In this document: positions 1-64,000 of the stretch, one piece after another
Position numbering within the stretch: position 1 is the stretch's first letter
How the letters are laid out: every line of letters begins with the position of its first letter
From: Entomortierella parvispora E1425
Taxonomy: Eukaryota > Fungi > Mortierellomycota
Reading direction: 5' to 3'
DNA length: 64,000 nt
Assembly: GCA_020891255.1 (NCBI GenBank)
Contig: BQFW01000013.1
Coordinates: forward strand, 1 to 64,000
Program-made: the position numbers and the translations under genes
The notes under the pieces: model-generated
Database searches by the model: none
Seen by the model: the letters and a program-made list of their open reading frames with translations, nothing else
Told to the model about the DNA's origin: nothing

Positions 1-159
1 ATCCTAAAAACTTAAAAACCCTAAAAAACCCTAAAAAACCCTAAAAAAACCCTAAAAAACCCTAAAAAAACCCTAAAAAACCCTAAAAAACCCTAAAAAA
101 CCCTAAAAAACCCTAAAAACCCTAAAAAACCCCTAAAAAAACCCCTAAAAAACCCTAAA
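1..159. repeat. Telomeric repeat array (C-strand), unit CCCTAAAAAA (TTTTTTAGGG on G-strand), variable A-run 5-7 and C-run 3-4
   Basis: About 15 tandem C(3-4)TA(5-7) units start at base 1 and end abruptly at about 159; C-rich strand faces 5', as expected for a left chromosome end. Confidence 0.95.
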
Positions 160-700
160 CTTTAATTTTAGGGTTTATTCGCCCTAAACTCGCGTATTTG
201 AACAGTTTAACGACGTCCTGAAGCGTCTGTGCATCGTTTGCACCATTTGGATCGACCGTAAGATACGTTTTTCTGTTATTTCCTAAAAAGGAAATATGTG
301 GATGTTTGGTGGCTTGGACTTCCTGGATCATTAGGTATTCCTTTTGTTTACTTTTGCTCCCGGGTTCGAATTCGGCTTTGGCCTCGCTTTTCTGAAGATA
401 TAAAAACAAGGTGTTTTTTTTCCTTCGTAGAGATATGAGATACGGTGCATTAGAGAGCTCTCCTCATAAGTATTCTATCAAGCCAACAAAATCGTCAATC
501 CATAAGGTAGATCTTGGGCAATTGCATTTTTTATTTTCTTTTTTTGTGAAAATCGAACGCTTATTCCTTGATATCTACGTTGACGACCAACGTGATTTTC
601 ATATGGGGAGGTGGCTATTCATCAAAGGACTGTATTCATGAAGAAAAATTGGCGATTGACAAGGTGGTTGATGCGTAACTGCTGTTCTTAGATTTCTTTT
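155..700 (-). pseudogene. Decayed ORF of unknown family running into the telomere
   Basis: The frame of ORF 155..409 continues upstream to about 700 with only three in-frame stops (...KCNCPRSTLWIDDFVGLIEYL*GELSNAPYLISLRRKKNTLFLYLQKSEAK...). Its final TAG (157-155) lies inside the first telomeric repeat. The segment is AT-rich relative to downstream genes. Confidence 0.45.
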
Positions 701-1442
701 TTTTTTGGAAAAAAAAATTCTCTCCTAAGTTGGAGGAGTGAAGTGGTGACAGGAGCCGAGAGCTAGCCACTTACGACAATTCGTGGCTGCATTTCATGAA
801 GTACGAGAAGGAAAAAGAGCCAAGTCTGCAGTGTTTACTCTCCTCATCGTGCATGCAGACAAGAACATCAGCTCGTGCAGTTGTCACGTAGTTTTTTTAT
901 TAAAAGTTGTACACGCTAGACAAAAGTAGGAACAAGAGGGCAGAGACGAGGGCGCAAAACACATGAGACTGCGGTGACTTTGCCCTGGAACGGACTCATT
1001 CCTCGCTACTGCATGCTCTGCCTGAGGGCCAGAGAAATCTAGCAGTTGATGGTAGAGAGGACTTACCTGAGAAGTGCTCGCCCCTGAATTAAGGACTTCA
1101 TGTTTCCTGCATGCCTCCCGTTTGTCGCATGTCCAGTCTGGTTCATGGGTAAGTGGAATGAGCTTTCTCTGTATGATTAGATGTAAAAGAAGTTGTGGTT
1201 GACGACAAAGGGAAGGAATAGCGAGTAACGCGTGAGAAAAGTGGGAGAAAGTGAGAGGAAACACTCAAGCTTGCGAAAACACGAAGAGAAGAAGTGAGCG
1301 AAAACAAAGACAGGGGCACAAAAGACCCGCTGATGTTTGATGTAAGAGTCGAGTTGGATGCATTGGGTCGGTTGAGACGGCGGCCGCAAAAGGTGAAAGA
1401 TGTGAGTTCGAATCATGAGAGGAGAAGGATGCACGAGATGAG

Positions 1443-1568
1443 ATGCAACAGAGAAGAGAGATGCAACAGAGAAGAGAGATGCAACAGAGAAGAGAGATGC
1501 AACAGAGAAGAGAGATGCAACAGAGAAGAGAGATGCAACAGAGAAGAGAGATGCAACAGAGAAGAGAG
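1443..1568. repeat. 18-bp minisatellite (ATGCAACAGAGAAGAGAG)x7
   Basis: Seven perfect copies, visible as MQQRRE x7 in ORF 1443..1664. Confidence 0.95.
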
Positions 1569-1826
1569 ATACAAAAAGGAAAAGGTATGCAGGAGACGAG
1601 AGATGCAAGAGAGGAGAAAGATCCAAAAAAGAAGACGGATGCAAGACACGGGAGGACAGGGTAAGGATACAAGAGTCGAGGAGAAAGGAAGGATGCAGGA
1701 ATCGAGACGAGAGAGACGAGAGGAAAGGGATGCAAAAAACGAGACGAGAGAGAGGGATGCAGGAGGCAAGAGGGATGCGAGAATTGAATGCATGAGACGA
1801 GAAGGTCGAACGATGCAAGAGACAGC

Positions 1827-2114
1827 ATGAATGCAAGGGAAGAGATGGAGGCAAGGGAAGAGATGGAGGCAAGGGACGAGATGGAGGCAAGGGACGAGAT
1901 GGAGGCAAGGGACGAGATGGAGGCAAGGGACGAGATGGAGGCAAGGGACGAGATGGAGGCAAGGGACGAGATGGAGGCAAGGGACGAGATGGAGGCAAGG
2001 GACGAGATGAATGCAAGAGTCGAGAGGAATGCAGGGGACGAGATGAATGCAAGGGACGAGATGAATGCAAGAGTCGAGAGGAATGCAAGAGTCGAGAGGA
2101 ATGCAGGGGACGAG
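1827..2114. repeat. 18-bp minisatellite, core ATGGAGGCAAGGGACGAG, about 16 units (8 perfect)
   Basis: MEARDE x8 flanked by degenerate units (MNAREE, MEAREE, MNARVE, RNAGDE) in ORF 1788..2132. Confidence 0.92.
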
Positions 2115-2309
2115 AAGGAGAGGACGAGATGAATGCAAGGAGGATGGGTTGAGATGGCAAAAGAAGGGAGGGAGACAGAGGGAGAAAAAGACAAGTTCAG
2201 GGATGCTCCATCCAACAAACAACAACCGCCCGTTTCTCCCTCCCCCTTCGGCCTTTTTTTTTGGACAAATGGAGGCTGCACTGGCCCCATCCAAAAGAAC
2301 AGTGGTCTT

Positions 2310-3060
2310 GGGAGGGAAGAGGAAAGGAGGAAAGAGAATAGGAGGGATAACAGCGAGGAGAAGAGGAGGAACAAGAAGAAAGCGAAGAGGAGGGACAAGA
2401 AGGAGAAGAGGAGGAGGAACAAGAGGCAGAGAAGAGAGGGACGAGAGGGAAAAGAAGAAGAGACGGACAGCGAATCCAACAACAGCTGAGACAAACGACC
2501 CCCTTGCGGGTCCCTTTGTGCTTTTTTTTTTTTGCGCTGTCATCCCGAGGGAAGGGTGGACGAGCACGAAACTCACGTCATGCGACCAAAAAGTGCAAGA
2601 GTGAAGACAAGAAATGATCAAGACGGACGAACAAGAGAGATGAGAAGACGAAAGACGATCAAGAGGGAAGAGAAGAAAGGAAAGAAGGGAGAGAGAAGAA
2701 GAGAGGGACAGTTGACAAGTTCAAGAGAAAAGAAGACATCAGCAAAGGAAAGTAAGAGGAAGAAAACGGTGGAGCAAGAAAGAAGAGAAGAGAGGGAAGA
2801 CACGAGAGGAACAAGACGGAAGAGAAGAGAAGAGAAAGAGGGAAAAGAGGAGAGGGACAGGGCGGAAGAAGAGATGAGCAAGAGAGAAGAGAAGAGACGA
2901 GCAAGAGAGAAGAGAAGAGACGAGCAAGATGGAAGAGAAGAGACGAGCAAGAGGGAAGACCGAAAAGAGAGACAATCAAGAGAGAAAAGAGGAGATGAAC
3001 AAGAGGAAAGAGAAGAAAAGAGACGTTCGTCAAGAGAAAGGAGCAAGGGAGAAAGACGAC
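2310..3060. repeat. GA-rich polypurine/polypyrimidine low-complexity tract
   Basis: + strand is mostly A/G (GAGAAGAGA-type degenerate units) apart from a mixed stretch near 2480-2600; yields only low-complexity E/R/K or S/L/F ORFs. Confidence 0.85.
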
Positions 3061-4215
3061 GATCAGTCCATGCGACAACAAACAAAAAGGAAGCAGGGTT
3101 CTTGTTTTTTTTTTCTCGCCAGCACCACTGCTCCTCCAAGAATTACTCCTCCCTTGGATGGACATATCCACCCTGATGCGAGATAGTTGCCACAGTCGGC
3201 AGCGCAACATTTTCCAGGTTTCTTTGTTTGTTGCGCCGCAGGGAGAGGGCTGGATCAACGCGTCAAAACATGAGGACATTGGTCGACGTGATTTTTTTTT
3301 TGAAGTAATTTATCAACAGTTTTCTGCCCTTTTTTTTTTTTCTTGCGCCAGCCTGGAGAGTAGGATTTTCAGATCATTCTTGCCTGGGCATTTGCGCCCT
3401 GAGGAAACATAGAGGGAGTCGCCACAGTAGGTTGTAGAGTCAATTGTCCACTGGTCCGCGTGTGGGTTGCAGCAAGTGCGTCGGAACGCGACGTGCATTT
3501 GTCGGCACGATCTTTTTAATGCCTCGACAAGAGAAAGACTATGGGCCCGGTTATAAGCAAATGGCACGAATCTACCTCCATCCACCTTCTTGCATACTCA
3601 TCTTCCAGCTACAATCACTTTAGACATGGACTTTGACGTTTGCTTCATTGGGTCCAGGAGAGAGACAACAGGGCACAATGGAAAGTTGTAACGATCAGAG
3701 GCGCGGTTCCCCGAGGTTGAAATGACAAATTGGGAAGCAACAATGAGACCACCCATTGCTGATAGCCTCCTCCACTACTAAGAGATGGGAGAGCCCAGAC
3801 CAGTTCAAGACAAAAGAAGACAAGAGTGAAGGAAGAGGAGAAAGGCTAACGAAATAGAGGGAAGAGGACGGACGAGCAAGAGATGGATCAGGCACGATCA
3901 GTCCATGCGGACAACAAACAAACAGCTCTTTTTTTTTTTTTTTTTTTTGCGCCAGTAGGTGCAGGGTGCTCCACGTAGAAAACCCCTTCCTTAGATAGGC
4001 ATACGCACTCTACATAGGCACACAGAGAGAGATCCAAAAGCATCAGAATATGAGGACATTTGTCGACGCGTGCACATGGATATTTGATTCCAAGTCTAGG
4101 ATAAGTGAGTGGCCATCATTCCGGCTATAAGCGAGTGCTGTGAATCTATCTCCATAGTCTCTTCTTACGTGCCCCTCCACCAGTGACCATTCGCACTTAG
4201 CCACTAGACATGGGG
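3040..4215 (-). pseudogene. Two diverged, decayed copies of the same gene fragment in tandem
   Basis: Collinear shared blocks: CGATCAGTCCATGC..GACAACAAACAAA (about 3060 and 3895), TGAGGACATT.GTCGACG (3271 and 4051), CCGG.TATAAGC (3547 and 4121), GAATCTA.CTCCAT (3568 and 4143), TAGACATGG (3621 and 4205). Minus-strand peptides align (GGRFVPFAYNR vs GDRFTALAYSR; STNVLMF* vs STNVLIF*) but carry stops. Confidence 0.5.
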
Positions 4216-5809
4216 TACTGTATGCTTCAGTGATCCCAGGGTTGGAGAGAAGAGGAACGACAACGACTCCAAGAAAACAGGCCTCTTATCTCATGCAAAA
4301 GGGATGAAAAACAAGTCAGAGAGGTGTTGTTCTTGTGGTCGAATGAAAAACTGGGAACAGCAGAGTGGCCTCTTCTTGCAAAGAGGGTGATAAGCAGCCC
4401 ATGATGGACAAGTCTGTGGAGAGGGGAGAGGAAGAAATAAATAAAAAACGGACCCGCCCGCTCTGATCTTTTAGATTCGGCCTTAACGTAGTAATGGCAC
4501 CGAAGATGATACCTGCCTAGCCAGGTCTCCCTAGCCCTCAGCAAGCAGCAGGGGCGTGGGCAAAAGAGTACCACCTTGATGACTCCGCCCATTCCCGCGC
4601 GGAGGTTTCTTGAACATCATTCGGCGAACAGCAAACCCAACAAGATGCTGTCTTTTGGAGTTGTCGGTAGCGAACAACCCCGCCCCAAGACTGGCAATCT
4701 TCATTGCACTTTCGTGGCAGGTTGACTCGCCGAGATACGCGTCAGACACACGAATGTTGATTTCGAGCTCCTTTTTTTGAATTCTTTTTTTTTTTTTTTT
4801 TGGACAAAAGACCTCCCGTGCTACCAGCACTCATGTGATTTTTTACTCTGAAGATATCTTCTTCAGTCGATATCATGTCTTGAGATGGTTCTGTGAGTCC
4901 TCCTTCACCTACCTTCTTCTATCTTTCTAGGTACATCATCCTAGCTGCGTTGGTGGCACTTCATTGCTCGCCCCTTTGCCTTTGTTTCATCTGTCCGCTC
5001 CCGACCCGACTTGCTTTTACTCTTTACTCCCTTCGAGTCTGGTAAAGCTTTTATCTGTGCCCTTGCCTGCTCTGACTAGGCTTGGCATTCTCTCGTTTAT
5101 AATCATTAAGCAGATAATTTGCGACTATAGTGGACATCTGTCGTGGTAGTTCATCATCGCACTTGTGAGAGCCACCGCCTCATTTGACCAATGTACGGGC
5201 CAAATGGATTTCAAGTCATCATTCCTTTGTTCGCTGTGCAGAATTGTAAGTGACAGTGCATTCGACAACGACTATTGAGTGCTTGGATGGTATCATTGAT
5301 CGCTCGAGCGGATCGCGAGTTATTACCTTTCAAATACTATTTCTGACTAGGATCGAACATCCCTATCTCTCGGACGATCTCTTGGAGAGAACGGCAAGTC
5401 CGCATTGCGCTAGCAATTTGGGTGGTCTTTCTATTGCTGCCCAGACGTTAAAGTCAACCCCCCCCCCCCATAATTTGCATCGAGTCGCTCAAGAATTGTC
5501 CCCAGGACTCTTGTGCGGTCAACTATGGATGGGGTGGCGATATGGATGGATATTGTGCCTCTTTTCGAATGCCTTCGAGGGGGAACTTCTCGCCAACCAT
5601 ATACTCATAAACATGTATAGGAAGGAGTGAAATCGAAAAAAAAAAAAAAAAAAAAAAATTCTTCTCAGGCTGCAACCCCCGAGAAAAAGTGGCATAGATC
5701 TTTCCTCATCTCATCCAAAGCACCCGCTACGATTCACAACTATGTTGCCATCATTCGACTGTCATATCTGTGTTGAAATACGTTAATATATTTGTTTTTT
5801 GTTTCGACA

Positions 5810-6950
5810 CTATACCGCTTGCTTGTGCCGTTGATATTCTCGTTCAAGCTTGAGCCATTGCTTCCTAGGATGAACAAAGATTTGTGTGAATGCCAGCATT
5901 TGCTTCAGAAAGTGTGCGGTTACGTCTCTCGTGGTTACGGTTGGTACATACATAGGCATCACACGGACGGTATTATTCCTGGACAGTATAGTGTTGGCCA
6001 TAACAGTGCATAGGCTTCTTGATGAGTATTCCACGAAACAGAATCCTTGGAAAAAGCGTGTCTCCTTGTACCCGTAAGGCCGTATCACAGTTTGCTGAAT
6101 AAGCGTCTCTGTATCTGAGCCATCCTTGGGTAATTCCTCTGACTTTTCAGAGTCTACAGCATGTGCTTGAGCAACAGCATTTGAACAAGGCAAAAGTAAT
6201 TGCTTGAACACAATATCTGGCTTGGCCTCATGTCCAGTTATATCCACATCATCCACGAATAGCATCCTGTCTACTGCCTCCGATTCATCATATGCTTGAC
6301 TTCTTCGGACCATATCCAGATCAGGATGCAACTGTTGGAAACCAAAACGAACATTGCGCAAGTTAAAACAAAGCTCCAAAAGTACAAAACTTAGAAGACA
6401 ACTCGAGCCAACCGACCTCAAGGCGCCCTTTTGCATCATATTTTATCGCTCGCCGCAGTTGATTATCGCTGAGGTCCTCTGGAAGGAAACACCTTTCCCG
6501 GATCGATGAAAAGTCAATGTCTACACAAAGGAGTTTAGAGAAAAAAGGGATGTCAGTCCTCACGGCACTCAGTCCTTTAGGCTTCCTCGCAACAGAAACC
6601 TCCAGCTTACATTGAGTACCATCCTGTCCGATGCAAGAGAGAAGGGTCTTGTCAAATAGAATATTCAAATCTGCGAGGCAATGCTCGATTTGAACAACCA
6701 CATCCTTCAATTTTTGGCGTCCTGTCAGTGGAGTTTCCCGCATGATTCGAAATGGATGCGAGTGGATGTTCCTAATGTCAGCGGTCCGGTAGAGATAATA
6801 GACAACTTTGTTGAATGGAGCACTCGTGCTTGTCCGCTTGCTGGTACCTCTGTAGTCGCGAGTATGTGTGTCGGTGTCAACGGTGTCTGCAAATGAATGT
6901 GCGTTTTTGAAGTCGACGATGGCGCGAAAGGAGCTTCCCCATCCATCCAT
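5810..6950 (-). CDS. La-related protein, LARP7-like (La motif + RRM1 + following helix); introns 6610-6521, 6416-6332, 5951-5865; start at 6950 or 6743
   Basis: After splicing: La motif KLKDVVVQIEHCLADLNILFDKTLLSCIGQDGTQ|YIDFSS...LRRAIKYDAKGRLE|LHPDLDMVRR; RRM with RMLFVDDV and YKETRFFQGFCFVEYSS (RNP1); then RVMPM|KQWLKLEREYQRHKQA, resembling LARP7 RVLSKSEWMDLKKEY. Donors GTAAGC, GTCGGT, GTATGT with YAG acceptors. Confidence 0.75.
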
Positions 6951-7101
6951 TCATCTGTCGATCAAAATTGGTGGCGTTCTTGCCTACGTCACCAAAAATC
7001 ACGTGAGACGATAGGCCGTTTTCCTTCATTCGGCACCGGCCTTTCATCCACACTACTGATCGCACACCCTCCCCGCAACCATACGTTCTCCTCCGCGGCC
7101 A

Positions 7102-9444
7102 ATGAAGTCAAGAACGAAAAAGGCCAACGGCATTCTCACGCCATCTCAGCAAGCCCATTACCAAGCACACCAACATTCAATGTCACCAGCGGCAGCAATG
7201 TGTGTCGCGGAATCTGGGCATTCGGGAAACAATGCCGAGGTCAACAAAGCAATCCAAGTCGTTGTAGACGTGTCAATACAACAAAAGGGGACAGGACCTC
7301 GAGGAACCTCTGCGAATAGTACTCCAGCGCCAATAACATCCATGGAGACAGAGTATATCGAGGCCCTCTATGCCTCTACATCCTCTGGTCATCTGTCGCA
7401 GGATATGGGACAGGACAACCTCAGGGAGTCGCACTTGGAGGACCCAGTCGCAGACAACTCTACATCAGGATCTGAGGACTTGGAGTTTGACGACCTGGCC
7501 AGTTATGATCACGGCGAGGATGGTGATTGTGAGGACTCGGATGAAGAGCTGGATGACTATGAACACGACAACTTCTTGTCCGTGCACGAGGCGGTGCTTA
7601 TGGAGTTGCGGAGGGAACAGGTCGAGTTTGAGGAAAACGTGCGCCAACTTCAACAACAGTTGCAGAGGGAAGGATCCATTTTTCCGCTTTCGCCCAACGA
7701 CACCCCTGAGCTTGAGAACATTACTCACAGCGATGCATACTCAGATTCCACAGATCAACCGACAAAGCCAATTGAAGGAACCAGCTTACACATTGAATCC
7801 GACACCCATGGCCGGCTATCCAATCAAGCGCACAAGTTGGTTCACCAGCGACCAAAGAAAGTAACATGCGCTTTTTGTCAGGAACCAAAGTCTTCTCTTT
7901 GCTTTGAAAACCTTGGCTGGGCTTGGAGACCATTGATTGTGGAGGCTCTGGCAACAGCCGCTGCGGCGATAACAATGTTCAAGGCGAGGAAGGATCAAGA
8001 GCCATACAAACGGATCTCCTTATTCTTACGGGAACGAGATCTCGCTCATATGAACGGTCTAGACACTGAAGAATCATCTCAGGACAGAAATTTTGCTCAG
8101 ACACCATACTTTTCGAGGTGAGGAAAACATCCGCTCTCTATCATCACACCACCCCAGCCTGTAGCATGAATGAAAAACTCACCTCATTTTCATTCCCTTA
8201 CCAGACATTCTCAGGAGGAACATAAGGATCCGATGGGCGATCGTTTGAGGAGCCAGGAAGTATTTTCAGACGGGATGCCTCCTGGTTCAGGGCAGGCAAT
8301 GTATCCGCTTCCACCAAACTCGCCGTATACCTTCAGGAGGAAAGCGAGCGAGTACTTGGAGCCAGTTGGGGAATTTCAGGAATTTCAGTCTGCTGAGGGT
8401 AACTCACGGCAGGTATTGATGCATGTCTGGCCCCCATCAGAGCTGGACACAGCACTTCTCAAGAAACTCGAGACATGCTGTCGCGACTTTCAAGAAAACG
8501 AAATTGTCCGTGGCCACAGTGGAGATGGCTTTTTGAATGGATGGAGACCCTCTTGGGTACCACAAAATCGGACAGGAGTCTTGCGGTTTGGCCACTGGAG
8601 GGTACGAGCCCCTGATAACCCTGAAGAGCAGCTATATGTAAGTCATAGGCCGGCACTGTCACAGTCCATACAGTGGTCCAGGGTATTGACAAACTGTCTT
8701 TTGAATCCGCTTCCCCTTCTATAGGCTCCATTCCAAACACCATTGACCTTGGCTGCTGGAGGAGGCACTGTTTTGGGATCAACAGTCAATTTGGGCGCGA
8801 ATCTCGATGACGCTTTGACAAGTTCAATCTCTAAAGAACAAGCACAGAGGCGTCATCACAATGTGGGCTCCTCACAGGGAAGCGCTGGTCAACAGGAAGA
8901 CATACAGTTCGAAAAGGCAACTTGCCCAGTGCATCACCCCCATCACTGCTGTGATCATGGAGCCGAACAACACGATTCCGCCACCCACCCCCAAACAGAT
9001 TCACAGCTGGAATCCTCCACACAAAAACGACTGCTACGACTGGTCCGCTCTATTCAGATGGTAGAAAAAGGTATCATTGCCAGACATCTCAAATATCTCT
9101 TTCCGACGCTTTACGAAAAATACCACGGCCTGCAATTTGGAACTCCACGATTGTTTGATGCTGTTGCCACAGTGGCAATGGCTGTCGATGTCGCCCCTCG
9201 GCTTCACCACGACAGGGCTCACACTCGGCACGGCTTTTGCTGGATCGTTGCTTGCGGTGACTTTGTAGGAGGCGACCTTTGCATTCCAGAGTTGGGGAAG
9301 CGCGTCGTCATGAGGCCAGGCACCGTAGTCGCCATCCGATCGACTGTGGTCGCGTATTACATTGAGCGCTATGCTAAAGGGACCAACATGTATACCATGT
9401 ACGCCTATACGGCGGACAACTGCTGGCCTCCAGCTTTAGAATAA
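7102..9444 (+). CDS. TET/JBP-family 2OG-Fe(II) dioxygenase-like protein, 722 aa; exons 7102-8117, 8205-8637, 8725-9444
   Basis: Two 87-nt GT-AG introns give one 2169-nt frame. The C-terminal DSBH has fungal TET/JBP hallmarks: RFGHW, LFPTLYEKY, HHD (9205-9213), FCWIVACGDFVGGDLCIPEL...MRPGTVVAIRS. The N-terminal half is acidic and low-complexity with a CAFC motif. Confidence 0.75.
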
Positions 9445-10364
9445 ATTATTGGCAGTGTGTTGCGCCAAGGTGTATAGACCTCACCTTTTAAAACTTCATC
9501 ATAGAGAACGATACATGATATCTGGAATGCTGGAAAGCAACCATGTCCCGGAAATTTGGCGGACTCTGTATAAATTGGCGGGAAACGACTGAGAAGGCGG
9601 TAACCGTCGTGGAGGCACTACATCGACCTGCCATTGCTGAACAGACTGTAGCGCCATAGTGACCATTGCTTGCTATTGTTTGAAGCTACGCCCAGAATAA
9701 CAAAAAAAAAAAAAAAAAAAAAAAAGAGCAAAAGCAGGGTAGACGTTTGCCGTTTGTTTGCAAACATGGCTCTCGAGCAGTGCTCTCATGGAGTGGAGGA
9801 TGTTCTTTGTTTTCATTTCTGACCTCGATTCTTGTCACGCACTAATTGCCCTCGCCCCAGCCTGCCGATTACCAGCAGCAAGCTTCAATTGCAAAAAAAA
9901 ATAATAATAATGATCAAGTAGACCGATGCTCTTTGCTGTCCGCTCTCAAGAGGTCTGGTACTGTACTCTTGGCTAGCGCACGAGTAGAGTCGTCGGAGGA
10001 TGTCCCAGGAGGAATGGAGGGTAATAATGACATGACCAGGCATCCTGGTGCTTCCTTGCATCCTGCTTCTTGTCAGCTGGCGTGTCGCCGCATCCGCCCA
10101 TCCAGCTGATTCTAAAAAGAAAGGTCTCGTCGCCCTTCTTCTTTATGAGCAAGGTACATGTGCAGTACATTCGTGATCCAGACGAGGAGAGAATTGGCAG
10201 CGTCAGCAGAGTTGACAGCCCTTCGGCCGCAGAGACAAGACGGCAGGAAAGAAGGCCGAACGAGAGCAGGGCGATGCTGGGACAAAGGCATTTGGTCGTT
10301 CTGCATCCATCCACACCCACACACAAACAGAGACACCAACCGCCCTGTTTCTCCTTCCCCTTGT

Positions 10365-10395
<31 letters not shown>

Positions 10396-10722
10396 CCCTC
10401 CTTCATCTTCGTGCCTCCATCTCTCATCTCCTTCCTGCCATCTCCTCCATCTGTTCAACTCTTTCAGCTCTTCATCCCCCTTCCATCTCTCCATCATCTC
10501 TCCATCATCTCTCCCTCCATCTCATCTATTCAAGTTTACCCCGTCTGCTCATCCGCCCACCTTACTTTTCCTCTCCTCAGTCCGCTGACTCGCGCTCACC
10601 TGACTGACTCTCCTTCCTCTCATCACCGACCTCCATTCCAGCTTGCGGCTAAAAGTCAAAACTTGCAATCCAACAACTACTGTAGACAAGTCACAGGACT
10701 CTCCAAACTCAAAGGTCGCGCT

Positions 10723-12086
10723 ATGGGCAGCAGCCAGTCCTCTCTGCAGGTCCGCCTGCAGAAAAAGCCAAAGATGTCCCAACAAGAACTCCAGCGTCAG
10801 TATCAACGGAACCTCAGCGAGCAGCAGCTCGCCGACCACCTCTCGGCTCGCCGTGCTCTCGAAGACAGTTCTATTTCCCGTACAGCAGACCTTTGCCAGA
10901 TCCCCGGCATCAATGGCCAGGCCCCCTCTATTATTGCCTCCACCGCCAATAACGAGAGCTTTTACCATCAGCGCCCCACTACCATCCATTCCACAGCCGA
11001 CGGCTCCAGGACGCGCCAAAACTTTCGGTGGATTGATGGTCGGCGACATCACAACATGGAGGGGGCACCCTACCTCCTGCCCAATGACATTGATGAAATG
11101 GACAGGTAGCGATTGAACATTGTTTGCTTGAACAAAGAGTCGAAAGCACCCCGAAGCTGACCTGCTCTTGACCCCCTTTGTGCCACCAAAATAGACTGCA
11201 TCTCCAGCATTATGTGATCCGCCATGCCTTTGGAGGGAACACACGCGCAAAGTTTGACGGCAAGGTGCACAAGGACGTGCTGGATGTTGGATGCGGGCCG
11301 GGCACATGGATCCTAGGCATGTCCAATCAGTCGTCTGTCTGCATGTTTCTATGACTTTTTTTTTGTTCACCTGTCACTAATGCCTTCGACCATTCGTATC
11401 TCTACCACACCACAGAAATGTCAACGGAGCACACAGAAACAAACTTCACGGGAATCGACATATCAGCCGTGTGGCCGACAGAGATTCGACCTCGCAACTG
11501 CCGATTCCAGGTAGTCGATGCAACACAAGGACTACCTTTTGAGGACAACACATTCGATTTTGTTTATCAACGGTTCATGATCCTGGGCTACCCCGCTGCT
11601 TCCTGGCCATTTGTTATTCAGGAGCTTGTTCGAGTTACAAAGCCGGGGGGGATCATTGAGTTGACCGAGATACCAGTGGTCTCCAATGCGAACGGCCCAG
11701 AACTTTCACGTATCATGGAGATCCTAGAGGCAGGGTGCATAGCAAAAGGACTAGACACCAAGGTGGCCAAGAAGCTCGACACACTACTGAGGGATGCTGG
11801 ACTTGTCGATGTCAAGTCCTGTCATGCCTCAATCCCAGTAGGCGCCTGGGGCACAAAAGTGGGGCAGCTCATGAGGGAGAATTCTGCCGGAATCTGGGCA
11901 AGTCTCAGAGGATGGATCAAGGAACTGACAAATATGAACGACGCCCAGTACGAGGCCATGATCAAGAGGATCTTTGTCGAATATGAAGTTCACAGGTGCT
12001 ACGTCAACTGCTATTGCGCCTGGGGTGTCAAACCTCATCCACAGGATTCCAGTTTAGAAGCCGAAACCTCCGCGAACCAGCATTGA
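10723..12086 (+). CDS. Class I SAM-dependent methyltransferase (LaeA/TdiE-like fungal family); exons 10723-11105, 11195-11316, 11416-12086
   Basis: PYLLPNDIDEMDR|LHLQHYVIRHAFGGN...VLDVGCGPGTWIL|EMSTE...FTGIDIS...LPFEDNTFDFVYQR...ELVRVTKPGGIIELTE. The second intron is GC-AG. Confidence 0.9.
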
Positions 12087-12445
12087 TTTTACCCTTGGCA
12101 TTCATTATTAATTAAAGAAAGAAAAGTTACCCTTGATGAGGTGATTTGGGATGAGATAGAATCGACGAGGCACCTCTCAAAGTAACGGCTTGGGGATGAA
12201 CAAGAATCAGACTGATACGATCCCGAACCCGTTGGATTGGCGATGCGCGGCTGTCATCACACAACCCTGCCACCATCGCCGCCACCACCTACCCACTACA
12301 AAACAGGGACAAACACCCTTCCTCTTACTTTGTCCGTCTCCCCATTTCGTATTTTTTCCATCTTTGCCACCAACTCATCGGAATCCCACCATCGTACAAA
12401 ACCAGCCCCCACTCAATTGAGCATACTCTCTCAAGTATTGCAGCC

Positions 12446-13999
12446 ATGGCACATCAACAATACAACAATCGCGCTTCACCCTATCGTACTTCACGCTCTA
12501 ATTCAACGTCAAACTCGAGAACATTGACAGACACTTTTTCTTCGCCTTTCTCGGATGGATCTCATATCCTCCGTCGATCGGTCAATATAGCTCGAGACAT
12601 CAGTAATCTCGCCGCGATCGCAGCATACTCATCGCAGCCAAGAGTACGACATCGAAACATGACAACGTTAGGGAATTCCCGGCAAAACAACTCGCCTAGT
12701 TTTTCACCGACAGATAATAACCAGAGGACACATCAAGATGAAGTAACCCACTACTCTCTGAACAGCACCAATCTGCACGAAGCGCGTCGCGTCACTGCAA
12801 CGAGGACACCTAACCAAATGCATCATATCCAGAACCAGTTCCCTAGTGTAATCAGGCAAGGTCTGGCCATGCCACTTCATCGTGGGCACCAACAGTCCTT
12901 GGACTCTGAGAGCGACGACGAGAGTGCGGACGAAGATATGAATGATGTTCGCGAACATGAAATGAACACCATGCTTACTGATGACAGAACGTCAAGTAAT
13001 GTTGTGAGGGAACCCTGGCAGACTTCTCAGCGAGACCGGCAGACACAATTGCTTCAACAGAGAAGCCGGCATGCTCAAGAACATCAATTCTCGGCTTTCC
13101 CACCGTCCCAGAGTCTGTTGCAGAGTGATCCCTCCGTGTCTGTCCAACAGAACACACAGTACGGTCATCAACGCCCTCATTCGCGTTCTCCTCAACAGCA
13201 GCTAGAGAGACCATCCGCGGAAGTCCAGCGTCAATCACCTGAGGAGCACGTACAGCGACCCGCCTTCCTCAGTCAACCGGTCTATCAATTAGCTTGTCGT
13301 GCATGCGTTCGCCCTTTGTGCCTACGAGCGATGAAGGCCGTCATGTTGAGTGACCACTCCAAAGAGTTGTATTCGACAGACATGCCGCCATCGGGACTGT
13401 CCCTCGTCAACGAGGACAGACAAGTTCGACATTGCGCTTGCAGGATCAGAGACAGTGCATGTCTGGGATGGTAAAGCACCATCCTGTAGATATTGTTCAG
13501 GCTGCCATAACAAACATTCACTCATCTGTTCGTTTTGATGGTAAATAGCGGCCAGGTAGCTGGATACCATGTCACTCAACCCTGCTCAAGTTGCCTTCGA
13601 GATCAGAACAATGGACATTTCTGGATGTTTTATTCGTCTGCGGTTCATCATTACAAGCGTAACCACATCAGTAATACTTTTTTTGTCATCGATGACTGCA
13701 CGAATCTCAATGCTAAGTACATACGACAACATGCTAATATTGATATTTTAACTTGAATAGAAGGCTCTTTGGGAGAGGCTATGATCTGGGCCAATGTGCC
13801 TCCCATAAACCACGACCAAGCATTGGCTCGGCAGCTACGCTTGGAGGTTCCTATCCTGCACATTCGCACGGCCACTTCATCCGCGAATGCATGGGGCGAC
13901 AATAATGGAGCAGCTGCCACAAACGAGCGCCCGTTGACCGCCTGCGTGGAGATGGAGGAATGGCTCAATTCTCCGGTTCTGGAAATTGTGTGCCGTTGA
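12446..13999 (+). CDS. FAM72: FAM72-family protein with long disordered N-terminal extension; introns 13471-13548, 13671-13760
   Basis: YQLACRACVRPLCLRAMKAVMLSD...LYSTDMPP...[45 protein letters not shown]...|KGSLGEAMIWANVP aligns collinearly with FAM72A ([55 protein letters not shown]). Confidence 0.92.
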
Positions 14000-14656
14000 T
14001 GGGGTCAGGCCCCATCCTCCTCCTTCTACTTGAAGCCTCATGAGTCTGAGCGTTGCTGTTGATGAGAATAAAGGCATGAAAAAAAACTCCTCAAACAAAA
14101 AACAATCCAACTGTCGGCAACACTCGACGCGTTTCAAGACGCGTCGAAACCGGAAAGACCTTCTTTCGGTCGAACATTGAGCCTTCTCCCACGACTCCAC
14201 TGTTTGTGGGCGACTAGAGTCCTCCACGGCTCGGATGCACAAAGTGTCGCTCTGTTTGTGACCACATGGCCATTCCAGCAGTCCAGCTTGCAAAGGCCAG
14301 GCGCGAGTGGTGTCGGTAGCCGTGAGCCGGTTGTTCTCTGTCAATTGCTTCAGCAGTGGAACATAGGTTCCTCTACATCGTCAACAGTCTGCGGCTCGCC
14401 TGGCGCACTCCCCGTCCGAACAAAGGAAGCATGCTCTTGGCCGAAAAGTGGAGTCTCTTTTTTTTTTTTTTTTCTTCTTTCTTTCTCTCTTCCCCTCGGC
14501 TCCATCTTTCCATCTTCCCTGGCTCATTCCATCCTTCTGACCACCTCATCATCATCATCGTTGTCGTCGTCGTGCTCATTCATCAACACATTTGTCATTA
14601 TCGTTGACACTCAGTTCCCATCTCTTCAAGGCTAATTCTCCACCTTCTCAAACACA

Positions 14657-15050
14657 ATGGCCCAAACTCAGCCCATGAAGGATCTCGCCGCCGCGAGGGC
14701 CAAGACCTCCTTCCCTGTCCACGATCTGACCCGATACATCCACGGGTCAGACGAAAAGATTGCCCGCCGTAGAGAACTCGCTGCCTTGGTCGCAAACGAC
14801 CCTGTCTTCAGCAACGACAAGAGAACTGGACTGAGCCGAGTCCAGGATGTCAAGCAAGGTCTGGCTATGAGTCTCAGACTCTACCAGCTCAAGGAGGAAC
14901 ACAAGCTGTCGCAAGAAGATTTCCTGACCTGTAAGACTGGAAATACTCAAGGAGATTAGCCTTCGGATGTGGTCGGCCTTTCTAACCCCTGTTTCGTTTC
15001 CTCGATTTTGTATATTCACAGGCATGGACTTTGTCGACGAATTGCTTCCG

Positions 15051-15087
<37 letters not shown>

Positions 15088-17218
15088 GCTGCTTTCCCAT
15101 CAGTCCGCGTGCATTCTCACAACATTACGTCTGTTTGTCAATAGATCGGACTGCATGAGACCGCTTTCATCCCAGTTATCTACGCACAGGGATCTGAGGA
15201 GCAAGCCAAGTACTGGGGACCCCTTGCGGAGAAGCACCAGATTATCGGATGCTATGCTCAGACTGAGATTGGACACGGCAGTACGTTTGCATGTGACTCT
15301 ACCCTTGAATTCTTTGAATACACTTCTGACCTATTCTTTCTTTTTTTATTAGGTAACCTCTCTGAGCTGGAAACTACTGCGACCCTGGACAGAGATTCTG
15401 ATCAGTGGATCATTCACAGCACCACATTCACGGCCTCAAAGTTTTGGATCGGAGGACTAGGTGTCATTTGCACTCACGCCCTCATCCAAGCGCGTCTCAT
15501 CATTGACGGTAAAGATTACGGGGCGCATGGCTTTATCGTCCCCATTAGATCCCTCAAGGACCACCGCCCTTTCCCCGGTGTCAAAGTTGGAGACATTGGA
15601 CCCAAGGCCTATGGCGGATTTTCCAAGATTGACAACGGCTGTAGGTTCCCTTATGAAACGCTTGCACTCCAGATAACGCTCTAGATTTCGATGGAGGATC
15701 ATAGAGCATGCTCCTCACCAGTTTGGCTTTTCTACTGTAGTTGTTCGATTTGACAAGCACCCAATCCCTCGTGAGAACATGTTGATGAGATTCGCCAAGG
15801 TCACCAAAGATGGCCAATACGTGAAGCCCCCTCATAGCAAGGTATGCTCAATGCCTTGGGTTATAACTCGCGACTCATCTGATCTTTTAGATCTAACGTT
15901 GTTTTTTTTTCACAGCTCGCTTATGGTTCCATGGTTCTCCTTCGCTCGCACATGGTTCGTGGAGCAGCCACAACTCTTGCTCGTGCGGCGACTATTGCGA
16001 CAAGATACACGACAGTGAGACGTCAATTCAAAGTTCCCACCAGTCGCAAGGACGTTGTCAACCCTTCCTTGGAGACCCAGGTCATCAATTACCCGATGGT
16101 TCAGGCACGCTTGTTCCCTATGATTGCTCAGATCTATGCTATCCTTGCTGCTGGTAATACCATGCGCGAAATGTACAACAGCATGTTGTCAGAGCTGATG
16201 AACGGCGACATTTCTTCATTGGCTGAGGTCCATGCCATCAGTTCCGGATTGAAGAGTACTTGCAGCACCATTGCCGCCACTGGTGTGGAGGACTGCCGCA
16301 AGCTGATGGGAGGTCATGGATATTCCTACTTCAGTGGAATTTCGCACATCTGGTCGACCTATGTGCCTTCCAACACCTATGAGGTACAATGATGCGAGAG
16401 GAAACTCGTTTTTTTTTTTTTTTTTTTTTTTTACCCTCTAAAGATTGCATCTAATTCTCTTGCCGTCTATACAATAGGGAGATAACTTTTTGTTGACTCA
16501 GCAATCAGCCCGCTACTTGCTGAAGCAGATCAGTCTGGCGACCACAGAGCCTGAGAAAGTGACCCCTTACTCTCGCTATGTTATCAAGACCATCGACCAG
16601 GATGCTTTCCAGGCAGAGCGATGTGCTGTACAGGAACCAGTGGACTGGCTGAGACCGGAGATCCAGTTGGCCGCCTTTGAGCACCGCGCTGGAAGACTTG
16701 TGGCCGACCTTGCCCTTGCCGCTATCCCTATGCAGGATGGCAGCATCGTTTGGAGTGATCTCAACCTGGAATGCTGGCGTCTTTGCCATGCGCACTCTCA
16801 GTATGTCCTCGCCAGATCTGCGATTGAAGGTGTGGCTAGCGCTAGATCCCAGGGTCTTGCCAAGGAGACCATTTTGGTTTTGAAGCGTCTCTCGGACCTC
16901 TTTGCACTCCATACGATTCAAGCATCATTGGGTGACTACTTGGAGGACTTTTACTTGTCGCCTCCTCAGTGTCAGTCTCTGCGCCTGCAGATCAAGAAGC
17001 TTCAAGAGTCTTTGGCGGACGATGTGGTCGGCCTCATGGACGCTTTTGACTTTGATGACCATTTCCTGAACAGCGCCTTGGGAAGCTTCGATGGAAACGC
17101 CTACCAACACCTGTGGGACTCTGTGCAGAAGGAGGAAATTAACCAGACTGAGGTGGTGGATGGCTACAAGGAGTATATCGCCCCAATTTTGAACCAGCAT
17201 GGCCCCGCAAAGTTGTAG
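14657..17218 (+). CDS. POX1: Peroxisomal acyl-CoA oxidase (multi-exon)
   Basis: IGCYAQTEIGHGS, KFWIGGLG, KVGDIGPK, AVEDCRKLMGGHGYS-type motif, SALGSFDGNAYQHL, C-terminal PTS1 -AKL*. Confidence 0.95.
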
Positions 17219-18445
17219 AAGTCTGGTTTATATTATTATGTCCATTTAGATGAAAACATTGAATACATGGACCATCTATTTATTTCATTTGTTCTATTTA
17301 CTGTTATAAGCACTGCGGCCACCAGGGCTATTAGGAGTGGGATTGACACCGTTGGATGAATTACTGCGTGCTTTGGCAGCCATGACTCCAAACGCTGCCA
17401 ACAACCGATCAATGGCTTCTTTTGATATCTGATAGTGTAACACAAGGCGCACCTGTGTTTGGTCTCTTGGTGCTTCCTTGCTGCCAATCTTGATCCCCTC
17501 TTCAGCCTCCAGTTGCGTGCTGAACTCGCTTAGCTGGACGCCTGTTCCGGCCAAGTCCAAGAAGACCATGTTGGTTTCGACCGGAACACTCAGTTTTGCG
17601 CCATGTTGGACCAGTCCCTTGGCCAGATAAGCGGCTAGATCGTGCGTTTCCTGCATTGTTGGCCAGACATTCTCTATGCACCACTGAGCAACTGCGGCCA
17701 ATCCTCCAGCCTGTCGCCAACCACCTCCCATCATTTTGCGAAAGTGCCGTGCCTTTTGGATCAAGGCCTTGTTTCCAACGAGCATGCTGCCAATGGGCGC
17801 TCCGAGACCTTTGGATAGACAAAGCGACACGCTATCGCACTCTTTTGTAAAGTCTTTGAGGCTGCACCCTTGCGCCACTGTTGCGTTCCAGAGTCGGGCA
17901 CCATCCAGGTGTAGTCGCACATTGTTGGACCTTGCAAAAGCTGCGATCGCTTGCATTTCCTGTAGGGGCATGACAGCGCCATCCAGGGTGTTCTCGAGTG
18001 AGATCAGACGCGTGGGGGCCATGTGCACGTCCCGGTCGTCGACCACAAAGTCCCTGGCAATGTCCTGAACGGTGAGATGATGACCGTTGTTGGCCAGCGC
18101 CTGTGCGGCGTAGACGGTGGCCTGGGAGAGGGCAGCAATACCGCCGGCCTCGTACCGATAAACGTGTGAGCGGGTGTCGCACAAGATCGAGGCTGGGGGC
18201 TGCAGGAGCGAGGCCCTGAAGGCGAGTTGGTTGGACATGGTGCCTGAGGCGCAAAACAGGGCGGCGTCGTGGCCAGCGAGCTCGGCGACGTACTGCTCAA
18301 GAGCACGAACAGAAGCGTCTTCCTCGTAGACATCGTCGCCTCGGGAAGCGCGTTGCATGAGAGAGAACATTGCATCGGTGGGCTGGGTCACTGACCATGT
18401 GAATGCAAATGTGCATTGGGGTAGGGTTGGTTGTGGTTGTTTGTG

Positions 18446-24215
<5,770 letters not shown>

Positions 24216-24353
24216 GATTATGTATTTCGCTAGAAAGAAAAATCAATAATACTGCTGAATGAACCACACAACGATGCAAGCTAGCTCGGACAGGCAATCA
24301 ATCATTTTCATTTGGATGAATGGGATAAGTGCAATCTTTAATTGAGGTCATGA

Positions 24354-25170
24354 TCATGGGCCTGCAAACATGGCTCGGCGTGCTACATAGTACGTGATGG
24401 GCTGTGATACTTCGAGAGTGCTCTGACCACTCTGATCTGATGTCGAAGACGATCCAGAATTGAAAGATGTAGAAGGGGCGCCTCCTTCAAGTTGTCGAGA
24501 CAAAGGGCCAGATCGGAGGTCCGATTGGCTGGCTATGGTCTGATTACCCGTAGAGTCTTGTCCTTGCCGCCTTTCTGACACCATCTCTTCTGCGAACCGA
24601 CAAATAAACTCGTCGTGCCCAGTCAAGTCTGGCTGAAAAGAGCGAGAGAGCGCAATCCGAAGAGCTGTAGGCGTTGTCCCCCAGGCTGCCTCTGGGTAAA
24701 TTTCGATTGAGGTCCTGAGCCTAAATGATCCCACATTCGCAGCGGTGGAGGCCGAACCACTTCCGGCAGCAGTTGGAGCATTGACAGATGTCATTGTGCT
24801 ATCGACGCCATCGTCAGCTTCGTTGGCCATGCCCATATCCTCGGACGAGTCTTGGTCGTCCATAATACGTGTAAAATGGTCAGGGGGCGGATAGAAATGT
24901 CGAATCACGTCCTGTGGAAATGTAATTTGCAACGCAATGCCGGCTGTATCGCTGATGTTGTGGATCACGCCCTCCACTGCGAGCATGAACGGGAATGAAG
25001 GATGGATATCAACAGGGTTGTCCAGATTTTGCAGCGGACGGTTCACCTGGGCACTGATCCTTTGCAACGACAAGTTTTCGAAATTGATGCGCATGGGCAG
25101 GAAGCTCTAAAATTCCATTAAAAAACATTGATCAGTAGGGGAGAAAGACCACGGGCGGATCTTCGGCCAA

Positions 25171-25210
<40 letters not shown>

Positions 25211-28200
25211 CTCGACATTTGACAGCATCCGTGTAATGTCCATGGTACTGGGCGATGCGTACGCTCGGGACATAGACATGCGAAGATCGCCCAGTATGAC
25301 TCGGTGTGCTTGCATGGACGACTGATCAATTTCTGGCGCATCCATCTCGCGCTGAAGATCCGTCACTCGCTTGATGGCCTGCTGTAACATTGATTGGAGA
25401 TAAACGCGGGTGACTCCCTGACTTGGTTCTTGAGAGAGATTCCGGGCTCCATCTTTCTGTTGCACCATCCCAAAGAACCACACAAGATTAGCCAGTACAC
25501 GAAAATAGCGAACTGCTACCTTGGCCCCGGCATCCAGTCCCAGGAACGTGTGATCCATAGAGTATGATAGCCGCAATAGTTGTGCGGAAAGTGCTGGTGC
25601 CGATGTGATGAATGATGGCTGACTGAAGCTATCTTGAATCCGAAGGAGTAGCTCACAGCACTCCAAATACATGCTAGCGAATTCAGCATTCCTTCCCTGT
25701 CTAGTATGAACGTTGAAAATATATCGTAGGTCCCGTTGGCAAGCCGACATTTGTTGAATTAACGTATTGCGATGGTTGACGTTCGAACTGCTTCCACCAG
25801 CCCTGTAAGATGGTCGCTGACCGCGCCGAGTTTGTCCATGCTGCCGGCGGAAGAGGACATGGATGCGCTCCAAGTCGGATATAGCCCGAGTGTAGAACTC
25901 TTCAGCATCCTGCTCCGTCCGGTCTCTCAGGGCAGCAATGGTTGTCGCGTAGGCCGATGATGACAAGGTAGTTGGTGTTTGTATGGGGTGATCAACATCC
26001 ATGCCATTTGGACCCTCTTGTGTGATGGTCATTGTCAGGGCTGAAGCTACATCTCGCAATGGTTGAGTGCCAGGGCATGGGATTTCCTACCGTAGAGCAA
26101 TTATTAGACTCAGAGCTCTGCTGTCCAAACGCACTTGCAGATTTGGCAATAACTTACTGTGGGTTCTGGGAAACAATTGGGGTACTTGTCCCGAAGATAA
26201 GTATAGTGCCTGAATGCATACTTGGGAAGTATCCGGAGAATGTTGGGATTGGGTATGGCTGCATTGAAAATTAAGATCAAATGACCGCCATCTATGAACA
26301 TCGAGGTTTTCCTGTTAAAAAACAAAGGCCACAAAGATACATATCAAGATGCAAAAGATCTCCACCTACATAGCATGTCCTCGACATTTTCCTCGCTCGG
26401 TAGAAACTGAGAGTCCAATTTCAGAATTTCAGGAACAAGATGTTCTGATATGTGGGATGCGAATAAACAGGTTAAAAATTAGATTTGACAACAACCACAT
26501 CCACCACTCACCGGCGCAGTACGCTTACCGATAAATGCCCCATGTTGCCTTCCAACTGTTCGTATACATTGGTAAATGGAAAGCTGGTCTTCAGGAAATC
26601 TCCGCATGTTGGACTCCATGCTCGCCAAGAACGACGTCATTCCGTCCGCCGCTGCCATAGTGACCACCCTATTATTTGAATCGATAGAATTCAGTTGGTG
26701 AGTACTCCCACAAGTATAGGAACATCAATTTCAATCGACTGAGAATGTGCCGTACTGGAGCATCCGATGTGTAGACTCCCGAACATCGCGATCTGCGTCT
26801 TCCAAAACACCAAGCGCGATTTGAAGCTGCTCCGTATCGAAAACTAGTGGTGCCCTGTTGCCAATCTTGCATAAGCTGGTCAAGGCGTTCAAACGGACAT
26901 AGTCGATCTCATCCATGAACATATCTAGTATTTGCAAACAAATTACGGTGAGAAACAATGGAGCGGAATCTACATCATACAAGGATGAAGATATGCCTAA
27001 GACCTTACCAACCATGTAATCGAGTGCCAAGAGTGCAAACGCCGGATTGTGCAAGCAAAGTTCGCAGATTGAGTCTAGACAGGTCGAGATGCCACAATGT
27101 TAATTTAAACACGACAACCTGTTTATGAGAACATCGGCTTTTTCTCCTTACTGATTGCAGCATTTCTGACATCTTGATATTCATCTTCCAGCCCATGAAC
27201 AAACGCGCCACAAGCTCCAGAGTCCAGTAGCCTCACTTGCTGAGCTGTCACGTCCTGATCACCTTCTGGCGTGGCAATTAACTTGGCCCTCTAAAAACAT
27301 CGGAATAAAGGTATATGTCAGAGGCGGGTGAACCTGGGCCATCATGAATCCACTACTTGGATCCACCACGTACCTGGGCCTGCTTTTGGGCCGGGCCAGC
27401 AGCCAAGTTCTTTGGTGCAACATCGACTTTCAAACGCGCCATGATTTGTTTGCTGAACGTTTGAGACAGGAATTTGTAGCTGACAGACTTGAATCTCCCC
27501 AAGAACGAGCAAGCCTGGAAATACAATGTAACAGAGCAAAGATGTTTAATTATCAAGCAAAAAAATATATCAACCGCCTCAACTCCGCGCTTACCTTTGC
27601 TCGAACGATCATGGAGCTGTCGTTCACCATATCACACACTCGAATGAATGCATCATCCACAAGCCGGGTTGCTTGTAGCTGAGTGGCAAGCGGGTTTTGG
27701 ACCACTTGGTTTGGATAGAGCGTACTGAGAATACTGTTGTTCACAAAAAGCCGGAGTACATATCAGTTTCTGGAACCTAGGAACCCATCACATGATACAT
27801 CTTTGGACGACAAGTTCAGAATACTCACTATACAAGGTCCAGTCCCTCCATTCGCACTTCTTGGTAATCGTCAACTAAGGCCACGATCGCTACGTCGTAC
27901 ATTGTCAAGGCCAACTTAAACCCTTTGCTATGAAGTTCTAAGAGAGACCTGAGTGCACTCTGGCATGGGGATTCAAGGCGTTAGAAACTGTACAGCAGCG
28001 CACGGAGGTGATCTACAGGCGAACGAATTACCTTTCTCACGCGCGGCTCCGGATCTGTCACGTAGTTGCTTATAATGACCTGCAGGTCATTTTGAGAGTA
28101 TTGTCCCTGCTCGCTTTTTGAATCCTTGGGCTGGCCAACTGAATTATCCATATTCGTTAGGGGAGCCAACTGTGCAATAAGCTGCAAGACTGCAGAACGA

Positions 28201-29284
28201 ATCCTGTGATGCCGATCTGTCAACTCGGAAACCGCCATAGTTATGAGTGCATTCGCAGTGTTGACATTCGATGCCGAGAGCCCCGATAAACGACCAATCT
28301 GCGATTGTGAGGCAACATGTCAGTGAGGGAAGATTGTGTAGATATAGTGACATCCCTCTCAGCTGAATTCGAAACGCCTACCTTGACCAAGTGAGAAATG
28401 GAATCATACACCTGCACTCGCACTTCTGTTGAATCAGCTCGAAGCTATTTGAGGCGTTCACAAAGACGACATGTCAGCATCCGCCCCTACTTGTGAATAC
28501 GCCCTGCTGCCCATGCAAACAAACCTGGTTCAACAAATCCTCGATCACTTCGCGCCCGTCGATATCCGTGTATTCCATGACATTTTGAAGGACTTGCACC
28601 AGCAGGATCTACCAGCAGACGATACATATCAGAGTCCTGTTCATAGGCGCAGATCATCAATGTAATATGCAATCAAGGATAAAAAGGCACACATTTACCC
28701 GTGCTCCCTTGTCATCTTCGGTATAGAGCTTCCTTCGTGCTGCTTGCATTAACCGGATCCTGTCGTCCGGCGTCAGTTTTGAGAGTCGATTCAGAAGCAG
28801 CTTCAATGCCTAGAAGGTGGAAGTGAAATATCCAGGAGACAGACAAGCTTAAGCACTCTTGACCTTCCACTGGGAGCTACACTCTAGATCCAGACACCCA
28901 TTGCGTCTTACCTTGGTCCTCACTCGCACACGTTTGGACTCGAATAGCCGGAACAGGTCCTACATTGAAGAGCATGTTTGAAGAACAATGTCAGCTAATT
29001 CCAAGACCATTAGGTCGATTCCCAAAATGAAAAGAACCGCAGAATCTCACCTCTGTTGATGTCGCATCGTCCTCATTGGATTCTTCCTCTGTACCAATAC
29101 TGCTATGATCGCTCCCTGAATCTGTGTCCTCTTGCCCTCCTTCTATTTCCAAGCCGGTCATGGAACTCGCATCTGGACGAAGAACGAGTCGCGGTTGCAC
29201 GACAGTGGACGATCCAACAGAAGACGGGTTCAAGCGAGGATGCTTCCCATTGGATGATGCTGTCTCTTGAGCACCTCGCTTCAT
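24354..29284 (-). CDS. INTS4: Integrator complex subunit 4 (HEAT repeats + C-terminal beta-sandwich), multi-exon
   Basis: DMFMDEIDYVRLNAL...EQLQIALGVLEDADRDVRE (cf. DMFNDEIEEVRL...DQLDTVLAVLEDSSRDIRE); LILIFNAAIPNPNILRILPKYAFRHYTYLRD (cf. VLIFNAA...FRHYAYLRD); C-terminal DNPVDI...LAVEGVIHNI...LQITFPQ...FYPPPDHF. Confidence 0.88.
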
Positions 29285-29434
29285 GATGGGTTGACTTGAG
29301 AGCGATTCCTGGGGGGGATAAAAAGAAGAAATGAAAATGATCTCTCTCCAGATGCATGTGGTCAAGAGATGTTCAGACGCGCACGATTTTGGTGGCCAAA
29401 AAAATTCAGGACCGAAAAAGCCCAAAAAATATCG

Positions 29435-29515
29435 CGTCAACTGCAGGATTTGAACCTGCGCGGGAAACCCCATATGATTTCGAGTCATACGCCTTAACCG
29501 CTCGGCCAAATTGAC
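29435..29515 (-). tRNA. tRNA-Ser(CGA), 81 nt, intronless
   Basis: Acceptor GTCAATT/AGTTGAC, D arm GCC-GAGCGGTTAA-GGC, anticodon arm TATGA-CT CGA AA-TCATA, long variable arm, T arm GCAGG-TTCAAAT-CCTGC, discriminator G. Confidence 0.97.
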
Positions 29516-29532
29516 GTATGTTTTGATAAAAG

Positions 29533-29590
29533 CACGTGACTTATTTTCGTACATATATTCAATAATATTTATCACGTGATGTATCACGTG
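29533..29590. promoter_or_regulatory. Cluster of three CACGTG E-boxes upstream of tRNA-Ser
   Basis: CACGTG at 29533, 29573 (ATCACGTGAT) and 29585. Confidence 0.55.
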
Positions 29591-29805
29591 CAGATCTGCG
29601 CGTGAAACCCCGTAAAAAAAAAAGAGAAAACCACTGTACGGTCAGTTCACAATGATCAGACCAGGGTCGCTTTCGATATCACCAAGGCGATACTAAGGTT
29701 CAAAAACAGATGAATACGAATGGCTATAGCATTTACAAAGCGAACCTCTGGGACAAAAAAATAGTTTTATGAATGGGAACTTCTGTAAAGCATGAAGTAA
29801 CTGTC

Positions 29806-31971
<2,166 letters not shown>

Positions 31972-32595
31972 TGTTTGAAAGTGGGCGGGATGTGGAGAGA
32001 CGTGAACGATTTGAGAGGATATAGCGAGCGAGATAGGATCGAGTTGATGTATGTCGTAAGAGAGTATGTGTCAAAAGATTGAAGTGGAAGGCGATGTCAG
32101 TGGTGCAGGCGCAGGTACAGGGGGGGGCAAGCAATAGGATTAGAAGGAGTTGTAGAGTGGGTAATAGCCAAGGTGGTCTCCTTCCAACGGTGCTCCAGGA
32201 GAGAACGACAGACAAAAGGTTCGAACGTGGGTACAAGGATGAAAGTAAGAAAAGAGAAGGTGAAGGGAGAGAAAGGGCCAGAAAGATGGCTTCATGGTTT
32301 CCAACACTGTCGATAGAAAACAAATGGTAGCGATGACAAGCCAGTATGGAATGGATGCCTTCATCATTGAGCAGGCGAACAAGGCCTCAAGGATTATTTT
32401 TATCAGCACGGAGGGATATGTTTGCAAGGAGGCGCGTAGTTGTTCGACATGTCTCCTGGTAAAGGCCATCTGTTTGGGATCCGTGTTTCTGCTTCTTTAC
32501 CCATTAAACATTAAAGTCTTTGTCCACTTTAGTCCCCTTGTATCCTGCGTGCTCGTGCTCAGAGTGCTCTTTCGAGACTTTTGTATTTGCAAAAA

Positions 32596-33640
32596 CTACC
32601 AAGCTAATTTCTTTTGTTCGTTGAAGCTCCCGTCCATAGAGCCTCGGTAGAGATCGCGAATCACCTCTCCGCGCTCGATCGTTGTCTCCACAATGGCCTG
32701 CGCATGGCAGGGGTCCACCCGACCATACCATACGGCCATACCTTCGCGTCTGTGGACAATTACGTTTCCTGCAAGTTTGTGTCCTTTGTATCATATAAAA
32801 AAAATAAAAAAAAAGAGGCCCGTGGTTGGTCAGTCTGTGCGACAAGGCATGCTTTGGAGCATGAGATCATTTTCTGTCTTTCTTACCACCAATATGACTG
32901 ACAAGCCAAATCTCGACATCCCGGTCAGAATCGCCCAGGATATCTTTTGACCTTAGAACCCGCTTGAACTCCTTGTTGAGGAAGGGTGCGGTGACGCCAC
33001 AACGTTTGTCCCTCCGCTTATGTGAGCAAAGCATAACCACGGCCTTTGGCAGTAACGGACGAACGACAAAGGTGGTTTTTCCTGATCGAACCTCCCGAGA
33101 CGTCTCTGTAGCGTCATTCGTGGCCCCAAATGGACCTTGTCCAACCTCTGACTTCAGGAATGCTTCAAAAAAGTCGTCGCACTGTTCTGGGGTCACATTG
33201 TCAATGAGGAGCTGGTCTGGGAGCACGCACACCTGCCAGCCTGGTCCGTCCCAAGTCTCTGCCTTCCTGGAAGAGTTTGTCAACATGATCCTCGGTACAT
33301 CGCCTCCACTGGACTCCCTCTGTCGTCGCTGACCCTCGGCTATGGCTCTGGAGAGATGAGGAGCCAGAGAATCTTTGTCGTCCTCAATATGTCCTTCCCA
33401 ATCGTCCTTGCCGGTGGAGATGAGAACATGACGTGTGTAGGGCTTGACAGAGAACAGCAATGGTTTTTCCCGGTTGATTTTCAAATAGGACGGATAATGG
33501 GGATGATCCTCATCTGCACACGGACTGGAGCAAGCATGACAATCCGCCAGCGAGACGAAAGGGGAGGCAGATAGGTCGACCTCCTCGATGCCAAATGCGA
33601 CCTTCTTCGCCTTGAGAAGCATGCCTTGCACAAAGTTCAT
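32596..33640 (-). CDS. APD1: Apd1/Aim32-family thioredoxin-like 2Fe-2S ferredoxin (sucrase/ferredoxin-like); intron 32886-32784
   Basis: CHACSSPC, VKPYTRHVLISTGKDDW, CSHKRRDKRCGVTAP, VSHIGG|HKLAGNVI, WYGRV. Confidence 0.9.
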
Positions 33641-34089
33641 CTTGTTGAGAAACGGTAGAGGGGAGAGGTGAATGGGAATGACAAGGATGAAGTGAATGAG
33701 AACAACAAATGAATGAGAGGAAAACAAAGAGATGGCCTGAAGCTTTTTTAAGGCCGACCGCACAAATGTTTATCCTCCCACGTTGCCAGCAGGGACGCGC
33801 TACTGCGCTGTACGACCAGTCAAGATTGCCAAGATCTCCCCCTCAGCACCTGTTCAAGAAAGGAAATTATGAGTCCGCTGCGCCTGCGGGTCACTCGCTA
33901 CCTTTCTATGTCAAGATCCAGGACAACGAAGGACGCGTCCTGATGACCTAGACCCCTTGTAGATAGTCCATTACACCCCTTTTCAAGGTCACAGCTATGA
34001 AAAAAAATGGGTAGTGCTGTATTGGACAAATATGCTTGGAGATTTGTTGTATCATTGCGATCGTGGCCAGTTTGCTATCTGATATCCGT

Positions 34090-36757
34090 TTATGACTGGG
34101 TCCATTCGTAGAGAGTGTTGCCTGTAGTGTAAAGCATGGTCAGACACCCAAATACGAACAACATCACATCAAAGACACGCGACTTCCTGTTGGGATGGGT
34201 CTTGTAATGGAACATGGCTGGGAAGATGTAGGCCAAAGGAATGCCTAGCACCGTCAAAAAAAGTATCGCTTGTCAGCATTCAATTTCAGATCAATCAAAA
34301 CAAAAGGGATTGTCATCTACAATGTTACTTACAGGCCACGGATCCAACAATGGAGACAAACTTGTCGAGATCATCGCCTGCCCAGATAGCAATGGCAGCG
34401 CAGAGCAGCAAAGACAAGGTTCTGAAAAAGTTCTTTTCCCACTTGACCAGGTTGTTGTGCTTGCCTGAGCGGGTGAAGATGCCGTTCTCCATAATACGGA
34501 TGGCTGGGAAGAGCTGCAGAGGAATGGAAAGCATGATGGCGATCGAGTAAAGAGCCTGGACTGATTGAACCAAATGACTCTGTTGAGGCAAGTTGAGGAG
34601 AACAACCGTTTGGGTCTTTGATCCGAAGGCTGCATAAGATAGAGCTCCAAGGGATGTAAAGAGAACGGTGATACCGATCATGACTCCGGTCAGGACCTTT
34701 GGAAACTTTTCTGGCTCCTTCATAGACTCTGTGATGGGAATGATCAATCCAATGCCCTCGAACGTGAAGACTATAAACCCAAAGCAAAAAAGAAAATATA
34801 TAGGTAAGAAGTTGTGATCTAGATACATGCGAATGTTGCCGAGGCACAGGGGTATTTACCAGCAGTTCCGATAAAGAGGGCAAAATCCTTGGGGTTGAAC
34901 AGGACGACATCGCTCAGGCCGTTGGTAGAGAGCGTAAAGATCTAGGGGAGCAGAGACCGGTTAATGATCTGGGTTCAGGCTCCAAAGCAAGAAAGGCAAG
35001 AGAGTGACGGAGGGACAAGCCGCAGAGAGAAGAGAATACTTACATCAAAGTAGTACATGTAGATCAATCCAAAGCAGATGAAAACATCTGCGACAACTGC
35101 AGTGAAGGAGAGGCGAGCAATGTTGCGGATCTAAGAGGAAAAGTATAGGTATGAGGTTAGAACATGTCGGGGGAAACAATAACAGGCTCAGGGGACTCTC
35201 CAATATCCTACCAGTGCCAAAGGGATAAATACGATGAGCTGAATCAGGACAAAGAAGTAGGAAGGGTACATGTCTGTGGAACTGACGACATTCTTGGCCA
35301 ATGCTTCCAAGTTGGTGGCCACAAAACTCATATAGGCGCACACAAATCCGATCTGTGAAATTGCAATTGCAAAGAGGACGGACAGTCGCATGTATGGGCC
35401 GTAAAGATGTCCTCCAATATCACCAAAGGATGCAGGTACGACTTGGCGCGACTCGACCAACAGCAAGAAAGAGAACAGCGAAATAGCCGCAATGGCGACC
35501 AAGAAAACCGAAGAGAAGAGAATTCCGCCATTGTTGAACCTATAGACAGGCAAACACAAAAGTTGTCAACAAAGACCAGGTCAGCATCGTTTCTCACAGT
35601 CGATCCTATATGAGTGTGAGAGAGAAGAGAATCGGGATTCATCCTGGTGACTTTCTTACGCTTTGGGCAAGAACATGATGCCGGTGCCGACAAACGACTT
35701 CAAGAGCAAGAAGACAGCTTTGGCGGGTGTAGCATCGCCCTGAGGAGCCTGCTGCGATTTGGGGAGGAGAGGAGTAGCCTCTGTGCGAGAGCCAGATCCC
35801 GATCCTGAGCCCTGGCCTTCGGCCTCTTCCTCCTCGTCATAAACTGCCCGTTCAAAATCGCCTCCTTCCTCGTCATCCAGGTCCTCTCCTGCAAAATGAC
35901 CGTACATGGCCAAGAAGTCAATGAAGCTCTTTGTGAACACGTTGGCCTGACGCCCGTGAGCCTCGGCCTTCATGATCATGTGGTAACGCCTCATGCCGCC
36001 TGGCTGCTTCAATGCCGAGACGGAGGGTTCCATGGGCCGGGGCAGATGAAATGAGCGGGATCGGCCTAGTTTGGAATGGTGTTTGGTCTAGAGTCGTTAG
36101 TTTGTTTTTGAAGAGGCAGCTGTCAATTCTTGCTGTGAAGGGACATTGCTTACCACGGCGATTCTGTTCATTCTCCTGGTCAGCCTGCCATTTGTAGACA
36201 TCGCGAGTGATGGCACCTCCAGGGAGCTTGAAGGCTGTTGTATAGTCGACCACGTCAGAGGAGCCGCCATCACCGTTGGCACTCGCTGCTCCATCAGAAG
36301 GACCGTTGCGTTCAGAGTCAAGGCTATCACGAGAGGGCGAGTTGAGGACAAGATGCTTCTTGATGACCTTGGAGGCCTCGTCAGCAGGAATGTCGACGAT
36401 CGAGTTGATGGAGTCCATGTGAGGGTTGCCGACATAGCTGCCCTGGATGCTGTTGCTGCTGCTGCTGTCAAGACCGCTGCGGTAGTTGTTTGCCGGCTCT
36501 ATGGAGGCGCCATTATCATCAGGGCGATAGTTTTGCAAGGTCGAAGGCGATCTCCAGGATGACGAAGGCGTCTGGCTGTCACCGTGGATGCTGGAGTTAC
36601 TGCCGCGAGAAGCTGGGCGACCAAAGAAGGGGGGGATCGAGGGAGAAGAGGAAAGGAGCCTGGTCGTGGCCTCGCGACTGGGCGAAGACGAGAGAAGCTC
36701 CTGGGATGGTCGCCCCTCCGGGTTAAGGTGGTGGACGGGTCTTGGAGGAGTGGCCAT
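34090..36757 (-). CDS. AVT3: Vacuolar amino-acid transporter, Avt3/Avt4 family (multi-exon)
   Basis: N-terminal LPGGAITRDVYKW, FIDFLAMYGHFAGEDL, AVFLLLKSFVGTGIMFLPKA, FTFEGIGLIIPI, YSIAIMLSIPLQLFPAIRIME, DLDKFVSIVGSVAC. Confidence 0.92.
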
Positions 36758-37651
36758 TCGATTGGTACGAGGCGTGGAGAAGGGAAAAGGAAAGGAAGGG
36801 ATGAGGAGAAGAAGAAGGAAAAGTCAAAGAGGGAATGAAACAATGAAACAATAATGAAAGTGGATGGGCAGCAAAGAAGGACAGATCTAGAAGTCAACAA
36901 GACGAGGATGAACTACAATGAAACAATGGACACAGGCGGGGGCGCAAATGAATGGAGGCAAGGGACAATGAAGAGAGGGGAGAGATGGAGAGATGGAGAG
37001 ATGGAGAGATGGAGAAAAGAGAATGGGGAGCGGAAGGCAGGGAAGGACAAAAGAAGGAAAAGAGAAGAGAAAGAGAACAAAAGGGACAATTGAAAGAGAC
37101 ATCCACACACACACAGAGAGAGAAGAGACACATCCAGACACATCCACACCATCCAGGCAGACACACACACCACATCGCACCCGCTTTTGGAAGGCATGGA
37201 AGAGCAAACAACGGACATACTGTATGTTGCATGGTATACATGGCCATCCAACCGACTCTTCTGGGCACTTTACTTTCGCACGCCCCAGCCATGACACTGT
37301 CTGTGCTTCTGTCCAATAATTGCTCTTTCCCGCTCTCTCTTTCTTTCTTTCTTTCTTTCTCTCTATTTTTTTTTTTTTTTTTTTTTGCTCCATCCAGCAG
37401 CTCCGCTCCTTCTTCCTTCTGTGGGCTGGTGCAATCATCATCAACATCGTAAGCACAGTGTCCCTGCCTGCCCGCCTGCCCGCCTGCCTGCCTGCGTGCC
37501 TGCCTGCTCGGTCCGCACCTCGTCTCTCGCTCCTGCTATATAGATCTCTGTCGTTGTGGATGTTGGTGAATGTGGTGAATGTGAGATGTGGTGAATGTGA
37601 GATGTGTATATTTAATTTTTTGAAAAAAAAACTATTGCATCGCTTCTCAAC

Positions 37652-38707
37652 CTAGTCTCGGTGAGAAACCTGGACGCCCTTGTAGTTGCGGACTTCCCAC
37701 TCCGTGTCCTTGAGAAGGAATCGATACCAGATGGGGACCAGTGGGATCGTTGCGGCATGCCACAGCGAATGCGCGTCCAAAATGCCCCAAAGAGGAGCAA
37801 AGTCTAATACCTCGAGACACATGGCCGACGTGATCAAGGCCGCGGACACTGTCGGTTCCCAGGCATAGGGTCGATCTCTCCAGTGCTTGATACTCCATCC
37901 AATCCAAAGCAAGTTGTGAATGGCGCCCACCGTTGCCGTCGCTGCCATGTTGTAACCATAATCAAAGTGAACAAAACCAAGGTAGCTGATATGAAGCAGC
38001 AGCGGGATGAGGCATACAAGGCCCCAGAGGAACTGCGTGCGTTGGTTGACAATGTGGAGGATACGAATGACCGTGTAATAGAGACCGTATGTGATGGCGG
38101 CGCCTGCTGAGAAGTAGTCGAGCTTTTCCGTGCTGGGCCAGTCGCGAGCATGGTACACCGCTGACCAAAGCCAAGTATTCATACCCACGAGGGCGTATCC
38201 CAGGTAGAAAGGTCGGAGGTAGTAGGATTCGGGGATAACGCGCTTGAGCATTGGCCAAGCGCGGACGTGCATGTAGCCATTGAGGAGTGAGAAGAGGACT
38301 GACGCTGGCTCTTGCATACCCAACATCCTGTAGAAAGGCCATTTGCCGTGATATTGGTGGACGGGTTCGTTCTTAAGTAGGGCCACCTCTGTGATGGCCT
38401 GCATGCACAAGTAGCGGCAATTGTCGACGCAGCTCCACTGGAGGAGTCGCTGCGATAGCGATCCTTCTCTGACCTCAAGTTGCTCGGTCGTGAGAGCTGC
38501 GATAGAGGCGGGGCTGGTGGGTTGGCAAATGTCCCTGTCGCAGTCGGCAACGCAGCTTTGGTACGACTCCTGCCTGTCTCCGGAGGATGCTGCCACAAGG
38601 GAGAAAGACACGCAGGCCACGACGGCTGCAAGAGCAAAGAGGAGTGGCCTTTGAAGCCGATGGCGTGTTGGCGATTGCGACATTGTGTCCAGAGTCGGCG
38701 GCGACAT
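37652..38707 (-). CDS. PER1: Per1/PGAP3 GPI-anchor remodelling protein, intronless
   Basis: Signal peptide then ASSGDR..YQSC; QYHGKWPFYRMLGMQEPASVLFS; HARDWPSTEKLDYFSA; DAHSLWH. Confidence 0.95.
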   Translation of the reverse strand: MSPPTLDTMSQSPTRHRLQRPLLFALAAVVACVSFSLVAASSGDRQESYQSCVADCDRDICQPTSPASIAALTTEQLEVREGSLSQRLLQWSCVDNCRYLCMQAITEVALLKNEPVHQYHGKWPFYRMLGMQEPASVLFSLLNGYMHVRAWPMLKRVIPESYYLRPFYLGYALVGMNTWLWSAVYHARDWPSTEKLDYFSAGAAITYGLYYTVIRILHIVNQRTQFLWGLVCLIPLLLHISYLGFVHFDYGYNMAATATVGAIHNLLWIGWSIKHWRDRPYAWEPTVSAALITSAMCLEVLDFAPLWGILDAHSLWHAATIPLVPIWYRFLLKDTEWEVRNYKGVQVSHRD

Positions 38708-39122
38708 GACGTTGGGATGAAGACTGGATGGATTAGATGGAATGAGGAGAAAAGAAAAAGAGAAGAAAGAATGGAAATGATGCATGCATGATCCCGAGCT
38801 CGGAAGAGGATTCATCCGCCCCTGGGCGTCATTCGTCGTCTCTGTGCTCATCGTCTCATCGTCGCCGCGTCCGCCGAGCGACCCAGCCGACTGCCAGACT
38901 GCCACGCCACCACAAGCCCGGGGCTCGACAAGCCTGTTGTCGTGTCAATCGTTATCGGGACTGTTTTTGTTTTTTTTGGCTGGACGCCAAATTTTCACAC
39001 TCCCATGATACATTGGTCATCATCGTCAGGACTACGCTCGTTCGCTTCTTCATCCCCAACTTTTCGAACTTTGCAACCTTTTCACCTTCTCTCTTGTCTT
39101 TCACCCTCACCCTCCATTCACC

Positions 39123-40317
39123 ATGTCATCAGAGGATTCACAGTCGCCTATTAACGTCGCCATTGTCGGCTTTGGCATGAGTGCGCAAGGTAATTTATCA
39201 TCGGCTTTATTGAAACTTTCCCAGGCGTTGACGTGCTGACAGAGTCGTTATCTTGCCGTTATTTGATGCTGCGCAACTAGTCTTCCATGCCCCCCTCGTC
39301 TCCACGACCCCAGGCATGCGACTTGCAGCCTTTGTCAATCGATCTGGCTCAACAGCAACCCTTACTCAAAAGTATCCCGATGCTGCTGTGTTTGCCTCGC
39401 TTGATCAACTCCTCTTGGATCCTTCAATCCATCTCGTTGTTATCACTACGCCAAACACGCTCCACCATATCCAGGCCCGTCAAGCACTGGAAGCCGGCAA
39501 GCACGTCGTCGTGGAAAAGCCCTTCACCATCACCTTTGAACAGGCCATGGAGCTCGCCAAGTTTGCGAAATCCCAGTCCCTTGTCCTCTCCGTTTTCCAC
39601 AATCGTCGCTGGGATGCCGACTTTCTCACCGTTCAAAAGCTTGTCCAGGCCCAAAAGTCCACACTTGGCCGTGTTGTCTCCTTTGAGTCTCGTTTCGATC
39701 GGTTCCGAAACTTTAGCAAGAATGGCTGGAGAGAAACTGGTCTGGTGGAAGAGGGATCGGGAGTTCTTTATGACTTATGTTCTCACCTTCTGGACCAGGC
39801 CCTGGTGCTTTTCGGCGAGCCAGAGTCTGTGACGGCCCATGTCTCCAACCAACGTCAGCTTGCATCCTCTCAAGTGGATGATCAGTTTTTGGTCCATCTT
39901 GATTACAAGGACGGTCTCCGCTGCACTCTTGGAGCTGGCATGCTCGCCAGGATTCCCACACCTCGATTCAGGCTGACAGGAATGAATGGCTCATATGTCA
40001 AGTACGGTCTGGATGTGCAGGAAAATCAGCTCAAGGAAGGTCTCACGCCCAAGAATGGATCGTACGGAGTGGAGAAAGAAGAACACTGGGGAGACCTTGA
40101 TACTCTGCTGGATGTTGAGGGAACTCAGATTCATATCAAGGGTAAAGTTGACACCGAGCAAGGAAGCTACGGATCTTTTTACAAAAACGTACAGGGTGCT
40201 ATTCAGCAAACAGAGAAGCTCGCAGTGACCGCAGAGCAGGCAGCCTGGGTCATTCATGGAATCCAACTTGCGATCAAGAGCTCTGAATCTGGACAGCGTA
40301 TTTCTTGGAGTCAATAG
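39123..40317 (+). CDS. Gfo/Idh/MocA-family NAD(P)-dependent oxidoreductase (YdgJ/IolW-like); intron 39190-39280
   Basis: NVAIVGFGMSAQ|VFHAPL, TPNTLH, GKHVVVEKP, FHNRRWDADFLTV, FESRFDRFR, GSGVLYDLCSHLLDQA. Confidence 0.92.
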
Positions 40318-40476
40318 GTACTTGCCATTGTGTTGCTGGATCAATAAAACTCTCATGGGCCCTGAAGCTGGACAGCTGGGCCATGAACTGGTGTAGCTGT
40401 TGGCTGTTCATCTTTTTTTTTTATCCCTAGCAATATCCAGCGCGATGTCGTGGGAAACGCCACCAATATATAAGTT

Positions 40477-40520
40477 CACGTGATCAAAAGTCACGTGTAA
40501 GGTTCGAATGGTGTCACGTG
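40477..40520. promoter_or_regulatory. Cluster of three TCACGTG E-boxes upstream of tRNA-Val
   Basis: CACGTG at 40477, 40492 and 40515, each preceded by T. Confidence 0.55.
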
Positions 40521-40568
40521 ATAATCTACGAATTTCATGCGACCGAAATTCCAATTGGCATAGCATTC

Positions 40569-40642
40569 GTTTGTATGGTGTAGTTGGTTATCACGTCTGT
40601 CTAACACACAGACGGTCCTCGGTTCAAGTCCGAGTACAAACA
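40569..40642 (+). tRNA. tRNA-Val(AAC), 74 nt, intronless
   Basis: Acceptor GTTTGTA/TACAAAC, D arm GTG..CAC, anticodon arm TCTGT-CT AAC AC-ACAGA, T arm CTCGG-TTCAAGT-CCGAG, downstream T-run terminator. Confidence 0.97.
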
Positions 40643-41074
40643 CTCTTTTGCTTCTTTCCTCGGTTTTCCATTTTTTCCTCGAAGTGACAGCCAGACAGAT
40701 GTCAACTCCTGATCTTTTCTCTTTTCTTTTTCTTCTTCCTTCCTTTGCCACCCACTTCCTCTTTTACGCCCCATCCTTGTCAAGATAGCGTCTTCTTTGC
40801 CCCTTTCGCCTCTGTTTTCTCCCACCGTGCAGACGACAAACTACAGGAAGGACTACAATAGCTTCGTTGACTTTTTGATCTGCTCTACCCGCTCAAGAGA
40901 TCCAGACAAGTTTGCAATCAAACACTGCTGCGGGATTCATTATTCCATCGGTCCATCGAACCCATCGCTTTCTTTCCTTTCCTTTCCTTTCCTTCAATCG
41001 ATCCCAAGAACGACAGAAAGCAGTTTAATCGAGAGCGAGTTCCTTCGGCCTCGGTTGTGTTGATCCCCTCACCA

Positions 41075-44034
41075 ATGAGCCTTCGCCATCCTCATCAGGC
41101 TCTGCAACCCCATCGGTCCGATCTTTCGTCTTCTCGAGCTGTTGAGGCTGTTACCTCCCAACCAGACAGCGCTGACGCGAGCGCTATCGATCGCTCCACA
41201 TTTAGGACTCCAAGCGAAGAGACCTTCATACGTTCCACAGCTCCTGCCCGTCACTCCAACGACTTTCTCAAGGATACTCAGCCAAATCAGGGAGGAATTG
41301 AACAGGAGGGAGCATCGGGAGACCAGCGCAGCAAGGAGCCGCTCGGGGCTACATCTCTCCCTGAGGGTAGCCCGGAGCCAGAGTCAACATCACCATGGGC
41401 TCGCTTAGCAGCACAAGGACAGGACCATCTGCGGCTATTCTTTGCTATGCACCACAAACTGTTTGACCTTGTCGCTTTCTACGTCGTCATGTTTGCCATC
41501 AACGGCCAAATGACTTCGCTCCCCACACGACTTGAATGGATCGGCTTTTGTGTGCAGTCGATTGTGGCTCTGCGTAGGGCCTTCCAGACATCCATCAAGC
41601 ATGGCTTAGGGCTGACCTCATTCCTTGGCATGCTGGATCTGCTTGTTGGGCAGCTGTTTCTTCATCAGGACCGACTGGGACTCTTGCCGACTGTTGCCAA
41701 CATTCTGGTGTATTTTTATGTCATCAATCTCACTCGCGGTCTTGTTTTTGGCGACTCTGTGTCATGTTTACTTTGGTTCCTCTTTGGCCTCGTCGACATT
41801 TACCGCCGCGATTCATCGACAGCCTCCATTATCGACTTGACGCCGTACAGGGTTATCCCCGTGCACACTGTCGGTTTTGGACTCTACATTCTCATGTCCG
41901 AGCTGGTGGATGTAATGCTCCAGAGCGCAGAGTCCGACCAGGCACAAGGACGATACCTTAACTATGCTGGAGCACAAAAGCAAAACCCTGTATCCATTAG
42001 GTAAATGCAGCTGTCCAGGAACTTTTTTGATTCATTTGCATGCAGTATAGCTTGATACTCACTTTTTTTACCTTTCTGAAATGACAGAACATCAAGGAGA
42101 TCTATGGCCCCCTCATCTTCAGATGTATCAAGCAACCTTAGATTTGAGCTCTGCATCACGGAGATCACTCCCTACACGGTGTCATTTTGTCTCAATGCAC
42201 TTTCGGATGCTCCTTCGCCTGCCGAATCAAATATGGAAAACTCAAAGGACGATGCCCTTCTATCCAAAACATCGGACAGTGTGGACGTTTCCAGCATCAA
42301 AGTCAGTTCGGCCGCTGGTCTTTCTTCGGGATCTTCTGGATCCGGATCCAAATCAGCAAAGTCAACCTCAACACCAAAAATTATTTCAACGTCTGATATC
42401 GTCATCCATGTCAACTACATTCCTTGGCGGGAAGTCCAATATCATTTTCCGGATGAGCAGAGCTTTACGCTTTATGGTCTCACTCCTTCTACGGATTACG
42501 AGATAGAGATGAAAGTGCACCAGTTTTCAAGTTTTGTAACAAGAGTGGGAACACGAGCAGCACCACGTACGTAACATCTCTGTTTCTGTTGGGATATATT
42601 TTTACCAAGCGACCATGTTGACGCAGATAACTAATATCTTCTTCGTCATCTCTTTCACTTATAGCTGGGACGACGCACGCTCCATCATTATTTGAAAAAA
42701 CCCCCAAACTTCTAGAAGGCTCCACCAAAGGCCAAAAAAATCGCAAAGCCAAAAAAAATCAGAGGAGCCAAAAGAGTGGCCAGGACAAGGAGGCTGGCAA
42801 ATCCAAGAAGCAAGTAGGCAACGTATCCGATAATAGAACGGCATCCCCGTCGAACGAACACTTTTCGCTTCTGGCACGTTCAGAACTCGATTTGACTGTT
42901 TCCGCAGAATCTTGCCAAAACGGGATGGAGGGTATCTCAGAGCCTGGAGAGAATGGCGCTCAGCTATGTCCGGAGCAGATCCTCATAAAAGAATTGCAGG
43001 CGTCAATTCAGGCATCAATCGATGCAGCCAACTCTACCAGGGCCACACTCAAAAAGCTGAAACGCGACCAAGTTAAGGCAGAGGCATTAATGAAGCAGGA
43101 GCTGGAGGGTATCGGACGCGCACAAGCCAAAGCTGCCATTCAAGACCAGAAACGGCGACAAAAACTGTCTTTTTTGCAGGAGTCTATCAAGCAGACGGAT
43201 GCCCAGGCTGCTTCCCTACAGGATGAGATAAAAGATCTTCGTTCTGCAACACTTTCAACTGGACCTGAGGCAGATGATCTGGCTGAGGCTATTGAATCGC
43301 TGGAGCGTCAAATCTCTACATCCGAGTCTCAACATCGATCCGAATTATCTCCAATTCAAACTGAGTCCGAGCATCTGGAGACAGAGACAAAGAGGCTTGA
43401 GGCCGAGCGACTGAGTTGGTTGTCAAAGGCGACGCAGCTACAGGAAACTGAAATTGCACCGTTGCAACTGCGACTTCAACGACTCGAGCAGCAACAGATT
43501 GTGTGGCAGGTTGCAGCGGAAGCCAACAAGGAAAAAGACAGAGAAGTTGCTTCACGGATTGCAATTCTTGAGAAAAAGAGCCGTTCAAAAACTGCTGGTT
43601 CCCACGAAATAGAGAAGTCGATCCAGGATCTGAGGGACACCAACGCACTTATCCAGGAATCTATTGACAGGGAGATGGAGACATGGGATTCTCTGGATCG
43701 AGAATCTAGCGAGCTCCAGCACCTATCGAATTCAACACTACTTCCTCCCCTCTACTCGGACGACTCTTCTGTTCATGAATCCCACCCTTGGTTCTCAAAT
43801 TCCGGTCGCATTGGGTCAGAGCGGGATGTTTGGCTTTATCCTGAATCAAATGGCTTAGAAGGGTCCATCTCCCTGCGACCATCACAGTCGAGAACGTCCA
43901 GTGACCTCAGCTCTCGATCGCCAAGTATCCCATGGCCTACAGCATCTTCAGGATCCGTATTGGAAAGCTCCAAGTCGGGTCGTGCAAGAGGGGTGTCTGT
44001 GTCTCTGTCGGAGGCGTCGTTTCCTGAAAAATAA
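41075..44034 (+). CDS. Uncharacterised multi-pass membrane protein with FN3-like domain and long coiled coil; introns 42001-42087, 42567-42664
   Basis: Splicing joins ORFs 41057, 42104 and 42892 in one frame. There are 4-6 hydrophobic segments, an FN3 signature FTLYGLTPSTDYEIEMKV, and a heptad-rich region (LIKELQASIQ...LQLRLQRLEQ). Confidence 0.7.
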
Positions 44035-44232
44035 AAACAAAAAAAAAATCCTGCCCTCTTGCGCCTCCAGCAGCCTCAGTTGATCGCTCCATGTTATGCA
44101 TTGCGCCCCCAGAAGGCTGCGGCTCTCCTATAATGAAACAAGACTCGCGTACAAAAAGGCGGAGGTTTGTTTGGTGGCCACTTGCTTCTTGACCTCTCCT
44201 TCCCACTATTCAGTCATCCCTTGAGCTTCGTC

Positions 44233-46365
44233 ATGCCTAGACAAGATTATTCTCTACCCTCTCTGGGACCTTTGCCTAAACTGGCCCCCCCACCTGCACC
44301 GAAGGAACCCTTCGTCCAGGACCCTGACTTGATCATGGTCGAACGAGATGAAGCCCACGAAAGCGACAGTGATAGCGACTATGATATGATGGAGGACCAA
44401 GAGATTCTCAACACTATGGGCTCGCTTGCTGAAAAGGTGGAGAATCTGGTCGTCACCTCAATGGAAATCGAGTCTGCAGAGAAGACCGAGCCGGAACAGA
44501 CTTCCTCCAACTTTGTGGACCTTCTCTTGGACGACAAACAGGCAGTCGCTGAGGATACGAACATGACACTCACTGCCAACGGTGCCCCTACCTTCTCTTC
44601 GACCGGAGATGCACGACTGGATTTCTTCTTTGAGGTTCTACGAGGTACAGAGAAGGAGACCATCCAGAGACTGGCCAAGGTCGCTTGGGAATCAGAGCCA
44701 CTTGACACACTCAAGCTCGTCTTTCATCTTCGCTCTATTCTCCACGGCAAAGGCGAACGCAAGGAGTTTTACACATGTCTCGATTATCTGCGAAAGGACC
44801 ACCCAAGAACCCTTCTATTCAATCTGCGTTTTATCCCAGATCATGGCTACTGGAAAGATCTATTGAACTGGATCGTCTTTGAATGCCGCGAGGATCGCAG
44901 TGAGTTTAGTCTTACCACACGAGCCGCAAAGACCAACAAGAGGAATCGCAACAAGGCCGGTTGCGTAGGAGAACCTCGTCTCACAAAGAAAAGGGAAAAC
45001 CGGCAACAGGATCCAGACGTAAGAGCTCAGATCATTGCTGCAGCCGAAGAGCGAAACCAAGCACAATCAATCCTGGCCAGGAAAGAGCGACTTGCCAAGA
45101 CTGAAGCGAGACTGGAGCGAGCAAGATCAAAGTTTCAGAACGATCCTTTCTATAGGGCACTCCACCTGGAGGTGGCGCGCCTGTTTGCCAATGCGTTGGT
45201 TCGCGACAAGGCCCGTCTGGCGCAAGGTCTCTCCATCTCCCTGGCTGCGAAATGGTGTCCAAGTCTGAACCAGTTCCATGATGAGCACACCTTGATTGCC
45301 TCGACGATCGCGCAGATCTTGTACCCGGAACGGTTGCCCAATGAGGATACGGTCGCGTATGTGAACCGGGTACGACAGCTATACCGGAAGGAGTATTATG
45401 TTCCCCTGAGGAGAGCCACTCCCGTTTTGGAAACCATGATGACAAGCAAGCGGTGGAGTGAGATCGAGTACAGTCGCGTTCCCGCTCGTGCCATGAGGAA
45501 CAACAAGGAACATTTTGAGGCCCACGACAAGGAGCGGTTTGAACAATTCTTGAACAAAGCTCTCAAAGGCGAGACTACAATTGCAGCCCAGGCATTGATG
45601 CCCCACGACTTGGTCACAGAAGCCACTCAGCTCCTAGGAACGAGCTCGGACGATTTGCGCGTGAAGACCATGGAAGCTCAGTGGAAATCATACGTGGAAA
45701 AACTCGCCAAGACAGGCAAAATGAACTCGGTCATGGCCATGTGCGATGTATCGGGCTCTATGTCAGGTCAACCGCTGGAGGTGGCCATTGCACTCTCTCT
45801 CTTGTTGGCGCAACTAAGCCATCCACCCTTTAACCGATTGATCCTCACATTCTCGGCAAATCCTAAAGTACATCGTGTCCCTGAAGGAACGCTAATGGAG
45901 CAAGTCGCGTCCTTGAGAAATATGGAATGGGGTATGAACACGGATCTCGCCAAAGCCTTTGATCGCATATTGAAAGTGGCCGTTCGTAACAGGGTTCCGC
46001 AAGAGGGTATGGTAAAGACCTTGTTTGTGTTCTCAGACATGGAGTTTGATTCAGCAGTTCACGACGGTTTCCACGGCAATGGACCTCTTGAGCCGTTTAC
46101 AAACTACAATGTTGTCAAGAAACAGTTTGAGGCTGCAGGCTACGTTCTTCCCCGGATTGTGTTTTGGAACCTAGCGGGATCTAGCCAGGGTAACAAGCCG
46201 ACAAAGGCGACGCAGGAGGGCGTCGCGATGGTGTCGGGCTTCAGTGGTATGTTGATGAAGCTATTCTTGGATGGCACGGACTTGAGCGAGGCGCTGCACC
46301 CTGTGAAGCTGATGGAGAAGGCGATCGCTGGCAAGGAGTATGGACGTCTGCGGGTGGTGGACTGA
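44233..46365 (+). CDS. DUF2828-family protein (TROVE-like helical domain + vWA), intronless
   Basis: TANGAPTFSSTGDARLDFFF, DTLKLVFHLRSI..GKGERKEFY, GYWKDLL, ISLAAKWCPS, MIDAS CDVSGSM, EWGMNTDL, FVFSDMEFD, PRIVFWNL. Confidence 0.9.
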   Translation: MPRQDYSLPSLGPLPKLAPPPAPKEPFVQDPDLIMVERDEAHESDSDSDYDMMEDQEILNTMGSLAEKVENLVVTSMEIESAEKTEPEQTSSNFVDLLLDDKQAVAEDTNMTLTANGAPTFSSTGDARLDFFFEVLRGTEKETIQRLAKVAWESEPLDTLKLVFHLRSILHGKGERKEFYTCLDYLRKDHPRTLLFNLRFIPDHGYWKDLLNWIVFECREDRSEFSLTTRAAKTNKRNRNKAGCVGEPRLTKKRENRQQDPDVRAQIIAAAEERNQAQSILARKERLAKTEARLERARSKFQNDPFYRALHLEVARLFANALVRDKARLAQGLSISLAAKWCPSLNQFHDEHTLIASTIAQILYPERLPNEDTVAYVNRVRQLYRKEYYVPLRRATPVLETMMTSKRWSEIEYSRVPARAMRNNKEHFEAHDKERFEQFLNKALKGETTIAAQALMPHDLVTEATQLLGTSSDDLRVKTMEAQWKSYVEKLAKTGKMNSVMAMCDVSGSMSGQPLEVAIALSLLLAQLSHPPFNRLILTFSANPKVHRVPEGTLMEQVASLRNMEWGMNTDLAKAFDRILKVAVRNRVPQEGMVKTLFVFSDMEFDSAVHDGFHGNGPLEPFTNYNVVKKQFEAAGYVLPRIVFWNLAGSSQGNKPTKATQEGVAMVSGFSGMLMKLFLDGTDLSEALHPVKLMEKAIAGKEYGRLRVVD

Positions 46366-46780
46366 GACGAATTGTACGATAAAGCGGAATATTGAATAAA
46401 AACACCTTGAGTAGTTATAATCCAACCAAACGACGCGTTCCCCGTCCCTGCTGTCGCGCCCCTTTGTTTGAATTCTTTTCTGGCCGTGTTTTTTTCTTTA
46501 TTTTGATTGAGCGGTGATTCCCCTTGACGTCTTTCGCTCCTTCAGCATTCGATTCTGACATCAACCGCCCCTCCCTTCCTCCTAAACACTCATTATTACA
46601 CCTTGGTCACAACAGAAGACAAGTCAGGGCTGTCATTGACCCATATCCATCCCAACCTACAGGGCCTATATTCTGATCCCAGCCTCCACCGTCCCGCCGA
46701 CATTTTTTCATCACGCGAAACATCACAACAAACACCTTCCCAGTCAGCATTAAATTACTGGCGGCCATCATCATCATACC

Positions 46781-49700
46781 ATGGCTTTGCATGCAAACCA
46801 TAGACCGCCACAGATGAACACTTCTTCTACGTCTATCTTGGACCGCCGGCAGCATCAGCCGGCTCAACCGCTCACGCCTACTCGACGGGATACGCGTGCA
46901 TACAGTCCTACCACCTACACAACCGGGTTCTGGAGCGACCCCAGCAATAGTGAGAGCGACCAACCGCAGAAGCAAAAACCGACATCCCAGTACTCTGATA
47001 GTCATCCCCAGATGAGCGATACTGAAAGCGACTATGACCTGCCCAACCGTCATCCTCCTCAGACCCAGCGTCGTGTCCGTCCTTCCTCCAACCGGGACCG
47101 GGACCGGAGCCGAGCCCAAAGCCTCTACAGCAACCAGGATGAAGAGAATGAGGATGAAGAAGACGAGGAGGATGAAGGCGATTTTGGTCGGGAGATACCC
47201 GATGAAGAGTATTCTCTTTTCTTGCAGCAGCAGCTTCAAGAACAGCAGCGTATCCAGATAGAACAGCTCCAGAAACAGCATTTATTGCAACAGCGGGCTC
47301 AGCAGCGTTTGTTGATGGAGCAGCATCGAAAACTTCAGGCAGAGAAACACCACCAGCAAAAACAACAACAGCAACAACAAGAACAGCAGCAGCAGCAACA
47401 GCAGCAACAACTGCAAAAGCAGCAGGAGCAACAACAGCAACAGCAGAGGCCGGGTCTGCCGCAGAGTATTCACAATTCCGATACTACCCGCCAGAAGCGA
47501 AAGCAACGAAAGCCGACTCGCCTCCCCCAGCAGCCTTCCAGCTCTGCCTCACTTCCGCCCACTGAGGGCAGTGCTTTTCGCCGCGCAGAGGATGACCGCA
47601 GATCCATATGCGTTGAATCTGGCCGACAAGAGTCGGAGGAGGAAAGCAGGACTTCTGCATCTCAGCGTCTGCCAAATAACGACTCCTCAGTGCACACCCC
47701 TTCCGACAGTAGAGAACAAAAGTCGGGAACAAAGGACTCCAATGGCGACCATTCGGCTGCACAAGAGTCAACGAACAACAGCGCTCCTGGCAATGTAAAT
47801 AACATCAGGGACAAGGGCCAAACTTCGAATCCTTCTGCCACCAATGGCACAAGGTCCAGGGGAGCTCCTCGTCGGCAGTACAAAAAGACTATCCTCCGTC
47901 AGCAGGCCGCACTGTTGGCTGCCCAGCTCAAAGAAGAAAACGAAGAACGGGACGCAGAAGCGACCCGAAGAGTTCTTGCTAGAGTTGGCGTTGTGAAGGT
48001 AAGCGGCAGATTAATAATTACTTCCGCTCTGTCAAATGTAGCATGCCCTCTAGTACGTTGTTATTTACTTTTTTTTTTATTTATTTTACTTTTCATCTTT
48101 GTAGCAAATCCGAACTCTGCGCTCGCACCTTGAATATGCTCGGTACAAAGTTGGCCATGGACTTGAAGAACAGCCGCTGCATATGGTGACTGAACTGTTC
48201 GAGGACAGTGTAGAGGAGGATGAGAGTGGATACAGCGATTATGGACGGACCTCCATTTACACCCGTGCGCCATCCGCCAATTCAGGTGGTGCGACAAGGG
48301 ACAAGACCGTGGCAAAGAAGCTGCCACAGGTTGCTCGTATAAGCTCCACTTCACGAGAGCACTCTCAGAAACGTTCTCCTTCACCGCAGTCAAGTCACCA
48401 TGAGTCTCCACAGATAACCACGCGTGCGCCTATCACCCAACGGAGAGTGGTAACTGTGAGTGGTAGGGATAGTGACGAGGCGACGGACTCTGATGACACG
48501 CGCGACATGTACCATCGCCGACATACCAGTCACTTGTCTTCAGACGAGACCGTTTCCCATCGTCAGGCATCGAAAGAAAGGCAGCAATCCCCAACAAAAG
48601 CACAGCGACAGCAACTACCACAACATGAGCAGGAGCTTTTGCGACAAAGACAACGGCAGCGACAGCTGCAGCACCTGCAGCAACAAAGGCTACTTCAGGA
48701 GAATCAACATCGCGAGAAGGAGCTTTTGGCAAAACAGAAGCGACTGGAGGAACGACAGCTTCAACAAAAACTCGAGCAGCGGTTGCAACGACAAAAGCTT
48801 CTTCAGCTGCAGGATGAAGATCAAGAGAATTGCCTTGTAGAGCCATTTGCGATTCGCCGTCCCTTGGGTGCTTCTAATGTCGCCAAACCCTTGGCAACAT
48901 CGACAACATCTACGCCGAAAAAGAAGAAGCCCGCGAATCCTATTCAGAGAGCTCCCACTACTGAAAATATTTTGGCCACAGTCAGAGCACCACTGGCCAG
49001 TCGCAGACTTAATAGCAACAACAGCAACAACAGCAACAACAGCAACAGCAACAACAACATCATGGCCAATTCGATGCCACCCCTGCCGCCCTCTATCTCC
49101 ATCTCCAAGAACAGCAGCGGTCTGTTGGGTAATAAGCGCGTTCTATCCCATATGGAAGACAAAGAGAACCGCCCGATGGTTGCTCGTAAGCATTCAAGCA
49201 AGCAGCCTCGTGACGGCTGTTCGCAGAGTCCTCCTCGATCGCCTTTATCCTCGGCAGCACTGTACAAGCGTCAGAAACCCGCTTTCTCACCAAACCCAAA
49301 GCAAGCGAATGCGGAATCACTGGGTACTCTTTCACCATCACAGTTGGCAAGCATATGCAGAACTCCTTCGCCTGCGCCCGTGAACAAGACAGCTCCATCA
49401 ACACCAGTCAAAAAGTCCAATACTACCGAGGTTTCGTTGCCTCTGGATCTTACTGGTCAGAGTACATTGGCGCCTACACTGGCTCCGCCTGTGGATTTCG
49501 CAACAGCATTAATATCAACCCTGTCCGAGCCTGTATCACAGGCGACAGAAATGCTTTCCCCAAGGAGCTCCAGCCAAAAGGAGTTTCTGAACTGTTTTGA
49601 TCAGTGGATGTCGGATCTTGGCACGGAGGATTTGGATCCCTTTGGCCAGAACCAGTTGAACTACGAGGGTCCTACACCTGCATTGACAACACCCACGGCC

Positions 49701-50471
49701 TCTATCGCCATTACGGATCCATTTGCGGCCTTTGATGGCGCGGGACAAGACGTGCTTTCAGGACAAGAAGACGTGACGGAAATGGACGATTCTGAAATTG
49801 ATCAACTTTTGTACTCTGAGGTTGGCGAGGACTATGGGATCTACAGTGGCCATGAAGGTGTCGATACTCCGGGTTCTGAGCTGGGTAGTTGTTTGGACCT
49901 GGGGAGCGAGTCAAGAACACCTGGCACAGACATGTACGACTGGTTCTCTGAAGGAACTGGTGGCGGCGTTGGAGATGAAACATCAGGGACTGTGTCTCTG
50001 CCGTATCCTAATCTCATGGATCAACACCATCTCTCTCTCCTGTCAACGGATCCGGTTCTGGCTTCTTCACCTGCAGAGTTGTCGCATGGTCTGGAATTGG
50101 GTATCGAGTTTGACCCCACTGGTGATCCCTTGTGGCTGCAACAGGAGCTTCAGTTACAACATCGACTGGAGGATCAATCAACACAGGATCACTACCCTTC
50201 ACAAGCAGAGGATATCGGACCTTCGTCTTCCAGAGCAGGCACTCCATCACTGGACTCGTCGGCTTCATCCAATTTGCTATCATCGGCGCTCTCCGAGATG
50301 TTGTCATCTTCTCCCATTGCTCAGAGAACCTCTGCTCACCACCACCACTATGTTCCCATGGGCCCTGCGGGTCAACCTTTGGATCTCTCTATATTTGATC
50401 TTGGTGGAGATTTGACTACTGGCAAGGATGCATTGACCACTCTGTCAGCTAGTGGAGAACTCAGTCTTTAG
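46781..50471 (+). CDS. Large disordered protein with Whi5/Nrm1-like GTB motif, polyQ, KEN box, D-box and CDK sites; intron 47999-48104
   Basis: Splicing joins ORFs 46781 and 48183: VVK|QIRTLRSHLEYARYKVGHGLEEQPLHMVTELF, resembling the LxxRLxxAxxK Whi5-like motif. DKEN at 49158-49169; RRPLGASN at 48855-48878; TPKK, TPVKK, SPPRSP. Confidence 0.6.
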
Positions 50472-50720
50472 AATATTGCACATAATAATACAAACTGATG
50501 AATTTTTTTAAAAAAAATCTCCACACGCACGCGACGCGATCCATCCATGCGTCCAACTGAACCATCTCTCGAGTGCGAGACATCTGTTTTGTTTGTTGCC
50601 AGATGGCACCATTGAACTTTTGTAATTTTCATATTTTTTTATTTTATTTGCAAGGGTCACATTTGAAAGAGAGAGAGAGAGAGTGAGAAAGAGAGATAAA
50701 GAGAAATAACAAGAGATGTT

Positions 50721-53275
50721 TTAAGCCTTGACGAAGCGCTTGAGCGAAGACACCTTCTTGACCTTGCCCTTGTCAAAGGCAGTAGCATCCTTGAGGTCAC
50801 GTCCAATGTTATCGAGATCCTTGACCTTGTAGATGCGAACCAGCCAGTTCTGAGTCGTGTAGGCTTCCTCGAGAACGTTGAGAGTAGGGCCCTCGGCGGG
50901 CATGCGGGCACCGCGGACATGATCCACAGCGTTACCGCCATAGAGCTCTGCGAAGCGGTAGTACGACATCTTGTACATCAAGGAGTCGCGCATGGTCTGG
51001 GAAGCCTCATGGTCGACCTTGTACTCTCCGCGGGGCGTGAAGAAGTTGCTCTCCTTGACCATGTTAGGGTACACACCCTCGGCGATACGGATCATCCACA
51101 AGAACTTGTTGATGTCGTCTCCTGAGTAACCAATCACGCCACCAAAGAGGATCAACACATAGTCGACATCGTGCTGGCGCAAGACCTGGTATGACACGTC
51201 TTCGTTAGCAGACATGGCGAGGCCGACGGTAGCGATATGGGTGTTGTTCCAGGTGTTGTTGTCGACAAGAGTGGTCACGTTGGCCATACCGGCCATCTGG
51301 TAACCGTAGTCCCACCACGACATGACCTTGGCGTCCTCGCCCGTGTTCTTGCGGAGCCAGTAGTACGCCTCACGGAAATCATCAATAATCATCTGGGATC
51401 CATCTGCTTGACGGGAAGCGAGGACAATGGAGGGAGAAGAGTACGATCCAGAGGTGACATAGGTACAGTGCCAGGCAAACATGAACAAGAACCAAGTGAG
51501 CTGCATGATCACCATTGCACGGGAGTCCCAGTTGAAAATAGGGAAGCGCTTCTTGCTGTCCTTGGCCTCCTTGGTTTCCTTGGACTCCTTGGTCGAAGCC
51601 TTGGCCTTGGTCTCAGACTCGACGGCCTTGGCGGCAGCAGCTCTGGCGGCAGCCTTCTTGGACTTTGGCTCTGCAGGGGCATCAGTAACAGTGGCGGTGG
51701 TGGTGGCGGCAGCAACAGTGGGGCGGGCACCTCCAGCCAAGTTGGAAGCCAAGACATGCTCAGACTTCTCCAGATAAGTATCCAACAAGGTCGAGTACGC
51801 AATGGCAGCAGAAACACAGACGACAGGGGTCAAGGTCAACATGAGACGGACCATGACTCCAGCAAAGTAAGACGCAAAGACAGAGTAGAGGATGATGAAC
51901 ACATGCTCGTCCTTGAGCTCCTTGAAGCAAAGGTACACGCCGGCGGGGAACAAGAAGATCAACATCTGAAGATCAAAGAAGAAGGAAGTCCAAGCTGTAG
52001 GCTGATGCTCCGAGACAGATGCGATAATGGGAATGTGGATCTTGGCGTATCCAGTGTCGTAGAGCGAGTAGAAACGTCCAGTGAAGGGAGCAATGACACC
52101 CGAGAAGCTGAGCACAGTCAATCCAACAACTGCAAAGATGGCCACGGCCGAGACACCACCCTTGAGGAGGGTCTTGAACTGCTTGGGAGTGACATAGCCG
52201 CGAACTAACTCTGCAAAGGCATAGAGCTGCAAGAGACCAAAGACGCCAAGGGCAGCCATGTGCTCACTGGTACGAGTGGGCTGGAAGCCGACAAAGGGGA
52301 TCTGCATCGACAAAAGGGTTCCCACAGCGTAAAAGGTGGAGTATGAGACGTAGAGACGGTTGGAGTAGCGTCCCATGAGGAGAAGGGTGAAGGCGTGGAG
52401 AGGAACCAAGTTGGTGATGAAGACATATCCACCTATGGGATTAAAAAAAGCGGATTGGAAAGAAAGGTCAACGGATATTCAAGGAGAACCAACGCCCTGT
52501 TCAAAGAGAAAGAGACAACGCGAACTTACCCCAGGCGGACACCATGTAAAAGTAAAAGAGAGCAGTCAAGAGACCAAAGAAAGCACTGCCAGTCTTGACG
52601 GCCTTGATCCAGAGGTAGAAGGTGAAGACAAGCAAGAAGATGGCAATACCCTCGTTATCGTACGAACCAGCGACGGAACGAGAGATATAGCCGGGAGCAA
52701 CTCCGAGGAAAGCGGCAGCAAGAAGTCCTGCAGACGAGTCCTTGAGTTCCTTGGTGAGCAAATAGGCTGAGAATGCAGTCAAGCCCGAGAACATGGGCGC
52801 AAGGAAGACACAGACGTTGCGGATATCAACGGGGAAGTTGAAGAAGTGGAGGACGTTGTGGATGATGGCACTGGTGACCATGATACCGGGGTAGACAGTT
52901 CCTCCAACGACGCGTCCAAGAGGATACCATGACTTTTCATCGAACCAGTTCCAGAATTCATAGAAGCCATTCTTGACCAGGTCTAGAATTCCATAGAGAA
53001 AAAGAAGAGACAAGACTCAGTTAGTCAAGACGTGCCGACATTGACTCGGAGCCATTGGCCTCATCCGAGATGGTCCTTTGGTTGCTCCTGACAAGGCGCA
53101 TTGTATGCATGCACTCACGCTGGGTAGTGCGGTAGTTGAACCAAGGATCGAATTCGTGGATGACAGACTCGAAACGGATGATGGAGAAGAGACGACTGGC
53201 GATGGCGACGACGGCGATGAGGATGAGGATCGTCGGCTTGAGGATCCGCGCCACCGTGCTAGTTTCCGCAGACAT
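50721..53275 (-). CDS. STT3: Oligosaccharyltransferase catalytic subunit STT3 (multi-exon)
   Basis: [62 protein letters not shown]. Confidence 0.98.
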
Positions 53276-53580
53276 GGTGGGAATCTGCAGTCTGGGGATG
53301 GAGGAGTGGGAGGAGTGGGAGAGAGAAAAGATGATGAGATTAATGCGGTGTCAACGCACACGAAGGGGGTGAGAATCGCGTCTCGGCTGATTGCATGGTC
53401 CCCTTAAGCTGGGTGAATGTGCTCTTTCATTCTTCATTCTTCCGTGCTGGCTGTTTCTTTCTTGCTTCGTATTCTTTTTTTTTTTTTTTTTTTACTTTTG
53501 TGCTTGCGGATGCGGTGTGGTGTGGTGCGGGGGAAGAGAGAGCGGGGATATGGATGTGTGGATGGGCAGTCTGTCTATTC

Positions 53581-56500
53581 TCAGTGGTGGCCGGCTCCGT
53601 GTGGCATGGGCGAGTGCAGCGGTCCTGCTGGACCATGGACATCGCCGCCTTGACTGGGTCCGGACCAGCCCTGGATCGAGATCCAGCCATCGTCGCCTCC
53701 TACTCCGAACACGTATTCGTGCGGATGGAAACCCAGGCTGGTGACGCGTGCCTGCTTTTGTCCAAACAGTCCTGTGTACGACCGTACAGTCGACAGGATC
53801 TCGCCATTGACATTCCACACCTTGATGGCCTGGAGCGAAGGCGACGCGCTATGAGTCAAAAGCAAATATAGGGACGCGTTGTCAGTTTCTTCTGTCGGTC
53901 AATTATTCACTCAAGGGATAAATTCAGTCAAGTGGTCATATTCTTACCATGCAATCACGGGTGCGTGATGGTGCAAATCAAGAGCTGAGATGGGATCCCG
54001 GACTTCAATAGTCCGCAAAGACTCTTGCTGACGGACATCCCAGACTTTGATAATGCCATCCACGCTTCCTGATACCAGCTCGCGGAAGCCCCCACGCTGC
54101 ATGCGCACGTTCTGGATCCAAGACTTGTGCTTCTTCCAGACCATCGTCAGGGCTTGGTGCTGAGGCTGTCTGCGATCATAGACTCGAACTGCTCCATCAC
54201 CAAATCCTGCCACAAAGACGTTTCCAGAAACTTGATCGCTGGTGATACTCGTCACTGGTGCTCCAGAACGTGTTGGGATATCCTGTTATCACAAGAAAAA
54301 TCGTGTCAGTTCAAACAGTTCAATGTCACTTGGTCAACACGTCCATTATGAGACTATCTTACACTAATGCAGAATTCACGCGCCGCATCCCACACTCGGA
54401 TAATTTTGGAGTCGCCTCCAACAAGAAGTGCACCTCTGCCTTGCTGCCAGTCGGTGATCGTCCCTGTGCTCTTACTGCTTGGGGCCATATCTGACAACAC
54501 GCGCCAGGAAGTCACGATATCAGTGTGATTCGGCTCATCGTACTTGCGATACAGTTTAACAACACCTTCACCTACAAGGAGAAGCATGAGAGATGATTTG
54601 TGTGAGTTGGGGTGTCTCTCAATGGAAACGCAGACAATGGAGTGACCAAAGCTTACCGGAGGCTACAAGCAGCATCGCAACATCGTCCTCATTTATAAAC
54701 TTCACGCTGGTGATGGAGGTTCCTCGTGGATTTGCGTTTGAGAATCGGTTCAGAAGCTGACCCTCTTTCCAGTTCCAGACACTAGAGTGTTGTTGCAATT
54801 CAGGCGCCTCATTAGTTTTCATAATCCAATGGAAATTGGCGATAGGCTCTAGCCATCCAGTTCACACTTTTGTACCTGATATTTCGCTTATCGTCAGCAA
54901 TAACCATTTGTGGCTCGAACGAATGCATCACAAGATGCATTGCTGGCGATTCATTGTTGATGGATTGGTAATTGGTATCCCATCGACTTGAGCCTATTGA
55001 TTGCAGCACATGAAAATACTGGTGAGTAAGCAGGTTCTACGCTGATTTCAGTAGCCTCTTCGCTGTGATTATTACCGGCATGTTCACGGTGTGGTTGGTT
55101 TTCGTAAATAATCTTCTCGTTTCTGACTCTGCGCCACAGGCGTTCATTGTAGTTGACACTTCCTGGCTCATCACCCTCCACTCCCTAAATAATATTGAAA
55201 GAAATACCAATCAGTACAATGTCCAAATATGAAATTAGCAGGCAAAAAAAAAAAAAAGCTCCTGTGTGTACCTTCATCTGTGGCTCTAAAAAGTACTCGC
55301 AGCACCAGTCATAAAACACAGAGTCCACTTGTGGCCTTGCACCAGGCTGGTTGGCATCTGGGGTTGTGATCGTAGTCAACGGTGCTGATCCGTTGGAGCT
55401 CGGCGATGCTTGAATCTGTCCATACGAAGGGGATGCCTGCGCTTGAAGGTAGCCAGCATCTCCGTGAACGGATCGAGGACGCGGTGCAGTGCTACGAGCG
55501 GTGCGCGTGGTTCCTGTAGAGCCCCCATTCGATGATCTCGAGTCGTAGAGTTGAGCTGATTCTTGACTGGACCAGAGACTGCTGGCGCTGGTGGATGACG
55601 CCTTTGTGGTATCTGCAGTGTTAGGAGAAACAGATGAATATCCTGGAATCAAACTCTTCAAGGTGACTGCCAAGGATGCCGATCGCTTCAGAGTGTTGGC
55701 CATCTTGGACGCCGTGCTCTTGCCAAGGGTTGATGTCGAGTATTCAGGAGTCGAGGGGGGGACGGCAGACTGTTGCAATGAGCCCATGGAGGAAGAAGAC
55801 AGGGACTGACCCCGTAATGTGTGTTGCTGAAGAACTGGAGTAAGCGTCTGCGCAATGGGTGCAGAGAGTAACTGGAAGTTCACATAGTCCACCAATTTCG
55901 CCGCGGCAGAAGCCACACCTCTATTAGAGTCTACTGACAGACACAAGAGTGCCTTCCAGATAACAGCATACACGGCTTGCTGTCCCAATTTGTCGTGCCG
56001 TTCATCTACATCCTTGGCTTTGAAGTCGTGCTTGCCTCCTGATAGCTTTTGTTCAGACGAAATCAGATCGGACGCCACCTGAACAAAGACATCCAAATGA
56101 TCGAATACAAGCGACGATAAAAAGATGACCAGCTCCTTTCGAACAATAGGCGATGCATCCGTGGTGGCCACAAGCGCGCTCATTGCAAGGTTGTTTTGAA
56201 GATGAATTACTTGCTCGTTCTGGTCCAGGTTGCTGATAAATGCGCCTAACGACCACATGGCTGCCGCTCGCACTTCCGGAATGGGGTCTGCCAGAACCTG
56301 GGTCAATCGATCGTGTGCCCCAGTTTGCAGTCCAACAGACTTGGCATCGTTGTGATTTTTCCAAAGTTGTCCTATGCAAAGGCACGCCCACTGACGCAGT
56401 AGGTGATCACTGTCGGCGATGTGGGTAAGGCAGTATTGGATGACCTGTTGCTTCAAGCATGCCTGTTGTCCTGCAGGGAAGTCTCGGCAGAATGTGGCCA

Positions 56501-58316
56501 AAATAAATGCGCACATGGCCCGATGTTCCGACACGTTTCGGAGAGGCATTCCTGCGTTGACGCCTAGGATCCCAACAAAATACACGAATCCGCTATCCTT
56601 GAGGAGATCATTCTGGAAGGAGCGATCGACAGCCAACAGTCTCGCCCAGATGAAGACCAGTACCGGCTTCAAATCGGCGGCGGGACTCTGCAAGAGCTTG
56701 AGGACATAGGGTGAAATACCAACAGCCAGTGCGTGATTCACTGCCCATGGACCTAGATCCAAAAACTGACTGAGCAAAAGCAGAGCACGAAGTCGATGCA
56801 CTTGACTCAACAGGACCTGAAGGACGATGGCCAATTGTTCCGGGGCATCATGTGAAGGACTGCCATGTCCCAGCCACACCTCAAATGCCATCAATTGTTC
56901 TGTGAAGAACATACTGGGCAGATATTCGATCGGCGTAGCACTACCCTCGGACTGGAGCAATCCAGGCAGCTGCGCGAGGCACATGTCCAAGGCCAAATCC
57001 CATGAATCCCACATGGGATGTTGATGTGTTGGTGGTAGTGCTGGTGAAGACATGGGTGTGCATTTTTGAGACCGCATGATACGGTCGGCCAAAAGGTAGT
57101 TACGGAAGAGCGCGGCAACCATCAGGTCCTGTCTGAAGAGTGTTTTGAATAAATCCCTGGAGAGGACATTCCAGGCTATCGTGTCCGTGATCGAGGTGAA
57201 GATCCAGTTCAGTTCTCCAAGTGGCGTACGACGGTCGTTGAGCTTTCCAGGGATTCGCGTCACCATCTCCACAGTGACGTTGTGGAGGAGAGGGTGCTGG
57301 AGAACAAACCATCGGAGGGCGATCTCGATTGGGGTGGTGAGACAGGCAGTGAAAATATCGGCAGGCAGGTCTGGGTTCATCGGTAAAGAGTCATCAGGAC
57401 CACAGGCCGCCAACTGAATGCAGTCTCTGAGAGGAGGTGGAGGGTTTGTGCCCGGTTGCGATCCTGCCTGCTTCGCGGCTTCCTGATCCCGTTTTTCTGC
57501 AAAGCGGTTGAAAGAGAGGAGGATGTTTCCAGCCGCTGAGCAGTCGTAGACGTAGATGCAGGGCGATCCGAGCCAGCTCTGAAGGTCCAAAAGCGAGACG
57601 GGTATATATTGGGTATAGTTTTTGTTGAACACCCAGATTTCTCCACTTGAAGTAGGCTTTGGGACTCCGTGGCCGTTGTAGTGGAAGAGGATGCGTTCTT
57701 CCTTGGCATTTCGCCTCAAAACACAGCACAGCTTCTTGGTATCCTCCATCGAAGGGTCCAATGCGGCCTTATAGCGGGCGCGAGGCTGCCATACTTCGTA
57801 CTGTGCCTGCAGTGCCTTTCCAATGTTTTCGAGAGATTTGGGAACAGGAAGGACAAAAGGGTCGATCCAAGCCTCGAGTTTGGCGCAGGGGTTGGTCTTG
57901 ACCACATCTGGAGGGTCGATACCAATGTTGAGACAGAGAACAAGTGCCACCGAGATAGTCTTGAGCTTTTCACGCATACGCCAGTCCTGGAGCGGATCCC
58001 ATTCCCGAAGCGTAATCTCTGCATCGTGGCCCGTCGTCACTTCATGTCGCTTGTCCGTGTAGAACATGTAGTACGGCAGCCCATTCTCATCATAGTCGAG
58101 CTCAAAACCATGACGAAAGGGGAGCTCTTCCTCATCGTCGTCTCCGTCGAGAACTTCGCCCTGCTGTCGAAACCCGTCCTCCGGTCCAGTCTGGTCGTCC
58201 ATGTCCTCGTCTTGGTCATGGCCATTGCTCGAATTCATGGCAGCGTTGACTAGAGTGCTGTTGGTGCTCCTTGCATCCTCATTGTTGTCATTATCGTTGT
58301 GTCGCGGCCTCATCAA
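53581..58316 (-). CDS. KOG1: TORC1 subunit Raptor/Kog1 (RNC + HEAT + WD40), multi-exon
   Basis: WRMREKLKTISVALVLCLNIGIDPPD, LFHYNGHGVPKPT, PADIFTACLTTPI, PEQLAIVLQVLLSQVHRLRAL, C-terminal WD40s (AGFGDGAVRVYD). Confidence 0.98.
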
Positions 58317-59661
58317 TGACTGTGCGTGTTATGGCTTGAAGTCAGTGGAACGTGTCCTTCTATAGGCATGCATTGTCCTAGGTTAGTGTCGTTCGCATTC
58401 AAGACTGCACTGGGGCTTACAGACTTTTCATATTTCAACAAGAAGACATCAAGCGGCCACTTGCCTTGAGATGTGTGTGATAAGGGGAGTAGTCAAAGGG
58501 TGAGGGTGATGCGAGCGGGATGCGGAGTTGTGCGGTTGGCGCATGCTTCTCGCGGAAGAAGGATGCATGCAAAGCGAGCAGGGTGGGTCGCGGTTGTAGC
58601 ATATGCATAGATTGTTCTACTTTGACGTAAGTGTGGGTGTGGTTGGAACCCTTAATTTCTAATTCTGACCCTTGGTGTGAGGGTGTCTTCGGAGAAGGAC
58701 GGGGGGGAGGTGAAGATCTTGGGGCAGCCCACGGCTGCGGTGCCTTCTCTCCCCCAGGAGAGGCGAGGTCCGATAAACCAATGGCAGCAGGGGTCCATGG
58801 ACACTTGTCGTTGACCGAGACGGGCAGCAACCTTATCATGGACAGGTCCTCTCATTCGATAGGTCCTCTCCATTTTGTAGACTCAAAAAATCCTCGAACG
58901 ATGCTCTTTTTGGTTTTGGGGCTGGCCGCTGCTGTTGGCTGCCTTTCATTTTATTCATGATTCATGGTCCAGCAGCAGCTCCTTTTAGGTCCGTCGTTGT
59001 GGCCTGAGCTTGAGCTGAGCTGAGTCGGTGAATGGGGCCTTTTTTTGTCGAAATAGATTTCGCCCCATTATTTCCCTATCACGTATCGCTGTTGGGTCAA
59101 AGGCAAAAGGGAAAACAGCAGAAAAGTCATTCTCGTCGTCCCACACAACGCACTCTCAAACACACTCACTCACACACACCCACAGACCCAACGATATGAA
59201 AAAAGGGCGGAATAGAGTGCGCTGTTGTGGGTCGATGATTCGCAATTGGTGGCGAGTCTTTTTTATCCTTCCAAGTTACTCATAGACTCACAGGCTGATA
59301 GTACTGTACCCACGCCACAGCAAGAACACGCCAAAAAACATGAGCTGAGCAACAAACAGGGCAGAGATCCCCATCAGTCGACCCACGGATACATGGTTCC
59401 ACTGTCTTTGATATGGTTGCAATTGCTTTGGGTCAATGACTCCAACTCGGACCACTGAACGATCGGTGGGTGCGGTGCTGGCCTGTTGCTGTTGGGTAGG
59501 AGGGTGATCCCATAAATTGTTGTGCCATCCTCGTGCCCCTCTTCCCTCTCTCTTCTTCCCACTCCATCTTTCTCCTTCACTCTCTTCTTCTCTCTCTCTC
59601 TTCTCTTCTCTTCTCTTCAGTTCTCCCTTCCCTTCCCCAGACTCTACCTCTCTTTTATAGA

Positions 59662-60039
59662 ATGACCGTCGCCGTCGCTCCTCAAACTGCCATGTCAGGT
59701 ACAACCGCCACCAAGAAGAAAGTCAGCTATGCCAACCTCGGAGTCGGTGCCGCCATGAACATGTTCGAGGTCACCACCCTGGGCCAGCCTTTCGAAGTTA
59801 TCAAGACCCATTTGGCTGCTAACCGTCAAGACACCATGGTCACCGCCTTCAAGAAGATCTATCAGCGTGGAGGCATCTCGGGCTTTTATCAAGGGTAATT
59901 ATCATTGTTCGGATGAAGAAGGGCCTGTTCTTTTGGGTCTTGGGGGGCGGTTCACTTTATGCGTTACAAGAGGCCATTAATTGGGTTCAATGGGTCTCAA
60001 TCCCTTATCCAAGTGTTTCGCGCTCACGAACAAAAGTGG

Positions 60040-60089
<50 letters not shown>

Positions 60090-61356
60090 ATTGCAAGCCC
60101 TGTTGAGGGTGACGATGACAATGACACAGAAACAATTGCCGACATGACTGACCTGATGCCGACGGGGACAGACACCAGACAGACAGACAGACAGACAGGC
60201 AGACAGACAGACAGACAGACAGACAGAGGACCGCTCGTTCTATCTCTCGACTACCCAGGAAACCCAGCCAGCGGACCCGATGACCTTCCGCCCGTCGCCC
60301 GACAGGGTTCTGAGACTGCTCTGCGACAGACAGGAGATTCCTTTATTCAGACCATGCGCCGTAGCAAGAGGCTAGATCGGATCATGGGCGTTTCCTACTA
60401 TCCCCCACGGCAACAAACGAGCGCCGACCGCCTTTTCTTGTGGACGGATTCTGGAATAGGCACATGGTGTGGGGAAAGGGACGCGCACCCTGTCCGGAGA
60501 GGGAGCCCTGTTCAGGGAGGGCAGCGACAGCCTGACATCTGAAGATGAGATCCTTTCAATTCATGTGACTAATCTGTATCCTTTTCTCGATCTGGTAACG
60601 TCTTGGTTACGGTTCATCTCTTTTTCTTTTCTTTCTAGATTGATCCCTTGGGCCTGGATCGAAGCTAGCACAAAGGGCGCAGTACTCATCTTTGCCGCTG
60701 GTGAGATCGAATACGTTGCCTTGAACTCTGGCATTTCCCCCTTCGCAGCAGGTCTGGTTGGAGGCATGGGAGGAGGACTCGCTCAGGCTTACACCACCAT
60801 GGGTTTCTGTACATTCATGAAGACAGTCGAGATCACCCGTCACAAGGCCGTGGCCGGTGCCGGTGGTGCTCCTCAAGTCTCCACATTCGCCGTCGCGTCC
60901 GATATCTTTAAGCGCGAGGGTATCCGTGGTATCAACAAGGGTGTCAATGCCGTGGCTTTGCGTCAATGTACCAACTGGGGTTCGCGTCTGGGTCTTTCTC
61001 GTCTCGCGGAGGAGACGATCCGCAAGTTGCGTGGCAAGGACACTGGCGAGTTGGCCAAGATTCCTTTGAACAACTGGGAAAAGATTGCCGCCTCGGCCAT
61101 CGGTGGAGGTCTCTCGATCTGGAACCAGCCTATTGAAGTTATTCGTGTCGAGATGCAATCACAGCTCAAGACCGCAGGACGCCCAGAAAAGATGACTATC
61201 GCCAACTGTGCGCGCTGGATCTGGCAGACCAACGGCCTCAAGGGCTTTTACAGAGGCACCGTTCCCCGTTTCGGTTTGGGCATGTGGCAAACCATTTGCA
61301 TGGTCGCCGGAGGTGATGCCTTGAAAAAGTATGTCAACGAAAGGTATGGCAAGTAA
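59662..61356 (+). CDS. YHM2: Mitochondrial citrate/2-oxoglutarate carrier Yhm2; intron 59895-60638
   Basis: NLGVGAAMNMFEVTTLGQPFEVIKTHLAANR...GFYQG|LIPWAWIEASTKGAVL, QAYTTMGFCTFMKTVEITR, RQCTNWGSRLG, WNQPIEVIRVEMQ. Confidence 0.96.
60044..60227. repeat. (GT)~21 and (CAGA)~12 microsatellites inside the YHM2 intron
   Basis: Visible at 60044-60085 and 60176-60227. Confidence 0.92.
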
Positions 61357-61697
61357 AAAAAAAAAAAAGTGAACTTGCCTACTAGACTTCTTTCTGTTCA
61401 CCTCTCGTATACCTTTGGCCCCCTTACCATCCTTCACACCTTCCTTTCTCGACAAAACCTTCGAACTTGTAATTCTACTTTCCACCCCAAGACACTCTTA
61501 AACAATAAACCTTGCATTCCAATGCCCGTTCAATTGAAATTCAAACATATCCATTGTCATCTCATGATGTCCTTGAAAAATGCGATGTGTTTATTGTTTT
61601 GTTGTGGGAGAGTATGCGAAAAGGGTGTGTGGGGTAACTGGTCTTTTGTTTCATTATCTATTGGGTACAATGTTCCTTTGATCAAAAATGCCTTTCC

Positions 61698-63550
61698 TTA
61701 GACATCCTCGCCGCTCTCCTCCTCCTCGTAATCGCTCTCCAGAACCTCGTCCATGTCAATATCAGCACCATCCATCTCCTCTTCTGACTCGGGTTCGTCA
61801 TCATCGGGCATAGCGACAACCTTCTCCTTGTCGGTCCTGGAGCTGGCAACGATCACAGAGCGACCCTCGAAAGCGCGACGGACACCGGCGTTGGTGGCAA
61901 TGTCCCAAATGTTGACCTTGCCAGCGGATCCAGCCATGGCCAAGTTGAAAGGAGCATCAGGGCAGAATGTAAGAGAGAAGACCTGGCCGATATCGTTCTT
62001 GACCTGACGACTGGTCACCATCGAGGGGCGGTTCTCCTTGACGTCCCAGACCTTGACGGATCCATCAGTCGATCCAGTGACAATGCAGCCCTTGACCGTG
62101 GTGTTCACGTCCATGGCCGAAACAGCCTTATCGTGAGCATGAAGTCTGAAAACGGGCTGAGCGCCTCCCTGACGACCATCAAAGTACTGAACCATACCGT
62201 CGTCCGTTGAAACATAGAAGCAGTTGGCATCATGAGGATCCCAACGCAAGCACTCGACATCAGCCTGCAATCTCCAGGTAGCACGCGCATCTGGTGCTCT
62301 AGAATCAAAGACGGCAACAGTCTTGTCGTAGGATCCTGTCACCAAGGCTGTTGATTCGATGGGGTTCCAAGCCAAGGCCTGGACCTTGTCTGTGTGGTGG
62401 TGGAAAGAGTGTGCGCATTGCTGGGTGGTCAAATCCCACAGCTTGACAGTGGTATCAGCGGAGGCAGAGGCCAAAATGTTGCGATGCTGTCTGTTCCATG
62501 CCAACGACATCACAGCATCAGTATGGTATTCCTTGTTGGCCTTCTACTCGCACAAGGAAAAAAAAACTCGGTGTGAGAAGCATATCATTGCTAATTGGGG
62601 GTGCACCGATATTTCAATGTATATCGCTCTTGTTACCTTTGACTTCTTGGCGCCCTTCTTCTTTGTCTTTTCTGGGGCTCCCAAAACGGCGTCTGGGTAC
62701 ATGTTGTCGATTGTGTCAAGATCCCAAATCTCAATCTCAGGGTCGAATGTTCCAATGGCGACATAGTTGCCAGGACCATCCATAGCGCTCTTGCGTCCAA
62801 CGCGGAAATCAAGCCACTCCAAGCACAAGGGGAAGGCGGGAAGCATAATGTCGTGGTGAACGTACATATTGCCCTCGTTCTCCTCAGATTCGTCGTACAA
62901 GTAGATCTCCAAGTGGGAAATGTCGTCCTCAGTCTTGGCGGCGAGCAACAAGGTATCCGTGGGCTGGATCATAATATCCTCAATATCCTCGTCTTCCTCA
63001 TCCTTCAAGGTGATGTATGGATCCTCGCGGTTTGATGTGTAGTATGTGAGTCCCTTCAAGTTGCTGAAAATGCTGGCCTCTGTAAAAAGTTTGATCAAAG
63101 CGAAGTTCAGATTAGTGCCGATCCCATTTCTTTTTTAAGAAAGCAAAAAGCAGTCTTTTGAAGGTTCGCACGAACTGTACCTTGAGCCTCAGGCTTCTCC
63201 TCATCATAGTCATCCAAGTTGTACTCGGCGAGCTCGGGGTTCATTTCCTTGATAGTCTCAACGGCCATTCCGTTGGCACTAGAGGGACAACGAAGTTAAT
63301 ATGTAAGCTGCCATTCTAGTTTTCTCGAATAATGGCACCATCCAAGTCCTAGTTCTATATCAGCCGCACTAGTGGCGTTACACACTTACATGTCCTCGGC
63401 TCTCTGGGCTTCAGCAAGCTCCTCTTTGGCATCGGCGAGATGCTGGGCAGCAAACTCATTGATGCGCTTGAACTCTTTCTCGTCCAAATCGTACTTGTCG
63501 GGTCTGGCCTGAGCAGCACCACGACGAACCCATTGCAATGCTGAAATCAT
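61698..63550 (-). CDS. PWP1: Periodic tryptophan protein 1 (WD40, ribosome biogenesis), multi-exon
   Basis: MISALQWVRRG start, YVHHDIMLPAFPLCLEWLDF, AIGTFDPEIEIWDLD, LASASADTTVKLWDL, HTDKVQALAWN. Confidence 0.96.
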
Positions 63551-64000
63551 TGTCGAATGTATATGTGTTTATAACTGTGAATGGGGCGGGAGAAAAGAAG
63601 GGATGAAGGTCGCCCGAGATTCGAATGAGCTGGTGGGTGAAGAGAGAGAGGGCGGGGACTAATGGCGACAAACACGACGATGCGGTGCAGCACAACTACA
63701 AAAAAAAAAAAAAAAGTGTTTTTCGTGACTGCATTTTCCAAGCCACGCTTTGTGCTTGACCCCCCACACGCAGGCACAATCCCGCAGAAATACTGAGCTG
63801 GGACAAAATGAATGGTACAAGTCTTGAATAGTTGATATCTTCAATGAGAACTGTATATTTGTAATGCGTTACGAGACGGTAGGGTGGAGAGGGGGTGGAG
63901 CAGGGAGGGAGTGGGGTAGCCAGAGGAGGTATTAAAGTCGTTTCTCTATTTTAAAACTCTTCGGTTGAATTTTTCTTTACAGATCAGGGCGCAACATGAA

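What the first reader, a model, noticed from the sequence alone, without database searches (positions are those of the whole stretch)
7102..9444. Subtelomeric TET/JBP-like dioxygenase with an apparently broken catalytic triad
The frame is intact over three exons and keeps HxD (HHD). By alignment the distal Fe-binding His is Tyr (TAT 9355-9357, one C->T from CAT) and the 2OG-binding Arg is Met (ATG 9388-9390). It may be a catalytically dead modified-base reader, an enzyme with altered chemistry, or a recently inactivated copy. Fungal TET/JBPs are best known from basidiomycetes, linked to Kyakuja-Dileera-Zisupton transposons, and Coprinopsis CcTet acts on 5mC and 6mA. Early-diverging fungi use 6mA, so a member in this lineage matters. 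No transposase is visible nearby.
Basis: partly seen in the sequence, partly recalled or inferred. Interest (0 to 1): 0.8.

Follow-up and report, generated by a model that had tools for sequence, protein, structure and literature searches.

The report
Conserved TET-like protein with remodelled active site
This soil-fungus gene encodes a relative of the TET/JBP DNA-base oxidases that lost key iron- and cofactor-binding residues long ago, yet has been tightly preserved across the whole family Mortierellaceae, so it is an old, working, re-purposed protein and not a freshly broken enzyme.

Summary
A three-exon, 722-aa gene (7102-9444, +) lies 7 kb from a telomere array. Its last ~350 aa adopt a TET/JBP fold: the model of an orthologue matches CcTet and NgTet1 at Z 19.4 and TET2 at 16.8.

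- **Kept:** the HxD motif (H644, D646).
- **Changed:** the distal iron His is Tyr694. The 2OG Arg column holds Thr703 or Met705, depending on the alignment. The Asp/Asn that binds the base N4 in TET2, NgTET1 and CMD1 is His649.

This is not a private or recent lesion. All 24 Mortierellaceae orthologues that cover the domain, from about ten named genera, carry H..D..H...Y...M. Synonymous sites are saturated, while pN is 0.04-0.10 in the domain. The clade has a long stem (1.59) and very short inner branches. Intron-less contigs from five public runs point to spliced transcripts in related fungi.

The gene is single-copy here, sits among conserved host genes, and has no transposase nearby. Its telomeric position is lineage-specific.

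Best reading: a TET/JBP-derived protein that no longer works as a canonical Fe(II)/2OG oxidase and probably acts by binding. The same His-to-Tyr exchange occurs in Epe1 and PHF2. An atypical active enzyme is not excluded. The family appears undescribed: its members are all named 'hypothetical protein', with no Pfam call.

The parts
7102..8117 (+). Exon 1 (aa 1-339). Basic N-terminus, then motif TSMETEYIEALYA (7336-7374), an acidic tract, a coiled-coil-like ELRREQVEFEENVRQLQQQLQR (7603-7668), and CxxCxxPK...C...GWxWRP followed by an Ala-rich hydrophobic helix (7867-7971).
   Evidence: ORF and splice model. The short motifs are conserved among orthologues while the rest is variable. Pfam and Atlas searches were blank.
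8118..8204 (+). Intron 1 (GTGAG...CAG, 87 nt).
   Evidence: Needed to pass the in-frame TGA at 8119-8121. A gap at the matching place appears when intron-less contig L007 is laid on genomic L001.
8205..8637 (+). Exon 2 (aa 339-483). Holds most of the N-terminal half of the TET/JBP fold, including VRGHSGDGFLNGWRPSW (8506-8556) and LRFGHWRV (8581-8604).
   Evidence: 77% aa identity to Mortierella sp. AD031 and to Podila. pN 0.056 against a saturated pS versus Gryganskiella. The structural alignment to CcTet, NgTet1 and TET2 spans model residues 1-344, which include this part. The FGHWR motif recurs in canonical relatives.
8638..8724 (+). Intron 2 (GTAAG...TAG, 87 nt).
   Evidence: The junction LY|APFQTPL is continuous in orthologous proteins and in the intron-less contigs.
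8725..9444 (+). Exon 3 (aa 484-722 plus stop TAA 9442-9444). Contains the end of the N-terminal half, a variable insert and the C-terminal DSBH half.
8767..9021 (+). Poorly conserved insert within the fold (aa 498-582), with a Cys/His-rich loop CPVHHPHHCCDHG (8923-8961).
   Evidence: pN 0.37 here against 0.04 in the flanking domain. pLDDT is below 50 in the orthologue model. A C..H...C pattern recurs in orthologues.
9022..9441 (+). C-terminal half of the TET/JBP double-stranded beta-helix (aa 583-722).
   Evidence: phmmer found 140 relatives, of which 114 of 139 scanned carry Pfam Tet_JBP. hhalign against canonical relatives gives 99.6% probability, E 1.5e-23. The profile hits CcTet at 1.3e-11. 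Core pLDDT is about 90.
9205..9213 (+). Retained HxD metal motif (H644-H645-D646).
   Evidence: Aligns with CcTet H326-R-D328. His is invariant in 139/139 and Asp in 137/139 relatives.
9220..9222 (+). His649, in the HxDxxD/N position.
   Evidence: Asp in 131/139 relatives and His only in this clade. This position is D350 in CMD1, N1387 in TET2 and D234 in NgTET1, and binds N4 of 5mC (PMC7854593). It aligns with CcTet G331 (PMC12730594).
9355..9357 (+). Tyr694 (TAT), in the distal iron-binding His position.
   Evidence: His in 126/139 relatives. Aligns with CcTet H376 and with the His column in hhalign. Tyr in 24/24 orthologues.
9376..9378 (+). Lys701. K or R in all orthologues, two residues before the canonical Arg column and on the same strand face by alternation. 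A possible substitute 2OG ligand (inference).
   Evidence: No coordinates were available to measure distances.
9382..9390 (+). Thr703-Asn704-Met705. The canonical 2OG C5-carboxylate Arg column falls on T703 (ungapped) or M705 (gapped), and the following Ser column falls on M705 or T707.
   Evidence: T703 and M705 are invariant in orthologues.
14..159 (.). Telomere repeat array, (CCCTAAAAAA)n. This is context and not part of the gene.

Best explanation
The gene encodes a Mortierellaceae-wide, single-copy, non-transposon descendant of the TET/JBP nucleic-acid dioxygenases.

Shown: its last ~350 aa keep the complete TET fold, split by a variable Cys/His-containing insert. On the stem of the family the catalytic pocket was rebuilt. 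HxD was kept. The distal His became Tyr694. The 2OG C5-carboxylate Arg and its partner Ser became Thr703/Met705. The base-N4-binding Asp became His649. The pocket-lining last strand became Tyr/Met-rich. The new state has since been held almost unchanged by strong purifying selection.

Inferred: the protein no longer carries out the canonical Fe(II)/2-oxoglutarate oxidation of 5mC, 6mA or T. It acts through binding, most plausibly of nucleic acid or a flipped or modified base in the retained pocket. A metal may still be held by His644, Asp646 and Tyr694 (or His649). The acidic, coiled-coil N-terminal half would serve as an interaction module. [quoted passage not shown]
For: - **Fold.** The AF2 model of the Podila orthologue (pTM 0.69, core pLDDT about 90) matches CcTet at Foldseek E 3.7e-10, then NgTet1, CMD1 and TET2. 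VIA Z is 19.4, 19.4 and 16.8, against 14.4 for the next family, FTO.
- **Homology.** 140 phmmer hits, 114/139 scanned with Pfam Tet_JBP. hhalign 99.6%. The profile hits CcTet at 1.3e-11.
- **Substitutions at near-invariant columns.** H to Y (126/139 His), R to M or T (117/139 Arg), D to H (131/139 Asp).
- **Fixation.** All 24 orthologues that cover the domain share the pattern, as do P0190 and P0191, found by a separate search.
- **Selection.** pN is 0.04-0.10 in the two fold halves against a saturated pS of 0.73-0.91. The linker has pN 0.37.
- **Tree.** The clade has 100% SH-aLRT support, a stem of 1.59 and inner branches of 0.07 or less.
- **Context.** Host-gene synteny and no transposase.
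- **Expression in relatives.** Intron-less contigs from five runs point to spliced transcripts.
- **Second strain.** Another strain carries only an in-frame 3-nt indel inside the CDS (7102-9444), while frame-breaking indels lie in the flanks.
- **Roles of the changed residues and the analogy.** PMC7854593 and PMC11790891.
Against: - Loss of activity is inferred from sequence only.
- HxD is strictly retained, and His649 and His652 sit beside it. That argues for a maintained metal site and so possibly for chemistry.
- PHF2, which has the same H-D-Y set, has been reported to demethylate in vitro.
- A conserved K/R701 lies two residues before the Arg column. From my own knowledge, JmjC and FIH enzymes bind 2OG with Lys plus Thr/Tyr, so a non-canonical 2OG site is conceivable.
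- The whole domain is about 90% identical across the family, so invariance of the odd residues is not specific evidence that they themselves are functional.
- No RNA run was listed for this species.
Confidence: 0.6

Rival explanations
1. It is still an active oxygenase with a non-canonical ligand set. Iron is held by His644, Asp646 and Tyr694 (as in PHF2). 2OG is bound in JmjC/FIH style by K/R701 with Thr703 or pocket tyrosines. Base specificity is changed by His649.
For: HxD is invariant and there are extra conserved His at 649 and 652. K/R701 is conserved in all orthologues and lies on the same strand face as the Arg column. PHF2 has reported activity despite His-to-Tyr (PMC11790891). The extreme conservation of the pocket strand fits a site that still does precise work.
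Against: Several canonical residues are changed together: the distal His, the Arg with its partner Ser, the N4-binding Asp and, in the ungapped alignment, the N3 His column. From my own knowledge, a Tyr ligand favours Fe(III). No other member among 140 relatives shows this combination, so there is no active precedent within TET/JBP.
Confidence: 0.25
2. It is an enzyme that uses a co-substrate other than 2OG, or does a different reaction on a base. The algal TET homologue CMD1 does this: it cannot bind 2OG properly and uses vitamin C to add a glyceryl group to 5mC.
For: CMD1 shows that a TET-fold enzyme can work without a functional C5-carboxylate Arg (PMC7854593). CMD1 is among the fold matches. 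The Arg column lacks a basic residue here.
Against: CMD1 keeps the full HxD...H triad and the N4-binding Asp350. Here both the distal His and that Asp are changed. There is no positive evidence for any alternative co-substrate.
Confidence: 0.1
3. It is a recently inactivated copy, a private allele or a decaying pseudogene in a subtelomere.
For: Position 7 kb from a telomere. TAT is one transition from CAT. No RNA run was listed for this species.
Against: The same residues occur in 24/24 orthologues across about ten genera. pN is 0.04 with saturated pS. The frame is intact. A second strain keeps the frame inside the CDS. Intron-less contigs of orthologues exist. In three other genera the gene is flanked by ATG7 and is not shown to be telomeric.
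Confidence: 0.01
4. It is not of TET/JBP descent but another DSBH family (AlkB/FTO, prolyl hydroxylase) that resembles TET by fold only.
For: The direct Pfam Tet_JBP score is below the gathering cut-off (16.9 against 34.9 bits). FTO, ALKBH3 and PHD2 also give Z 13.5-14.4.
Against: The sequence relatives are overwhelmingly Tet_JBP (114/139). hhalign gives 99.6%. The profile hits only CcTet and NgTet1 in the PDB. TET structures stand 2.4 to 5 Z units above other families and cover both halves of the fold. The Atlas feature search gives Tet_JBP clusters at 0.96-0.97.
Confidence: 0.03

Closest known systems
CcTet (Coprinopsis cinerea TET/JBP dioxygenase; PDB 7vpn, 7w5p, 8jkk)
   Same: It is the best structural match (Foldseek E 3.7e-10; VIA Z 19.4 over about 237 residues spanning both halves of the fold) and the best PDB sequence match (profile E 1.3e-11). 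HxD aligns with H326/D328. Both are fungal.
   Different: CcTet has the distal His376 and Arg385; this protein has Tyr694 and Thr703/Met705. CcTet G331 and D337, which matter for 6mA and 5mC, correspond to His649 and Cys655. CcTet belongs to a multicopy group linked to Kyakuja transposons (PMC12730594). This gene is single-copy in the window, syntenic and not next to a transposase. Identity is about 13-14%.
Canonical fungal TET/JBP relatives (e.g. Rhizophagus irregularis P0010, the Pezizales proteins P0217 and P0275, and many metagenomic proteins)
   Same: They are the closest sequence relatives outside the clade (31-33% identity, E down to 8e-11). Shared motifs include FP.LY..Y, H.D, G.CW, GDF.GG.L..P.L and PG.V.AFRS.
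   Different: They carry HxDxxD...H...GxRxS, are short (about 250-400 aa) and show long, variable branches (median end branch 0.48). The Mortierellaceae clade sits on a 1.59 stem with near-zero inner branches and has an extra ~370-aa N-terminal region and an insert.
Epe1 (S. pombe) and PHF2 (animals): JmjC proteins with His-to-Tyr in the iron triad
   Same: The same kind of change (distal His replaced by Tyr with HxD/E kept) in a chromatin-related DSBH protein that stays conserved. Epe1 has no detectable demethylase activity in vitro (PMC11790891).
   Different: They belong to a different DSBH family (JmjC, histone lysine substrates). The likeness is analogy and not homology at family level. 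PHF2 has reported in-vitro activity. Here the Arg and base-contact residues are changed as well.
CMD1 (Chlamydomonas TET homologue, 5gmC synthase)
   Same: A TET-fold protein in which the C5-carboxylate Arg does not function, so 2OG is not used (PMC7854593). It is a fold match (E 3e-06).
   Different: CMD1 keeps the HxD...H triad and the N4-binding Asp350, and it is a proven enzyme. This protein lacks the distal His and that Asp.

Membership tests
TET/JBP (Pfam PF12851, 2OGFeDO nucleic-acid dioxygenases) | Significant sequence similarity to the family | tested here: met
   The direct Pfam hit is only 16.9 bits, below the 34.9 cut-off. However, 114/139 of its phmmer relatives carry PF12851, hhalign to canonical relatives gives 99.6% and E 1.5e-23, and the profile hits CcTet at 1.3e-11 and NgTet1 at 3.8e-05.
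TET/JBP (Pfam PF12851, 2OGFeDO nucleic-acid dioxygenases) | DSBH fold with the TET-type N-terminal half | tested here: met
   Tested on the Podila orthologue as proxy (92-94% identical in the C-terminal domain). pTM 0.69. CcTet, NgTet1 and TET2 are the top matches and cover model residues 1-344.
TET/JBP (Pfam PF12851, 2OGFeDO nucleic-acid dioxygenases) | HxD part of the iron triad | tested here: met
   H644 and D646 align with CcTet H326 and D328. They are invariant in orthologues.
TET/JBP (Pfam PF12851, 2OGFeDO nucleic-acid dioxygenases) | Distal iron-binding His | tested here: not met
   Tyr694 occupies the column (His in 126/139). There is no His anywhere C-terminal of residue 652.
TET/JBP (Pfam PF12851, 2OGFeDO nucleic-acid dioxygenases) | Arg binding the 2OG C5-carboxylate (TET2 R1896, NgTET1 R289, CcTet R385) | tested here: not met
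   The column holds Thr703 or Met705 depending on the alignment. K/R701 nearby is an untested possible substitute.
TET/JBP (Pfam PF12851, 2OGFeDO nucleic-acid dioxygenases) | Asp/Asn three residues after HxD that binds N4 of the flipped cytosine | tested here: not met
   His649 (Asp in 131/139). The residue's role is taken from PMC7854593. CcTet itself has Gly here, so this feature is not universal.
TET/JBP (Pfam PF12851, 2OGFeDO nucleic-acid dioxygenases) | Fe(II)/2OG-dependent oxidation of a nucleic-acid base | not testable with these tools
   Needs biochemistry.
Transposon-borne fungal TET/JBP (Kyakuja-Dileera-Zisupton, Plavaka and others) | Multicopy, and adjacent to or inside a DNA transposon with a transposase | tested here: not met
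   One copy in the window. No transposase domain in neighbouring ORFs. The host-gene block ATG7 | gene | methyltransferase | FAM72 | ACOX is conserved across genera. A FAR1-domain neighbour occurs only in Podila verticillata.
Atypical or pseudo DSBH dioxygenases of the Epe1/PHF2 kind (analogy, not homology) | Distal His replaced by Tyr with HxD kept, in a conserved protein | tested here: met
   The description of Epe1 and PHF2 is from PMC11790891.

The most novel reading that the evidence does not exclude
The rebuilt pocket (His649, Tyr694, Tyr695, Met705, Tyr709, Tyr711 around a retained HxD) may be a new functional site. One possibility is a reader that captures a flipped methylated base (6mA or 5mC) in these 6mA-rich early-diverging fungi. 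The other is a TET-fold enzyme that works without 2OG on a new substrate. Either would be the first conserved host-gene use of the TET/JBP fold in Mortierellomycota, and the first family-wide 'pseudo-TET'.
Probability: 0.3. Interest if true: 0.85.

Novelty: new variant of a known kind. Interest (0 to 1): 0.62.

Why it matters
According to the reviews read here, fungal TET/JBP proteins are known as transposon-linked, multicopy genes of Basidiomycota and Pezizomycetes, with CcTet as the only characterised enzyme (PMC12730594; PMC13297926). Here the same fold appears as a stable, single-copy host gene across a family of early-diverging fungi. Its catalytic residues were replaced once and then frozen.

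That pattern points to re-purposing and not to decay. It gives a concrete candidate for a non-catalytic or chemically altered TET-fold protein in a lineage where 6mA is the dominant DNA mark. It also offers a natural test of which TET residues are needed for fold and binding as opposed to catalysis. Finally, it shows that these proteins escape current annotation: every orthologue is named 'hypothetical protein' with no Pfam call.

Tried and rejected
- A single-sequence AF2 model of exon 3 was useless (pLDDT 37).
- An HMM of the exon-2 domain against canonical relatives gave no significant hit (best E 0.17). It did pick up the shared FGHWR motif. hhalign likewise aligned only the C-terminal half. 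Homology of the N-terminal half therefore rests on the structural alignment.
- RNA evidence for this species: no RNA run was listed. Runs with the same species label either hold the gene as DNA (X3) or showed no piece of the CDS (X4, X5, X9). The tool states that this is no proof of absence.
- A finite dN/dS could not be obtained. Synonymous sites are saturated even against the nearest orthologue (Gryganskiella cystojenkinii, 65% DNA identity over the gene).
- The search for canonical TET/JBP paralogues in Mortierellaceae found none named as such. That search scored only 8000 candidates and most hits are unnamed metagenome proteins, so absence is not shown.
- Pfam and Atlas searches of the N-terminal 338 aa gave nothing.
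- Literature searches for TET/JBP together with Mortierella, Mucoromycota or Rhizophagus returned no paper.
- I considered a functional link to the downstream class I methyltransferase gene and set it aside. The whole block is syntenic, so adjacency alone says nothing.
Full report
**1. What is in the sequence.**
The interval 7102-9444 (+) holds an ATG-to-TAA gene. It needs two 87-nt GT..AG introns (8118-8204 and 8638-8724) to stay in frame. The spliced CDS is 2169 nt and encodes 722 aa with no internal stop.

The window begins with a (CCCTAAAAAA)n array at 14-159, followed by purine-rich satellite arrays. The gene is therefore 7 kb from a chromosome end. A tblastn of the protein against the window finds no second copy.

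**2. Is it a TET/JBP protein?**
The direct evidence is weak. Pfam Tet_JBP scores E 0.0038 and 16.9 bits, below the 34.9-bit cut-off. CcTet scores E 0.05 by phmmer.

The indirect evidence is strong:
- A phmmer scan of 1.84 billion representatives with exon 3 gives 140 hits at E of 0.001 or better. Of 139 sequences scanned, 114 carry PF12851.
- A profile that includes the window and its relatives hits only CcTet (1.3e-11) and NgTet1 (3.8e-05) in the PDB.
- hhalign between the orthologue alignment and canonical relatives gives 99.6% probability and E 1.5e-23.
- The Atlas feature search returns Tet_JBP clusters at 0.96-0.97.

I used Podila verticillata P0143 residues 282-625. Its C-terminal domain is 92-94% identical to the window's, with identical key residues. 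With a 63-sequence alignment AF2 gave pTM 0.69 and core pLDDT about 90.

Foldseek ranks CcTet first (3.7e-10), then NgTet1, CMD1 and TET2. VIA-align gives Z 19.4 for CcTet, 19.4 for NgTet1 and 16.8 for TET2. The next families are FTO (14.4), ALKBH3 (14.2) and PHD2 (13.7). The alignments span model residues 1-344.

So the conserved exon-2 block (aa 372-497) is the N-terminal half of the TET fold. Residues 498-582 are a low-confidence insert. Residues 583-722 are the C-terminal DSBH half. The sequence-only tests of the N-terminal half were not significant, so that part of the assignment rests on the structural match.

**3. The catalytic residues.**
The CcTet alignment puts H644/D646 on H326/D328 and Y694 on the distal His376. 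The table below gives the counts in the 139-sequence alignment.

| Window residue | Canonical residue | Count in relatives |
|---|---|---|
| H644 | His | 139/139 |
| D646 | Asp | 137/139 |
| H649 | Asp | 131/139 |
| Y694 | His | 126/139 |
| M705 | Arg | 117/139 |

The Arg assignment depends on the alignment. The 18- and 63-sequence alignments, the profile alignment to CcTet (His376 plus nine residues is Arg385) and hhalign are all ungapped. They put the Arg on Thr703 and the following Ser on Met705. Either way no basic residue occupies the Arg column.

According to PMC7854593:
- This Arg (TET2 R1896, NgTET1 R289) holds the C5-carboxylate of 2OG.
- The Asp/Asn three residues after HxD (CMD1 D350, TET2 N1387, NgTET1 D234) binds N4 of 5mC.
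- A His eight residues after the Arg binds N3.

Here those positions are His649 and, in the ungapped alignment, Tyr711. An aromatic residue is kept at the stacking position (Tyr709 or Tyr711). No His exists C-terminal of residue 652, so no alternative distal His is available in the right strand.

Two things keep the question open. His649 and His652 flank HxD. A conserved K/R701 lies two residues before the Arg column, which by strand alternation is the same face. I could not read model coordinates, so I cannot say whether these reach the metal or 2OG site.

**4. Private lesion or old state?**
A word-indexed search with the Podila orthologue found 27 proteins, all annotated 'hypothetical protein' and none with a precomputed Pfam domain. 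They come from Podila, Mortierella, Gryganskiella, Gamsiella, Linnemannia, Lobosporangium, Haplosporangium, Dissophora and Entomortierella.

All 24 that cover the C-terminal domain read H.D..H...Y...M. One of them has HRD in place of HHD. The stretch from GDFVGGDLCIPELGKRVVMRPGTVVAIRSTVVAYY is almost invariant. Two further proteins from a separate search (P0190 and P0191), with different linker sequences, carry the same residues. Outside the clade, departures at these columns are scattered, mostly in fragments, and none shares the combination.

Selection was measured with Nei-Gojobori counts:

| Comparison | Region | pN | pS |
|---|---|---|---|
| vs Mortierella sp. AD031 and Podila | C-terminal domain | 0.07-0.10 | about 0.77 |
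| vs Gryganskiella cystojenkinii (nearest) | C-terminal half | 0.039 | 0.73-0.91 |
| vs Gryganskiella cystojenkinii | N-terminal half of the fold | 0.056 | 0.73-0.91 |
| vs Gryganskiella cystojenkinii | Insert | 0.37 | 0.73-0.91 |

Synonymous sites are saturated. The two finite estimates are omega = 0.035 for the C-terminal domain and 0.022 for the N-terminal half of the fold.

A quick maximum-likelihood tree of 140 domain sequences makes the clade monophyletic (SH-aLRT 100). Its stem is 1.59 changes per site and its inner branches are 0.07 or less, against a median end branch of 0.48 elsewhere. Its position among canonical relatives is unresolved. That is the pattern of one burst of change followed by tight constraint.

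A second strain of the same species label (X3) holds the whole stretch at about 3.3% divergence. Inside the CDS (7102-9444) it has only an in-frame 3-nt insertion. One- and two-base indels occur only in the flanks.

**5. Expression.**
No RNA run was listed for this species. However, Logan contigs from five public runs (L006-L010) carry full-length orthologues as uninterrupted ORFs. When L007 is laid on genomic L001 the contig is continuous while the genome has gaps of about 103 and 144 nt at the two intron positions. These contigs are therefore most simply spliced transcripts, although the run type was not checked. On that reading, orthologues are transcribed and the three-exon model is right.

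**6. Context.**
In Mortierella sp. AD031, M. alpina and Lobosporangium the gene sits in the block UQ_con - ATG7 | gene | Methyltransf_11/25 | FAM72 (PF14976) | ACOX. The window keeps the downstream side collinear but lacks ATG7 and UQ_con. The G. cystojenkinii contig also ends 3.8 kb upstream of the gene.

The telomeric position is thus specific to this lineage. Neighbouring ORFs have no transposase domain. Only Podila verticillata has a FAR1-domain gene next door. This is a host gene and not a transposon passenger.

**7. Reading.**
*Shown:* a TET/JBP-fold protein. Its canonical 2OG/Fe and base-contact residues, apart from HxD, were replaced at the base of Mortierellaceae and then conserved.

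*Inferred:* it is not a canonical 2OG oxidase, and most likely works by binding. The closest precedent for the His-to-Tyr change is in another DSBH family. Epe1 has no detectable demethylase activity in vitro. [quoted passage not shown] PHF2 is also the reason an atypical active enzyme cannot be dismissed.

CMD1 shows that a TET fold can do chemistry without using 2OG, but it keeps the full triad. I put about 0.6 on the non-canonical, probably non-catalytic reading. I put 0.25 on an active enzyme with a non-canonical ligand set, 0.1 on a different co-substrate or reaction, and almost nothing on pseudogene or non-TET origin.

**8. Novelty.**
The December 2025 survey of transposon-borne fungal TET/JBP genes does not mention Mortierellomycota. 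The June 2026 review of fungal DNA methylation places TET/JBP in Basidiomycota and Pezizomycetes. Searches pairing TET/JBP with Mortierella, Mucoromycota or Rhizophagus found no paper.

Canonical relatives do exist in Rhizophagus irregularis and in Pezizales. I file this as a new variant of a known kind: an evolutionary member of TET/JBP that fails the catalytic membership features.

Noticed in passing
window 14-159: The telomere array has a 10-nt unit, CCCTAAAAAA on the + strand, which is (TTTTTTAGGG)n read toward the end. That is longer than the usual fungal TTAGGG.
   Followed up: partly
window 1440-1644, 1833-2120, 2319-3016: Purine-rich tandem arrays (18-24-nt units) sit behind the telomere. 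They cause strong GC and AT skew and produce long ORFs in all three minus frames. Pfam is blank, so this is satellite and not genes.
   Followed up: partly
window 8923-8961 (aa 550-562): A Cys/His-rich loop, CPVHHPHHCCDHG, lies inside the otherwise unconserved insert of the fold. A C..H...C pattern recurs in orthologues. It could be a small metal-binding loop.
   Followed up: no
window 7336-7374, 7603-7668, 7867-7971: Three short motifs are conserved across genera in the otherwise fast-evolving N-terminal half: TSMETEYIEALYA, a coiled-coil-like ELRREQVEFEENVRQLQQQLQR, and CxxCxxPK...C...GWxWRP followed by an Ala-rich hydrophobic helix. No family match was found.
   Followed up: partly
window 9702-9726: An A25 tract lies about 260 nt downstream of the stop codon.
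   Followed up: no
window 10750-12036; L001 15591-17432; L003 7652-9144; L004 15631-16938: A class I SAM methyltransferase gene (Methyltransf_11/25) lies directly downstream of the TET-like gene in the window and in four other Mortierellaceae genomes (Mortierella sp. AD031, M. alpina, Lobosporangium, Gryganskiella). It is part of a larger syntenic block, so no functional link can be inferred.
   Followed up: partly
L002 12286-14636: In Podila verticillata the orthologue's downstream neighbour is a FAR1-domain (Mutator-transposase-derived) gene. This neighbour is absent at the other loci.
   Followed up: no
L006-L010 (Logan contigs of SRR6256838 and SRR6256857-60): Full-length intron-less copies of the orthologue, with UTR-like flanks. 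They are most simply assembled transcripts of related Mortierellaceae.
   Followed up: yes
window 8584-8586 (R466): In the N-terminal motif that reads H-x-G-x-W in canonical relatives (His in 50/62), the clade has Arg (LRFGHW). This is another clade-specific change, of unknown meaning.
   Followed up: no

Follow-up and report, generated by a model that had tools for sequence, protein, structure and literature searches.

A divergent FAM72 paralog of Mortierellaceae fungi with a predicted N-degron pocket and a C-terminal arginine, and its possible docking on muskelin

The window (the whole stretch of DNA analysed here, 64,000 nucleotides from contig BQFW01000013.1 of Entomortierella parvispora E1425) carries at 12446-13999 a gene that is a genuine, divergent member of the FAM72 family and a paralog specific to Mortierellaceae. 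The most probable reading of its product (probability roughly 0.6), judged from sequence comparison, is a muskelin-docked N-degron receptor in a GID/CTLH-type E3 ligase. Up to 2024-2026, FAM72A counted as a vertebrate factor of antibody diversification; work of those years then showed that it serves CTLH-MKLN1 as a receptor that reads an acetylated N-degron. By analogy, the C-terminal ...VCR of the window protein would dock onto the Kelch channel of muskelin and its zinc-1 face onto the muskelin discoidin trench. The protein would then present for ubiquitylation those proteins whose acetylated N-terminus fits its pocket, and its own turnover would probably depend on this ligase as well.

The gene consists of three exons on the forward strand (Table 1), whose translations exactly tile the 461-aa NCBI protein EMPS_09226 of E. 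parvispora; the gene was analysed by single exons and through this protein. Two codons are split by the introns: intron 1 interrupts that of C342 (the final Cys in zinc site 1), and intron 2 that of K383. An alternative donor GT of intron 2 at 13659, giving a protein of 458 aa, was ruled out, since the GTAATA donor at 13671 gives both the gap-free alignment with orthologs and the match to the 461-aa NCBI protein.

Table 1. Features of the FAM72-family gene and of the nearby muskelin gene (positions in the window)
Feature	Position	Strand	Remarks
Exon 1	12446..13470	+	EMPS_09226 residues 1-341 and two bases of codon 342; low-complexity N-terminal extension and first half of FAM72 domain; PF14976 match aa 273-340
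Intron 1	13471..13548	+	GTAAAG...AATAG; C342 codon split (TG + C = Cys)
Exon 2	13549..13670	+	aa 342-383, translation = residues 343-382; Y348, C354/C357 pair, N362-N363-G-H-F-W-M-F pocket motif; PF14976 53 bits alone
Intron 2	13671..13760	+	GTAATA...AATAG; CTAAT branch-like site; ortholog alignment gap-free with 13671 donor
Exon 3	13761..13999	+	aa 383-461 and TGA stop, translation = residues 384-461; domain end with W392, helix, disordered tail
N-terminal extension, aa 1-270	12446..13255	+	S/Q/R/N/T-rich, low complexity
FAM72 (Yippee/beta-tent) domain, aa 271-411	13256..13846	+	two introns within; PF14976, AF2, Foldseek
W392 codon	13787..13789	+	TGG; equivalent of human W125
C-terminal tail, aa 412-461	13847..13996	+	predicted disordered from about aa 415; Arg last
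R461 codon	13994..13996	+	CGT, TGA next; C-terminal, candidate Arg/C-degron for muskelin
Muskelin (MKLN1) homolog	19822..24215	+	start approximate; multi-exon, PF06588 matches; predicted docking partner

Membership of the FAM72 family, proposed in a preliminary description of this DNA, was confirmed by the profile PF14976 (FAM72, now named YPEH2ZP), which matches aa 273-400 over profile positions 3-129 of 145 with 138.4 bits against a cut-off of 27; exon by exon, the scores are 57.5 and 53.1 bits. Over the domain, an AF2 model built from an alignment of 30 sequences reaches pLDDT 80-95, and a Foldseek search found Mis18, YPEL5 and CRBN (cereblon), each with probability 1.00. A full-length AF2 run with eight orthologs gave a mean pLDDT of 38 with even the domain unfolded, and was left out as evidence for disorder. 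The Yippee domain of Mis18 and the CULT domain of cereblon share with the window protein the beta-tent fold pinned by CxxC/CxxC zinc, but at 8-17% sequence identity (Foldseek) and without a second zinc or an Arg tail. Mis18 is a centromere licensing factor, and the aromatic cage of cereblon reads C-terminal cyclic imides. YPEL5, a receptor or inhibitor on CTLH-WDR26, shares the fold (Foldseek TM about 0.65 by target) and a comparable role as a CTLH accessory subunit binding a beta-propeller subunit. However, YPEL5 has neither the FAM72-specific second zinc site nor the closing beta-hairpin (PMC13676621), binds WDR26 instead of muskelin, and is without the C-terminal Arg degron.

The zinc-binding Cys pairs mentioned in the preliminary description are indeed all kept (four pairs, C284/C287, C330/C332, C339/C342 and C354/C357). 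C284, C287, C339 and C342 correspond to human C18, C21, C74 and C77 and make up zinc site 1, and C330/C332 together with C354/C357 would form the FAM72-specific zinc site 2. For human zinc site 2, four Cys ligands are stated, of which C65 and C67 are the only two named (bioRxiv 10.64898/2026.09.19.752822); we infer that the adjacent CxxC pair, C89/C92, provides the remaining two.

In human FAM72A, the pocket that reads UNG2 takes up Ac-Met1-[ILV]2-Gly3 and narrows to a tight passage at Gly3 (bioRxiv 10.64898/2026.09.19.752822). Since a PDB sequence search with EMPS_09226 gave no FAM72A chain among the matches, the human numbering was bridged through animal FAM72 proteins of 149-151 aa and the residues named in the structure papers (PMC13676621; bioRxiv 10.64898/2026.09.19.752822). 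Of the 26 human residues mapped, the bridging proteins share 23, and the papers name nearly all of the 26 (C89/C92 being inferred). In this alignment, the pocket residues needed according to mutagenesis are kept (F274, Y348 and N362/N363 for human F8, Y83 and N97/N98). The counterparts of the tunnel and cavity residues (A298, V299, M300, L301, L308, S310, I334, V350, P353, L358, F366 and M368) likewise align as identical or conservative, with human L34 replaced by Met and L69 by Ile. The exception is human C96, which is Gln in the window protein; C96 is named only for a main-chain contact (bioRxiv 10.64898/2026.09.19.752822). By sequence, then, the pocket for Ac-Met-[Ile/Leu/Val]-Gly is predicted to be intact save for this replacement.

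The alignment also pairs W392 with W125 and R461 with R149. Thus the Trp pointed out in the preliminary description is present, but its designation there as UNG2-binding does not hold: W125R kills binding to UNG2 and to MKLN1 alike, and in the structure W125 lies at neither interface (PMC11364545). The C-terminal Arg, also pointed out there, is indeed retained and has a functional meaning in human FAM72A, where it is an Arg/C-degron that docks into the Kelch channel of MKLN1 (PMC13676621). The domain followed by a tail ending in Arg is a layout common to the two proteins (PMC11364545, PMC13676621). Human and mouse FAM72A (Ugene, the CTLH-MKLN1 substrate receptor) further share with the window protein PF14976, the Yippee/beta-tent fold, both zinc sites, the identical or conservative pocket residues, the Trp, the disorder of the tail, and a muskelin with conserved contact residues in the same genome.

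Human FAM72A has 149 aa, whereas the window protein has 461 with a low-complexity N-terminal arm of about 270 residues, as the preliminary description had noted. Aa 1-270 are 76% polar or disorder-promoting, contain no Pfam domain, and are probably disordered. The arm is poorly conserved among orthologs save for two short motifs, FSDGSH.LRRS.N.A...S.LA and an acidic Ser/Asp/Glu patch. The tail (AF2 pLDDT under 50 across aa 415-461) is about 45 aa longer than in human FAM72A and has its own conserved motif (ERPLTACVEMEEWLNSP..EV.CR); in the Mortierellaceae orthologs the end motif ...MEEWLNSP..E[IV].CR is kept. Both the arm and the conserved extension of the tail are additions particular to this lineage, possibly for regulation or the binding of extra partners. 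Besides C96 to Gln, the window protein has Met for L34 and ends in -VCR instead of -CIR. This ending, also unlike the -PER/-PDR degrons that ZMYND19 and AAMP carry, was counted against the receptor reading.

A muskelin gene lies 6 kb downstream of the FAM72 gene. Aligned exon by exon to PDB 8ttq_A (with an offset of +20 in the chain numbering), 4oyu and 4pqq, the fungal muskelin keeps the Arg-binding residues of the Kelch channel (G273, W291, Y346, R407 and R517) and those of the discoidin trench (Y30, H80 and F143), which in human MKLN1 touch the domain of FAM72A. Matches to the CTLH profile PF10607 above the cut-off occur at five genomic places, at the level of the domain only, so that RanBP9, TWA1, MAEA and RMND5 are not told apart. 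No muskelin was found in the fetched flanks of the FAM72 locus in Linnemannia hyalina or Mortierella alpina. Because the 6-kb proximity is not kept in these two species, it adds no support to a connection of the two genes and is probably coincidental.

Cys pairs, Trp and C-terminal Arg are conserved far beyond chance, but this conservation runs through the whole family, and none of these traits is special to the window gene. Among 131 fungal and animal relatives, the mapped zinc, pocket and Trp positions are near-invariant, with the Trp kept in 108 of the 112 sequences aligned there and a C-terminal Arg in 107 of the 131, mostly as [VILM]-C-R. In the 120 best matches, the named relatives, where placeable, are animals, non-Dikarya fungi and one other opisthokont, a spread that fits the opisthokont-only distribution of muskelin (PMC3797097). 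The E. parvispora genome has five FAM72 paralogs, all ending in Arg despite very different insertions. The preliminary description had taken the window gene as the fungal FAM72; it is instead one of these five, and the canonical copy is on contig 3. That copy, like the chytrid and Mucorales proteins annotated as 'protein FAM72', shares with the window protein the domain, the pocket, the Trp and the -[VILM]CR end, but the window protein has RAMKAVML for RGMKAILL, DQNNG for ACNNG, and its own tail motif.

In a tree without the paralogs of contigs 1, 4 and 7, which contain introns and were read exon by exon only, the window gene falls in a separate clade of Mortierellaceae only (SH-aLRT 99) on a stem of 0.99 substitutions per site. 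With so long a stem, surfaces outside the pocket, including the one facing muskelin, may have changed, and we counted this too against the receptor reading. The long stem and the five copies would also fit a decaying or non-functional duplicate of the contig 3 gene, and a search for sequencing runs listed no RNA run. However, the open reading frame is uninterrupted, the splice sites are canonical, and orthologs are found in at least eight Mortierellaceae genera with a domain about 95% identical across genera. The tail motif is kept, as is the local gene order of methyltransferase, FAM72 and acyl-CoA oxidase in L. hyalina and M. alpina. This conservation effectively refutes decay, which we regard as hardly credible.

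A further proposal of the preliminary description was that this protein regulates uracil excision by an ancestral mechanism, that is, that it binds fungal Ung1 and brings about its degradation. In human and mouse, FAM72A acts on UNG2 in this way (PMC11364545). The window protein keeps the pocket residues together with the Trp and the C-terminal Arg, and the genome encodes both Ung1 and muskelin. However, FAM72A reads Ac-Met1-[ILV]2-Gly3 (bioRxiv 10.64898/2026.09.19.752822), whereas the annotated Ung1 of E. parvispora starts with MTLTKRPAEQ and its Mortierellaceae orthologs with MNKRPAD, MSKRP, MAMNKRP, MSNVKRP or MLKRPAD. Among 25 database matches to Ung1, mostly named Mortierellaceae with a few fragments, none of the 24 with an N-terminus has an M-[ILV]-G start. 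Gly is absent from position 3 in all Ung1 orthologs examined, and the first three residues are not conserved. Furthermore, neither exon 1 of Ung1 nor the stretch of 783 bases upstream of its start contains an ATG-[ILV]-Gly codon triplet, and the PIP-like box of Ung1 (QTSLLGWA) is internal, not N-terminal as in UNG2. Since Ung1 lacks the N-terminus that FAM72 reads, the known relation between FAM72A and its substrate UNG2 does not carry over, and the suggested connection with uracil repair finds no support even with the predicted pocket intact; from these sequences we judge such a role distinctly improbable. On contig 2, at about 1.10 Mb, a second match of the UDG family resembles a glycosylase of the TDG/MUG type and not an Ung. 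Ist1, a homolog of another human FAM72A substrate, starts with MFNPT in E. parvispora, and thus the degron is not conserved there either. That neither homolog of these two human substrates has M-[ILV]-G was also counted against the receptor reading.

Another possibility is that the window protein is mainly a client of muskelin, degraded as a CTLH substrate through its C-terminal Arg, with the domain and the arm serving otherwise, for example in Mis18-like oligomerisation or in chromatin or RPA binding. In fact, MKLN1 also mediates the degradation of human FAM72A, which dimerises (bioRxiv 10.64898/2026.09.19.752822), and FAM72B binds RPA and chromatin (PMC11377751). Fungal paralogs carry low-complexity arms or insertions of 200-500 aa, which are absent from animal FAM72, and those on contigs 1 and 7 still end in Arg with their pocket residues altered. 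However, the pocket residues have been conserved as strictly as the zinc ligands over roughly a billion years, so an unused pocket would be hard to explain. We therefore find a mainly client role unlikely, and the roles of client and adaptor are in any case not exclusive.

In a wider reading, the ancestral adaptor would read acetylated Met-hydrophobic-Gly N-termini and plug its own C-terminal Arg into muskelin. The targeting of UNG2 in antibody diversification would then be a late co-option, and the early-diverging fungi would have expanded the adaptor (in E. parvispora to five copies, each with a long disordered arm and two with a remodelled pocket). The reader, that is, the two zinc sites, the pocket and the Arg tail, and the muskelin sockets are conserved in a lineage without adaptive immunity. 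Together with the expansion of the family and the lack of conservation of the UNG N-terminus, this argues that the original job of the pathway was not UNG control. Only tentatively, and at slightly less than even odds, we propose that FAM72 and muskelin constitute an opisthokont degron pathway that predates animals, with UNG2 as a late addition and the fungal paralogs diversifying the CTLH substrates. Fungi such as Mortierella alpina would be systems in which to seek the ancestral substrates. The finding adds evolutionary context and a prediction open to testing; the family is already known and annotated, and this is not a new type of system. A literature search found no paper on fungal FAM72. 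In public annotation, orthologs of the window gene already carry the label 'Protein fam72a'.

A three-exon gene with an open exon 1 and two short introns was obtained by DNA reading and piecewise translation (see table). Exon 1, used as the query of a word search, matched P0001, the 461-aa NCBI 'hypothetical protein EMPS_09226 [Entomortierella parvispora]', at 100% identity, which makes the source a soil fungus of the Mortierellaceae; the split codons TG/C and A/AA encode residues C342 and K383 of P0001. The donor of intron 2 is GTAATA at 13671, the sole choice giving a gap-free ortholog alignment; GT at 13659 was thereby ruled out. Exon pieces or P0001, and no joined spliced protein, were the queries of all searches. 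P0001 matched Pfam PF14976 (formerly FAM72, currently YPEH2ZP, 'Yippee homolog 2 zinc finger protein') with 138.4 bits (cut-off 27), aa 273-400 corresponding to profile positions 3-129 of 145, which bears out the FAM72 membership proposed in the preliminary description; the Pfam search of P0001 found no domain other than PF14976. Orthologs already carry the GenBank label 'Protein fam72a', and our literature search found no paper on fungal FAM72; the gene is a newly described member, with some elaboration, of a family already known.

AlphaFold2, given a 30-sequence alignment, modeled aa 262-461 with pLDDT of 80-95 across about aa 272-411. The model has about nine beta-strands, one short helix by the second zinc site and a further helix past the Trp; pLDDT of the tail (aa 415-461) was below 50. 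Foldseek matched the model to PDB entries for Mis18 Yippee domains, the CTLH receptor YPEL5 and cereblon (probability 1.00 each; target TM about 0.65-0.75 for isolated Yippee domains), and the modeled domain is a beta-tent fold, as described for human FAM72A. Sequence search of the PDB copy used found no FAM72A chain.

Features of the window, the paralogs and P0001
Feature	Location	Strand	Remarks
Class I methyltransferase gene	window 11418-12086	+	upstream flank of FAM72
FAM72-family gene (contig 13 copy)	window 12446-13999	+	three exons, 461 aa, ends IVCR, pocket intact
Exon 1	window 12446-13470	+	P0001 residues 1-341
Exon 2	window 13549-13670	+	P0001 residues 343-382
Exon 3	window 13761-13999	+	P0001 residues 384-461
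Acyl-CoA oxidase gene	window 14657-17218	+	downstream flank of FAM72
Muskelin homolog	window 19822-24215	+	complete, multi-exon, about 6 kb downstream of FAM72 gene
Contig 3 copy	C3:1132821-1134806 (L001:766-2751)	minus	single exon, 661 aa, ends QVCR, pocket intact
Contig 4 copy	L016:3092-5508	minus	about 500-aa insertion, ends SMCR
Contig 1 copy	L003 about 113-1779	plus	several exons, ends VICR, pocket altered: NNGHHWLF
Contig 7 copy	L007 about 207-1695	plus	several exons, ends NVGR, pocket heavily altered
F274	P0001		human F8
C284, C287, C339, C342	P0001		zinc 1
C330, C332, C354, C357	P0001		zinc 2
Y348	P0001		human Y83
N362, N363	P0001		human N97, N98
A298, V299, M300, L301, L308, S310, I334, V350, P353, L358, F366, M368	P0001		tunnel and cavity
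Q361	P0001		human C96, named for main-chain contact
W392	P0001; TGG 13787-13789		human W125
R461	P0001; CGT 13994-13996		human R149

Human FAM72A is an adaptor carrying UNG2 to the CTLH-MKLN1 E3 ligase, and its last 20 or so residues bind MKLN1 (Barbulescu et al. 2024, PMC11364545). Its zinc 1 is C18, C21, C74 and C77, and zinc 2 includes C65 and C67; Y83 bonds the acetyl group, ITC shows F8, N97 and N98 to be essential, and the tunnel and cavity consist of L34, L35, L69, V85, P88, L93, F101, A32, L42, S44 and M103 (2026 preprint 10.64898/2026.09.19.752822). We bridged human numbering through animal FAM72 proteins of 149-151 aa (+1 offset), which match the human protein at 23 of the 26 mapped residues, nearly all of them named in the papers. 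The zinc Cys pairs, the W125-equivalent Trp and the C-terminal Arg described earlier are all present in P0001. However, all mapped positions are near-invariant among 131 relatives (animals, chytrids, Blastocladiomycota, Neocallimastigomycota, Zoopagomycota, Mucoromycota and Mortierellomycota), and thus these features belong to the family rather than to this gene. The C-terminal Arg occurs in 107 of the 131, usually as [VILM]-C-R; those of corals end -EECIR. To call the Trp 'UNG2-binding' was an over-reading, since W125R loses binding to UNG2 and MKLN1 alike with the fold still stable, and the structure predicts no direct W125-MKLN1 contact (PMC11364545). The emphasis on the Arg was sound: the MKLN1 Kelch channel holds the C-terminal Arg of FAM72A, and likewise that of ZMYND19 (Nature Communications 2026, PMC13676621), so that this residue has a genuine function.

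The map with ZMYND19 bound shows G273, W291, Y346, R407 and R517 as the MKLN1 residues that make contact (PMC13676621). According to the same paper, the Yippee domain lies with its zinc-coordinated face in the discoidin trench (Y30, H80, F143), and the acetylated N-terminus of UNG2 occupies a Y-shaped tunnel. PF06588 (Muskelin_N) matched a single place in the genome, in the window at about 19.8-24.2 kb, and the CTLH-domain profile PF10607 matched five. Compared exon by exon with the human or rat chains 8ttq_A (five landmark residues confirm the SEQRES offset of +20), 4oyu and 4pqq, the fungal muskelin keeps 5/5 Kelch-channel and 3/3 discoidin residues. Muskelin is confined to opisthokonts (PMC3797097); the named FAM72 relatives, as far as placeable among the best 120 matches (a capped, length-limited list and no proof of absence in other groups), come from animals, non-Dikarya fungi and one other opisthokont. 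The most likely mechanism, to which we give a probability of about 60%, is that the window protein would dock on muskelin as a receptor and, so docked, would receive acetylated N-termini. The window gene would be evidence for a FAM72-muskelin degron pathway older than its immunological use. The protein itself is probably turned over by the ligase; that it is mainly a muskelin client, with its Yippee domain doing something else, seems rather unlikely. That the two genes lie 6 kb apart is probably coincidental, because this closeness is not conserved: the order methyltransferase-FAM72-acyl-CoA oxidase is kept in Linnemannia hyalina and Mortierella alpina (tblastn, 77-89% identity), and no muskelin was present in the examined FAM72 flanks of either.

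Human FAM72A reads the degron AcM-[ILV]-G, in which Gly3 meets a steric bottleneck, and its other substrates are HPF1, HEBP1, IST1 and QKI (10.64898/2026.09.19.752822). The genome has a single Ung-type gene, on contig 2 (L008, C2:1990638-1994075), and the annotated Ung1 (P0131, 331 aa) begins MTLTKRPAEQ. The N-termini available for 24 of 25 database matches read MNKRPAD, MSKRP, MAMNKRP, MSNVKRP, MLKRPAD, MTLQKRR and similar, and none of the 24 has Gly at position 3. In most of them residue 2 is small, and from the known methionine aminopeptidase (MetAP) rule these are predicted to lose the initiator Met. Neither the 783 bases upstream of Ung1 nor its exon 1 contains an ATG-[ILV]-Gly triplet. 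Since the pocket is essentially identical to the human one and Ung1 lacks M-[ILV]-G, canonical recognition of Ung1 would not be expected, though an alternative Ung1 first exon or another mode of binding is conceivable. A search for sequencing runs yielded none of RNA. Control of Ung1 by the window protein is accordingly judged improbable: the family assignment and the functional Arg of the earlier interpretation stand, but its regulation of uracil excision is not supported. Ist1 of E. parvispora, homologous to another human substrate, starts MFNPT.

Ung1 conservation begins at KRPAD and runs to the internal PIP-like box (QQSSLLAWAKPK); this box, QTSLLGWAKPK, follows the conserved KRPA[DE] and is some 30 residues away from the N-terminus. 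An upstream in-frame MQRRASSFFSF, also PIP-like in look, is in a pyrimidine-rich leader outside the annotated protein, and long runs of A or T occur in the Ung1 introns. A second UDG-superfamily match (L009, C2:1100897-1104031, minus strand) carries GINPG...HFAGP.NHFW and was rejected as Ung because of its resemblance to mismatch glycosylases of the TDG/MUG type.

A profile search of the 38.9-Mb genome found PF14976 at five loci, the contig 3 copy scoring highest (157 bits). Each of the four other paralogs has long low-complexity arms or insertions and ends in Arg. The contig 4 pocket retains the core N97/N98, F101 and M103, with C96 replaced by Pro; on contigs 1 and 7 the altered pockets suggest diversified specificity. 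A quick maximum-likelihood tree was built from 102 columns of the core domain; intron-containing paralogs, which were read exon by exon, were left out of it, and its overall resolution was weak. In this tree the window gene and orthologs of at least eight Mortierellaceae genera form one clade (SH-aLRT 99) with a stem of 0.99 substitutions per site and very short internal branches, and the contig 3 copy sits on a short branch among ordinary fungal 'protein FAM72'. Because the tree program warns of long-branch effects, we rely only on this clade and its long stem. The canonical one of the five is the contig 3 copy, not the window gene. Within the clade the domain is about 95% identical and the tail has a conserved motif, ERPLTACVEMEEWLNSP..EV.CR; that the gene, for all its long stem, is a dead duplicate is scarcely credible.

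The N-terminal 'extension' of the preliminary description agrees with the composition of the arm (76% polar or disorder-promoting residues) and with its absence of any domain. The first 270 residues are poorly conserved within the clade, except for an acidic patch and FSDGSH.LRRS.N.A...S.LA (aa 34-62 of P0001, window about 12545-12631). The latter is the sole motif well conserved in the arm, and it might serve in phosphorylation or as a short linear interaction motif. In a full-length model that otherwise failed, this motif was helical, with pLDDT of about 55.
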